Under the pieces are notes generated by a model, which saw nothing but the letters and a program-made list of their open reading frames with translations, searched no databases and was not told where the DNA came from. Shown piece after piece: positions 1 to 64,000 of a stretch of 64,000 nt of DNA. Location of the stretch: positions 434,001 through 498,000 of the forward strand of contig NEEC01000027.1 of NCBI GenBank assembly GCA_002189035.1. The letters are read 5' to 3'. How positions within the stretch are numbered: the first letter of the stretch is position 1; each line of letters begins with the position of its first letter. Both the position numbers and the translations under genes were made by a program. Source of the stretch: Utricularia gibba (taxonomy: Eukaryota > Plantae > Magnoliophyta).

Positions 1-1124
1 TGGCTTTGACTTCGAAAATGCCCTCCTCAATGGTGAGGAGAGACACATCGAAGGTGCCACCACCAAGGTCAAAGATCAGAACATTCTTCTCGCCGGAACT
101 GGTGGCCTTCTTATCCAGACCATACGCTATAGCCGCGGCAGTGGGCTCGTTGATGATCCGCATGACATTGAGACCAGAAATCACTCCTGCGTCTTTTGTC
201 GCCTGACGCTGGGAATCGTTGAAGTAGGCTGGGACTGTAACCACGGCATTCTTTACGGTGGTCCCGAGGTAGGCCTCGGCGATTTCCTTCATCTTAGTGA
301 GGACCATGGAGGAGATCTCCTCGGCGGCGAACTGTTTGTCCTCTCCTTTGTAGTTAACCACGATCATGGGCTTATCACCAGGTCCGGGGATGACCTTAAA
401 CGGCCAGAACTTTATATCGCTTTGAACTGATCCGTCAGTGAATCTACGGCCAATCAACCGCTTGGCATCTGCAATGCAAATTCAGCAATGAGTCCCAATG
501 AACCAGCGCAGCTCATCGAAAGCCAAAATCAAGCTAATGTTAACACACCACGACCCAAAAGGCGAAAATCTAGCCACAGAGGCCTAATCAGGCATGAAAA
601 CCACCAGACGTAACAAACAAAGAGAAATGAATTGCACACAGTTCACTAGAAACCTCTTAAGAACTAGGCATCCGTTGACTGACAAAAAAAGTCGACTACG
701 ACATCGCAATCGAAGCTTCAATTAACTGGAGAGTTTCATCAGGCTCATGAAAAAGCAACTAATCAAAATTATCAGACAACAAACTCTAAAAAATAGCCTC
801 AATATAACTAGAGAATTTCATCAGGCTCTGGAACAAGCAAGCAATTAAGATTCTCAGACAACAAAACCCTCAAACAAGAAATCAAGATTCTCGTCAAAGC
901 GACTACTCACCGAAAACAGTGTTGATAGGGTTCATAGCGACCTGGTTCTTAGCCGCATCTCCGATGAGACGCTCCGTATCGGTAAACGCCACATATGACG
1001 GCGTGGTACGGTTACCCTGGTCGTTGGCGATGATCTCAACGCGGTCATGCTGCCAAACTCCGACGCAGGAGTAAGTCGTCCCAAGGTCAATCCCGATAGC
1101 CGGTCCTTCTCCTTTTCCCGACAT
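1..1124 (-). CDS. HSP70: Cytosolic heat shock protein 70 (HSP70/HSC70), 5' part; runs off the window start
   Basis: Exon 1 1124-911 (214 nt) encodes [65 protein letters not shown] intron 910-469 sits at the conserved plant position (VF/D). Exon 2 from 468 reads [26 protein letters not shown]...[37 protein letters not shown]. Confidence 0.98.
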
Positions 1125-1195
1125 TATCAACGATACAAAAACGCTCCTTAAATAATCTCAAACTACAACGAAAAACAGCGCTCGGGGAGGCTTGG

Positions 1196-1301
1196 ATATA
1201 TAGTTCGCTGATTTTGTCTAGAAAGTTCTTACGCGTTCATTTTGGGCGGTTCCTATTGGCGCACTTTTTCTCAGTTTCCTCCCTTCTGGTTCCTTCTAGA
1301 G
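1196..1301 (-). promoter_or_regulatory. HSP70 core promoter: TATA box with adjacent heat shock element(s) and CCAAT
   Basis: ATATATA at 1196-1202, about 75 bp upstream of the ATG. The HSE-like array gTCtaGAAagTTCt lies at about 1216-1229, ATTGG (CCAAT on -) at about 1254-1258, and a partial TTCtaGAg at about 1294-1301. nGAAn inverted arrays next to TATA are the established HSF binding arrangement. Confidence 0.7.
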
Positions 1302-1963
1302 ACCTCTCCCAATAAAATAATAATAAACCCTCCATTTATTATTTTATTTACGTCTCTTTTCAAACACGCCATCTACTTTTGGCATTATATGACATTCCCC
1401 CCAACTCTCCTCGCTCTCAAAATCAACGCGCCCCCTATCTATTGATTATTTCAATTTGCCCCCTAAGAGTTTTTTTAATCTTATATACATATTTTTTATT
1501 TAAAACCATATCTACCTCTTATTTTAATTAAAACAATTTAATCTCATTTTTAATTTCGATATTAAAAAGTATCAAAAATTCATTTTATCAGATTCTAATT
1601 TCATATCAACATCGAATATTAAAGAATTATAAGTTTAAAAATAATGATTCCATTTTCGAATGGAATAATATAAATTATGAAATATTCCATGTTATATATC
1701 ACAAGGGTATTTCAGTAAACAACTCAAATTGAAGCCTGGAATCCTACCGTAACAGAAGCAGCGGCATTCAGGTACAACAGCACACGAAACAGCAATGTGA
1801 AGCTTTCAGTAATGGCTGACTTTCAATGAATGATCTCAAAACCGCTTACCAGTAAACTCGAAGAAGAAGAACCCGTGTAGTTTTCCCTCATCTCCTGCCC
1901 CAGATGTGCATAAATGGATACCTCCAGCCCCTGGTTAAGGCAGTTGAAGCGTCGGAAACGAGC

Positions 1964-2623
1964 ATGAGAATTGGCAGATTCGAGGTTACAGTTTTTCGTG
2001 CTAAGGGACTCAGAAACTCCGCCTTCTGTGGTTTGTGATTCTCTTATGGATGAAGGGGACATTGTTGTGGATATAAGCTCATTTTTTTCTGCAGGGATGC
2101 TGGATGCCTACGCGGTTATCGAGTACAGAGATCAGGAGCACAAGAGCGGGATGGGAGCGCGGAGTTTCTCCTGCTGTTGCCTACACGGTGCGTCTGTAAC
2201 CAAGGGTTTTGATATTCCGTTTTGGATCGCAACACAGAGAGGGAAATTAGGCGTGTTTTCAGGGAGGGGAAGCAGCCCGAGTGGAACGAGACGTTCAGGT
2301 TCGAGGTGGAGGCTTCTGAGGCAGAGGATGATCACCACAAGCTGGTCATCAAGCTCATGGATCGCGGCCCTCTATCCGAGGATGAGTATCTCGGGCAAGC
2401 AAAGTAAGACGAAGGAAAATCACATTGTGTTTGAAGAGTGCTTACAAAAAAGCACTCACCCCATTGCAGGATTTACTTGAATGAGGTGATTCATAGTGGA
2501 CTGGAGAGTGGCAAAGCTGAACTCCATCCTCAGAAGTACAGGGTCGTCTTCAGCGATCTGAGTTACCGCGGAGAAGTTACAGTCGGGGCCACTTTTACTG
2601 CTGGAATGAGTTCCACAGACTGA
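1964..2623 (+). CDS. Small single-C2-domain protein (elicitor-responsive protein ERG1/ERG3-like)
   Basis: Exons 1964-2030 (MRIGRFEVTVFRAKGLRNSAFCG), from 2095 (MLDAYAVIEYRDQEHKS), about 2263-2403 (EGKQPEWNETFRFEV...KLVIKLMDRGPLSEDEYLGQAK) and from about 2470 (IYLNEVIHSGLESGKAELHPQKYRVVFSDLSYRGEVTVGATFT). The exon 2/3 phase mismatch and the 3' end (possible last exon to about 2696) are uncertain. Confidence 0.8.
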
Positions 2624-2863
2624 TCAGATACTTTTTTTTCCCTCGTATTCATTCATTTCTGTGTGGAAGGATGAAACGGAGAATAGCTTCAAGTAAAGCT
2701 GAGTGAAACTTGCAGCCACTTCACGCCTCTTACAATATCTCAGCGAAAGCTGATAAGCCCAAAGGATGGAACATTCTAAGCTAAGCAACAGGGTGTTGAC
2801 GTATGTATGTGAAAGATAAAGGCCGCCGGAGACGGAAAGATGGAGCTTCCATTCTCTGCAGTA

Positions 2864-3787
2864 TCAGTAGGCTCTGAAATTGTTGCCTGTAAAGGTCTGG
2901 CCGAATTGCCAATTGGAAGGAGCAATGTTCCAGGAAGTGGTGGAGCTTCCATCACTAGCCTGAACTCTGAACGACAGAGATTGGCCTACCAAAACGGAGT
3001 CCGATTGCCAGTTCTGACCCCAGTTTCTGCTAAGATTCATCCATCCAGTTCTGGAGCCTTTGACCCAGGCGTTCGTGATGTCTCCGGCGCCGGCGACGTT
3101 TGTGATCAGGATCAGGTTAAAGTAACGGAACCCGTTGATGGTAAACCTGATTCCGCCGCTTTTGTGACACGGAACCCTAAGCAAAACAAGCACGTTGAGA
3201 AAAACAGAGTGCGAGCCCTTGCATTAAGTCATGACGAACGGTTTCTTCTTACCGGCGGTAGGAAACAGCGACGATTCCGGCGTGGTACTCGGCGATCTTG
3301 AGAAACATGGGCATGGCGAGATCGAAATGGGATCGCGGCGGATTGCACCAGCCCCCGTTGTCGTTGGGAAGAGCGTAGTTTGGCGGGCAAAAGTTGGTGG
3401 CCGTGATGAAAATGGAAGGGCTCCCTGGGTGGCACCATTGCCAATGTGGCTCGTTCCTGCACTTGATCTCGAAGCAGGCGCCGCAGGCATAACCATTGTT
3501 GAAGAGGGCCGTGCTCAGGGCCGCCGTGTTCACCCCGTATCCTTGGCTGTAAAGATTGCCGTACCCACAAGCTCCACCTGACACCAAACATAATCGTCAT
3601 CATCAAATGAAAAACAAATAAATAAAACAAACATACCCATCGTCCCCGATGCGTCACTGCCGCCGTAGAAGGTGGCGTGGGCCGCCTGCCATTGCCCGGC
3701 GGAGAATGCAGCAACCGCCGACAACTGGCCGAGTGCAGCCAACACGAGAGAAGAGGCGATGAAACAGAAACCCACCAAGGAAGCCAT
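2864..3787 (-). CDS. EXPA: Alpha-expansin, EXPA4/6/16-like clade
   Basis: Three exons 3787-3637, 3577-3253 and 3176-2864. Signal peptide, [41 protein letters not shown] motif, and C-terminal W-rich domain ([13 protein letters not shown]...NWQFGQTF). Confidence 0.97.
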
Positions 3788-4429
3788 TGGTCTGAGAGCG
3801 GAGGGAGCGGGCGGTGGCGACGGTACTTATAGAAGGTGAAGAAGAAGAAGATACTCAGCAACGCGCACTGTTCATAATCCCTGAATCAATGCAAATACTA
3901 GCGGGATGGAAAGTAGTATTTAATCCGCGAATGAATCGAATCAATCCCACTCCCCCTCTTTTTTCAAACGTGTTGACCGGGAAGTAGTGAAATGACAACT
4001 ATACCCTCGAATCCCAGACCCACATCAGCTATCTTCGAGGTCACTTCCGACAAAACTCCCCACGAGAAAGGGAAAAGTTGCAAGCCCCTCGATTTCCACG
4101 ATCCAGAATTAAATTAAAATTCGTGTAATTAAGTTACGCATCGTATAAAAAAGAGAAATAACGGGTTTAATTGCATTCCAAAATCACGGCGTCCGGTCAA
4201 AGGGGGCTGCCCGTTTCCCAACGGCAGCCCAGCACCAATCACGCCACAGCATCCGGTCACCCACTCGGGCATCGAGAATCAGAGTTGGGATGGTGCAGGG
4301 CGTAATTAACGTATAATCCAGGGACCCACCCGCAAAATACACCTACAGCTCCGACTCTTAAAACCTAACCAATCACTTGCGTTCTCTCACAAATGACGAC
4401 ATCAAACGTGGACACGAGACTACAAAGAG

Positions 4430-4588
4430 CAGCAGCAGCAGCAGCAGCTGTAAACAAATCCAACACCAAGCAGGGTGGGGTGGGGTGGAGTGGTCACCTT
4501 GTCCTCGTGTTTTAGGGCGGCTGGCCAACGAGCCTGTGGGAATGAATGAATGAATGAATGTGAATGGATGGGCGGATGGATGGATGGG
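4430..4588. repeat. Short microsatellites downstream of the PP2A B'' stop: (CAG)n about 4430-4449 and (GAAT)5/(GGAT)n about 4540-4588
   Basis: Read directly: agcagcagcagcagcagcag and gaatgaatgaatgaatgaatg...ggatggatggatggg. Confidence 0.85.
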
Positions 4589-4854
4589 AGCTCATCATCA
4601 GGCTTTTCGTTCCCGTGAGCCTTCAGGAAGAGGAGGTCTGGTGCTGCAGCTGAGATCAGATGGCTCCAAATTTTCTTGATTGGAAGGAATGCTGAACCAA
4701 AATACTCTGCTGCGCGATCTACACCCCACCTGATGCAAAGAATTTCATATGGAGAGGGCACCTGAAAATGAACAAGGAATTCCTCGTCAGACAGTGCCAA
4801 CGGGTGGCAGGCACCTCATTTTACAGTGATTTTGTGGCTTCTTACGGAAAGAGC

Positions 4855-7800
4855 TCAAAAGGGAGCCTCAAGGGATTCATCCCAAACATCTGCGCTTCCA
4901 TTTGAAGCATCTTCCGCGTCTTCTTCCATTGAAAGTCTGATGTATTCTCTGTGAGCGAAGCGATCCCACTCGGTCAAATGTGGGTTCTCACGCTCCTGCA
5001 GGGATTGCAACATAAAAACCAAGCCACAGTACTTGAGCATTTATAGCACCATAATGCATCATTTTACCTGCCGAATTAGAAATGGGTCGCGAGTCTCAAA
5101 AGCCATGAACTTGTTAAGGTTAAAGAGGATATTGAAGATACTGCCAGAGAGCTTGCTTCCCTTTAAATCTCGTAATGTAATATAGCTCTCGTCCTGCAGA
5201 AGATATCATTTGGTGCCGCATCAAATACCCAATTTCAGCATATCAGATCTCACCCATGATAGTTGCAGATGATGCTAGGTTATATGTAAATAAAAAAACA
5301 TGTTTATCTGACAATGGCCTACAGAACGGGTGAGCTTTAGAACCTACTAATGTGAACTTGAGAAAAGGAAAAATAAAGAGAACACTAACTACAAAAAATA
5401 AAATAAAAGCACAAAATCGGGGAACTCGCCTCTGGACTTATCATGTCAACTATCTGACATAAAATATCCTCAAAAAGCACAGGCTCTTGCGCCATGCATT
5501 CCATTCTATGCAACTGCTCCTCGTAAAAGAATTGCATTTCATTGCGTGTAATAACACCATTTCCATCCAAATCCACACACTTGAACCTGAACAGAGGAAG
5601 AGCAGGAAAAGGGCGGAAAAACCTCTTTAGCACATTGCTCTCAAATGAGTTGAATATTACTTGGTAGAAATAAATAACTCAGGATCAGCAACTCAACTAA
5701 CTAGCAAAAAAATCATCATACGCAATGGCAACTTGGATACAAACAACAAAATCACAAGAGACCACCATTGAAGAGAATACTTCCAGCTCTCATAAATCTA
5801 TCGATTACTCAGAATGTACTCTTGACAGGTTATTATATTAAAAAATGACTACCAATCCTACAATGCAATCACATTTGGAGATATCATATCACAAAGAAGC
5901 ATCAAGATTAAAGATAGCACAAAAACATGAGTGACTTGTACCAAAATTCACTGACCAGTACTCGAGACTAGGCTCAGAGGATTTATCCTCTTCTGACAAT
6001 ATGAAGTAAACAAAATCTTCATATCCCATCTTTCCTTCAACCTTGCACGTGAATTTTCTGGGTACCTTTGATGTTCATACAGCCAGCCAGTCAGTACATA
6101 AAATAGATGGATCCAATAAGAAGAAGATGCAGCATAGAAAGCAGAAACCTGTGAGAATACTCTGTCGACTATCCTGTAGGTAAGCGCATGGTTGCCATAT
6201 CTGATGAGATTCTCTTTGTCAATAAGAAAATCATGGTCGGTATCTAGCTCCCAAAACTTGCAGTAAATCACATAAAAATGTTCGTAGGAGAAGTATCTGC
6301 ATTCAAAAAGATGGAAGATCAGGGCCTAGAAAGATGCACAGAGAGTGATGCTAATATCAGAGCAAACCACATAACTAAAAGTACCAGGACTAATTATAAA
6401 AACGAAGATAAGAGAAAGATTCAAAGGCAAAAAACAACAAAAAAATTGGCATCAATATATTCACCTCAGAACTTTGTTAATATCCTCTTCTTCATCTGCG
6501 TGTTGCATACCAGTGATTAAGTTGGAATGTTTCAGCTCCCTGAGAGTTATCCGACCATTACCCGCTCTATTCACATAGTAAAATATCCTGTATATTACTG
6601 TTTCAGCTGGAGATGCAACATATCAAATGTTACTTCAATAAAATGTGTAATTCAGTGGACAACATAAAACAGAATCTTGGTTACAGCCCTAGAAACAAAA
6701 GTGCCACTATAAACATGCTCAACTGCATCATAGAACTGCCAAAAACATGACAAGGACTCAATAAATATGTTTTGTTGGTCAAAATTCACTCAACAGTAGC
6801 AGATAAAATGCATCATTCCCAAATAATATGAAAGTGCTCATAAACACCAAAAAGCTTATTTTCTGTAAACAAATTAAAGAAAAATCAAGAATACGTGATT
6901 AAGGGATAAAGACATCTCTGCACAAATAATGAAAATGAACTACCTTTTATGTAGATGATAAAAATAAAATACATTCTGTAGGCGTATTGAATGAACTAAC
7001 CATGGAAAAGGTTGTGTAAACAAAGAACGTTCAACCTTACCATATCTTTCTTGAAATTCAGGGGTGCTTAGTAAGAACTCCAACCCAGGATGAGATGCCA
7101 AAAGTTCTCGAAGCACTGGTTTCAAGTCATCCTACAATTATTTGATATTCCCAATAAGAAAGAATAGAATCACTGAAAATGTGAAACCAAAAACATATAA
7201 AGAGTTCTATGCAATGATGAAAGGCTTCAGTGTGACGCCAACCTGCACCAAAAATCTTGCTTCTGGCTGCTTTAGTATTGTGTATATTTGCACTGCAATA
7301 TCTTTCATCAGCATGTTTCCATTGATCCAGTAATCAACAAAAGAACCTCTGTTGAAATCCATTAAATTATGGGCAAATTAATTATAGATTAGGCAAAAGC
7401 CCTGCTATCTAATATATGCTTGCTGAAACACTCAACATTTAAAATAATCCAAGACTTGAATGGCATGAACAATTTTTTTCAGATGAAATTAAGTAAAGCA
7501 TGTGAGTGAGTATCTACCTGGTAACAACACCAGTATTACCAGAGTCAATTTTTTTGAAAAGCACAGATGAGAAAAATGAAGGTAGCTTGCAGACTTCCTT
7601 GGTTATTGGTTTGAAGTCTGTAAAAGAAGAAAGTGAGGAAACAGGGCAACTACTGCTGACCCATCAATTCTCCATTCAAATACATGCAGAAGATAAAGAC
7701 GAAAAAAAAAAATATTATGACACAGAGCAAATATCTGACCATTAATTCGGAGCCCATCTGCATGACCATAAAAAAACTGATTTATCATAAACACGCATCT

Positions 7801-8826
7801 CTCTCTCAATTCATTTGTTGCTGGACGACCGTCAAGGAAATAGAACTGCAGTTCATAAAATCGATTCAAAGAAAATGAAACTAGAAACAATTTCATACAG
7901 TACTGAACAATGAATAAAACCTGAGGGATAAGTTCCTTGACAGGCTCGTTCACTAATTTCAGAGGTGAACCTAGCGCAGATGGGCCAGCTCTGTGTTTCA
8001 CGACCCGCGGTGACCCTGATGAACTCCTTGGTGAAAGCGGAGGCGTACTGCCAGCAGGAAACATTGAAGGGATTGGACTGCCTGCCGCAGTGTTTGTACT
8101 AAATGATGCTCCAGAGATATTCAAAGGAACTCCATTTTCAGCGTTGTTCAGTAAGGATTTTACCTGGAATTTACATATGGAAGAGTGTAAAAAAAAAAAA
8201 AAAAATTGGTCTCCAATTCATAAAAAGAAAAGACGATATGAATACACTCCAATGCTTCAATTAAAGAATCTGGATGGAAAAAGGAACACTTCAGTAAGCA
8301 AACATGAGAAGAATCATCAAGACTCAGACTTCGTTTACCAATGATCGAAATATGAGATGTATTCTGATTTTGCTATCCAGATCTAATTTCAAATAACCGA
8401 ACAGCCTTGATTTACAAGGTATAGGAAAAATCTACGAAAACCACCCACTAAGTAAGTGTTCTGTATAACATACATCAAATGAAAACAATATTAGCCCCAT
8501 ACACTAATTTGCTCTCCCCTGAACAAAAGAAGACACGAAATGATATCGCCGATGTAGCAGAACACATTTCCAAGACATCAATCAGGAAATCCAACAAAAC
8601 GAAAACATAATACATTGAACAGCTTACAATCAGCTGCAGCATGAAAATCAGCAAAAAAGAAAAAAAAAACATATACCATCGACATGGTTTCAGGAAGAGA
8701 AAGCCACTGATCGAAGAGCTTCTCCGCCACAAAAGAGTTGGCTTTGATAGCCAACGGAGACACCTCCGGAAGCTGCAAAAGTTCCGCATCCAAGCGCGCG
8801 ACGTCGCCACTGAAATCCAAATCCAT
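4855..8826 (-). CDS. Protein phosphatase 2A regulatory subunit B'' (EF-hand, PR72 family), multi-exon
   Basis: N-terminus [47 protein letters not shown]. Internal exons [85 protein letters not shown] and [31 protein letters not shown]-terminus [40 protein letters not shown]. Confidence 0.96.
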
Positions 8827-9092
8827 AACTAAAAAGATCCTTCAGATTACACAAACACAAGAACCGTCGAGATATTCCAACGCTTCATGAACCATCAAAA
8901 AGGACGCCCCAAACAGCCAGGCCAAGCAACCAACCCAACCGGATGATTTTATCCCACTCAACGGATTCAGACAGGGACCCCCAAATGCAAGATAAATCAG
9001 CGCAAAGCAAGCAAACAACCACAAAAATCGGGCCGCAGTGAGATACAATTCGCCAAACCCTTGAAACACAAAACGCGGAGCAGATTGTAGAT

Positions 9093-9119
9093 AGAGAGAG
9101 AAAGAGAGAGAGAGAGAGA
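9093..9119. repeat. (GA)n/(CT)n tract upstream of PP2A B'' (likely CT-rich 5' leader / GAGA element)
   Basis: agagagagaaagagagagagagagaga read directly. Confidence 0.8.
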
Positions 9120-10846
9120 CAAGAGATTACTGATGAGGATGAATTACATGATTAGCGAGGGTGAAGTATATAAATACCCCGAAATCTCCTCCGCCCAAAC
9201 ATAACATAGTACTCCTGTGGGCAATTAAATTATTCCCGTAACGCCACTTTTGTAGTTTTCAATACTTCGGGGCAACTCTAAGCATTTTCCACAAGTTGGA
9301 GGACGTGGGCGCAATTACTCGGTATTTGGGTTCTGATCATAACCGAACTCCGAGCTGGGCTTACAGGCCCACCCGCCCAGAACGACGGCCCAGTAAACGT
9401 CTCCGGCATCGTCGGAAAAGCCCAACAAGACAGACACCACACCACCATACGGAGCCCGGAGGTAAAGTTTGAATTTCGAAAAAATTAAAATAATAATAAT
9501 AATAATTGATATTTTTTAATGTGTACGGAAAATTGGCATTAAAATTGAGATAATAAAAAAAAAATGGATATTGATTTGTGTGGGAAATGGGTTGGTGTGC
9601 CACATCACATGGGGGATGGAATGAATGAATAATTGGGGAATAATTTATATTTAAAAAATAATAAATTCCGGAATTCGATTGAACAAGTCACGAGTGTGGG
9701 CCCCGCCCAACCCGGGGCTTCAATAATTGGAGTGCCTGGGAGTTACAATATCCATAAAAATTCAAACAACCAATAATTGCTGGAATAATCAAATCAATAC
9801 AAAAATATATTCCCACCCACTTTCCTCTTTTTTTTTTTTTATATATATTATTTTCCTATTAAAAAATTAAAAATGTTAAATTAATGGATATAGAAACGTG
9901 GAAATATGCATCAATATTTTTTTATTATATTCAAAATGTGATAAAATCTAATAAAACTAAGCATAATATACCTGACTACATACTATCAAACATAATATAC
10001 TAGTTTATTATTATTTTGGAGTTCAGTGTTTTTTAATAATTTTTTTGAATGATAATTCGAAAAAACGTTGTTATAAAAGATTTCAAATGGAGAAAATCAT
10101 GTTCGTCGAGAAGTGATCTTAATGCAATCTTTAGGTAGTGTTTGGTTGATGTGAATGGGATAAAATGAGTTGGGTTTAAATAAAATTGATGTAGAGGAAT
10201 TAATTTTTTACGTATTGTGATAGTTATTGAGTTTAAGTAATGGGGGATGCGATTTTAAATAAACTCGTATACATAAAATTAAAAAAACGATGTATAATTA
10301 TAAATGCATAACAACACAACAAGAGAGCAAAAAATTAAATAAAGAAAATGCTAGAAATTGGTGTATAAAATAATAAAAAAGTATTATTGGGAAATAATTT
10401 TCTCCGTCTGCGTGGCCAATCAATCGCTGTCTTGACACGTACCCCAAGAGAGCAAACAAAAATGGAGCCATTCCCATGAGTCTGTGTCTGGAGACGGTGA
10501 CCGGACAGCGAAGCCACAAACTTTGACGCAGTCGCTCGCAATTACAACCTGATGTACATTTTTGTAGGTTCTCATGGGGTGGAAGTCATCGCCATTTGCT
10601 TCCTTCTCCCTTGTCTCTTTCTTGTACTCCAGACATCTCCCCGCCGATACTCCAGCCTCATCTGGGTGCTTTCTTTCTTTTTTCAGATCGGGGATTGGAT
10701 TGCTGTAGTTCATCACATCGTCTGCTGAGTGAGTAGTTCATCGTCGTCTGGGGCGCTGCTGCTGCTGCATGATTCGGGTTTGAGGATGTTGTGTGACCGG
10801 CGCCGTTGAGGAGGGTTTGTGATCAGGGAGGAGTCTGGGTGAAAGC

Positions 10847-11662
10847 ATGTCGTCGAACAGGTGGTGGACGGGGGGTCTGGGGCTCCCCGGAACAGGAGTT
10901 GACTTGTCTGGTTCATCTACGTCGATGATGAAAACGGATCTCGGAATCTCGATGACCTCGGCAGATCCGAGCATCTCGATGGGGGATACGACTCGCCGAG
11001 AGGAAAACAGAGAGCAAAGCGAGGACCCTAAGGAAGGGGCGGTGGAAGTTCCCACGCGCCGCTCTCGGGGGCGTCCGCCGGGCTCCAAAAACAAACCCAA
11101 GCCGCCGATTTTCGTCACCCGAGACAGCCCAAACGCGCTCTGCAGCCATGTCTTGGAAGTTGCGACCGGTACCGACATCGCGGAATCCATAGCCCATTTC
11201 GCTAGAAGAAGGCAGAAAGGAGTTTGTGTGCTGAGCGCCAATGGAACCGTCACCAACGTTACCATCCGTCAGCCGTCGGCTCCCGGAGGCGTCTTGGCGT
11301 TGCACGGCCATTACGAGATTCTCTCCTTGACAGGGTCCTTTCTTCCAGGGCCGGCGCCCCCCGGATCCACCGGCCTGACGGTGTACCTATCCGGGGGACA
11401 GGGCCAGGTCGTGGGTGGGAGTGTCATGGGTTCTTTAGTAGCTGTTGGGCCGGTGATAGTGATCGCTTCGACTTTCGCCAACGCCACTTACGAGCGGTTA
11501 CCGATAGAGGAGGACGAGGAGCAGATTGACACGGCGGCGGGCGACGGGTCTCGTTCCCATGTAGAAGAAGGAGGCTACAACAATCTCCAGACTCTGGGAG
11601 GTGGACTGCCCAGCGAATCCCTAGGGTGGAGCCATGGACGCCATCATCATCACCCTTACTAG
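10847..11662 (+). CDS. AHL: AT-hook motif nuclear-localized protein, clade A (AHL19/20-like), single-exon CDS
   Basis: 271 aa ORF with MSSNRWWTG start, type-I AT-hook [18 protein letters not shown], and PPC/DUF296 domain ([42 protein letters not shown]). Confidence 0.96.
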
Positions 11663-12245
11663 CTGCTTCATCCCTCCCATTCCTCACACCTCCATCTACA
11701 GCAAAAAGGTATGGCTTCCTCCTCTTCCCGCATGGTTGTACTATCACACTGTCTGTGTTTCCGGTTGACCCTTTAACGTGGAAATCCAACGTCTGGTTTG
11801 CTTCTTCTGCTACACTCCTTGGGGAAACCCTAGTGACTCTCCCCCAAACCCCCTTCTCTTCTCCTCCTCATCATCACTAACTTTGAGCAGTACGGGGGAT
11901 GGCGCCGGCGGCGGACAGGATGACGATCGGTCAGAAGGAACATGAGATGCGAGATGCTGCGGCTGGGACCGCCCTAGCGACTGCTTACATTGAAACCTAC
12001 CCTACCGGACTCCTCCCTCCCTCCCCCTTGCCTTAAGTTGACTTGTCAACAAAAAGGCCTCCCCCTCATTGATCACCTGTTGCCATTATGAGCCACTACT
12101 GCTACTGGTTACCAATCCAAGTCGCCGGGGAGTTCCGTGAATGATCCGCCACCACAGAGTCAAAACACACAAGCCCAAGTTCAGATACGACATAACAAAG
12201 TACAGAGGGTATGCAGGACAGGGACATCCGAACCACCCTGACTGA

Positions 12246-15225
12246 CTACTCCTCTCTGAAGTTGACTGCTAGATCCCAGTAATGCGCCACGCCGTGATCC
12301 TGAAAGTACTTGCGCGCAGCAGCCTCGGTTCTGCACTCCTGGATGCTGAAGCGGCCGAAGCTCTGTCTCGCAACGCTGCCTTGCCACACCAGCGCGCATT
12401 TATTGGTGGGTTTGTCGTCGTCCCCGTCGCCGTCAGCCGCGTCGCCATCTGCATCTCCATCCCCATCTTTCACAGCTGCTGCAGCAGCCCAGTCGATCCT
12501 ACGTAGCATAAGCTTCCCGTATCTTTTGATGGACTTGGCACCACCTTCAACCACGATCACGGTTACTCCTTCCGAGATCAGCGCGCAGCCGTTGAGTCGA
12601 TTCTCGTTAGCGTTCACGTCCACCTTGAAGCGAGCTTGAGGGTGGGAGAGGTCATTGACCTTGTAAACGGAGACGATGGTCTCCAGGGTACTGGGATCAT
12701 CGAAAAGCTTCCTCTCTTTCTTTTCCCGGCGCTCCCCGAAGTGAGCTTCCGGGCAATGTTCCGGTCGATGTGGGCTTGCTCACGTTCCGCTGCTGCGCTC
12801 CTAATCTCCATTTCAAGCTTGTGGGGTCCTGGGTGGCTTCAGCCCCGAGCACCCGCATGAGGTTGCTCATCTTCACTTTAGGTTTGGGTGGCTCCATTAC
12901 ACCCAACCGAATCATCTCCTGTCTCTCCTTCTCCATTGCCAGCCGCCGCTGCGTCCTGAGTTTCTTTTGCTCCTTCTTGGTTAACTTCAGAGGCTGAGGA
13001 GAGGGCGGCGCTGGTTCAGCAGGAGGGTCTATAGGTCGAGGATGCTCAACGTATATCGTGAGTTTCTCCATCTTTATCTTATCTTCAACAAGTCCATCAT
13101 CAACCATATCACCATAGACACCATGAGCAAGAATAAGCACATCCCTGCATCATTAAACACCAGAAATTAAGTAGAAAGGCCCAAGTACGTAAATCATGCA
13201 ATCTGACTTACCACCACTCAACATCAGGGATCGACTCCTTTGGCTTCTCTCTGGTTATAATCCTCTCGCCTATTTCTATCAGATTTGGGTTTATATCAGA
13301 ATCTGTCCTTGCCTTAGCTAGCTGTGCTTGCTTTGCCTTCAGCTCTTTCGCTTTTGCTTCCCCAAACTTGGCCTGTAGAATCAAGCTCAGAAAGCAAGAG
13401 TGAAATAACCAAGAAACCGAACAACAAAAAATGTCAGACCTTGAGTTTAATGATTTCAGCCTCTTTTGACCACTTTCCTTCCTCAACAAACTGAAAGCTC
13501 GATCGTTTGGGCCTCAGTAGCTTGTTTTTATCAATTCCCATCCTTGCATCAAAGTGTGGATTTTTCTCAGGATCCACATCAAGTTCAGGCTTGAGGATTT
13601 GGAATCGGTCTTTTTTTTGCTTGTTGATGTTTACCTGGCAGGGAGAACCAGATTATGAGCAAGGGTGATGTTGAAAAAAAATTCTATTACAAACAGCTGG
13701 TGAATACCTTTAGCGTACTCAAGCTATTCATTTTTGGGACGTTCACCACATCGCCTTGTTCATCAATTTCCCGGCCAAGTGCATCCAGGCGAAGAACAGG
13801 TGTTCTTAAGGGTTTTGGGAGAATTGAAACATCAGGTGGCATCTGCCTGGGAACAAATTGATGAGAGGAGCAAATTCTGGATCTTGCCGGAAGCCCATCT
13901 TCGCGGCAAGCTCCTGTGCTCGCTTTACAGCTTCATATTTCTGGGCAGTGAGGGCAGGAAGATGAGGCAAACCGAGTGGTGAAGCAATCACTTGAGCTGC
14001 AACAGAGGAGGCTGATGCAGAAGTGCCACTGGACGAAATTCCATTAGGAAGAGAGGCAGATGACAGAGGAGCAGAATCTTTGTTCAGCTACACATGGCAA
14101 AACGGAAACGAAAATATCAGGAAAACAGATCCACTAAAGGGTTACAGCTACAATGTGCATCATCATTTTTTTCTTTTTTCTGTTTCCAGAAATGCCACAC
14201 ACAGAATCATATTATCAGCAAATTCCTTAAGGAAAAGCGCCATGATAGGACTAACCACAGGAATCTTCTTCATCCGCTCGGCAAGCTCCTTTTGCATTTG
14301 CAAAGCTCTCTTGGCTTTCGCAAGGGCATCAAGGGATAAGCCCCCACTCTTTCCAGCATCTGAAGCCGCCCCATCTGTACTGGATTTCCCAGGAACCTCA
14401 TGAGGTCTGTTAATACTAACTCCCTTATTTTCATGTGTCGTTGAAAGGGAAGATACCTTAGTAGCAGGGGAATGGCTCCCCGCAAGAGTCTCATGAGTTA
14501 TGCCAGTTGCAGTAACGGCAGATCCAGTCTCTCCCCCCTGAAGAAACGAAGAGTGGGCGCTGAATAAGAACGCGATCGCATACATCATCACTTCGATGGT
14601 TAAAATGCATCGTCATGCGGTTCAGAAGCTAAGCTGATCAAAGCAGACGAAAAGGAATTTGAAATGAAAAGTTCTTGCAACGGGTGCAAGCCAAATGAAC
14701 TGGATGAAGGAAGCGATAATGATTCAGTATGGAGGCAGAGTTGAAGAAGCAGCACACTCACATGGCGAGCTGAACCAGCCTCGGCGGTCGGCACGGAATT
14801 CTTCGCCGAATTCCCTCCGAATCCTGAACTCCCCGGTAAAGGGGTGCCCTGGTTGACCCTCGTATCTTCAAATGTACGCTTCTCCCGTCCATTGCTCTCA
14901 GCAACCCTAGCTTTCTTATCGCTCCTTTCCTCACTATCCCACCTATCCCTTCTCTTGTTCCTCACAGCAGACCCAGGCCTATCGGAATCATGCCGCGAAT
15001 CCCCCTCCCTGTCCGTCCTAGATGCCGATCGACGGCGATCATCGTCCTCCGGTCTGCGGCGATCTTCACCGTTTCTTGGCCGGTGGTGATGCTCTTTGGA
15101 GACCTCTCCATCCCGATGCGAACCAGATTCCCGACGTTCACGCCCTGAACCTTCCTTCCCCATGGAAGCGATAGGGTTCGCCTGCTTCCGGATTTTTCCT
15201 TGTTCCGTTCTGGGCTCGCTGCCAT
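12246..15225 (-). CDS. PRP3: U4/U6 snRNP protein PRP3 (RDM16 ortholog); frameshifted in this sequence
   Basis: R/D/E-rich N-terminus, KVSSLSTTHENKG...SLDALAKAKRALQMQKELA, AQKYEAVKRAQELAAKMGFRQDP, KPKESIPDVEWW, YVEHPRPIDPPAEPAPPSPQPLKLTKKEQKKLRTQRRLA, and C-terminal DVNANENRLNGC...KCALVWQGSV...HYWDLAVNF. Three internal 1-nt deletions (see findings). The start may be 15225 or 15163. Confidence 0.93.
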
Positions 15226-16633
15226 AGATAGCCGCTGATCTTGAATTTCCGAGGCCCCCCTACTTGGGAGGCAAATGCGGCCCGCCGAGTCACGTGGGCC
15301 GGGCTAGGGCCAGCATCCGGCGCAGTGCAGACTGCAGAGAAAGAGAGAGAGATAGAGCTCGTGATGAGATTTGAAATATCGCGTGGCGTTGCAGTGGAGA
15401 CGAAGAAAGGGACAAGAGCAACAGGTTTGGAAATAGAAAGTTGGTGGTGCTCACTTTGCTTAGACTCCATTTCTCACTCATCTTCATCATGTGACTCCCG
15501 TCCTGTCCCTCCATTACCTGCAGCATCCCAAGGGACACCCACAAATGCACCATCATCTTCTCCCCTTTCCCTTCACCATACGTTATTTCATCAGATGCTC
15601 AGAGGGAATGCCACCCCATCAAGTTCCAAGTAAACACAGATCCATGGAAGCCCAATGGCAATCATAAGTGAAAGAAACAGAATGATTTGTAGGACTAGAT
15701 GGGGGTGGTTTCCATGATTGTGCAATCATGATGATGATGAATAGAAGAAGACTGAAACACTGTGGCATCTATCTGATCACCTCACCATTCCACCTCCAAC
15801 AGCACTGCATATTACCAAGGAAAAGGCTACTGCTGATAGCAGGAGCAAGGTCCATTAATCAATCAACTAGACATTGAAATGCAGGCATTCATTCTATGGT
15901 ATGCAGCAGCAGGAGCCCGTGAAGAACAATGTCAGCGGATCCCAGCCCCGGGATCGTTGAGATTCTGCGGAATCGGCATCAGTGTGGTTATGGTTACTGC
16001 TTAAAAGAAAAGGAAAAAGGAAGGGGAGGCACATAAATTGAGGTGGGCAGGTCAAAAAGGCGAGGGGAATCATTGAATGGGGTTTGGATAAACAAAAACG
16101 ACAGTGACGTAGGGGGAGGTGGCTACCCATTTGAATTGAAAACACCACTCCTGAGGCGCGGGCCTACCAACTGGTGTGGTGAGTCCCACCCGCAGGGGAG
16201 CAAAGCCCCACACCTCACTTCGGGTTCCGAGACAAATGAATTTTATATGGAAGAGGAGCGAGCACTCCCAGGCGAGTCCCGACGCGTGCACTCCACGTCG
16301 AGGACTCCTCCGGCGGGCGCGTGTAGATGGTGTGACGTCATCGGCCGGCCTCCTGGCTCTGGGACCGGACGGAGGCGCAGGGACCGATGCCCCCCAACCC
16401 CCCTCCTTGTCCTTTTCCCCTCCCCTCCCCCTCCCCCCTCCTGGCTTATTGTTGTTGAGTAATGCTATTTTATTTTCTCTTCCATTTGGGTCTGTCCTCC
16501 CTGATCCGCAGAAGCATACGAATCTCTTGGCTTCGCCTGATCCCCTTCTATACAATACATACTCGGGAGCCTGACAGGAATCAATGATTTGGGTGTTAAT
16601 GAGGCTGTTTGCGCCATCAAATAAACAATGCAT

Positions 16634-16655
16634 GAGAGAGAGAGAGAGAGAGAGA
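16634..16655. repeat. (GA)11 microsatellite in the GIF1 upstream region (candidate BPC/GAGA site)
   Basis: gagagagagagagagagagaga read directly. Confidence 0.85.
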
Positions 16656-17463
16656 TGGGAAAGGGGGGAAATGCAATGCAATTGCAGGCAGAGATACGAG
16701 ATAAGAGGGGGGGATGTGGTAGGGTCCCCTAGGAGATCTAGGGGAGGGGCGGATGAGATCTTGGGTGTAAAAGATGATCACGTGACTGACCTTCCTGTGC
16801 TTTTTTGTTTCTTTGGGTGTACCAGCAGGGAGCCACCACCAGCCACGGGGCTGCAGCCATGGCTCAGGGGGCGGGGCCTGACTTGGCTAATAAATGCGGG
16901 TGCTGAGCCTGAGCCTGAACCTGATCCTGATCCTGATCTTGATCTGATACACTCCTCAGCCTCAGCCCCGTCTCGTCTCAGCTGCACCCGCTGTCGCTCG
17001 TCCTCGCCAGATTCTTTTCCTCTCCACTCATTGAAAGCGACCTTTCGACATGAGGGTTTTCCATATCTATCTATCTATCTCCTAATGAATGCAGCACCAC
17101 CTCAACAATACTGCATTTATTCCTTTTCCCTCTCCATTCAATTAACTTGCTCGCCCCTCCTCATTGCTTGCGTCGCGACATTTACGGGTTGCACCTACAC
17201 ACGGAGCACATCACAGTAGAGGACAATCCAAATTCAATCCATGAACGACCAATTTAATTAAGCACTCTGCTTAGGCTGCGTGGAGGGCTCACTGGTAGTC
17301 CTTTTTGGGTTTCATTTGCAGAGCCCTTGCTGTTGACAGGGAGCTTGCGTGGTCAAAGTTACAGGGGAGGTGAGAGAGAAACTCGGGAGGAGGAAAGAGA
17401 TAGAAGCTACAGTGTGTGTATGTAGGTGTGTATTGGGCGTTGGTTGGTGTATAAAAGAGAGGC

Positions 17464-18794
17464 ATGCAACAGCACCTGATGCAGACGCAGATGCAGCCCA
17501 GGATGGCAGCCTACTACCACAGTAACGTCACTACTGATCACATCCAACAGGTTTCTTCTCCTCTTCTTCCTCTGCTTCTTCTTCTTCATCTTCTTCCTCT
17601 TCTTCTTCCTGTTTCAGTTCCTGTCCCTTCTCTTCTTGCTGCCACATAAGCTGGATTTCTACCATCTTCTCTTCCAAAATGGTTTCTTTTTTTGTGGGTC
17701 TTGCTTTTGATTTCATACCCAGTGGTTTGGGGCGTGTGGAACACCATTTTTCTATGCCTTTCCCTGAAAAAAAGAAAAGCATGTCTCATTTTCTACTGAG
17801 TGATATGCCGCCTGCCAGTTTCCTTCAAAAGTTGTAATCTTGGTGGGGTTAACACACTTCTTTTTCTGACTTGGCCTCAACTTTTATGCTCGTGAACAGC
17901 CACGGGGATCCCGGCAACATTGTATCTTGACACTGTGTTCTATACTTCCCGACACTTCTCTTTTTCCTTGGGGTTTACTTACTGGTGCTGTTGTGTTCTT
18001 TCTCTTTTTCACATCAACATTCTGTTTGTCACATCCCGACTTCAAAACTTCCACCTTGATCTGTTTTTATTTTTTTCAATGCTTTGCTACGGAGCTGAAA
18101 CTTTGATGTTTGTTGCAGTATCTGGACGAAAACAAGTCCCTGATTCTGAAGATTGTTGAGAGCCAGAACTCTGGAAAGCTGAGTGAATGTGCCGAGTAAG
18201 TTGTGTTTTTTCATCTGCACACTGAAAGGGATGCCAAACATTTTAGGGTTTGAATTGAAATTTGTTACTGTGGCTGCACAGGAACCAAGCGAGGCTTCAA
18301 AGAAACTTGATGTACTTAGCCGCCATTGCTGACTCCCAACCGCAGCTTCCCACCATGCATTCTCAGGTACTCTGAAGACTGTAGTTTTATTCATTAAGAG
18401 ATGGTATCTGACTCCCTTTAGTGTTGGGCGTTGAGCAGTATGCCGGTGGGGGGATGCTACAGACAAGCCCTTATCTGCAGCATCAGCAGTCGCAGCAAAT
18501 GGCTCCACAGTCACTAATGGCCGCCCGTTCATCCATGCTCTACGGCGCACAGCCTTACCCATCCCTCCAAACCCTCCACAGCCAACTCGGGATGAGCTCC
18601 GGCGGAAGCAGCGGCCTTATGCTGCAGGGAGAACCCCACGGTGGGGCTGGGGTTTCCCCGATTTCAGAGGTGGCATGCTAGGAATGGGCGGCGCAGGCAA
18701 GCAAGACACGGTGAACGGTATGACCGTGGAAGGCCCCGGCGGCGGTGACGGCGGTGAGAATCTGTATCTCAAAACCGCCGATGACGGCAATTAG
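17464..18794 (+). CDS. GIF1: GRF-interacting factor 1 / ANGUSTIFOLIA3 (SSXT domain coactivator); one frameshift near the 3' end
   Basis: Exon 1 17464-17550 MQQHLMQTQMQPRMAAYYHSNVTTDHIQQ, exon 2 YLDENKSLILKIVESQNSGKLSECAE, exon 3 NQARLQRNLMYLAAIADSQPQ, exon 4 Q/G-rich. The AN3-type tail GFPDFRGG...GGDGGENLYLKTADDGN* (stop 18792-18794) lies in a shifted frame after the G-run at 18649-18652. Confidence 0.95.
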
Positions 18795-19124
18795 GTTTCC
18801 AATCGGAGTTGATCACTGGTTAAGCTAGAGAGTAGAACTCAAGTCTCGTCTCTGTAATCCTTCCGTAATGGTGTAAAATCATTAGGGTTTTTCCTCCTTC
18901 CTTAATGGGCCTGACCCATTATTAGTATGCCTGGTCTGCTAACTTAGGCCCATCAGGTGCGCCCTTTTATAATTTAGGAAAAAAAAAAAATATTTCCTTC
19001 GCATCATGCTTCTTCTTCTTTGCTCCTGTGCCCATCCCAACACACACGAACAGGGGGGCGCACTTCCATCAGAAAGCATGAAATAACTATCAATCAAGCA
19101 GCAAGGGCAGGGATGCAGCATGGT

Positions 19125-19926
19125 CTAGATCCACCCGGTTAAGCCGTACTTGTCTGCCATGTTGTACACTACCAGCTGTTGCCAAACCGGGCCGAACAGT
19201 TTCTCTCCTCCAACAGCGAAGGTGAGAGCCCATGAGAGCAGAACAGCCGTGAACGCCAGGAAGCCGATGGCGGACCCAAGAACATCTAGTGGGAGATGCA
19301 GCATCAAATGTAAGTAAGGAGCTTTGTTTACAGTGATAGATTTCATTTATACAGTGAGAGTAAAGAGGATGAACTGGTTTCCTAATAAGCCTTGACAAGC
19401 AGCAAAAGGATTGTGAAGAACAGACTCCAGATCATGCCCTAATCACCAAACCATAACATGAACTCGATGCCCCACTTGCAAATCCAATGCATACGAAGGT
19501 ATCACAATGTTCCAAGAAAAACTCCATCAAACAAGAATTCCTCTTTACGGTTAATCGAAATCAACGAAGACTGCTAGACGGCGATTGATTACAAAACCAT
19601 CGAAACATAAACGAACGTAACTTACAGCGACGGAGCAAGGGGTGCGAGTGACGAGAATTCGGGTTCCGAAGGACCGGCCAGAAGTAGAAGCAATTAACAG
19701 CCCACAAAAAGGGCAAGCACAAAAACCCGAATCTGAAGAATCTGCGAGCGTAAACAAGGGAGTCCTCATGCGATAGGCCCAAAGGACCATCTACTGTCGG
19801 CCATCCCTCCCGACTCAAACTTCCTCTCGAGGGTGAATCCCCGTCGGCAGAGACGACTGCGGGAAAAATTCTTTCCCCGGAGTTGGGCTGGCGATCGGCG
19901 GCACCAGATTCCGAACCGTTTTCCAT
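19125..19926 (-). CDS. PEN-2: Gamma-secretase subunit PEN-2
   Basis: Exon 1 19926-19626 (WPTVDGPLGLSHEDSLVYARRFFRFGFLCLPFLWAVNCFYFWPVLR) and exon 2 19285-19125 (YVLGSAIGFLAFTAVLLSWALTFAVGGEKLFGPVWQQLVVYNMAD). GT-AG intron, in phase. Confidence 0.93.
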
Positions 19927-20150
19927 TTGGGGTGGAAATTCCTGGGTTCGAATTCTGAATATCATATTTAAAAATAAATTATACCAGATTTTTTTTATAT
20001 AAAAAATATTATTAAAATGCATAGGTTGTTGATGCTAAGGTTAATAACTCCGCCACTCCTTGAAAAATAATGCCCGTTGACTGAGGGAAGGAAGACGAAC
20101 AAATTTGCTTGAATTTTGGGACTTCTTCTGCAACTTCAGATCGAATTGCA

Positions 20151-21786
20151 ATGGCCGGGAAGGGAAGGCAGGTCTACTCCAAGAATGCGTTACGCAAGTC
20201 GTCGTCGTCTTCGACGTCGACTCTCGCCCTATACGGCGTCGTAATGCTGTCATTGGTGGTCGCGGTCCTTCTAGCTCTTGGGATACTTTCGCTGCCCACC
20301 AGGAGCACAAGGGATTCTCACAGAGTGAACGATCTTAGCTCAATCGCTCACAATTCAGTCCATGGGTTAGTGGATCCGATCTGTGCGAGTTGAATTCAGC
20401 ATTTGATTTCTTCTTTAAGGAGGTATTTCGACTGCTGGTTGTTTCAGGGATGATGAAATCCAGGATACCAGGGATCAGTGGGTAGAAGTCATTTCTTGGG
20501 AGCCTAGAGCCTTCGTTTTTCACAATTTCCTGGTAATGCTCTGATTCCATAGGCAGTTTGCTGAGTCATTTGAAGCTTGGATTGTGCTGTTGTAGATTTC
20601 CACACTATTGCTGCATTTTTTCCTCAATCACACTTGAGGCGTTCTTGTACAAGGATTCTGATCAACAGATAATGCATCTTCATAATCATCTAGAGTGCAG
20701 CAGGCATGTAGAGGGATGATGACTGCTAATGTTCCATTATCTACCTGTGTTTCTGGTTCACGTTTTAAGGCAGCTTGTCGATGAAAGTTTTGCATCTTTG
20801 GGTGGCAGTCGAAGGAGGAATGCGAGTACCTTATTAGTGTTGCTGAGCCACACATGGAGAAGTCATCTGTTGTTGATAGTGAGACCGGAAAGAGCAAAGA
20901 CAGCAGGTTCCTTTGTTTCTTGGCTTTCTCCAATTGCATTTCCAGCATCATCAATTGGGATGCAGAACTAAACTCTACTTGTTTTCTGATGGATCACGTA
21001 ACTTCCCATATTGCTGCCTTCTCGCAGAGTGCGTACGAGTTCCGGAACGTTTCTGGCTCGAGGGCGTGACAAAATCGTCCAGAGAATTGAGAAGCGGATT
21101 GCAGATTTCACCTTCATACCTGTTGGTAGGAATACCACCTTTAATTGTTTCCAAATCCCGTTTACAGCCAAGGGATGCAATTTGACTTCAGTGTGCTAGA
21201 TTCTGGCTCATATTATTTGTTTCTTGCCCTTATTGATCTACAGAGCATGGAGAAGGGCTTCAAGTCCTGCACTATGAGGTAGGCCAGAAGTACGAGCCAC
21301 ACTTCGATTATTTTATGGACCAGTATAATACCCAGAATGGTGGTCAGCGCATTGCCACTGTCCTCATGTACCTGTAAGTGACGTCCATGTGCACATCAAC
21401 ACATTACTTAGATACCCCATCCACCACCTGCATTCTTGATGCCCATTAACAGATCTGATGTGGAAGAAGGCGGAGAAACGGTCTTCCCTGCGGCCAAGGG
21501 AAACTTCACTGCAGTGCCCTGGTGGAATGAGCTGTCTGAATGTGGTAAAGGGGGGCTTTCAGTTAAACCAAAGATGGGTGATGCGCTTCTTTTCTGGAGC
21601 ATGAAGCCTGATGCGAGTCTAGATCCATCCAGTCTGCATGGTCAGTTCTCCTGCTTTAGATTCACTGGCTATCTATTCCTTTTAACCAGCTTCAGGTGGA
21701 TTATCATTTCAGGTGGCTGTCCTGTGATAAAAGGGAATAAATGGTCATCCACAAAATGGATGCGTGTTCATGAGTACAAGGCCTAG
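20151..21786 (+). CDS. P4H: Prolyl 4-hydroxylase (2OG-Fe(II) dioxygenase, P4H3/5/8/10 type, membrane-anchored)
   Basis: N-terminal TM segment, QWVEVISWEPRAFVFHNFL, HMEKSSVVDSETGKSKDSRVRTSSGTFL, EGLQVLHYEVGQKYEPHFDYF, GGQRIATVLMYLSDVEEGGETVFP and SLHGGCPVIKGNKWSSTKWMRVHEY. Confidence 0.97.
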
Positions 21787-22368
21787 TCTAAAAGCCATCA
21801 TCATACTTCTGGTGAGAATGAACACTGAAACCCTTCTAGTAGCAAATAAGCAGGTGTCCATCTTCATCTTCAGTTCAAGTCCTTGATAGAACTCGCGCTT
21901 CAGATACAAGGTTTTTATAGCAACACATCAACAGAGAGCTAGCGCTTCAGTGTCACGTTTGCTTGCCTCTTTTTTCTAGTGTACTTTCTGTAAGTCAACC
22001 AACATTTTTCCTGTTGTTTCTTCTGAGACACCTTTTCTAGAATACACGTGCGTTTTGGTTTACCATCCAACCGATGTTAATCCTTGCTTTTTCTTGAACT
22101 AGACGAGATGAACAAGCTTCATAGCATAAACTAACCACTGAAAAAGTAAGCAGAACTCAAAGTCACTAATCTTAGGACAGCCCCGAAACTCCATTTCTAA
22201 AATGGAGCTGGGAAAAAATCCATCAGTAAAAAGCTCGTATTTGATTCACTGCGTTCGTTTTGCACTGCATAGACTATACAACATGCTCGAGTATACCTGA
22301 AGGTGATGGACATGAAACGTAAAAGGACCTTTGAAAGGAAGCTGGAACCAACAGGGAACCTTCGGTTT

Positions 22369-24068
22369 TCATTGCCTTGAATCTTCAGGATCGAAACCGG
22401 ATAATGTGGCAAGCTCAGAGAGTTGCTTCTCCCCATCCAGAATCTGGAAGAAGAGTCCACTTCAGTACAAGGCCATGCATTACACAGAGGAATTAGATGA
22501 GCTTTGGAGAATTGAGTCCGGAATCCATAGTGTCCTCACCTGACCATTTATGGACCAGCTTGGAAAGCCTTTAAGCTCGGCATCTACACAAGCTTGAGTC
22601 ATACTGTTATCTTTGGTGAGTCCGTTTGGAAAACATTCGACATAGTCCAATAACTTTGTTGCTTCACGCCCAAGTATCTTCCATTAAAAGAAACCAGATT
22701 GTTAGTAACTGCCTTTTCACAAGGTTTTGTGGGTGTTGAAAAAAGACGAAGAAGATACCTCCTTTTGATCCTGACAATGTGAGCACCAAAAAGCACCATA
22801 CAACTTTGCCCCTATGGATTTCAGATGCTTTGCAAGAGAGATCGCGAAGGGACTAGATTCTTTGGCGATGGGGGTTTCGAAATATGGGATTTCATTTATA
22901 TCCATGCTGTCATGCACAATGCAATGTTTGAAAACGGTCATTAGTATGTTTATGCAAAGCCAGTCTCAGCAATACTCAACCCAAATCCAATCTCCAGATG
23001 ATATGAATGAAGACGTGTTACCTTGAGGAGGCAGATTGCACTGAACTATAAGATGCTGACAACGCAATGACCACTAAGCTAGCAACAGTTAGCTGTAAGC
23101 CCAAGACTTTTTGCAGTTCATTAGGGCCAAATCCCTGCAAAATGAACCACAGAAGATTAGGGATTTTCACATGATAATATCACAAGACACTGGAAAAGAA
23201 GACCTTGATCGAAAGGACCAACAAGCTGAAGGAAAGGATTGCTGATGCTAAGCAATATAAACAAGTTTCTCCGGAGAATTCAGTGCTCAGTATGTACAGG
23301 AAGTCGGCACTAGAAACTGCCATGGCGGTTGTCAATCCAATCAGGATATATTCTCCATCACTTTTCCCAGTGGTGAGGTCCTTTCTCCTGCCACTCAACT
23401 GCAGGCCAAGTACTGTAACTAAACCATATGCCACCATCCCAAAAACTGGCAAAGGAACCCCTGAAAATACGCAAAATAGACTCCTGAGATGGGATGAATC
23501 TTTCAACTTCAAGGAACCTTCTCATTGAAGCAGGATACAGAGACTACCGAAAACCGAGGAGTAGTCGCTGGTTAAGATGGTGTTACAGGACGCCCCTCCT
23601 GTAGGACAAAAGGCATCCGTGTTGCTGAGCTTTAGGTAAGTCAAATAACAAGTCTCCAACAATCCTAGCCCGCCAAGAGCTGCACACCATGTGTATGGTG
23701 AAATGCCAGCTTTATCATCACCATCACCACCGCCATTGGAAGAAGAAGAAGACGGCGACTCCGACGATGAAGTAAGCAAATTCTCTTCATTCTGCGATCT
23801 CGCATCCTCGTTACTCCACTCCGAAGTGCAGTTAACTTTCAGCGACACACGCCTCCGCAACCTAACTTCCTGATCCAGCAATCGATTGGCACAATTTATG
23901 AAATCTTCACCTAATATCATTGCAGGCTTATGAAAAACGTGAAAACAGTTCGATAATTCTCACCTTGAAGTAAGGTAAATAAGCAACTCCCGAACGCGAA
24001 CAGAGAAATGGAACCTGATGAAGAGTAGAACAGGAGGATGCGGTGCTCAAGCAGCTAGTCGTCGCCAT
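22369..24068 (-). CDS. LTO1: Thylakoid thiol-disulfide oxidoreductase LTO1 (VKOR plus thioredoxin-like domain)
   Basis: Transit-peptide exon 24068-23964. VKOR motifs ETCYLTYLKL..FCPTGGASCNTILTSDYSSVFGVPLPVFG and CLYCLASA. Trx-like GAKLYGAFWCSHCQDQK, YVECFPNG and GFPSWSINGQILDGEKQLSELATLSGF. Stop at 22371-22369. Confidence 0.95.
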
Positions 24069-24407
24069 CCCCGTCGCCGCCGCGGCCGTGTGGTCACAAT
24101 ATATCTAGCTCTATAAAATGCCAAATAAACAAATAAATAAAATGAAAATTTTACAAATTACTGTGATTTAAGGAATTTCTATTACCTTCAAAGACCCTGT
24201 TCTTCTTCTCCGATTGGCGGTTTCCAGGGCCTGAAGAGCATCGGAGGGCTCAGTTTGAAACCTCCATTCAGATGTAAGGCTGAAAACCCGTCATTCTCTC
24301 GGCCATTTTGTACTGATTCCAAATTTGTAATCGCTTCCCTATCAACGGTGAATGCTTATCCAACTGCCTCATTCTCGTTAGTTTATAAAGACTTCACTTT
24401 GAGGAAG

Positions 24408-25242
24408 ATGATTTTCTTGGCATGGTCTTCCCGCCCATCTCATCAGGAGCAAACGGCGTGTGTTAAGTAAATGCCCCTTCCCCTTCACCTCTTGGCGCGC
24501 TTCTTCTGATACATTTCACGGTTTCATTATCAGGTCCACTGGTTTCAAGTTCAACTATGATGATAAATTTCGCGGTCGTACAGCCAAATCAAGTTCCAAT
24601 CTTCAGCAAGACCAGGAATTATCAGAAAGTGGCTTTGTCGTCAATCATGCCTGCACGTTAGTTGGTTCTGGTGTAGAAACCTTTGAGAAAGGTAAAAGTG
24701 CTCTTCAGACCTGGAGGTAAGAAGGAGATCATCAAATCGTAAATTGCATTGCTGTTTTTACTGCATTCAATTGGTAACTTTTTCAGGCATTTTACTCTGA
24801 ACTGGGCATTTGTTGATCCCCAAACACCCATTCAGAAGGGTTCAAACTTCTGCGTTTGTTTCAAAGCGTTGTTCCCATGGGTTCTGATGCCCTTACAAGT
24901 TGCATATGTTGATGAATCGAAGAACATCAATGGGAATGTGGCCTCTTTTGGTTTTGGTTCTGGAACTCTTCAAGGGCACATGCTGGTAATGTCTTAAACT
25001 GAAAGTTGCTTTTACCTAAATGCTGGCTGTCATTTACATGTCATTACATGCAGGCAGGAGAAGAGCGCTTCTCAGTGTCAATGGACGAGAAGAGCAATGT
25101 CTGGTATGAAATACTTTCCTTCTCCAAGCCTGCAAATTTCCTTTCATTCATCTGCTATCCTTATGTGCTTCTGATGCAAAAGCATTTTGCCCGACGATCA
25201 TCGCTGCTAATGCATAATCATTTATCAGAGAAGTTAAAGTAG
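24408..25242 (+). CDS. DUF1990 / UPF0548 family protein
   Basis: MIFLAWSSRPSHQEQ, FNYDDKFRG, GFVVNHACTLVGSGVETFEKGKSALQTWR, HFTLNWAFVDPQTPI, FGFGSGTLQGHMLAGEERFS and VWYEILSFSKPA, across four exons. Confidence 0.9.
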
Positions 25243-25443
25243 GACCCTTGTGTTTTGCTGTATTGAATCTGCTTTTTGAATAATGCTCATTGAATGAGAA
25301 ATCTAGGCATCATGACAACCAGAAAAACGGGGTAGAAATTGATTCAGTATTTACACAGCTTTGTTTTTTCATCTGCTACAAGAGAGATCAAGGGAGTTGA
25401 TTTGTGGTGAATCTTTCATGAATTGAGATCACCTCGCTGCATG

Positions 25444-28022
25444 CTAATCTCCATCTCCATTTTTGGAAGATCTGTGCTGTTGAATGACTAAAACAGAACC
25501 ACTGATATCAAAGTCTGAAGAAGCTAAATAGTCCCCGACTTTGCCAAGCTCTGGGCATTCTTCCCAATCACTCATTCCAGTGGTTAGTGAATTGCATCCT
25601 GATCCCTTCCCAACTACAAACATTGAATATGTGTCCACCATATCTCGCAGAGCAATCGCTGTTTCTCCCCCATTCTCGACATGCTTCTCTATGTATCCTA
25701 CCTGACCTGATGTCACATACCTATAACATGTGATGATGATTGTTAGACAGTCAGCAATTCGTTAGCTTTTATCTGAAATAACAAGGCACGAGCTTAGGCT
25801 TACCTATTGAAAAAGTCAGACATTGCCTTGTTATCCATGTCATTTTCGGGCTCACGGTTTGATAAGGCCAGTAGCACATCCTTATCCTGATAAGCTACAT
25901 CAATTCCAATGTTTTCCAGTTTTTTCGATGCATGGAGGAACCTTATGACTGTAAGGTTTACATGGTGATGCATCCCCAGACGTTTGCTGAGCCCCAGTGC
26001 TTCACGATCATCTGGTCCACCAAAAAACAACATGGCCACATGCTGTAGTGATCCAGAATTGGACATGAGTGATGCTCCGGCAGTGAGCCCTCGGTCCACA
26101 AGAATGGCAACGGAGCACTTGGCTTGCCGAAGAACTTTCTGGTTTGTAATCCTTATTCCTTCCTTGCCACTCTCCAGCTTTCCATCGATTCTTTGATGCT
26201 TGTGGAAAGGTAATATGATGAAGGATGTTCTTGAATCCTCTGCAAATTCGCATATACCGGAATACATTCTTGCAAATGGAGCCACAACTTTAGATTGGCG
26301 AATATTGACCCCAGTTTCAAATGCAAAGATATCTACCGCTTCATTGATTTCCACCTCATCATTCCCACCATAATCATCATCATCATCACTGAGTTCATCT
26401 TCTTCCTTCTGGTGGTAGAGTAGGTTTATCTTGTTTTTCTCTGGAAGCTCAATTAGGTGCATCAGATGGGGAGTGATGGCGATAGATTCAGATGTGAAAG
26501 TTGCAACAAGGCCTAACATTGTTGCCAGTGGACGAGGATTATGCACACAAGTCAGCAGTTTCATTTCACTCTCTGGTGACTGAAATTCAAAAGCTACATG
26601 CAGGTAGCCAAGGATGTCGCTTTCACTTTTGACCACAGAGGCGATTATCGGTCCCCAGATCAAGGAGTTGACTACAACTGCAGCCACCATCAAATTGTAG
26701 AACAACTGACTGGACATAACCTGCATCAAGGATTTAGTTTTCAGATCAGCAGCTGTGTTCGCAGGTCAAACCAAAGAAATGACACCTACTTTATCCTCAA
26801 GAACTAATGTGAGAGCAAGCAAGTCAACATGGCCCTTCAAGTTCATAAGGAATGCAAGCAGCACCCCTTCATTCAGAGGGATTTTAAGGTGAAAGCAAGC
26901 AGCCAGTGTGCCAGTTACTTTCCCCCCAATGCTCAGAAGAATAAGAATGGCAACGATTGCAAAGCCACGGAGACTGCTCATGAATGTCACATCTGCCTTG
27001 AAGCCACTGTACCCGAAGTATATAGGAAGCACAAAGTTATGAACTATGTATGTCAGTTTTGTCAAGAGAGTGCGACCAGTTTTGCCACCTCTAGGGAACA
27101 TAGCACCGATGAGGAAACAAGCAATAATGCTGTTGAATCCCATTGTCTCAAGAGACATGGCAGCAACAAATAAGATTGCCAAAAGAACAAAAAGCTCAGT
27201 GTTCTTGAGGTACTTTTGATTTCTATTCCTCCTATTCAACCAACTCGCTACATATCTGTTGGCAAAAACAACTGCAATAACAATAACAAAGTAAACAACT
27301 CCCAGGAAAAACCAGGTTGAAAATGAATCTTCTCTCCTGTTTCTCGACGTTACAATCAACAAAAGGGCAGCATAGCCGTCACTCAACAATGAGGAAGATA
27401 TAGCGAGCCTGCCCAGATCTGTGCTTGCGAACTTGAGATCATGAGCCAGACGGACAACGAAAGGGGAGGCTGTGTTTGATAATATTACAGCTAAAGTCAA
27501 CGCCATCATGAAGGGAGAACCATGTGCTCCAATCTCTTGATATATGAAAGAAGTAGCAGCTAACGCAAAAATGGTACAAACTAAGCAGCTCCCGCCGGCA
27601 ATGACGCCTGCGACATACAGATTGCGCCTTAGATACGGTATATCCGTCTCAAGCCCGATCAGGAACATTATGATCATCCTAGCATACAGTACCATCGTCT
27701 CGTAGTATTCAGTTGAGTTATAGAAGAAAAAAGTTTTCACACTGTCTATGTGTGATAAACACGAAGGCCCAAGCACGAATCCCGACTGCACCAACATTGC
27801 AGCAAACGACATCAATCACAATCAGAACCAGAGGAACAGAGAAATAACGGTGAGTTTTGATGACGTACTTACGAGAATTTGCGCAAGGGGTGCGGGTTGA
27901 CCCAACGGCTTCAGCAGAAGCTGGAAGAAATGCGAAATAACCAGAAGACAGGAAACCTGGGTGCCCATCGCGAGGATGGGGTTGAAGAACTCCCCTTTCC
28001 CAAAACACTCACCATAATCCAT
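25444..28022 (-). CDS. CHX28: Cation/H+ antiporter, CHX28-like (CPA2 family)
   Basis: Four exons. FNPILAMGTQVSCLLVISHFFQLLLKPLGQPAPLAQIL, multi-TM domain with LSNTASPFVVRL and LMNLKGHVDL, C-terminal USP-like region IILPFHKHQRIDG, FFGGPDDREAL and MSDWEECPELGKVGDYLASSDF. Confidence 0.9.
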
Positions 28023-28499
28023 CCCAATCGAATTCTACAATCTTCTACACCGCATTCCGTTCATGCATCCCTAGATTCCTCCGCCTCATGCATGAACTCC
28101 TTCTATATCCAGAATTTCCAGACGGTGAAAATGGTGAAAGAATGTAGCAGGTTCAACTTCATTCCATATCAACCCCGGCAGAATGATGGACCTCCGCCTC
28201 AAACGGATAAAGATATTTTTTTACAGATTTTATCAATAATAAATACATTAATATTATTTTTTATCAATATTTTAAAAATCACATATATTTTTATGAAACA
28301 TAAATAATTTTTGCACCAATAAAATAGACACTAAATTTACACATATTCAATAATATCTCCAATATTTTGCAAATGAATTTCTGAAATACAAACATTTTGC
28401 AGATAAAATTCCAAACACATGTATTTGACCAAATTTATCGCATATAAGCTTACTGTGACATTACCAGGAGAAAATGCATATACCAGCAGAAGAAGGAGG

Positions 28500-30329
28500 T
28501 CACCAGTATTTGGGATCTTTCTTGTGATGCTTTAATGCCTCAAAACGGGCAGCAAGATCCTCATAGTCGGGCAATCTGGGATGAACACGATGCCCACGAG
28601 CTTCATGAGCTGGTGGAGATAGATCAGCAGCACTGTCTTCCCCATCGTAGGACTGGTCAGGCCTTGTTGGTGGAACATTGTAGCTGTGCCTTCTATTAAA
28701 CTTACTAGTTTCTTGGACCTCATCTTCGTCTTCGCAGTCTGATTCATCGAATTTGATGTCTGTGTTTGCCTTTCGGCAACTGTAGCTCTGTCTTCTGTAG
28801 ATTTTCCCACTGTCCTGGTTGTCATCTTGAGAAGCCCTGGTGCTATCTATCTTTGTCGTACTGTTCCTCCAGTCATCGGAATGGTTGCCGGTGGAATTGT
28901 GAGAAGAGCTGTATGTGGGGGCTTGGTTAAGGCTATTGGTGTAAGAAGCAGGCATCTGTTTCTCTATGTCAGCAAGGAAGGCAGCGGCCTCAGCAGCAGC
29001 CAAGGCTTTCTCTGCGGCAACTCCAGCAGCAGCGGCGAGGTCTTGAAAGCTACTCGTCTGGGTTTGGACCCTTTTCAATGAAATTGATCGAGGGTGAGAG
29101 ACAACGCAAAACGCATACATAATAGTAAAATGTGAAGCCAAGAAATTACCCATTTGTTGCATTGCAGAATTCAGAGTTCTGCTGCTTGGGAACTGGTTTT
29201 ATCGGCATGGTTGAAGCACTAGTAAAACTGTTTGGCCCATCCTGAAATGGAGAACATAAAATGGGACACACAGGTTTAGCAACCCCTTATCTGATCAGGA
29301 GTTTTCGTGTTCAGTGTGTGTATTGAAGAGAGGGTGAACAGAGAAATTACAATGCGTCCTTCCGGCGGTTTGAGTAACTCCGATTCGCACTCTGAGGCGT
29401 CCCATTGAACCTGATATTCATTAGCTATATCCTTCAGAACTTTCAACTTTGATTCACCAGATGGAGTCTTTATAGAGAGCTTCTCAATGAGCAAGCGATT
29501 GACACCAGCATTGGGGCGTAGATCAGTAGCTGCTGATACGAAATCATCACCATATTTCTTCTTAAAAAGATTCCTTATGGACAACAGCTCTGGTATTTCC
29601 GAACATCGTGGTCCGGCGAATAGCAAACTAGAGATCCCTTCTTTAAGATCAGGAGGGCATTCACTGTCCATAAAAGCAAGCAACATTGAAGTCCTCGAAC
29701 AAAGAAGTTGGTTAATCTTAAATGGAGTGGGAGGAAATGTTGCAAAGATAACCATGAACAACCTCTGCTTTGCAATGATAGAGAGCCGGGCCACGACCAA
29801 CTCACAGAAAAGCTCAATCAACTCATTTGCTGCCAGGATATTCTGTTCTCGCATAACATGTTCAACCTTCCCAAACACGGACAAAACAAAAGATACGATG
29901 CGGTCAGAAACGGGCAAGGAAACGAAAGATAACTCCTACAGACGCCAAGCAATGAAAACGATCGAGCGGAAAATGCCGCAATTCGTAAAACCCTAAGAAA
30001 ATTACTCGAATACGAGCAGTGGCATCCTGCCCCGACTCTAGAAGCACAGCAATGTCACGCCTCATCTGCCGAATCACCACCTCCCTTTTGTTCCGCAGCA
30101 GCTTCACTCTCGCCACCGCCATTTTCGCCATCGTTTTGCTGTGCCAGAAAAAAGGCCAAGACGTCACAAGAATCAGCCCCTATACTCCATCAACACAGAA
30201 GGCGAACAATACTAGAGGGAAAGGATCGATCGAAAGATCGATCACCCACCATTTGGAGGAACTGAAGCGCGGACGGATGAGCGAGAGACCCATTTTCACG
30301 GCCTTCCTCCAGCGGGTACCGGTGGCCAT
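28500..30329 (-). CDS. IST1-like protein (regulator of Vps4 / ESCRT-III associated)
   Basis: FSSSKC/KTMAKMAVARVKLLRNKREVVIRQMRRDIAVLLESGQDATARIRVEHVMREQN, ECPPDLKEGISSLLFAGPRCSEIPEL, DGPNSFTSAS, and C-terminal MIM-type HRVHPRLPDYEDLAARFEALK. Six exons. Confidence 0.93.
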
Positions 30330-30827
30330 GTCGTCCCGTTACTCGCAGAGAGAGAAAACTCAAGCGTAGTGTCCGGGCGTAGCGGGCGATTCAAATACAA
30401 TACAATTGAAGAAAAAATGATAAAAAATAAAAATAAAAAAGCGCAACGGCTGGAACGTAATTAATGCAAGTCTCCGACCAAGGGAATCTTCCCGCCCCTA
30501 ACGGCTAGCTCCATAGGCCTCATCAGGATCGAACGTTGTAGTGCAGCAGTATCACAAGTGTTTCTTTTCCTCTTTTTCGAGTTGTTAAATATAGTGGTTG
30601 GCAATACACACAACCCGAAAGGAACTACTTCATGTAGCCCATAGCTTCTGCTCTCTTTCTTGAAATCATCATGGTCAATGTGATTTCCAAATCCTTTTAC
30701 AATGACGCACCTGATCTTTTTTTCTAGTTTGTGTGCCAAATGGATGGGGCGTGATTGAACAAGGGTGGTGGTATCAGAGAGTCTGGTATATGAATGCACA
30801 AAGCTAGTAGCACATCCAGCGCCCGGA

Positions 30828-33800
30828 TTAGGTGGAGGTTGCGGCGGAGTAAGCTTGTTGGCACTTCTGCATCTGTGGATGGGGAACAGAGATGCAATGT
30901 GAGGAAGGGAAAACCGGCAAGGTGAATAAAGACAGGGCTACCTCGTCTGGGCTGAACTGAAGAAGCATGGCGATAACAGGTAGCAGTCGCTCTACTTCAC
31001 CTACGAATTTCCAAGGCAAATGCTTTCAGTGGCTGAAAGGGGTGTCCAGTGACTGTGTTTTCCGAGTTGCAAGGCAGAAAATGCAAATCACCTGTTTCCA
31101 GAAGCTTCAAGACAACGTTCTTAAGATATGTTAGGTCCACTCCCTCCCTCTTTTGTGCTCTTTCCGCATTTCGAAGCTCCTCTTTCAACATGGCCTCCTG
31201 CAAGAAGTATCCGTTACTGAACCAGGGATGGTGGCAAAGTCTCATGTTACGGAACTCAACGCATTTTGTGCAATATTTGTAGGATTTCTACTTCTATGCA
31301 AGATTTTCTGACACAAACTGCAGTCATACTCTCGTATCTCCCCTGAATAAAATGCCCGGTAAAAGAGTCATGTCCATCAACGGATAAGATGGTCCAAAAC
31401 CATATGTTGAAGACGTTTGAGTGAAACATTTTTTGCATCTTACAGACGAATCTACGGTAAACTTGATATGAAAGGTAGAAAAGTACCTGCTGCTTATGAA
31501 GACGATTTTCATGCTCAAGTTCCTCAATTTCTTCCTGCAAATAAAAGTATCAATATATCAGAATGGTTTCTTGAGCAGTTTAAATGGGGTCAGCCCTATG
31601 CAAACCTAATGAAAAAAAAAAAAAGGAAGAGAATTTTATCCATCACATACTTGAAGTGCAAGAATATGCCGCTGAGTTTGAGCAAGCTCTTCTTCCCTCT
31701 GAGCTTGCTGTCTAGCCAGAATCTGCAGGAAAAAATAATAATATCAGAATACTGCCACCACGAGATACCTGGAAAGGAAACGGGAAATCTGTTCATATGC
31801 ATCATTAGATTACGTAACACAAAAAAGACATACCAGTATTTGCTGCTCTGCAGCGACAGAACTAGCATTGGAAGCTTCCTGTTTTGTGAAATCTGTAACC
31901 CAAACATTGAAAAGATGTCAAAAAAACTACAAAAAGTTGGGACATTGTTGATGCTTGAAAACCCATTTGTACCTTTCTGGTCAGCCAGATACTCAGCCTG
32001 AACCAAGAACAATAAACGTGTCAAATAACACAAAAGCAGTTTAAAATTACCGAAAACCCACAATTCTATTTTATAGAGTATATAGGCAGGAACCACCTAA
32101 TTGCATACGAAATGTGAGAACTAAGGGCAGCTAAATTTGCTTAGAGAGAAAGGGCATACAGAAGGCCTTGAATCCAGTAATTGTTGCAGATTGTTATTAT
32201 CATTCCATAGTCTGGCGATTTCTTTGTCCTTCTGCTCCATCAGTGTGTCAGCAAGATCGCGCAAAGATATTTGCTCCTCCTATCAAATATTTTTCTTTGT
32301 AAGAAAGAGAAGCCTCACTCTTTCACTAAGCAAAGCCACTATATTATGCACAACCTGTAGTGTTTTACAACGTAACTTTAGCCTTTCGACTTCAGCTTGC
32401 AAATTATTATCTGGTGACTCTGAACATTTCCTTTCCAGATCTTCATATTTTGCTGAACAAATTTTAATTGAAAGTCAGATATTTTTCATTACAGCTGTTA
32501 TAAAACCAATATACAATATATGTATATTAAAAAAACTAGAAGGGCAAGGGAGGAGAAGAATACCTCGCCATGTCGCTTCCATATTTTTCTGTGCCCTGTC
32601 CCATGCTTCTTTATCTGATTGGTAGTTGGAAAGTACCGAATCCAACTTCACTTGCAAAGTTTCGACATGCTGTTCTGCTTTACTCAGGGCTGCATCCCTG
32701 AAGAACCATTTAATAGAAACATGTCAAAAACACATGGCATGTAAACTACAAGAAAAAGTAACACATAACTATCTGCGATCTGAAACTAAGAATCCAGATA
32801 TACAAATAAAGAAAATATGGATTTCACCTAGAGGAAATTTCCCTTTCAGAATTAGACTGGGCATCTCTAAGATCTTCAAAAGCTTTGTCCTTCTCTAATG
32901 ATACTAACTGTAATTCTCTTTCTGCATCCTGAGGAAGCGAAATACCCACCAAATTAATACAAAAATTATGTATCCATCACAGCTTTATGCACGTTAACAG
33001 TAATATAAGCTAAAAATTTTCAGTTTGCACAAACAGGAGAGAAAGATTCATTTCACCTTAAGAGCTTCCTCAAGAGCTTTGATTTGCTCATTGTCCCTAG
33101 CTGCAGCTAATTCTGCGTCCTTTTTAAGAAGCAGTGCATGAGCCCGGGCTTTGTACGAAGAAAATTCATTTTCAATGCTCTTTATCTGCATTAGGAGATG
33201 ATAATACAACAATAGCTACTGAGAGTCAACCATATAGAGACTTGTGGTTCAGAAAGTAAAAGTCGTAATGTTTCCCATGCAAGGGGCAGGAAGGATGAAA
33301 GGAGAAACCTTCTCATTGGCTTCCTGAAGGTCAAGATCTTTGTTATTCACAAGATGAGTTCGCTCAGTGAGTTCTGATTCCAACTGACCTAATACAAATA
33401 GAGCATGAATGCAGAGTTTACTTTGGAGTAGAAAGTGGGACTGTAAAATAGAGAACATACTTTTAAATTTTGCTGCTTCAACTTCTGCGTGTACGCGATT
33501 TCTTTCAGATATCTCAAGTTTTGACAACAAGGAGCGTGACATGGCTTCAAAATCTTCTTTTTCCTTCTCCTGGAGGTATCAATGGCAGAATATCATTAGA
33601 TCCAGCAGTCAAAAAAACACAGCTTACCTCGAAATATTTTTTTAAGGGGTTGGAAATAAGATATATTTCAACCAAACTTCCTAAAAATGCATCAACATGC
33701 AGAAAGGCTCCAACAATATAAATATATTTATGAATCAATCCTGTGATATATCAGGTATAGTGACAGATCGAGTCAAATCATACATGTTTGTTCTTTTGAT

Positions 33801-35946
33801 GGCCCAACTCTCCCTTTAAAGTCTCGATTGTGGCTTTCAACCGTGCTGCTTCACCACTTGAAGCTGCATCGATCTCAGCAATCTTGGTGTCCCTTTCAGC
33901 AATTAATGCCTATAAATAAAAACAACGTTACCATAGACTTTGAACTATGAAAATCCCAAACCATAAATTCATGATAGGCAAAGAAGAACATAGGTTACTA
34001 CAAGTAATCAGAACACGCCATATAAAAAAATAGAGGTTCTTTGCTATCCACACTCATCATTCTAAAACAAATGAGAAGGAAATAAGAAGTGCCTGAAGAG
34101 ACGATATAGTTTCAACAGCATGGTTTCTCTCGGATATAAGATCGGCAATTTGGGCCTCCAAATCCTCCACTTCCTATATAATAGAACAAGATATTACTCC
34201 AAGCCTCAACACAAGTCATAATGAATTAAACATGCGGGCATTAATAGCCTATTATACAAATCAATATGATGCATGCACAATACCTTCTCGTGCTTTGCTG
34301 AGACTTCGGAAATCGCAGTTTCCTTCTTTTCATCTGCTACCTTCAATAAACCATACGATTCTTCCAGCATCTACACACAATTTAGAAACCAGAACAAAAG
34401 ATTTGGGTTGGATAAGAAAAAAAGAAAAGCAGAAAGTATATATACTCGCTAATTGTTCCAGATGAACAAAAGCATTTATTCATCATGATATGACAGCACT
34501 TTAGCATACAATGTACAACAAATAAACAAAACACTTTTGTTTATTAAATCATGTAGTTTAAATTCTTCTACATTCTCGAAAAAAGTTGAGGCTTCTAGAA
34601 CGATGATGCACCTGATCTTTTTCTAGAAGTGATTGATGTGCTGCCTCCAGAGATTTCTCTTTAGTAGCCAAAGCACGGTGTAATTCATCAATTGCATCAG
34701 AGAGTCTGATATAAATGCTGAAGGTTACTAGCGTTCATTTTACAGTTCCTTTATTCTAGACTAAATTATAATCAAAACCTTCTCATTGAGATGAGAAAGA
34801 GAAAATTGAAGCAATATACTTGAACAACGTACTTGTTGTTGGCAGTTCGTAATTGTTGCCGCTCTACATCCATTGCTTTCAGCGCTTCATTAGCATGCTG
34901 GCGTGTACGATCCAGTTCTTGCTGCAATTCTGACAGTTGAGAAGAAGCATGTTCGGCTTTTTCACTAACTTCACGTAACTGGACCTCAATGTCATCTTTT
35001 TCCTGAAAAATTTAGTTTACTAACTGAACTAACTCAATTTACTATAAGCAGACTGGAGACACCACTTTGAATGCTGAATTCTTATAACACAAAGGGAAAG
35101 ATGTTGAACCACCCAAAAAGGACTTTATCTTCACGTAATTTACAGAATGCATGCAAAACCAAGTCAAGTAAATAACTTTTACTATTAGCAAAGGAAAAGA
35201 TGATTTTTGACAAAATGTGATGGACTTCATGGCAAGTATCATCACGTAAAAAAACCAGAAGTTCACAGGATGAGAGAACAAAAAGTTGCTTGGCGAGTTG
35301 GCAATAATGAAAAGAGATTACAAAAAATCACCCACTTTTTGAACCTCCTGTATACGCAGTTTGGCTCTCTTGTGAAGTCTATTGAACTTGGAATCAAGCT
35401 CGGAATACTTCTCATCCCGTTCTTTTATTTCTTGTTGAGCTAGACAATATAATAATATGGTAAGACAATCGACGTCAAGCATAACAAGAAGGGAAATAAG
35501 CATAATTACACGACCATATTATCACCTTCAGCAAGCCGAGCAGTAAGTTCTAATGCCCTTGTATCTACCTCTGAATGTGCAGCTTCTAGTTGCTTCACAG
35601 CCTCTTCTGCAGTTTCACGTGCTTGCCTTTCTTCAAGGAGTCGTGTTTTTAGAGATACTATTTCTCCATGAAGGACTACAACATCACCATCAGACACCGG
35701 CTCATCATGCTCCAGCACTTCCGGTTTGCTGTTCAGCTCATATTCTGAAAGATATTTCTTGAAGTTCCCATACTGAGCCTTCAAATATTCATTTTGGAAT
35801 TCAAGCTCCACCACCCTCTCTATCAGTTTATCGTTGTTGTCATTGAGAAAAAAATTTACATCAGAAGACCCATTTTCCTTGATGATTGTTTGGTCAACCG
35901 AATCCATTCCCGTGGCTTCATGGGCTCCTCCCACTTCTTGAGACAT
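30828..35946 (-). CDS. GRIP: GRIP-domain trans-Golgi golgin (AtGRIP ortholog), many short exons
   Basis: Coiled-coil exons KLIERVVELEFQNEYLK, QEIKERDEKYSELDSKFNRLHKRAKLRIQEVQK, EFSSYKARAHALLLK and QEEIEELEHENRLHKQQ. GRIP domain KREGVDLTYLKNVVLKLLETG/EVERLLPVIAMLLQFSPDE/MQKCQQAY. The exact start (35946) and stop are inferred. Confidence 0.93.
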
Positions 35947-36885
35947 TACTGCAGACCCCAGATAGATAACTTCTTCCGTTCTGTCAAAACTTTCTTTAGC
36001 TAACTTCTCACTAAGCATTCCGTAATATACAGGAGATCTAAACTCAAGAGCAAAATTACGAGGATACAACTGACGAATGTAGATCCTTTATAAATATATA
36101 TATCAAAAACTGAATTCACAAACATCCCATGAAACTTACTATCGAGCAAAGCGAACAAAGTCAAGGACACTTCCAATCGGATTCCGATTGCGGCAAGAAC
36201 GGATCCCCAATCGCAGTACTAGCCGTTAAACGATCCAACACTACTCCGATCTAACGACTGGCGCCAGATCACTCGGCATCTGTTTCTTCCCTCCGAAACC
36301 GCCCAGATTCCGTCTTGCCATTTGACAACCGCAAACGAGCGCGCCCTTCCTGACACCATGAGCCCGCTCAGCCTAGGGGCATTTTGGGTATTCCAGGGAA
36401 TGGACGTAGACAGGAGTGTATCGTAATCGGTTAGAATGTCAAGTAGCAAAATAACAGGTTGACCATCAACATCGTGCTCACTGCTCAGTCACAGTTGCTT
36501 ATTACCAGGTTAGGTCAAAAATTCTAGTAGTAATGGACGTGGCTGATTGTGTGTAGAACATTCACTCCATTAATGGCCGATTAACACTACAAAAACAAGC
36601 CTACATATCAAGGCCACACATACAGAAACTACCCACTTTGTCTTGATTCCATGTGGACCTTCTCATCTTTCCTTCATCAGCAGGGCTATCCACATTTCAC
36701 AAAGAAGGTACAGAAGATGGTGCTGGGAGGGTAGATACCTTTGGCATTCCATCTTGATGCTCAAATGAGCAAGCTCTCTGGTCACTTGATTGCTGTTGCT
36801 CTCAGGTAGGATACAGTCTATGCCACTCTGATCAACTTCATTTTTCCGGGTATGAAGCTGGGGAGGATGGCCTGTGGTCACATCA

Positions 36886-39800
36886 TCACCTGAAGAGAGT
36901 GGAAAGCTTGGCAGTGCTGCACTTGTTCAGGGGTGCATCCTTGTTTGTGTCATCCAAAAGGCTCTCTCTTGTGTTCGCCTTCCTGTTTCTGCTCAAAGAT
37001 GGATTTGATTCCCTTTGCTGGTAACTGTCCTCATGAAACGCAGAAGAGGAAGTTTTGATCATCCTCTGTCTCTTCACAAGAGCATCTCCTGATTGTCTTT
37101 GCTCATGATTTTCCTTGGTCCCATCATCATCCACAAAACATATCCGTTTACACTGCCTCTCTGAGTCAAGTGTTTTTAGTAAGCTGATCACTTGAACATG
37201 GCTTGGTTCCTCTCCTTCAGGATTCGTAGATACAGTCCTACCAACAAGAGTTTCCAGTATGATCTTACCTAGCGCGAACCTACTCTCACCTATATCTCCC
37301 TCTGACAGCAATTTGCTGTCAATCTGCACACTTCTACTGTAATTTTTCGAGGAGAGAACATCTTCCGCAAGAATGATATGCCGGGCCTGTTGAGCCTTTT
37401 TCTGGGATACAAAAACCTGGAAAGCGATGTGAATTTTTGTTCATCAATAACAAAGCAGAAACACAAATGGATATCAAGAACAGATAGCATCACGCTTACA
37501 AAATCAGGGCATGAGAATTTTGGAAATCTAGTCATTGCATGTGATAATTTATCCGTGTTCACGAGAACATTCAATGACTCTTCCACGTGCCTTGCCAACT
37601 GAGAAACCTCATCAGCTATACACTCATCTGATAAGTCGCCGGAAGCCTCTAGAATCTCAGGAACATACATTTCTGTATTCAAAGAATGCTTTCTAGCAAA
37701 ATTAATGCTTTCACCCCATGTTCCATGATAGAGGAGAGAAGCAAACGTCAAGATCACCATAGGGTGGCATGGATTACTGAAAAGCGCTGTGTGGAATGCA
37801 AGGATAGCAACCCTGTTGCATGGTTGTAGACATAAAAGAGAAAAGAAAATTAAAATTCTGTTCAACAGGGGGGGCATCAGCCACATCAAAAAAATATTCA
37901 TGCAAATTTATTACAATGTGAACAGACAGGAGTAGTGTCATGGGCAAAAGTACCTCAGAGTTACATTTTGATATATTTATGAGATTTGTTTTCATTAGCT
38001 ACGCCAGAGAATGCGTCCCAGCAGCAGTTTTTTGCGTTATACAGTACAAAGATGAATATTAAAGAAACTTCTTCCTTCAGTGTGTTACTAAATTTCACCG
38101 GGTTCTGTTTTCATGGTCTAAGAAATATCACATGTAACTCAATGCATCGCAGGAAGTAGGTGAATTGTACCATTTAGAAAGCAAAAAAAAAAAAAAAAAG
38201 TTACCAGAAACTCTGATTGGCTGGCTGACTGCAACTAACCAATTGATCCATTTTGGAAAAGAGCTTCTGAAAAGGATTAAAAAAAAATAAGAAAAATTCC
38301 AACTCCTCAAAACAGATGCATAAAAGCTGCAGCGTCCGGGATAGCTAACCATTAACATTGTGGACCGTAGATCAGACCCATTACCACGTTGATAAGAAAG
38401 GTATGCAGCCTACACTTTTGGGATATTCCAATCAGATTTCTAAGTCAGTGATAAGAATGAACAAGAAAACACTCACTTGGAAGGGTAAAAAAATCTGCAG
38501 CAGTTTAAACTTTTCTAACAGAAGGATTGAGGGCTCAGCAGCTCCATATGACAACATATAATTCATCTCCAGCCCAATTCTAGCCTGAATAAAATAAGCA
38601 CCACATTCATAAATTTCATGAAACAAAACTGAAGAGAAACAATGTTGGGATGCCAGAGAGCAGAGGCAAATGGACACATTAATGCAGCAGTTGCTCTAAG
38701 AATAGGAAAAATACCTTGCTAAGGTTCCCAACGGATGAAGAGAGACTATTTATAGCTTCCTCTGCTTCTTTTGAAAATGACATATTAAGCCGGGCTGCAA
38801 GCCTTAAACCCCGCAGAATTCTGGCTGTATAAAGCAATGTATTTCCTAAAACTGGAAGATTGCAGCTAAATTGAGTGAGGTGGAAGAAAATGACCTTCAT
38901 CCTCTTTGAAGGACAAGTGAGCCGGCATTATTGTCCTTAACTGTTAATGCCACCAATAAAGAACTTTAGCAAGCTTTTAAAATGACAATTTATGAGCCTG
39001 AACTTTTAATAGCTTTAGCACTCACCTCCATAGACCTCAAGTCCTTCAATGCATTCGTGTAGTCAAAAATAACATTTCGTGAAGGATCAAAGAATAGGCT
39101 GCCAAAAATAAAAACGGTTGGGCCAAACTTTTCATGATGCTGAAGAATTATCTCTTACTTTTGGTGAAAAAATCATGCAAGATAATGTGCATTTCCATAG
39201 CTATCAGATCACACTTGGCTTATAGCTGAAACAGCAGTTTGCAAACCTGTTAACTGTAAAGTCTCTTTTCATGCAATTTTTCCAACGAAAAAAGTCCCCT
39301 GGATCACACCCTTTTGGCTTTGGAGGGAAAGAAAATTGATCTCTCGTGCGATTCTGAGATGATGTGTCAAAACTTGAAACCTAAAAACAACATGAGAGAA
39401 AGGTCAAGAGGTAAGGCATAGCATTGAAAAATCAGAGCATGCAGCGGTTAAATTTATGGAAAAGATTTTACAGAGAATTCTGAAAATCAGAGTAACCTCC
39501 ACAAAAGATCCTCTTGAATACACCCTACATATTGGGAATCGTTGTCCAACTATAATCGCATGCTTGAACATCCGTTTAATCTACATCAGGAATTACTTAG
39601 TCTTTTAGTGCACGTTCATTAATAATATAGCGGAAAATCATACAAAACCATCAACTACCTGTTTAAGTCCTGCAGTAGTAATGATATCAAAGTCTTTGGG
39701 TACTCTTTGAAGAACCAAGTCTCTAACACACCCACCAACAAAATAGGCTTCATATCCTGCACGTCATATTGGAACATATGCTAGAAACACTAAGGAATAA

Positions 39801-40435
39801 CTTTTATTCTCGTGTTTCTATTCAGTAATTCTGTAAATTATTGTATCACGCAGATAAAAAATTACTCTATCATCTTTGCGAAATCCAAACATATCCAGTA
39901 AATTCGATAGTCAAAACACGTTTTGAAATGACTAAAGAACCTGCATATTGAAGAACCCTGATAATATTCAAGGAGCCATGTGAGATCTTTGAGCTAGAAA
40001 CTCCCAAGATCCTTGAGCTGATTTTTTTCCAACTTGATACGTCAAGTTCACCTAAACAATATTCAAAATGTTTAAACTTGAGAGACATGCAAAATGTGAA
40101 TGTATAACCTGCGGTTTGTTCGTTTCACTTAATATCATCTAAAACTGCTCCGAACTTGTTAAGACAACCAGAATCAAACTAGACATTCAAGGCACCGAGA
40201 AGAATGAACAAAACAGATAGCACAACCCAACATAACCACAACCCCAGCAAGTCACCTGGTCCAGAACTGAACCACAATGAATAGCCAACTTCCCCGGAAC
40301 ACCAATTCGACCTCTGCGAAAAAAGATAAAACAATCCTCTCATGGTCCCAATACAACTTCTGGTTACCGAAAGTTAAAATGGTAAAACCTGAGTTGTAAG
40401 AAAAAGACGGCCTTGAGACAGCGCGGCCTTTCCAT
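36886..40435 (-). CDS. Bacterial-type poly(A) polymerase / tRNA nucleotidyltransferase family protein (PcnB/CCA-like, probably organellar)
   Basis: [112 protein letters not shown] and C-terminal KLSTLFR*. Start codon uncertain (40435 or further upstream). Confidence 0.88.
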
Positions 40436-41115
40436 TGGAAGAATGCAGCATCGCGATCGACCAGTTAGACGAAAAGCGTTAACATCTTCCAACATCCATG
40501 TTTTCCACCCTTTTGACGCCCGTAGGCCGCATACCATAGAATGGGCCGATCGCATCATGAGCCTAATTCAAATATCCACTAGTGGGCCTCATGTTGGGCC
40601 CATTTTGTGTTAGGACATGAGCTTTGACTCTTGTCTTTCTGTCTGGTGGCTGACAGACAGCTTCCAAGTACTCGACACTCGACAGAATGAAAAGTCCCCA
40701 GCCGGAGGGGAGTGGGGAGGGGAGGGGAGGGGCGCACAAGTGAAGAATGAATATGATAGGCATAGTTCCAAGTACTGGTTCAGTGATCCTCAAAACTCAC
40801 AACCCAAAGTGACAAACAGTGCAGCCAAAAAGGGCTGCCAATCCAGTGAAGATAAGGATGCGCCCCATCGCATATACAATCATGCAGAAGCTAGAGGTCC
40901 CCTACAAAAATGAAAGCTGAACGAACAATCTTCTTCTAAAATACAGCCACAACAGGGGGGAGGTGTGTATAAAGGGGATGGGAGGGAGGGAGGGAGGGCT
41001 CACTGCTCACACGCAGGAAGAAGAAGAATATCTCGCTCCCCAACAGGAAACTCAAGGCTCAGATATGAATGAGTTGCATATAAGACAAGGCAGGGCAGAG
41101 CAGAATGGGGCGAAC

Positions 41116-44100
41116 CTAAAAAGCTTTCCAACCGCCAGAATCTCCTCGAGGGGTTTGTGCATCATGGGATGTCTTGAATGTGTCTCCACCGAATGGATCC
41201 CTAGCGTCATCAAAAGATGGAATACTGAAGTTGTTGTATTCAGAGTTGGTGGAGCTTCTCACGGAGTCGAATCTGGTGAATAACTGTCCTCCGCTGGCAG
41301 TATGACCAAAGTTGTAGTCAGAGTCAGCTGTGCTGCGGAAGGAGTCGAACCTTGCAAGTGCGGGGGAGTCCATCCCGGAGAAGTATCCATGGTCCAAATC
41401 AGAATCCCTTGTGCTTCGCATGGAATCAAATCTTGTCAGGGAATCCCTTGTGCCAAAAGGGCCACCCTCGCTTGTGTTGAATGAATCAAATCTTGAGAAA
41501 CTCTGAAATGCGTACTGCCCTTCTTTTCTAGGAGAGGTGGTGGTCGAATTGTACAGTGGAGTGCTTGGAACAGAGTCCGCAAAGGCAAAAGGGCTGTTTC
41601 TTGCCAGAAGATTATCGCTGTGAGGTGTGCCGGCTGAACTGTATAATGGTGTGCTTGGCACTGAATCAAAAAATGGACCTTGCTTCGGAGTGTTCATGTC
41701 TGAACCTCTGGAACCAGTTCTAATTGGGTTTAGGCCCCAATCATCACCGCTAAAAAGAAATCCATCATTCTGCTTCAAAGGTTGATTTCCCTGTTTTTAC
41801 AATGCGACGATGTGAATATGGTGCACCTCGAAAAAATAACAGCATAGAGCAAAAACAAAAAAACGGGGAAAAAAACCCCATAATACCTTTGGACTGAAAG
41901 AATTAAAATCCCATGCAGTATCTGTGTCATAATTTGCATCAAAAGAACCCCAATGTGGTTCATCAAAGCGCATGTCCCCGGACAGCACAGATTCAGCACC
42001 AAAATCACTGCAGTGAAAGAATCAGGTGTATGACTATAAGTAAATTCAGTAAAATATAATGACAAATGGAAGTCAAAACCAGAACCGTGAAGAAGCAAAT
42101 GTGCAGATAGATGAACCATTAAATCATGATATACCTTCTTGTGTCAAACTCACGAGGAGAGCCATTACTCATAATTTCCTTTTCCCGTTGGAAGTCATGG
42201 AATTCCTTGGGCCAGCTTCGAACAGCACTATTTCCAGCAGGACTGCCTGTTGGACTTCTTTCTGTTTGGTCCAAGTTGTGTGCACTCCGTCCATCATTCT
42301 CAGGCAGTTTCTCCCAGACCCTGAAGGCTCAGTCTTCTTGTCAAGCTCAGAAGGGGACTTGACAGCAACGCCATAATCTACTGGAGTAATGGTCTCCCTT
42401 TGTAAGGGCATTTTCGGTTTTGGAGGAGCAATGACATTGTCGACCTCCAAAGTAAGCTCTTTGACGTATGAGAATCCTAAGATTGCACGAGTTGAAATGC
42501 AGAAAGGTTAGGAACCTAAATGAGACAACACTGGACAGAAGTGAACAAATGCTGTTTGACCATTTTTTTAAGGAAAAAAAAATGCATAAAGCTACCTTCA
42601 TCTTCGAATTTATCCCAACTATCATCCCAATCTGCAGTTGTTGCTCCAATACCCGGTTGCCAACCTGAAAACAAGTTTTACAAAGTCGTAAAAATGAGTA
42701 TCTTAAAGGACATCAGAAGACAAATGGTATCACTCATAATCATTTAGTAGTTCTGATATTTTCAGCTTGCACATAGTTGCCATAGCAATCAAATTTGGCA
42801 ATGGATTAAGATTTAAAGCTAAATGTGATGGTCACTCATGGAGGAGAGAAATCTATTGCAATATATTTCCATGTGATGTTTTAAGAAAAAGAAACAAAAA
42901 ATGTCAGTAACAGGAAGAGAAGGATTATCCTAGAAACTATTTTAACATAAGGATTAAGAAAAATTCAAACTTCCAAATAAATTATACAGATTTGCAACAA
43001 AGATATTTGCATCAATCACTTAGACCAAGATAACCCATGGTTACTATGTTTCTTAAGGAAATAGAAAGAAGGGAATAAAGAGAAAAGAAAATGTGGAATC
43101 CGTTAAGTTACCGAAAGGGAGCTCAACAAGAGTTGTAGGTTTCCCCCGTAACCCATACGCTTTACAGCGTTCATTCAATGCCTTCACTAGACCCTCAAGA
43201 TCTGATTGGATCTGTTTAGCGCGTTCCTGGTGTATAGAGGATCAAGATCAACACTTCAATATATATACACCCCGCATAAATGTACAAGGGGGTACATACC
43301 TCAAAGCCATCAACATTCTCTTGTTCCAGAGTGAGAATCTCCTTGTAGAGCCCCATTTTTCTTTCCTGTTACAGGATCAAGCCATTCATATGTAACAGCA
43401 CATTCATCGGACCACAACATAACCTAGTTCAGTTGGTGACAAAGAGCAAACAGAACCTGAATGTCACGAAATGTAGCTTCTTCAATGGTTAATTTGGATG
43501 CAACATCTCCAACTAGCTTGTACTTCTCTTCATACCTTTTTGCTATGGAATCCGCCTAGAGACGAAAAAATAAAAAATCAAGTGAACAACAAAGCATACT
43601 TCATAAAAACACAAGACCGAATAAATCACCTCTCTCTTGTCAGCAACAACTTTTTCAGATATTTCATTCAGTCTATTATCGCATCTGCTTTTGTACAGAA
43701 TCTGCAACCAAAAAATGGTATTAGAAATATGGCAGTCAACCACAAGTCATAAAAAACAGCGAGCCATGGATTCTTTTTTGGTTTATCGAACTATATGACG
43801 ATCATTCTCACATGAACAGCTTGTATTTAAGTTTTTCTATCACAAATTCTGTTTTAGCGTCTAAATGAACATTGGACGCACAAGTTCTTGCATCTTGGCA
43901 TGATAATACTGAATTTTCTGCCTGGACTCTAGTATCTCCTTCTCCAGATCAGCCACCTGCATACAAAATTACCATTAAAAACAAACAAATCAATGCAGGA
44001 ATACGGAGGAAAGAGAAATACATACGCCTTATTTGTTCTACTTCAATTAAAAAATCCCTAAAAGTTATTCACTGAAAAAAAAAATATTCTTGGTGCATTA

Positions 44101-46554
44101 AACACAATAAGAAAATACAAGTTCAATCGCAGGAGATATAAGCCAAATTTTTGGGAAACAAATGCATAATTCATTGATAGGAAGCATTTGGAACTCAAAC
44201 AAACATGAAACTATGTGATAAAGATCACCTTTTTCTCAGAATCCTTAGCTTCCTCTAACTTTTTGTTCAATGAATCTTGCTCCTCTGTGCTTAACTGATC
44301 CAAAAGATGCTTTTCCAACTCTGGGACCTTAGCTTTTTGTTGGACAGGCTCATCAGATTGTGGTGCAGGTACTGGACGAGGGGGTTTTCCGACATTGGCT
44401 GGAATGACCAATTGTGCATTCTTGGTAACATGTGACTGTTGCCAACCAGAAGAAGGCCTCCAAGATGTATTGCTAACAGGATGCTGATAAGAAGCAGGCG
44501 TTGATGGTTGGTCAAAGATAACAGAGTCAGGAAGTGCAGTGGGAAGTGCCCGCCCTTCCCTGTACCGTTCCATGAAGTAGAGAGCAATGCAGAACTCCCT
44601 CAGTGAAAGCATACTGTCACCATCTTGATCAGACAAATCCCACACCTTCTTCAAGATCTCTAAGAGATAAAATATCTATAAATGAGTAGTAAACCTAGAC
44701 ATCCGAATTAAATACATAATCCATATCCATATAAAACCACAGCAGCATGCAATAATAGAACCAACACCAAATTTCTGGTTAGATGAAGACTTCCTACCTC
44801 GTGGCAGCCTCCAACTCAAGAATAGGGTCCGTGCTTGTTCACCAGTTATTTTCCCATCTTGATCTCTGTCAACCTGCAAAAAGACTTTGCTATAGCGCTG
44901 AAAATCAGATGAGGTCATTTTTGGCCAAGGAGCAGTGGATTGGCCTGCTGCAACAGGAACAGTGGGGGGCCTTTTAGCTGCAGCATTTTGATTATCAGTC
45001 ACAGTAAATGGGACTGGTTGCGCTTCAGCAGATGGTGGATGAGAAGCAGAATTGGATTTGGGATTAGGATGATTCAGAGGAGTCACACTTCTAGATGACA
45101 TTGTGGATACACTGGTGCTGGGATGGGGCAAAGCTGTTTTTCCCAGCATTGGATCTGAAGCAAGCCCATTTCCATTAATTAGGTCTTTTGAATTTCCCTT
45201 AGCACCTTGCGAACTTGAAATGAGTGAAGTAGTTTGCAGTAACCCAGAATCTGTAAGGGTTTGAGTAGCAGGTGTGGATAAGACATTAACCCCTCCCTGC
45301 ATTACAGAAGGTACAGGGTTTCTTTCAGAAACCTGAGAAAGACCTCCACCCTGGGGGCCAGCAATAATCCCAGGAACTCCTTGAGCTGAAACAGCTGGTT
45401 GAGATGGGAATCCTGAAATGGGAGGCTGAGGCCAATTCGGCCTCACTGCTTGGCTTTGCGCACCACCACCAGTGCCTTGCACAGCGAGGCTGCCACCAGA
45501 TTGTACAGGTGATGGGCCAGGTGTTGCATTTGAATGAAAAACTGGCGTGGTTGCAAGGGTTATTTTAGGGGCCGGGATTTTAACTGCAGCAGGGCCATAT
45601 AACGCAGCCTTCACAATATCTGGAGTCAATTCCCTCTTACTTTGTGCCACTGTAACAAGTTTCAGGGCATTGTAGAATTCGGAACGTCCTAAGTAGCCAA
45701 CCTTGTTGTTATCAGCATACATCCATATCTGAAAAAGACAAAGCAGCATTTTTTCAGCCAGCACATGAGCTATGAAATGGAAACTACTTCCAGATTCAAA
45801 AAAATTAAGGTATTGGGGATCAAATAGGAAAATCATGATGCAGATAGCAGTCAAGGTTCAATAAGAATCTCAACTGAGGAGTACCAGCCAAACATAGTAA
45901 ACAATAAGAAAGATTAAGATTCATTCATCTCCACAAATTTCGACACTTAATCAGCTTTCCTGAAAGTACTCTGGATTGGTCTCAAGCTACCATAGGTTAT
46001 CCTCAGATTCATACTCCGGGAACTTAAAATAGCTTAATGGAAACAAAACTTTCAAATATAAACATAATAAACTGGCAATCTAGAAGAAACTTAAGGGGAA
46101 AATTCCACAAAACACAATCAGGTATGGAGTGAGTTGATAGCTCAGAAACTACACGCATGCTTATAAGCAGCACATTCTATTTAACTGATCAGATAGGTAA
46201 AGGCCACAATCTTTTCGACACCAAGCCAACAAATTGAAACAACAATCTGGTAATGGAAGGAACTAGGCCCGAATCTGAATGGAAGTTACTCATACACCAG
46301 CTGGTAATAATGCCAGAATCTACTGACCTAAATAGCCTTGTGAAAACACGAAACAAGCTATTGACAACAGAAAACACACACACAACTAGGAAAAATAAAA
46401 GGGCAATAAAGACCTGAGCGAGAATGTGTCTGGGCAAATTAGAACCTTGGAGGAAGGAAACGGCCTCACTGCCACTAATCCGCCCATCTCGATCCAGATC
46501 GGCTTTCTGAAAATAAGTCTCAAACTGTTCCAGATTAGAATTGTGCGCAGCCAT
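41116..46554 (-). CDS. EH-domain (Eps15 homology) protein EH1/Pan1- or EH2-like, TPLATE complex subunit; one frameshift
   Basis: EH1 EQFETYFQKADLDRDGRISGSEAVSFLQGSNLPRHILAQIWMYAD, EH2 PWPKMTSSDFQRYSKVFLQVDRDQDGKITGEQARTLFLSWRLPREILKKVWDLSDQDGDSMLSLREFCIALY, coiled coil (ILYKSRCDNRLNEI), PTTLVELPFGWQPG, and tail with SRFDSF repeats ending GGWKAF*. Confidence 0.95.
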
Positions 46555-47515
46555 CAACCAGCAAATCAACAATAAAGTGAAAACCCTGGTGTCATGGATC
46601 GAATATCATCACGAAGGATCCGAAAGAGTGAGAATAGGGGATAAACTCCCCCGCGATCTAGGAATGGATTACGATTTCACTCAAGAAGAGGACTTCATTG
46701 GATGAATCCCCTCGGAATCCTGCCGACGACCCTGTCGGCGCGGTGCCACTGTTGACGGTTGCCCTGAGAGCGGCCGAGACGCTGGTGATTGGGAAAAGGA
46801 AAAGAAGAACAGTAACAGTCAAAATCTGGGCCAATGATTGCCTGGCGATGATCCCAATTCCTCCGATCCTCCTCCTCGGTCGGGGCTTAGATTGCACTCG
46901 GAAGGGTTATGATTTTCACCGTAGAGGATGTTCCTCAGCTCGACCTTGTGCCACAAGGGATGTCATTAATTATAACTTAAAGTTCAATTAAAAAAAATAA
47001 AACCTCCATTTTTTTCAAAAAAAAAAAAGAAATTTAAATAACTATCTACCTGGGCCCAATTGGATAGAGGGCCCGATCCATTGAGCCGTCTCTTCGGCCC
47101 AGAACTCCTGCTCGGTCATGGAGTCAAAAATCCGCAGACCGAATTCCCAAAGCGGCCAGAGAAAAAGGTCGCCATAACTGTCTGCTTATTACATTAAATT
47201 CTGAAAATCAAGTGGAGACCGCCATTCCTATCATGTGCTTAAACCGTACAACTGCGGACTTCATTTTGTAATAAAATGCTTGGTCTCTAGGGGCCGTTGC
47301 TCTTGAATGCGTCGGGAGGAGAGAACTCTTACTTGCCGTAGGAAGAGAAGGGGGAGGAGCCCCCATTTTGCGTTTTGCCCGCGTTTCTGGGTTGTCGATA
47401 CCATTTTGCATTCTAATCTGGTGTAGCTTGGAAGGATTTCTTTGTTTGTTAGACGGATCTTGCACTTCACGTGCTGTGTTGTACCCTGGTTGGTATTGGT
47501 GTCTGTGTTTGCGAC

Positions 47516-50421
47516 ATGTCCGGTGGAAGTGGCCGAGAGAGGTTTCTTGATCAGACGCCAACATGGGCCGTCGCTGGAGTCTGCGCCGTGATCATAATGA
47601 TATCTATTGCTCTGGAAACTAGTATACACAAAGTGGGAACGGTGAGGACTTCATTATTTACAAGGGGGATCTTCAGAGTAATGTTTCCATTTTCGCGTTG
47701 TCTTTGATTGCCGTCTACTTTCTTGACGATTGTTCTGTTCAGCTTTTTGTCTTCTAGTACGGAATCTGTTTGGTGGGGTTTTTTTTATTTGCGAGTTGAT
47801 GGGCTTTTTTTTTTTTATGTACTTGTTCTGATGTTGGTGGTGGGCATAACACTGACAACCTTTGTAGTGGTTGACTGAAAGGCACAAGAAGGCTATGTAT
47901 GAGGCACTGGAGAAGATTAAAGCAGGTATTTTGTGGTGGTTGCCTTAGAATCAGTTTACTTCTTTGTTAGTAAGATTACTTCCCAACTTGTGATGATTTG
48001 GTTGGTTTAATTGCGGCAGAGTTGATGACACTTGGCTTCGTCTCGCTTATTCTTGTGTTCTGCCAATATTACATTGCTAATATCTGCTTGCCTATCGGTA
48101 TTGCTGACATAATGCTGCCATGCGCTGCAAGAACACAAGAGAAACAAAATGAAAGAGATCATCACAGTAGACAACTGTGGTATGAACGTCGATTTTTGTC
48201 AGCATCAAGAGAAGTTTCATGCAAGGAGGTGATGACTCTCAGTTTTTGTTGTTGTATTAGTGTTATAAAGTGATTTCATTTTGGGGGCTAACTAATCACT
48301 AGTATTCTGTAGGGGCATGTGTCACTTATATCAGTGGAAGGACTTCACCAGATACACATACTGATTTTCTTCTTAGCAGCCATTCATGTCTTTTACAGTG
48401 CAATTACAATGTTTCTCGGTCGTCTTAAGGTGATGGATTTTTACATCTTTGCCTTTATGCTTTATTTGCTCTCTTATTCCCTAAGGAACATCTTTATCCC
48501 TTTTATTGCAGATAAGGGCTGGAAACAATGGGAACAAGAAACTTCAACTCATGACTATGAGTTTTCGAATGGTAGATTAATTTTTATATTCACATGCGTC
48601 TCCTGTCAGTTTTTCTTGTTAATGATCAGCAGTGTTTACATGTGAACTCTTACAGATCGTTCAAGGATTAGGCTTACTCATGAAACATCATTTGTTAGAG
48701 CACACAATAGTTTCTGGACCCGGATTCCGCTGTTATTTTATATTGTGAGACACAGTCTTCAATGCTATGGATTTTATTGAAACAGTCATATCTTGTTTTC
48801 ATTTTCATGCTTATCTTCACAAGCTTCTTACATCAGTTGGGCTTATCTTTCTTGCAGGGTTGCTTTTTTCAGCAGTTTTTTAAGTCTGTTAGCAAATCCG
48901 ACTACTTGACACTACGGAATGGATTCATCACAGTGAGTGTGTTTGCGTGATCATACACACTTTACTCGCTGTTCCTCGACCATTCAGGGTATATTTTTCT
49001 TGAACTTCGAAGGTACACTTGTCACCAGGAAGCAAGTTTAACTTCCAGAAGTACATAAAAAGATCACTAGAAGATGACTTCAAGACAGTAGTAGGAGTAA
49101 GGTAAATGTTTAGTATCAAAACGAAACTACAAGCTTCATGTCCCTGAACTCTAATCTTTGTGGTTTTTGACACCATCCCAGTCCGGTGCTTTGGGCATCT
49201 TTTGTAGTGTTTCTGCTCCTAAATGTTCACGGTGAGAAAAAAAGGATGCTCATTTTCCTTTGCATTATTCTCTTATTCATTTAACCTGAATGTTCTTCAT
49301 CATCTCCATTATTTTTTTTTAGGGTGGCGGTCTCTGTTCTGGGCATCCTTGATTCCTCTTCTTGTAAGTATATTCTGTGCGCTTCCCAAAATAAGGAAAG
49401 ATTCAAAAGCTGATCCTATTATCCATAATTCTTAGATCATACTTGCCATTGGGATGAAGTTGCAAGCCATTTTGACGAGGATGGCCCTTGAGATTGTGGA
49501 CCGGGATGCAGTACTCCAGGGCATGCCTCTCGTACAGGGCTCAGACAAATACTTTTGGTTTGGCCGGCCTCGTCTTCTACTAAATCTCATCCATTTTGCA
49601 TTATTTCTGGTACGAAAGAAGAAGAGTGGCACTCTGGTTTATAGTCAGCAGATCCATTTTCCGCCATTATGAACCTTGCAATGATCTTCTTTTATGCTGC
49701 TATTTCTGCAGAATGCCTTCCAGTTAACATACTTCTTGTGGATTTGGGTACTCATCTGATCTTCTTGCCCTCCTTGTTCAACGATATGAAGTTTCCACTC
49801 ACATCACAATACCTTGAATGCAGTATGAGTATGGATTACACTCTTGCTTCCACGACAATTTCAGGCTTCTGATTGCCAAAATTTGCTTGGGGTAAGAAAG
49901 CATCCCTTTTGCACTCTCTTATGGCTTCACCTCATCTCTCACACTTGCGGTGATGCAGGTTTGGAGTTCTCTTCCTCTGCAGCTACATTACCCTCCCACT
50001 CTACGCTTTGGTCACTCAGATGGGTTCCAATATGAAGAAAACCATCTTTGACGAACAAACATCAAGGGCTCTGAAGAAATGGCACATGTCCGTGAAAAAG
50101 AAGCGCGGCGTCAAGTCCCCTGCTCGAACTCTCGGCAGCCTAAGCCGCTCGTCCTCGATGGGTTCGCCGTATCGCCAAACGGGTCCGACTCTTCACCGCT
50201 ACAGGTCAACAGGCCACTCTGTTCGATCAGATGGACATGAAGTATCAGATGCCTCCGATCTTGAAGATCCATCAGCTGCTGCCCTAGAAAACTCTAGCTT
50301 CATCATGGAACCTGGTGCGCATACCAATCCCGGTGATGATGCTGAGAATCATGCCGGTGAAAAGAGAAGAAGGGACGAGGATGACTTCTCCTTCGCAAAG
50401 CTTGCCAAACCTCAGTCTTGA
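47516..50421 (+). CDS. MLO: MLO family seven-TM protein (clade III, MLO7/8/10-like); one probable frameshift
   Basis: [112 protein letters not shown] and calmodulin-binding [14 protein letters not shown]. Fourteen exons. Confidence 0.97.
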
Positions 50422-50579
50422 TCATGGCTATGCCTATGGAGTTTGGTCGGTGTGCGGGTTTTTTTAGGAATTATTTAAGTAATATAATTATGATATTACT
50501 TTCTATTTTTTTGCTTTTTTGAAAAAAATATCAAACAGACGAGAGTTATCCTCCAGAGAATTCGTCCGGCAGTGGAACG

Positions 50580-51598
50580 ATGACACCGTTTGCGGCGGCA
50601 GGTTCCGTCCTCGCTGCGAATTGCTCGGCAAGATTCTACTACGCTCCGATCCAGCTGGATGCACTCCACTTGCCCCAACTCGGCGCCTCTCGGCGGCGGG
50701 GTTGCAGCCGGCGGGACAGCGGTTTTCTAGCTATAAGAGCATACATGGAGGATTCCGGCACCCTTTCCGGCTTCGCGAATAAGATCGTCGGCGCGATTCC
50801 TGTGGTTGGACTGATTGCCAGGATCGTCAACGCTGAAGGCGGTATCGGAGGAGATATTATCGATTTTGCGGAGTTCCGACGAAGAGTGGGCAACAAATGC
50901 TCCGTGAATGATTCCAGGGCCTTTTATGAGTTTCGAGATAGGCGTGGAAAGGTGAATTCTTTAGTTTGTCCATCAAATTCTTGTCCTCTTGCTCACATTC
51001 ATCAACCAATGTGTACGTTGTTTGGTTAAATCTAGGCTGGGGATCCTCTGTATGTGTTGCTGTGCTGCTGGTTGGCTGCTGTGGGCGCTGGTCTACTCAA
51101 ATCGGAAGAAATACTGGAAGGCATAGCCAGGCTTCGGATTTCCAATGACATTGAGTTTGAGGAGGAAAATTTCATCGCTATGATGAAGCAAGCAACTGAG
51201 GCAAGCCTCTTGCATTTTTTATGCTATTCACCTTTGTCCCAATGGGATCAGTCACATGAACTCCGGGATTGCAGAAACGGGCAAAGCTGAAAGCTTCCAT
51301 GCCCAAAGTCCCGATGGAAGTTCGGGTGGAAAAAGCTCTTGAAGCAATATATGTCTGCAGCTTTTGGAGGGATCCCGTAGAAGACGAAGATGCTGAACTA
51401 CTGGTTATCATTCTCAATGCTGTGTTTCCTACCGTAGGAAAGACAGAAATCGAAAGAATCGTTAGAGAGAAAGCCAAGAGGGTGGCTGATGGAACCGACG
51501 AAATCAAAGTGCCGGAGCCGAAGCCTTTACCTAAGGAGGCTGTACAGCTCCAAATGAAGGACCTAGAGTTTCTCAGGAAAGGAAGTCAGAAATCGTGA
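50580..51598 (+). CDS. PSA3: Photosystem I assembly factor PSA3 (chloroplast)
   Basis: IRAYMEDSGTLSGFANKIVGAIPVVGLIARI...DFAEFRRRVGNKC...RAFYEF...GK/AGDPLYVLLCCWLAAVGAGLLKSEEILEG...EKALEAIYVC...PKEAVQLQMKDLEFL. Three exons; intron 2 appears to be GC-AG. Confidence 0.92.
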
Positions 51599-52104
51599 CC
51601 CTTTATTGCACCAGAGACCGCTGCAAAGTGATGAAGCTGAGAGCGATGCTATAGGGAAATCAAACTGCCAAACTCATCTGGTTTGTAGAGATGTGCACTT
51701 GAGCCATAGAGAATTGTGAAATTCTACAGACCAAGTTCCCATTTTTAACAGGATTTTCCCTTCCCTGATGCTGTGAAACTGTCACCATATTCAAGGAGAT
51801 GGCTGCTATTTTCTCTCTTATTTTTTTTTTAACGGGCCAGGTTAGTAGTTTGCCCAAGATGTCTAGGGCTTACTGTCTCCAGAACTAATCTCGGGCTGAC
51901 TCGTAAACCCTTGTAGGAATGAGCCCAATTGCAATGATCCGGACATGAAACTCATCTTGCTGCACTACTGCTTCCTGGAGCCGCGATGCGGTGCTGCAAC
52001 TCGGCGAATTCCATCAACCACCGGTGGTTCGTCTATCCTCTCCAGGAGTACGCTGTTTGAGGGGGTCGTTCCACAGTCGTCGTCTTCTTCGAGACACCCG
52101 GAAT

Positions 52105-52113
52105 AAACCCTAA
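52105..52113 (+). promoter_or_regulatory. Telo-box (AAACCCTAA) just upstream of the chimeric gene, with a site II-like GAGCCCA at 51921-51927
   Basis: Motifs read directly. Telo-box plus site II (TGGGCY) is the established promoter combination of plant ribosomal and translation genes. Confidence 0.6.
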
Positions 52114-52124
52114 TCACTTCAACA

Positions 52125-52870
52125 ATGAAGCTTATTCGTAAAATCGCCGGTATTTCTTATTAATAGCTGTATAGATACTGCATGTTCCCTAAGTGTGCCC
52201 AGATTTTGCTTCACATTTTTCATCTCTTGTTCTTGTAGAGTCATCCAGTCAACGCGCATTTTTTCGGGCAATGGGGCGCAGGAATTTCCGTGCCCCATCG
52301 GAGGATTTCTTTATGCAGAATTGTGCCAATAAGGATTTTCACTACAACACTGCTGTTTACCCAATCGCATCCCCGAAAAGGTTTTACATCGTCTTTCTTA
52401 CAGTTGGCTCTCTGGATGTTTTCAGTTGGATTGAGTTTCACGCTTTGCTGTTCGTTTGTGTGTAGAATGTTAAATAGGCGTAACTTGTATGGTGATACGA
52501 TGCTTGATAGAGTGAATCTGGGAGGGACACACTTCATTCGCGTATTCTAGGGACAATGAGTGGGAGGCGAATGCAAGATGCATTCTTTCTCCACAGTGAA
52601 ACAAAAACCATGGATGACTTGTGTTCAGCCGGTTGGAATCCTGTGACACTGAGGCATACTCGTCCATCAGATGTTTACCCCAGCTTTTGTTTGCGGTTTT
52701 TCATTGAACCATGTTGTTCAGAATCATTGATCGAATCTGAACCAGACGTAGCCGCTGAGGATGATCCTGGAGTTCTGAGGGCTGATAGTGTAAAGAAGAA
52801 AAGGAAAAGGAAGATGAACAAACACAAACTGAGGAAGCAGAGGAGGCTTTTGAGGAGAAAGAGTCATTAG
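52125..52870 (+). CDS. Chimeric gene: duplicated PPR exons 1-3 fused to a mitoribosomal mS38 (COX24/AURKAIP1, DUF1713)-type C-terminus
   Basis: Exons 52125-52149, 52239-52380 and 52466-52870. The N-terminal part is colinear with the PPR gene at 63285-62772. The C-terminus is YPSF...ADSVKKKRKRKMNKHKLRKQRRLLRRKSH*. One missing G at 52520-52526 must be restored for a continuous 190 aa ORF. Confidence 0.8.
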
Positions 52871-53267
52871 TAGCTTTGTTATCCTCTATCCATATTCTTA
52901 GACTGCTTGATTCATTGAATCTACCTTACTTCGCTTGCAGAATAATCAAGAACTTTCTCTTCCACTGTTTCACTGGAAAATGTCTCGCCTTTGTCTCTAC
53001 TGCTTTACAAAATGCAGTCTTTGCAGCTACCCATATGGCACACTCAGTACTTTTTGCAGTGTCTTGGTTTTCAGATGTGTTTTATGGTTTAGTGCTTACT
53101 CTTTTCAGATCAGGATCTGGATTGAAGCAAGGGATGGTCGCCGGGAAGTCTAAAAGCGTAGATGACTAGAGCAGTGGCTTCGTGGTTTAGTTCAATTGAA
53201 CTTTTGTTTATAGAGGGAGAAATGGGAGCCACATAAAACGTGAGGCTCATTTGCACCAACGAGCCAA

Positions 53268-55258
53268 ATGGCCTCTACAGTCTTCTCCTTGGCTCCGAGA
53301 TTCTTTGTCGCCAATTCGCTCCCCAAAAACTCGCCACCGAAATCGCTGTCCCAATATAATATCGTCTCTCCGTTTCTCATAACTGCTTCCGGCGACAAGC
53401 TTAACCGGAGCCTTGTTGCCGGCGGAGCTGATTCTCGCGCCGGAGTGAACAAACTCGTGGATTCGTTACTCACGCTGTGTGCCTCGGTTGCTATATCGGC
53501 GTCTTTGCTGTTCGTTTCCGTTGATCCTGCAACAGCTTTTGTGGTGACGAGTCCTAGAAAATTGCAGTCCGATGAACTTGCTACGGTGCGGCTTTTCCAA
53601 GAGAACACTCCATCTGTTGTTTACATTACTAACCTAGCATCGAGGTAGTTTTTTTTTCTGTTGTTTGTTTGTATTTTCGAAAGGTTTTTGAACTTTTTAA
53701 TCTCTTTTAGGCAAGATGCTTTTACGTTGGATGTGCTGGAGGTGCCACAGGGATCAGGTTCTGGGTTTGTCTGGGATACAAATGGTCACATTGTAACCAA
53801 CTATCATGTGATTCGGGGTGCTTCTGATCTTAAGTATTTCTAATCTCTTATGTTTTTCTTCTTGTAATGCCATATTTTGTGCTGCATTTTCTGTGTTGAG
53901 GACTTGAGTCTTGGCTCTTGGTAAAACTTATGCCTGCAAGAAAATTTTTCAGTGCTATTGGGCTGGGTTACACATTTAAACTCTCATTTATCCTCATTGC
54001 GTGAAGGGTGACTCTTGCTGATCAGAGCACATATGATGCCAAGGTTGTTGGCTTCGATCAGGATAAAGATGTTGCTGTGTTGTATATTGATGCGCCTAAA
54101 GACAAGTTAAGACCCATACCCATTGGTATATCTGCGGACTTGCTTGTGGGCCAAAAAGTATACGCCATCGGTAATCCTGTGAGTAAAACACTGACCAATT
54201 CTCATCACCATTCCAATGTCATGAAGTTATTGAAGATCTGATGACACATCTCTCCCTTTCTGACATTGTTTCAACAGTTTGGACTTGATCATACACTCAC
54301 AACAGGCGTCATCAGGTATAATGAAGTTACTGAAAGCATGATATCTTCTGCTCCTTATATTCTTCAGTAGGCCTAATGTTGAACTAAGGGTGTTCTATAG
54401 ACTGCATTTTGACTATGGAGTAAAAGTGTATCCTACATTTCATTCATTGGCACAGGCAAATTGTCTGATACTTATTGCATGCTTTTTCTAACAGTGGGTT
54501 ACGGAGAGAAATCAGTTCTGCTGCTACTGGCCGTCCGATCCAGGATGTCATCCAAACTGATGCTGCAATTAATCCTGGTAACAGTGGAGGACCCCTCCTC
54601 GACAGTTCTGGAAACCTGATCGGGATAAACACTGCTATATACTCCCCTTCCGGTGCTTCATCTGGCGTCGGCTTCTCTATCCCAGTTGACACTGTAAGTG
54701 CCATGGAAGTAGCTCGCCTTCTTGGATCCATTGTTTCACTTTCATGCTCATCTTCAGGTCAGCGGCATAGTCGATCAGTTGGTGAAGTTCGGCAAGGTCA
54801 CCAGACCCATCCTAGGCATCAAGTTTGCACCTGATCAATCCGTGGAGCAACTTGGAGTCAGTGGGGTTCTAGTGCTGGATGCTCCTGCACAGGGACCAGC
54901 CGGCAAAGCAGTACGAATCCCCTCTCAATCCATTTCCTCCCTCCCATTTGATCGCTCCAGCTTTGGTGCTACTTACTATGCAGGGTCTTCAACCCACGAA
55001 ACGGGATGCCTTTGGAAGACTCATTTTGGGCGACATAATCACATCCATCAACGGGAAGAGGGTTTCCAATGGCAGCGACTTGTACAGAATACTGGATCAA
55101 TGCAAAGTTGGTGACAAGGTGAAGGACATCTGATGCCTTTGGAAAAGTTGCCTCAAACTGAACTGCTTCATTGCTCACAGGTTGTTGTGGAAGTGTTGCG
55201 CGGTGATCAAATGGAGAAGATCCCCGTGATCCTGGAGCCCAAACCAGATGAATCATAA
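53268..55258 (+). CDS. DEG1: Thylakoid lumen Deg/HtrA protease DEG1
   Basis: [39 protein letters not shown]...[49 protein letters not shown], and [15 protein letters not shown]. All eight exons are in phase; stop 55256-55258. Confidence 0.97.
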
Positions 55259-55541
55259 TGCAAACACAGAAGCAGCAGCAGCAGAAGCACCCAGGGGGAC
55301 TTCCTTGTATATTGTACGGAATGTTGGTTGCACCAAATATCCCCATGTCTTACCCATAGAACAAACCCAAGTTATTTCATTGGAATTGCTATGGACCCTT
55401 TAAACCCAATTCTATCATTTGCAATTAATTACAAAAGAATTGAATTAGGGCACCAGATGGAGCGCAGGTATTCATTCTGTACAAAGGATTGTTCTCCTTG
55501 AGCTGTGGCGTCGCGCAGTCGAGTGGAGTTTGGTGTCTAGG

Positions 55542-57489
55542 ATGGCAATGGCAGCTCTCTCTCAGCTCACCGACGATATCGTTCGATCGATGTCTGTCGG
55601 AGCTGTCTTTTCTGATTCCGTCAGTCCCTAGCGCCTTGATTCATGTCCTGAACTAGTAGAATTCAGGATTTGTGTTTCGGTTCTTGAGATTTAAAAGCAT
55701 GTGTCTTTTTTCAGGGTGGGAATATCAACTCGCTGGACTTCCATCGGACGGCTGATTTGTTGGTGACATCGAGCGATGATGATTCAGTGCGATTCTACGA
55801 TATTGTTTCTGCCAAGTAAGAGACTGTTTTAAGCAGATATGGTATGTACTGCTCCACTCTTTTCTTCTACGTCTTCAAGTTTTCATTTTGAGGTTTGTTC
55901 AAGTAGAATCCTGAAAACTACATATCACAAGAAACATGGAGCCGACCGGGTATGCTTCACTCACCACCCCAGTTCCGTAATATGCTCATCAAAACATAAC
56001 TTGGATTCCCATGGAGGTGACTGATCTTGAATTATTCTTGTCGACTTCGAAAGGTGTTTCATTTCATAGTTTTCTGACTACTGTCTGTCACCGTAACCCC
56101 AGAGTCCTTGAGGTACCTTTCCCTGTATGACAATAGATGCATTCGGTACTTTAAGGGGCACAAGGAAAGGTGACGATTCCTAATATTCTTAGCTCATTCG
56201 CCATTACCTAACTATTTACATTTATGTTCGTTAGCTAGTACCTGCTAAAATGCATATTTTATTCAACAAAAAAAGGGGAAATCTTGGGCCTGCTGTGTTG
56301 TTGAGTTGAAAATTCTTCATATGTCAGTGTCATGCATAACTTGCTTTTATTTCAGGGTGGTCTCCCTGTGTATGTCTCCAGTGAACGATAGTTTCATGTC
56401 TGGTTCTCTAGATCACACTGTCCGTGTATGGGATCTACGCGTAAACGCTTGCCAGGTTTGTTTCCAGGCCTTTGAGCCGGATTACATGTCCCCTCCATCC
56501 AGTTTTTTTCCCATAGGAGCTCATAATGATATGATTCTAATCGTCTTTATTTTCCTCTATGCATTTGAGTTTTCTTCTCTGGTCAAACTAGTGGGATCAA
56601 AGATATGACGGGATTCTAGAGTAGTTATTAAGATTCAACTTCTGATGAGTTCTCACAATTGTCCCTTTCAGGGCATATTGCATCTTCGCGGTCGCCCCGG
56701 CGTCGCTTATGATCAACAAGGACTTGTGTTTGCCGTGGCAATGGAAGGAGGTGCAATCAAACTATTTGATTCTAGGTCCTATGATAAGGTACATTCATTT
56801 TGAATAAGTTTGCTTGCTCCTCATATTAGAGTAGCTCATTTTTTGGTTGTTCCCTCCTTTACAGGGTCCCTTCGATACTTTTCTAGTTGGCGGTGATAAG
56901 GCGGAAGTCTGTGATATCAAGTTCAGCAACGACGGAAAATCGATGCTTCTAACCACAACAAACAATAACGTGTATGTCCTCGATGCTTATCATGGAGAAA
57001 AGGTCAGTGATCTTGGAACTCTTCCTCCCTGAAGCTGTTTCTCAAGATTCCTGGTTCAATGCTTCATATCATATCTCAGAAATGCGGATTCACCATGGAC
57101 TCCTCCCCCAATGCAATAGAAGCTACTTTTACACCTGATGGCCAATACTTGCTCTCTGGTAGCCGCCTTCCCTTTACCCAAATTCTTGACTTTGAACTGT
57201 GAAAATGAATACTCAAGTTGCTGCTCTCATTGGTTTCAGGTTCAGGAGATGGGAGCATACACGCATGGAACATCAGCAATGAGCCTGCTAAGGTACTCTT
57301 GGTTTTGGAATAACTTTTAACCCCGGCACCATTGTGAAGTACGTTTGCTGTTGCAGATAGCATCGTTTGACAGCTACATCGGTGTGCCTTCGTGCCTGAG
57401 ATGGGCTCCCCGGGGTAATGTTCGCCGCCGCTGCTGAGTCTGTGCTCACCTTTTGGATCCCCAACAACTCTGAGGAACCTGATGTGTAG
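55542..57489 (+). CDS. WD40 protein WDR82/Swd2 homolog (APRF1-like, COMPASS/CPF subunit); one frameshift in the last exon
   Basis: LTDDIVRSMSVGAVF, INSLDFHRTADLLVTSSDDDSVRFYD, KKHGADRVCFTHHPSSVICSS, SLRYLSLYDNRCIRYFKGHKE, VVSLCMSPVNDSFMSGSLDHTVRVWDLR, GPFDTFLVGGDKAEVCDIKFSNDGK, and after a shift VMFAAAAESVLTFWIP. Confidence 0.94.
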
Positions 57490-57679
57490 CTACAACTGAG
57501 TTTTATGGAATAGCCAAAATTCTCCATTCCAAACGCTGTGAAAATGATGGCATTGGATCGGATAAAATCCCAAAGAGTGCACATGCAACAACCAGACGTA
57601 CAGCAACTACAACATTTTTCAGAAAACTACATCCCCTGTTTATTCTCCTCCATACCAGCAAGGTACATAGTTATTTTAT

Positions 57680-58216
57680 CTAAGGCCGTGCGGCGGTGCC
57701 CCCTCCGGCGGCGCCGCCTTCCTGCCCCTTGGACTTGATCACCTCGGCGGCTTGCTTTGTCTTATCGCCCATCATCTCCCCAACTTGTTTCGTTTTCTCC
57801 CCAACCTGAATCGTTGCCTCCTGCACGCGCCGCTTAGCGTACTCCAGCGGCTCTTGCCCGGTGGCCTGCCTGAGGGAATTGAGAACCCAGGAGAGTGATG
57901 ACAGCCCAGTGAGCCCAAAAGCACCAGAAGTCATGAACCCTGTCACCGCTCCTGCAAGGAGGATGGCGGCCGGTACTAAAATAGGGCTGCAGAGCAGGAA
58001 AAGTGGGGTGGCTACGGCCAGGCCAAGGAGTGTTCCGACGAGTGTGATTCCGGCGAGGCCGAGGAGTGAGGCGCCGATGGGAAACAAAGTGATGACAGCG
58101 AGAACTTGGGAAGTGGAAGGGCCCCTTGAAGGCTGTGGGAGAAGGCCCTTGATTCCGGCATCGTAGCGCTGCTGCGGGTGCACCTGGACCTGATGCGCCT
58201 GCGGACGGTCAGCCAT
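57680..58216 (-). CDS. Oleosin (seed high-molecular-weight type), intronless
   Basis: [18 protein letters not shown] start, [17 protein letters not shown], long hydrophobic hairpin with proline knot [15 protein letters not shown], then [18 protein letters not shown]. Confidence 0.96.
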
Positions 58217-58270
58217 TACTGGGAGCTGGTGGCGTCGAGGAAGAGGTATAAGAAGGATCGGCCATGGTGA

Positions 58271-58335
58271 AACGTGTTGTGGTGCATGTTGGGGACCCTC
58301 GCATGGGATGCAAGTTGCGTGATCTGCCGCCACGT
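58271..58335 (-). promoter_or_regulatory. Seed-maturation promoter module of the oleosin: RY element and ABRE/G-box cores
   Basis: On the - strand: ACGTGGC at 58335-58329, CATGCA at 58288-58283 and CACGTT at 58276-58271, 55-120 bp upstream of the ATG. RY plus ABRE is the established ABI3/FUS3/bZIP module of oleosin promoters. Confidence 0.65.
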
Positions 58336-58692
58336 CACACTACTCTGACAGAATGTACAGATCTGGGAAACTTTGACGGCTGGATACCAACTGGCGAGCT
58401 TTCAGGGTTCACGTTGACGAATACCGCCGGAGAACGGATGGGTTGAGCAGTTACCGGAGAAGACGATCGGCGATGGACTAGCCTTCGGGAATGGGGGGAT
58501 TTTCAGATTAACCAAAAAAAAACACTGAAAGACGGATACACCTGGAGGAGGCCCAGCACGGCCTGGCCCATTTAAGTCTTCATAGGGTTTTAGTTCACCG
58601 CAATCTGACTTGCAGACGGGGCAAAGATTTCTACAAAAACCCTCGTTGCTCACTTCTGGTGGAGGTTCGATTCTTCGTTTACCTGAATCAAG

Positions 58693-59874
58693 ATGAGCCA
58701 GGCCGCCGCGTCGCTCTTGACCAATATTGCTCGGGCTGCGTTCAGCCTCGGTATCGGCGCCACCGTTCTCAATTCGGCGCTCTACACTGTCGACGGCGGC
58801 CAGCGTGCTGTTCTTTTCGATCGTTTCCGCGGAGTCATTGATGAGACCGTCGGTGAAGGGACGCACTTTCTGGTTCCCTGGCTTCAAAAGCCGTATATCT
58901 TCGACATTCGCACCCGTCCTCACACCTTTTCCTCCATCTCAGGTAACACCATCAACGTTAGAATTTCAGCGTTTCCTCCCTTGCTTTGACTGGTTCATTA
59001 GAAATTTTATTTTCTGCAACTACTTTGCCTCAAATCGATCGATCTTTAAACCGAAAACGAAGAGGTGTGCTGTGTTTTACCACTTAACCGGTATACATTG
59101 AACAGAAGATGCTTTGCATTTGCTACATTTCTGTGATTGAAGCATTTTATGGGTAACAAAGAAGCATTTTGATGATTTCTCTGCAATGGGTAAGGGACGA
59201 ACCAGTGGTTCCTACCACACTTGTCCTGTGTACATGCATCCGGACAGGCCTGGCGTTGTTAGATTCCTGCAACTGATGTATTGAATATGTCAGGCACCAA
59301 GGATCTGCAGATGGTGAATCTTACACTCCGGGTTCTTTCCCGTCCTGAGGTCAATCATCTCCCAGATATATTCAAGACTCTGGGGTTGGAGTATGATGAG
59401 AAGGTGCTCCCATCAATCGGCAATGAGGTTCTCAAGGCGGTTGTTGCTCAGTTCAATGCAGATCAGTTGCTCACTGAAAGACCCCGAGTTTCTGCCCTTG
59501 TCCGCGAAGGCTTGATAGGAAGGGCAAAGGACTTCAACATTGAACTTGATGATGTTGCCATCACTCACTTATCATACGGTGCTGAGTTCTCCAAGGCTGT
59601 GGAGCAGAAGCAGGTTGCACAGCAGGAGGCTGAGCGCTCCAAGTTTGTAGTGATGAAGGCTGAGCAGGAGAGGAGGGCTGCAATCATTAGAGCCGAAGGT
59701 GAAAGCGAGGCTGCCAAGTTGATTTCTGATGCAACCGCAGCAGCTGGGATGGGGCTGATTGAGCTTAGGAAGATTGAAGCAGCAAGAGAGAACGTTGCAT
59801 CCATGGCCCGGAATGGGAATGTAATCTACGTCCCTCGTGATGCCAACATCTTCCTCGGCGGACCTCGTCCCTAG
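58693..59874 (+). CDS. PHB3: Mitochondrial prohibitin, type I (PHB3/PHB4)
   Basis: Exons 58693-58942 and 59294-59874. [83 protein letters not shown] and [15 protein letters not shown]. Confidence 0.97.
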
Positions 59875-60175
59875 TTGCACTTATTGATCTGTCTATGCAA
59901 GACTTCCATTTATTGTGCTCTGAACTAAGGTAGCCTTTGAGTGAATGTCGATCCCTGCGGCAGCTTCTCTGTTGGTAATAAGAAAAAACGCCTCACCATT
60001 CTGTGTGAACTTATCAGCCGAGAGTTGAAAAGATTCAAATGACTTCATGGTCTCAGATATCCATGGAAAAAATGATCCCAACTGCTGAATGTGCAACGAC
60101 ATTCGCGTGTTCTTATGCCCTATGGTAACCGCCAACTATAGGGAAATGCTGCTTGGCCAGCATTCTTCTTGCCCT

Positions 60176-63100
60176 TCAAGACTCTGCTTGTCTTCCACCG
60201 GAAGGTCCAAACCTTACCATAAGATTATTCAATGTCTTGGAAACCAGCAGGAGACGAGAATCATCTTCTGGTATCTCCCTTTCCTGAAAAGGGTTATCAA
60301 ACCATGAGGAAGAAATTGTGCAGACGCGGAGCTGAAGTTTCAGGAGAAACAAAAACAAACAATACACGTAAAAAGGGCCTCCCTCACCTTCAACCCATTG
60401 TGATAAGCCTGGACGGCGGGGAGTGATGGCGTGAACCGGCGCTTTTGCATCATGTCCCATATCAAGTTGGCGACGGTGTACCCACCAGCCTAGTAATGAG
60501 TGCTATGAATCAGCGCTCACATGGAAAAAAATGACCGTAGTGTTTGCAGAACAACGATAGAGATACTTTCTACCTTTTCACCAGAAGCGACGAGGAGGAG
60601 TTCGCTCCCCTGTTTGGAACTCAAAAAGAAGCCTCTACTATTCAACATTACCTGGATGTTCAATGAGATCAACCATAAACCATCTTTGAATGAACGAGAT
60701 CCCACTCAAATGGCATCAGTAACATATGGAGGATTAAGAACTAATGGCAAGGGACAGGAGAGATACCAGAGTGTCGTAGGCAAGTTGCATGCCCTTAGGT
60801 GTGTACCCCACCATCGCTCCTTCAGCAAGCGTCTGTGAATAATTAGTAGTGGCATTAATAAAAACAAGTTTTTAAAAAGCTGACAGAAAGGACAAATAAC
60901 TGCACTAAGGGAAATTAAGCATCAACGATGTGTCTAGCAAGAATTATTCACAAAATTCTTTTCACAAGTGGAAAAAAGGACACCAAAATTCTCATGTTTG
61001 CGCATGAATAGTTGACTTATATTATGTTCCCAAACTTACAAAATATAGTTCCACCATGGGTTGCTTCCTTGAGTTCATGTAGTCATCAAATATTTTATGG
61101 CCTTTGTCGATGTCCCCAGAATGCAGATAACACCTGCACTACAGTATCAATTGTAAAGGAGATTGATTTAAAATAAACATGGTACAACATTACTTTCCAC
61201 CGAAATGAAGATTACCTCATAATTTGCAGCAATATGAATACATCAGGTGTTTTTCCATCCTTCTCAAGCATTTCCATTAGTTTTTCAGTAGCCTTCCAAA
61301 ACATTATAAAAGGGAACTTTTGAAAACTATGTAGACAGCTCACCGTGCAAATTGCAAGTCAAATAAAAGACAATCAACAGGTGTTACTAGGCATGCCATT
61401 AGACAAGAATCAGAGTCTTCGAAAAATAATTGAAAAGGCATGAAGGGTATAAGATTAACTCAACTGAGATTTTACTACACACCTGAACATCCTTGAGATC
61501 GGCAAGGGCATGAAATGCAACATGGTATATCGTCAATGATCTAACAATGAAGCCACCACGGCGATGGACATATTCACCTGTTGGAAGGTTATATAATTCT
61601 TCTTCGGAAACACCCATGGTATCATACGCTGGATTTTCTTTTGTTTCATCAACTGAGGACCATCCCTTGGACTGCTCCACCAGCTCAATAATCTTGCAAG
61701 AAGAAAATTTTAAGGCTTTTTAATCAGCAGCGAAAAATGACAGAAGTAATGTTTCATGCGTACTTTGGAAGATATCTCATCTGTAGGAGTTGACTTATTC
61801 ATGTGCGCAGTTATGAGACCAGCATAGCAAAATTTGTTCAGACCAAGACCAGCTGCAGTCATATCTCTGACAATGGCATTTCTGCAACATCAAAATAAGA
61901 CATTGTGCTTACTGTGATGGTGAAGACCACGAATAGAGCATTTCAAGGTGCAGTCACTATTTTTGTAGAAGCAGCCACAGATACATATTAAATCATATTC
62001 ATGATCACATTTTCCAAGAAGAAAGTCATAGTCACTATAAGGAGGTGTATACGTAATTTGTTTGAGCTTACACTCGATCTAATCTTCCATTTGCAGCACA
62101 TGCATTAAGTAGACAGATGTAAGTTTGGCTAGTAGGTTTGACTTCAGATTTCTTCATTTCCTCCAGAAGCTTCAGTTCAGCGAAAGAAACAAATGGTCTC
62201 AAAAAAAAAAGGGGGGGGGGGGGGGGTCATACAAAAAAAAAAAAAGGTTTAGTTATATCTATCTTGAAGGATTTAGAGTCTTTTTGATGTAACTCCATCT
62301 TCAATAAAATTACTTCTAGAAGTGATTCTTGAATAAAACACATGTTGCTTCTATTCCATATAAAACTAAAACAATAAAGTGCTTCAATTTTTTAAGAAGC
62401 TGAAGGATCCCTACTCCAATAAAAACTGAAATGTTTTTTATATATAAAAATTCACTTTTTTTAAAATTATTTTTTGAAGCTATACCAAAGAGATCCTTAA
62501 ACTCAGAAGTAAAATATATTCAATACCCAAATGGCTTGCTCAGAATTCTTGCACTTCCCACATGTAGATATCAAGTAGTTGTACAACGCAACCTGATGAT
62601 AATAAACAGAGACAGTGATGATTTCTTCACAGTAAAAACAAAGATAGTCCAGATTTCCTAATTGTAGTCTGAAAACTAAAAGGGCAATGCAAATAATGAT
62701 TGACTTGAATATCACCCGGGAACTATAAAATGATCCCAAATTATCAAAAGGCAGGTGAGGCAACAACGTACATCAGGAACCGCACCCATGGATCTCATTT
62801 CATCGCGAAAAAAGAACGCATCTTGCATTCGACTCCCCTCATCGTCCCCAGAATAAGTGCGTGAAATGTATCCCTATCTGGCTTCACTCCATCAAGCATC
62901 ATATCATCATACACGTCTCTCAATAAATAATGCCTAAAGAAAATTTAGACTCGGCTCACTCAAAAACAATGAAAAACTTGAGATGTCTAAAAGCATCTTC
63001 TCATCAAATTAAAGGGCACGCGAACCTTCTTTGAGATGTAATTGAGCTGATAACAGTGTTGTATTCAGCCTCATTGTTGGCATAATTCCTCTTCAAATAT

Positions 63101-63285
63101 TCCTCTGAGTGAGCACTGAAATTCATGTGCTGCATTGCTCGGTAATGAGCTCGGCGACTCGCCAATTCTACAAACAAAAAAAAAGCACGAACCTAGAAAA
63201 AATGGCCCTCGCAATCACATAGTACATACACATTATTTTCATTGGCTCAGCAAGAAGTACCAGCGAATTTACGAATAAGCTTCAT
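60176..63285 (-). CDS. Intron-rich mitochondrial P-type pentatricopeptide repeat protein (recalled as At4g35850-like); one frameshift in exon 3
   Basis: Exons 63285-63261 (MKLIRKFA), 63167-63026 (EEYLKRNYANNEAEYNTVI) and 62933-62772 (HYLLRDVYDDMMLDGVKPDRDTFHALILGTM..RMQDAFFFRDEM). Later exons VALYNYLISTCGKCK, TYICLLNACAANGRLD, RDMTAAGLGLNKFCYAGLI, GVSEEELYNLPT, CYLHSGDID, AGGYTVANLIWDMMQ and EREIPEDDSRL. Confidence 0.93.
62201..62245. repeat. Adjacent A10, G16 and A13 homopolymer runs inside a PPR intron
   Basis: A 62201-62210, G 62211-62226 and A 62233-62245, read directly. Confidence 0.9.
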
Positions 63286-63926
63286 AGTCGCGTCTTTCCT
63301 CAGAAAAAAACCTCAAGAGGACTCCTTGATCAGCCCCCTCGGGCGAGCTGGAGCAGGACGATGCACCGGCGCGTGAGGAAAGCACGTATACCGCCACAGG
63401 GTTTTTATACCTTGCAATTGGGCTCCTATATCCCAAATTCTCTTCCCCAGTCCCCGAGCTGGGCTCGGGTCCAACCCGGTCGACCCGAGCAGACTTGATA
63501 GTAATAATATTGAATAAACCAGAGTGGCAACAAATTGAAATAAATGTTTAAATTTGGAAAATAATTTTGGATTTCGAATTTGACTAAAAAACGAAATTTA
63601 ATTTGAAAAATATTTCATTTATAAAAAATATATATGAAGAATTTCATTGAAATTTCGTCGAAATTTAAAAATTTAATGTGAATCTATTCCTGCGAGCGAG
63701 ACACAGACGGCTTGAGTCCTCTGAATTTGTAGATGAAGGCGTTGCTCCTGCTCCGTACAATCCTCCAGTTCGTCTTTTCCTTTTGGACCTCCTCTTCCTC
63801 GTTGTCAGTTGGATTGTAAACTGGGGTTGCTTGGTTGCAGGTCCTACCCGCTCCTCCAATCCGATTGAGTCGCCTCAGCTTCTCCTCTTTTAGCGATTCC
63901 TGAATTTCCCCGACCCAGGATCTGTA

Positions 63927-64000
63927 ATGGAACCTGAAGCTTCACCCCCTCCCAGCGGAAGGACCCTCGCCGGCTATGCCGCCCACCAGTCTTCGTGTTC
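63927..64000 (+). CDS. Possible start of the next gene (MEPEASPPPSGRTLAGYAAHQSSC...), truncated by the window end; unidentified
   Basis: ATG in gtaATGG context after a pyrimidine-rich leader with a likely 5' UTR intron acceptor (gttgcag, about 63840). The frame is open to the window end, but it is too short to name. Confidence 0.4.
   Translation, partial: MEPEASPPPSGRTLAGYAAHQSSC

What the first reader, a model, noticed from the sequence alone, without database searches (positions are those of the whole stretch)
52125..52870. Chimeric gene: a duplicated PPR N-terminus fused to mitoribosomal protein mS38
Seen in sequence: exon 1 ATGAAGCTTATTCGTAAAATCGCCG|gtattt (25 nt) matches ATGAAGCTTATTCGTAAATTCGCTG|gtactt (25 nt) of the PPR gene at 63285. 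Exon 2 is 142 nt in both genes with the same intron phases and 21 of 48 identical residues, and has no stop despite that divergence. Exon 3 stays codon-colinear (DTMLDRVNLGG.DTLHSRILGTMSGRRMQDAFF vs DMMLDGVKPDRDTFHALILGTMRGSRMQDAFF) up to CCATGG at 52608-52613. It then switches to unrelated sequence ending YPSF...ADSVKKKRKRKMNKHKLRKQRRLLRRKSH*. Established: a terminal basic helix of the form SV-KKR-KKMNKHK is the signature of mS38/COX24/AURKAIP1 (DUF1713), a mitochondrial small-subunit protein. Inference: an mS38 gene lost its own N-terminus and captured the promoter-proximal exons (mitochondrial presequence plus a decaying first PPR motif) of a neighbouring mitochondrial PPR gene. With one G restored at 52520-52526 the spliced ORF is 190 aa (MKLIRKIAESSSQRAFF...RRKSH). 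This would be a lineage-specific case of presequence acquisition by exon shuffling between two nuclear genes, and standard annotation would likely miss it or call only the 104 aa ORF.
Basis: partly seen in the sequence, partly recalled or inferred. Interest (0 to 1): 0.9.

Follow-up and report, generated by a model that had tools for sequence, protein, structure and literature searches.

The report
Expressed chimeric PPR-leader mS38 gene
In a bladderwort-family plant, the gene for mitochondrial ribosome protein mS38 has replaced its own front end with a duplicated copy of the first three exons of a neighbouring mitochondrial PPR gene; reads show it is spliced, polyadenylated and has an intact 190-codon frame, a clean example of a known way of acquiring a targeting leader.

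Summary

**Structure.** Window 52125-52870 (+) carries exons of 25 nt, 142 nt and about 149 nt. These are colinear, without indels, with exons 1-3 of the PPR gene at 63285 (-). That gene is the orthologue of Arabidopsis At4g35850, a protein shown to be mitochondrial. At 52600-52613 the sequence switches, in frame and inside exon 3, to a genuine mS38 C-terminal two-thirds. This part scores 28.5 bits against Pfam COX24_C (cut-off 23) and E 5e-11 against Arabidopsis mS38 in PDB 6XYW.

**Frameshift.** The apparent frameshift is an assembly error. One DNA run and three RNA runs all show an extra G after 52519, which gives a 190-aa ORF.

**Expression.** The same three RNA runs show both predicted splice joints. 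They also give a transcript running from about 51908 to a poly(A) site at 53046.

**Direction of capture.** The closest relative available, Genlisea aurea, has two intronless mS38 genes with the usual N-terminus, as do other angiosperms. PPR orthologues elsewhere already have these N-terminal exons. So the PPR gene was the donor.

**Evolution of the parts.** The captured part is evolving about five times faster than its parent. The mS38 core motif is unchanged.

**Not tested.** I could not test whether a second mS38 copy exists in this genome, whether the protein is imported, or whether it joins the ribosome.

**Verdict.** A real chimeric gene and a new member of a known kind. Interest is moderate.

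The parts
51908..52124 (+). Transcribed 5' leader of at least 217 nt. It holds a 13-nt block (GAGCCCAATTGCA, 51921-51933) also found upstream of the PPR gene. It carries several upstream AUGs, including a 65-codon uORF that overlaps the main AUG. The assembly lacks one G after 52060.
   Evidence: RNA contigs start at 51915 (X1) and 51908 (X6). Extra G after 52060 in all 4 runs. Upstream alignment. uORFs.
52125..52149 (+). Exon 1 coding part (25 nt, MKLIRKIA + 1 nt), copied from PPR exon 1.
   Evidence: 23/25 nt identical to 63285-63261. Joint 52149|52239 in three RNA runs.
52150..52238 (+). Intron 1 (89 nt, GT..AG).
   Evidence: Skipped in RNA contigs of X1, X5 and X6.
52239..52380 (+). Exon 2 (142 nt), copied from PPR exon 2. 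It holds the end of the presequence and the inferred MPP/ICP55 processing site (GRRN|F|RAPSED).
   Evidence: 142 nt in both genes, 65% nt identity, 21/48 residues identical. The site is homologous to the experimentally determined mature N-terminus F/ASSPEEIAKR of At4g35850 (PMC4986872).
52381..52465 (+). Intron 2 (85 nt, GT..AG).
   Evidence: Skipped in RNA contigs of X1, X5 and X6.
52466..52613 (+). PPR-derived part of exon 3 (149 nt in reality). The window lacks one G after 52519.
   Evidence: 74% nt identity to 62933-62786 (-). Extra G in DNA run X10 and RNA runs X1, X5 and X6. No PPR hit in Pfam for the locus A pieces scanned; the stretch spanning the missing G was not scanned as one piece.
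52600..52613 (+). Fusion junction, in frame and inside the exon. PPR homology ends at CCATGG. mS38 homology (K..DD) begins within the same roughly 14 nt.
   Evidence: DNA alignments with the PPR gene and with the two Genlisea mS38 genes.
52614..52870 (+). mS38-derived coding part (85 codons plus stop). It corresponds to residues about 40-129 of canonical plant mS38 and includes the YPSF box and the basic C-terminal helix.
52781..52855 (+). Pfam COX24_C match, within the conserved ADSVKKKRKRKMNKHK core region.
   Evidence: 28.5 bits against a cut-off of 23. Columns invariant across 14 plant mS38 proteins.
52871..53046 (+). 3' UTR up to the poly(A) site.
   Evidence: X1 contig ends at 53041. X6 contig ends at 53046 followed by 23 A.
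62786..63285 (-). Parental sequence: exons 1-3 of the At4g35850-type PPR gene. The whole gene runs from 63285 to about 60340 on the minus strand.
   Evidence: Name from P0133. PPR_2 at 30.6 bits on a later exon.

Best explanation
Locus A is a real, transcribed chimeric nuclear gene in a Lentibulariaceae plant, most probably Utricularia gibba.

**Origin.** A partial inverted duplicate of the neighbouring At4g35850-type mitochondrial PPR gene became joined to a copy of the intronless mS38 gene. The duplicate comprised about 200 nt of upstream sequence plus exons 1-3. The join is in frame and inside exon 3. The mS38 copy had lost its first ~40 codons, that is, its own presequence.

**Product.** The mRNA has three exons and two short GT..AG introns, runs from about 51908 to 53046, and encodes 190 aa:
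- residues 1 to about 25: the PPR presequence, with its MPP/ICP55 processing site
- residues about 26-105: a fast-evolving remnant of the PPR N-terminal region, which serves only as a spacer
- residues about 106-190: the mS38 module

**Inferred mechanism.** The PPR leader imports the protein into mitochondria and is cleaved near RRN|F|RAPS. The conserved basic C-terminal helix then takes the usual mS38 place along helix 44 of the small-subunit rRNA.

**What is shown and what is inferred.** Shown: gene structure, intact frame, splicing, polyadenylation, homologies and direction of capture. Inferred: translation from the first AUG, import, processing and ribosome incorporation. The confidence given is for the whole statement including the inferred function; the structure and expression alone I put at about 0.95.
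For: **Structure and expression.**
- Frame: an extra G after 52519 in one DNA and three RNA runs gives a 190-aa ORF.
- Contiguity: DNA contig X10 (2092 nt, 51487-53576) covers the whole locus colinearly, so there is no misassembly.
- Both splice joints occur in three RNA runs from three studies, and there is a poly(A) tail at 53046.
- Two diverged genotypes (X5, X6; 9 listed coding differences, the run's table being truncated) keep the listed frame stop-free and the same structure.

**mS38 part.**
- Pfam COX24_C above cut-off.
- Best relatives are the Genlisea mS38 proteins.
- E 5e-11 to mS38 of the solved Arabidopsis mitoribosome 6XYW.
- Every invariant column of 14 plant mS38 proteins is kept.
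- dN/dS is 0.17-0.18 against Genlisea.

**PPR part.**
- Exons are colinear at 25, 142 and 149 nt without indels.
- Orthologues in other plants have the same three exons.
- At4g35850 is mitochondrial by MS, and its mature N-terminus maps to the conserved RRNF|A.. site kept in locus A.
- The first 24 residues have 7 K/R and 1 acidic residue.
- dN/dS of the presequence codons is 0.23.

**Direction.** Genlisea and other angiosperm mS38 genes have their own different N-terminus and no intron.
Against: - No protein-level evidence of any kind.
- The PPR-derived part evolves almost neutrally: branch dN is 0.30 against 0.06 in the parent, with 27 against 6 unique residue changes.
- A stop-free frame alone would arise by chance in 6-20% of simulations.
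- The leader seen in RNA contigs carries upstream AUGs, one opening a 65-codon uORF that overlaps the main AUG. This would depress translation if the true start site is as far upstream as the contigs suggest.
- Contig word depth in run X1 is 15, against 82-115 for the contigs of the two neighbouring genes. The tool warns this is a poor measure of expression.
- A second, canonical mS38 copy elsewhere in the genome could not be searched for. Genlisea has two copies.
Confidence: 0.68

Rival explanations
1. Expressed but functionally redundant or decaying chimera. Another canonical mS38 gene elsewhere in the genome does the work. This locus is a transcribed by-product of a local rearrangement on its way to loss.
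For: - The sister genus has two mS38 genes, so redundancy is plausible.
- The N-terminal 105 codons evolve near neutrally.
- The leader carries uAUGs.
- Contig word depth in X1 is lower than for the neighbouring genes' contigs, a poor measure of expression.
- A stop-free frame is not significant by itself.
Against: - The PPR duplication is old (dS about 0.7 to the parent). Yet the mS38 core keeps every invariant residue of the family, and the frame has no indel in 316 + 255 nt, while the introns changed length.
- The frame is intact in three genotypes.
- The presequence and its processing motif GRRNF are kept, better than in the parental PPR copy, which reads QHMNF.
Confidence: 0.22
2. Only the 104-aa ORF (52556-52870) is translated. 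The PPR-like exons would then be an untranslated leader, as the window sequence with its frameshift suggests.
For: As assembled, the window has a stop at 52548-52550 in the exon 1-3 frame. The longest ORF is then 104 aa.
Against: - The frameshift does not exist in the reads: a G is present after 52519 in DNA and RNA.
- A product starting at that internal Met would lack any presequence, although the module it encodes is a mitochondrial ribosomal protein.
Confidence: 0.04
3. Assembly chimera: the PPR-like and mS38 parts are joined only in this assembly.
For: The assembly does contain errors, with three one-base deletions in 4.8 kb.
Against: An independent 2013 short-read DNA contig (X10, 2092 nt) and RNA contigs from three studies all cross the junction.
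Confidence: 0.01

Closest known systems
Canonical plant mS38 (Arabidopsis mS38, PDB 6XYW chain BB; Genlisea aurea M569_13883 and M569_08943)
   Same: The YPSF box, an acidic linker and the invariant ADSVKKKRKRKMNKHK basic helix. Pfam COX24_C above its cut-off. The match to the 6XYW chain covers residues 65-137 of 137.
   Different: Canonical genes are about 130 aa and, in Genlisea, intronless, with their own N-terminus (consensus MAS.L.KLLRK...). Here the first ~40 residues are missing and are replaced by 105 residues encoded by three PPR-derived exons.
At4g35850-type mitochondrial P-class PPR gene (parent copy at window 63285-60340, minus strand)
   Same: The same exon 1 (25 nt), exon 2 (142 nt) and exon 3 up to codon 105, with the same intron positions and phases. 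A shared upstream block. A conserved presequence processing site.
   Different: Locus A has none of the later PPR exons. Pfam finds no PPR motif in the locus A pieces scanned. Residue change is five times faster than in the parent. It is not a PPR protein.
Presequence acquisition from another nuclear gene for a mitochondrial protein. One example is sdh3 with a heat-shock-protein presequence in conifers (PMC8317393). From my own knowledge, rps14 within sdh2 and rps11 with atp2/cox5b leaders in grasses are further examples.
   Same: A mitochondrial protein gene gains its targeting leader, and probably its promoter, by fusion to the 5' exons of a gene for another mitochondrial protein.
   Different: Those cases concern genes newly transferred from the mitochondrial genome that had no leader. 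Here an anciently nuclear gene that already had a working presequence has had it replaced. The donor is a PPR gene 10 kb away, and the joint is inside an exon rather than through an intron or alternative splicing.
Chimeric genes born from partial duplication and fusion (the jingwei or Sdic type in Drosophila, retrogene chimeras in rice; from my own knowledge)
   Same: The 5' part of one gene is duplicated and fused to the body of another. The recruited part then evolves rapidly.
   Different: Here both partners serve the same organelle. The recruited part has an obvious role as import signal, while the protein's core function is probably unchanged.

Membership tests
mS38 / COX24_C (PF08213, DUF1713) | C-terminal Lys/Arg-rich helix matching the family profile above the curated threshold | tested here: met
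   28.5 bits against a cut-off of 23, residues 76-100 of the 104-aa ORF. 28.3 bits on the 114-aa piece.
mS38 / COX24_C (PF08213, DUF1713) | Homology to plant mS38 beyond the basic helix (YPSF box and linker), and to mS38 chains of solved plant mitoribosomes | tested here: met
   Alignment with 13 angiosperm mS38 proteins. 6XYW_BB at E 5.2e-11 and 9EVS_c at E 4.9e-9. Genlisea alignment from K..DD onward.
mS38 / COX24_C (PF08213, DUF1713) | Mitochondrial import and presence in the small subunit of the mitoribosome | not testable with these tools
   Only inferred, from the presequence-like N-terminus (7 K/R and 1 acidic residue in 24 residues) and from homology to the mapped processing site of At4g35850.
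Pentatricopeptide repeat (PPR) proteins | Tandem 35-residue PPR motifs recognised by the PPR profiles | tested here: not met
   No PPR family hit at E up to 10 on the PPR-derived pieces of locus A that could be scanned by reference; the stretch spanning the missing G was not scanned as one piece. The parent gene hits PPR_2 at 30.6 bits in a later exon and 17.5 bits in exon 3. Locus A only derives from a PPR gene.
Exon shuffling in the strict sense (recombination within introns joining whole exons) | The junction between donor and recipient coincides with an intron | tested here: not met
   The switch of homology lies at 52600-52613, inside exon 3. This is about 15 nt before the place where the parental exon 3 ends.
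Presequence capture by gene fusion | The N-terminus is homologous to the leader of another gene for a mitochondrial protein, and the recipient's relatives lack it | tested here: met
   PPR orthologues have it. Genlisea and other angiosperm mS38 proteins lack it. The donor is mitochondrial by MS.

The most novel reading that the evidence does not exclude
The chimera is the only working mS38 gene left in this species. An essential small-subunit protein of the mitoribosome would then be imported by a PPR presequence. Its mature form would carry an ~80-residue PPR-derived N-terminal extension in place of its native N-terminal segment. In yeast the divergent N-terminal part of mS38 specifically affects COX1 mRNA translation (PMC6582356). 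Such a replacement could therefore alter cytochrome oxidase synthesis in a plant family noted, to my own knowledge, for unusual cytochrome oxidase evolution.
Probability: 0.15. Interest if true: 0.65.

Novelty: new member of a known kind. Interest (0 to 1): 0.45.

Why it matters
This is a well-documented natural case in which a nuclear gene for a mitochondrial ribosomal protein exchanged a working presequence for that of a neighbouring gene. Both parents are still identifiable: the donor lies 10 kb away, and unfused relatives exist in the sister genus. Most textbook cases concern genes freshly transferred from the organelle. This one shows the same route operating on an old nuclear gene, and it gives dated material for studying how a captured coding segment decays into a mere leader plus spacer.

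There is also a practical point. The window's assembly has one-base homopolymer deletions, which would make automatic annotation truncate or miss this gene, and probably others in this genome.

Tried and rejected
- **Second mS38 in the window.** A blastn hit of the mS38 tail to 17558-17607 proved to be GA-rich low complexity. tblastn with Genlisea and another plant mS38 finds only locus A, and no remnant of the canonical N-terminal 40 residues.
- **The 190-aa chimera or a close canonical relative in the 5.8-billion protein set.** None was found; the best hits remain Genlisea at 45-61%. This organism's proteins seem absent from that set, so nothing can be said about other copies.
- **Synteny with Genlisea.** The neighbours of both Genlisea mS38 genes have no counterpart in the window. 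The contigs are too short to say which partner moved.
- **Earlier notes of this scan.** Nothing near the locus, and no note mentioning mS38, COX24 or DUF1713.
- **PPR gene among solved mitoribosome chains.** No match, so it is not shown to be a ribosomal PPR.
- **Branch-specific dN/dS for the captured part.** dS is too noisy, with about 60 synonymous sites (branch dS 0.12 against 0.57). I draw only the dN contrast from it.
- **'No stop codon' as proof of selection.** Rejected as weak, since 6-20% arise by chance.
- **Literature.** No paper links Utricularia with mS38, COX24 or DUF1713.

Full report
**1. What is in the sequence.**

On the plus strand at 52125 an ATG opens a 25-nt coding stretch followed by GT. 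On the minus strand at 63285 a second ATG opens a 25-nt stretch that differs at two positions and is also followed by GT. A pairwise DNA alignment and an exon-by-exon comparison give these values:

| Segment | Locus A | PPR gene | Comparison |
|---|---|---|---|
| Exon 1 | 25 nt | 25 nt | 92% identical |
| Exon 2 | 142 nt | 142 nt | no gap, 65% identical, z = 10 against shuffles |
| Exon 3 up to CCATGG | 149 nt | 148 nt | 74% identical, z = 15 |
| Intron 1 | 89 nt | 93 nt | z = 4.0 |
| Intron 2 | 85 nt | 92 nt | z = -0.9 |

A short block (GAGCCCAATTGCA) and scattered similarity also occur about 140-200 nt upstream of both ATGs.

**2. The tail is mS38.**

- The ORF 52556-52870 hits Pfam COX24_C at 28.5 bits against a curated cut-off of 23.
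- A search of 5.8 billion proteins returns only plant mS38/DUF1713 proteins of about 130 aa. The best hits are two Genlisea aurea proteins.
- In an alignment with 13 of these proteins, every invariant column (P of the YPSF box, ADSVKKKRK.KMNKHK..K.R..L) is kept.
- Against the Protein Data Bank the best match is chain BB, named mS38, of the Arabidopsis mitoribosome entry 6XYW (E 5.2e-11, chain residues 65-137 of 137). Next comes mS38 of 9EVS.
- So mS38 is a structural component of plant mitoribosomes, and this locus carries its conserved part.

**3. The frameshift is an assembly error, and the gene is expressed.**

I laid contigs of three RNA runs from three studies (X1, X5, X6) and one 2013 DNA run (X10) on 50600-55400.

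- All four runs carry one extra G after 52519. All four also carry another extra G after 52060.
- With the G, the spliced frame is 190 codons from the ATG at 52125 to the TAG at 52868-52870.
- All three RNA runs skip 52150-52238 and 52381-52465 (GT..AG).
- X1 gives a 955-nt transcript contig from 51915 to 53041. An X6 contig ends at 53046 followed by 23 A.
- The DNA contig of X10 (2092 nt, 51487-53576) is colinear with the window across the junction, which excludes a misassembly.
- X1 and X10 are otherwise identical to the window. X5 and X6 represent a genotype differing at nine listed coding positions (six non-synonymous, three synonymous), none listed that breaks the frame. The tool's table of differences was truncated, so the list may be incomplete.

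**4. Who donated what.**

*The PPR side.*
- An exhaustive HMMER search with exon 2 of the 63 kb gene finds 31 proteins.
- The ones I read are short or mispredicted fragments that contain the same exon-2 sequence. In P0131 the fragment also contains exon 1 (MKLVRAIT) and exon 3.
- One of them is named 'pentatricopeptide repeat-containing protein At4g35850, mitochondrial-like'.
- A genomic contig from another plant (L003) has the same exons 2 and 3 with splice sites in the same places.
- Hence these three exons are ancestral to the PPR gene.
- Further downstream the 63 kb gene has the expected PPR exons (PPR_2 at 30.6 bits).

*The mS38 side.*
- Both Genlisea genes are single ORFs with the family's usual N-terminus: L002 3092-3481, and L001 903-1301. 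The latter is annotated as a 64-aa partial but is complete at 132 aa.
- DNA and protein alignments place the start of mS38 homology in locus A at K..DD, residues about 102-106. That is Genlisea residue 40-42, within a few bases of the CCATGG where PPR homology ends.
- The joint is therefore in frame, inside exon 3, about 15 nt before the parental exon would end.
- No remnant of the first 40 mS38 codons exists in the window.

**5. The organism.**

The oleosin gene of the window is 82-83% identical to Genlisea aurea oleosins and about 70-77% identical to those of other Lamiales. The mS38 part shares RADSV and SFC with Genlisea. Genes lie every 2-3 kb and introns measure 60-240 nt. I infer a Lentibulariaceae plant, most probably Utricularia gibba. 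This identification is an inference.

**6. The captured leader is a mitochondrial presequence.**

- At4g35850 was found in mitochondria in several proteomic studies (PMC3858439).
- Its mature N-termini, F-ASSPEEIAKR and ASSPEEIAKR, mark it as a substrate of MPP followed by ICP55 (PMC4986872).
- The homologous place in orthologues reads RALGRRNF-CAPSEEYAKR. In locus A it reads RAMGRRNF-RAPSEDFF.
- The Arg-Arg-x-Phe context is kept in locus A, better than in the parental copy (QHMNF).
- The first 24 residues hold 7 Lys/Arg and one acidic residue.
- dN/dS between the two copies is 0.23 for codons 1-25 and 0.56 for codons 26-105.

**7. How the parts evolve.**

With P0131 as outgroup, 27 residue changes are unique to locus A, 6 are unique to the parental copy and 11 are shared by both. 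With L003 and codons, branch dN is 0.30 for locus A against 0.06 for the parent. dS is too noisy to give a branch ratio. Pfam sees no PPR motif in the locus A pieces scanned. So the segment after the presequence is under little constraint beyond keeping the frame.

The open frame by itself is weak evidence, because 6-20% of simulated copies stay stop-free. The absence of any indel in the exons, while both introns changed length, adds some weight.

The mS38 module has dN/dS of 0.17-0.18 against Genlisea and an unchanged core. The PPR duplication is old (dS about 0.7). If the fusion is about as old, an unconstrained tail would not have kept 16 invariant residues. This step is inference.

**8. 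Caveats.**

- The leader in the RNA contigs is at least 217 nt long. After the G correction it contains four upstream AUGs, one opening a 65-codon uORF that overlaps the main AUG. The true start site is unknown.
- Contig word depth in X1 is about 15, against 82-115 for the neighbouring genes' contigs. The tool warns this is a poor measure of expression.
- No protein like the chimera, and no close canonical relative, is in the protein collection. I could not search the rest of this genome. Whether a second mS38 exists is open.

**9. Comparison and verdict.**

Leaders taken from other nuclear genes for mitochondrial proteins are known for genes transferred from the organelle, for example sdh3 with a heat-shock-protein leader (PMC8317393). 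Chimeric genes made by partial duplication are also known.

This case is a new member of that kind, with three particular features:
- The recipient is an old nuclear gene whose own presequence was replaced.
- The donor is a PPR gene 10 kb away.
- The joint is exonic.

In yeast the divergent N-terminal part of mS38 matters for COX1 translation (PMC6582356). A functional consequence is therefore conceivable but untested.

I rate the structure and expression as established. The function as an imported mitoribosomal protein is likely, at about two in three. Interest is moderate.

Noticed in passing
window 52060, 52519, 54918: The assembly lacks single bases in homopolymer runs. A G is missing after 52060 and after 52519 (all four runs), and a C after 54918 (DNA run X10). 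That is three one-base deletions in 4.8 kb. Frameshift-based pseudogene calls in this genome need read support.
   Followed up: partly
window 62836-62840 (minus strand gene): The parental PPR gene shows an apparent one-base deletion in a G run (ATGAG-GGGAG) that breaks its exon 3 frame. Given the errors above, it is probably also an assembly artefact. It was not checked with reads.
   Followed up: no
window 51679-51916: In run X5 one contig joins the 3' end of the upstream gene (50733-51679) to the locus A leader through a 236-nt GT..AG skip. This is a spliced read-through form, seen in one run only. The acceptor sits where the locus A contigs of X1 and X6 begin.
   Followed up: no
L001 903-1301 (Genlisea aurea KE530664.1): The protein M569_08943 is annotated as a 64-aa partial. 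A complete, intronless 132-aa mS38 ORF with the canonical N-terminus is present on the contig.
   Followed up: yes
window 51945-52140: After correcting the G at 52060, a 65-codon upstream ORF begins MKLI..., like the main ORF, and overlaps the main AUG in another frame. Whether it is translated or lies within the real transcript is unknown.
   Followed up: partly
window 53237-55400, 57680-58216, 58693-59874: Neighbouring genes are a Deg/HtrA-type trypsin-like protease (spliced in RNA runs), an H-type oleosin closest to Genlisea aurea, and a prohibitin (Band 7). All appear intact in a very compact arrangement.
   Followed up: partly
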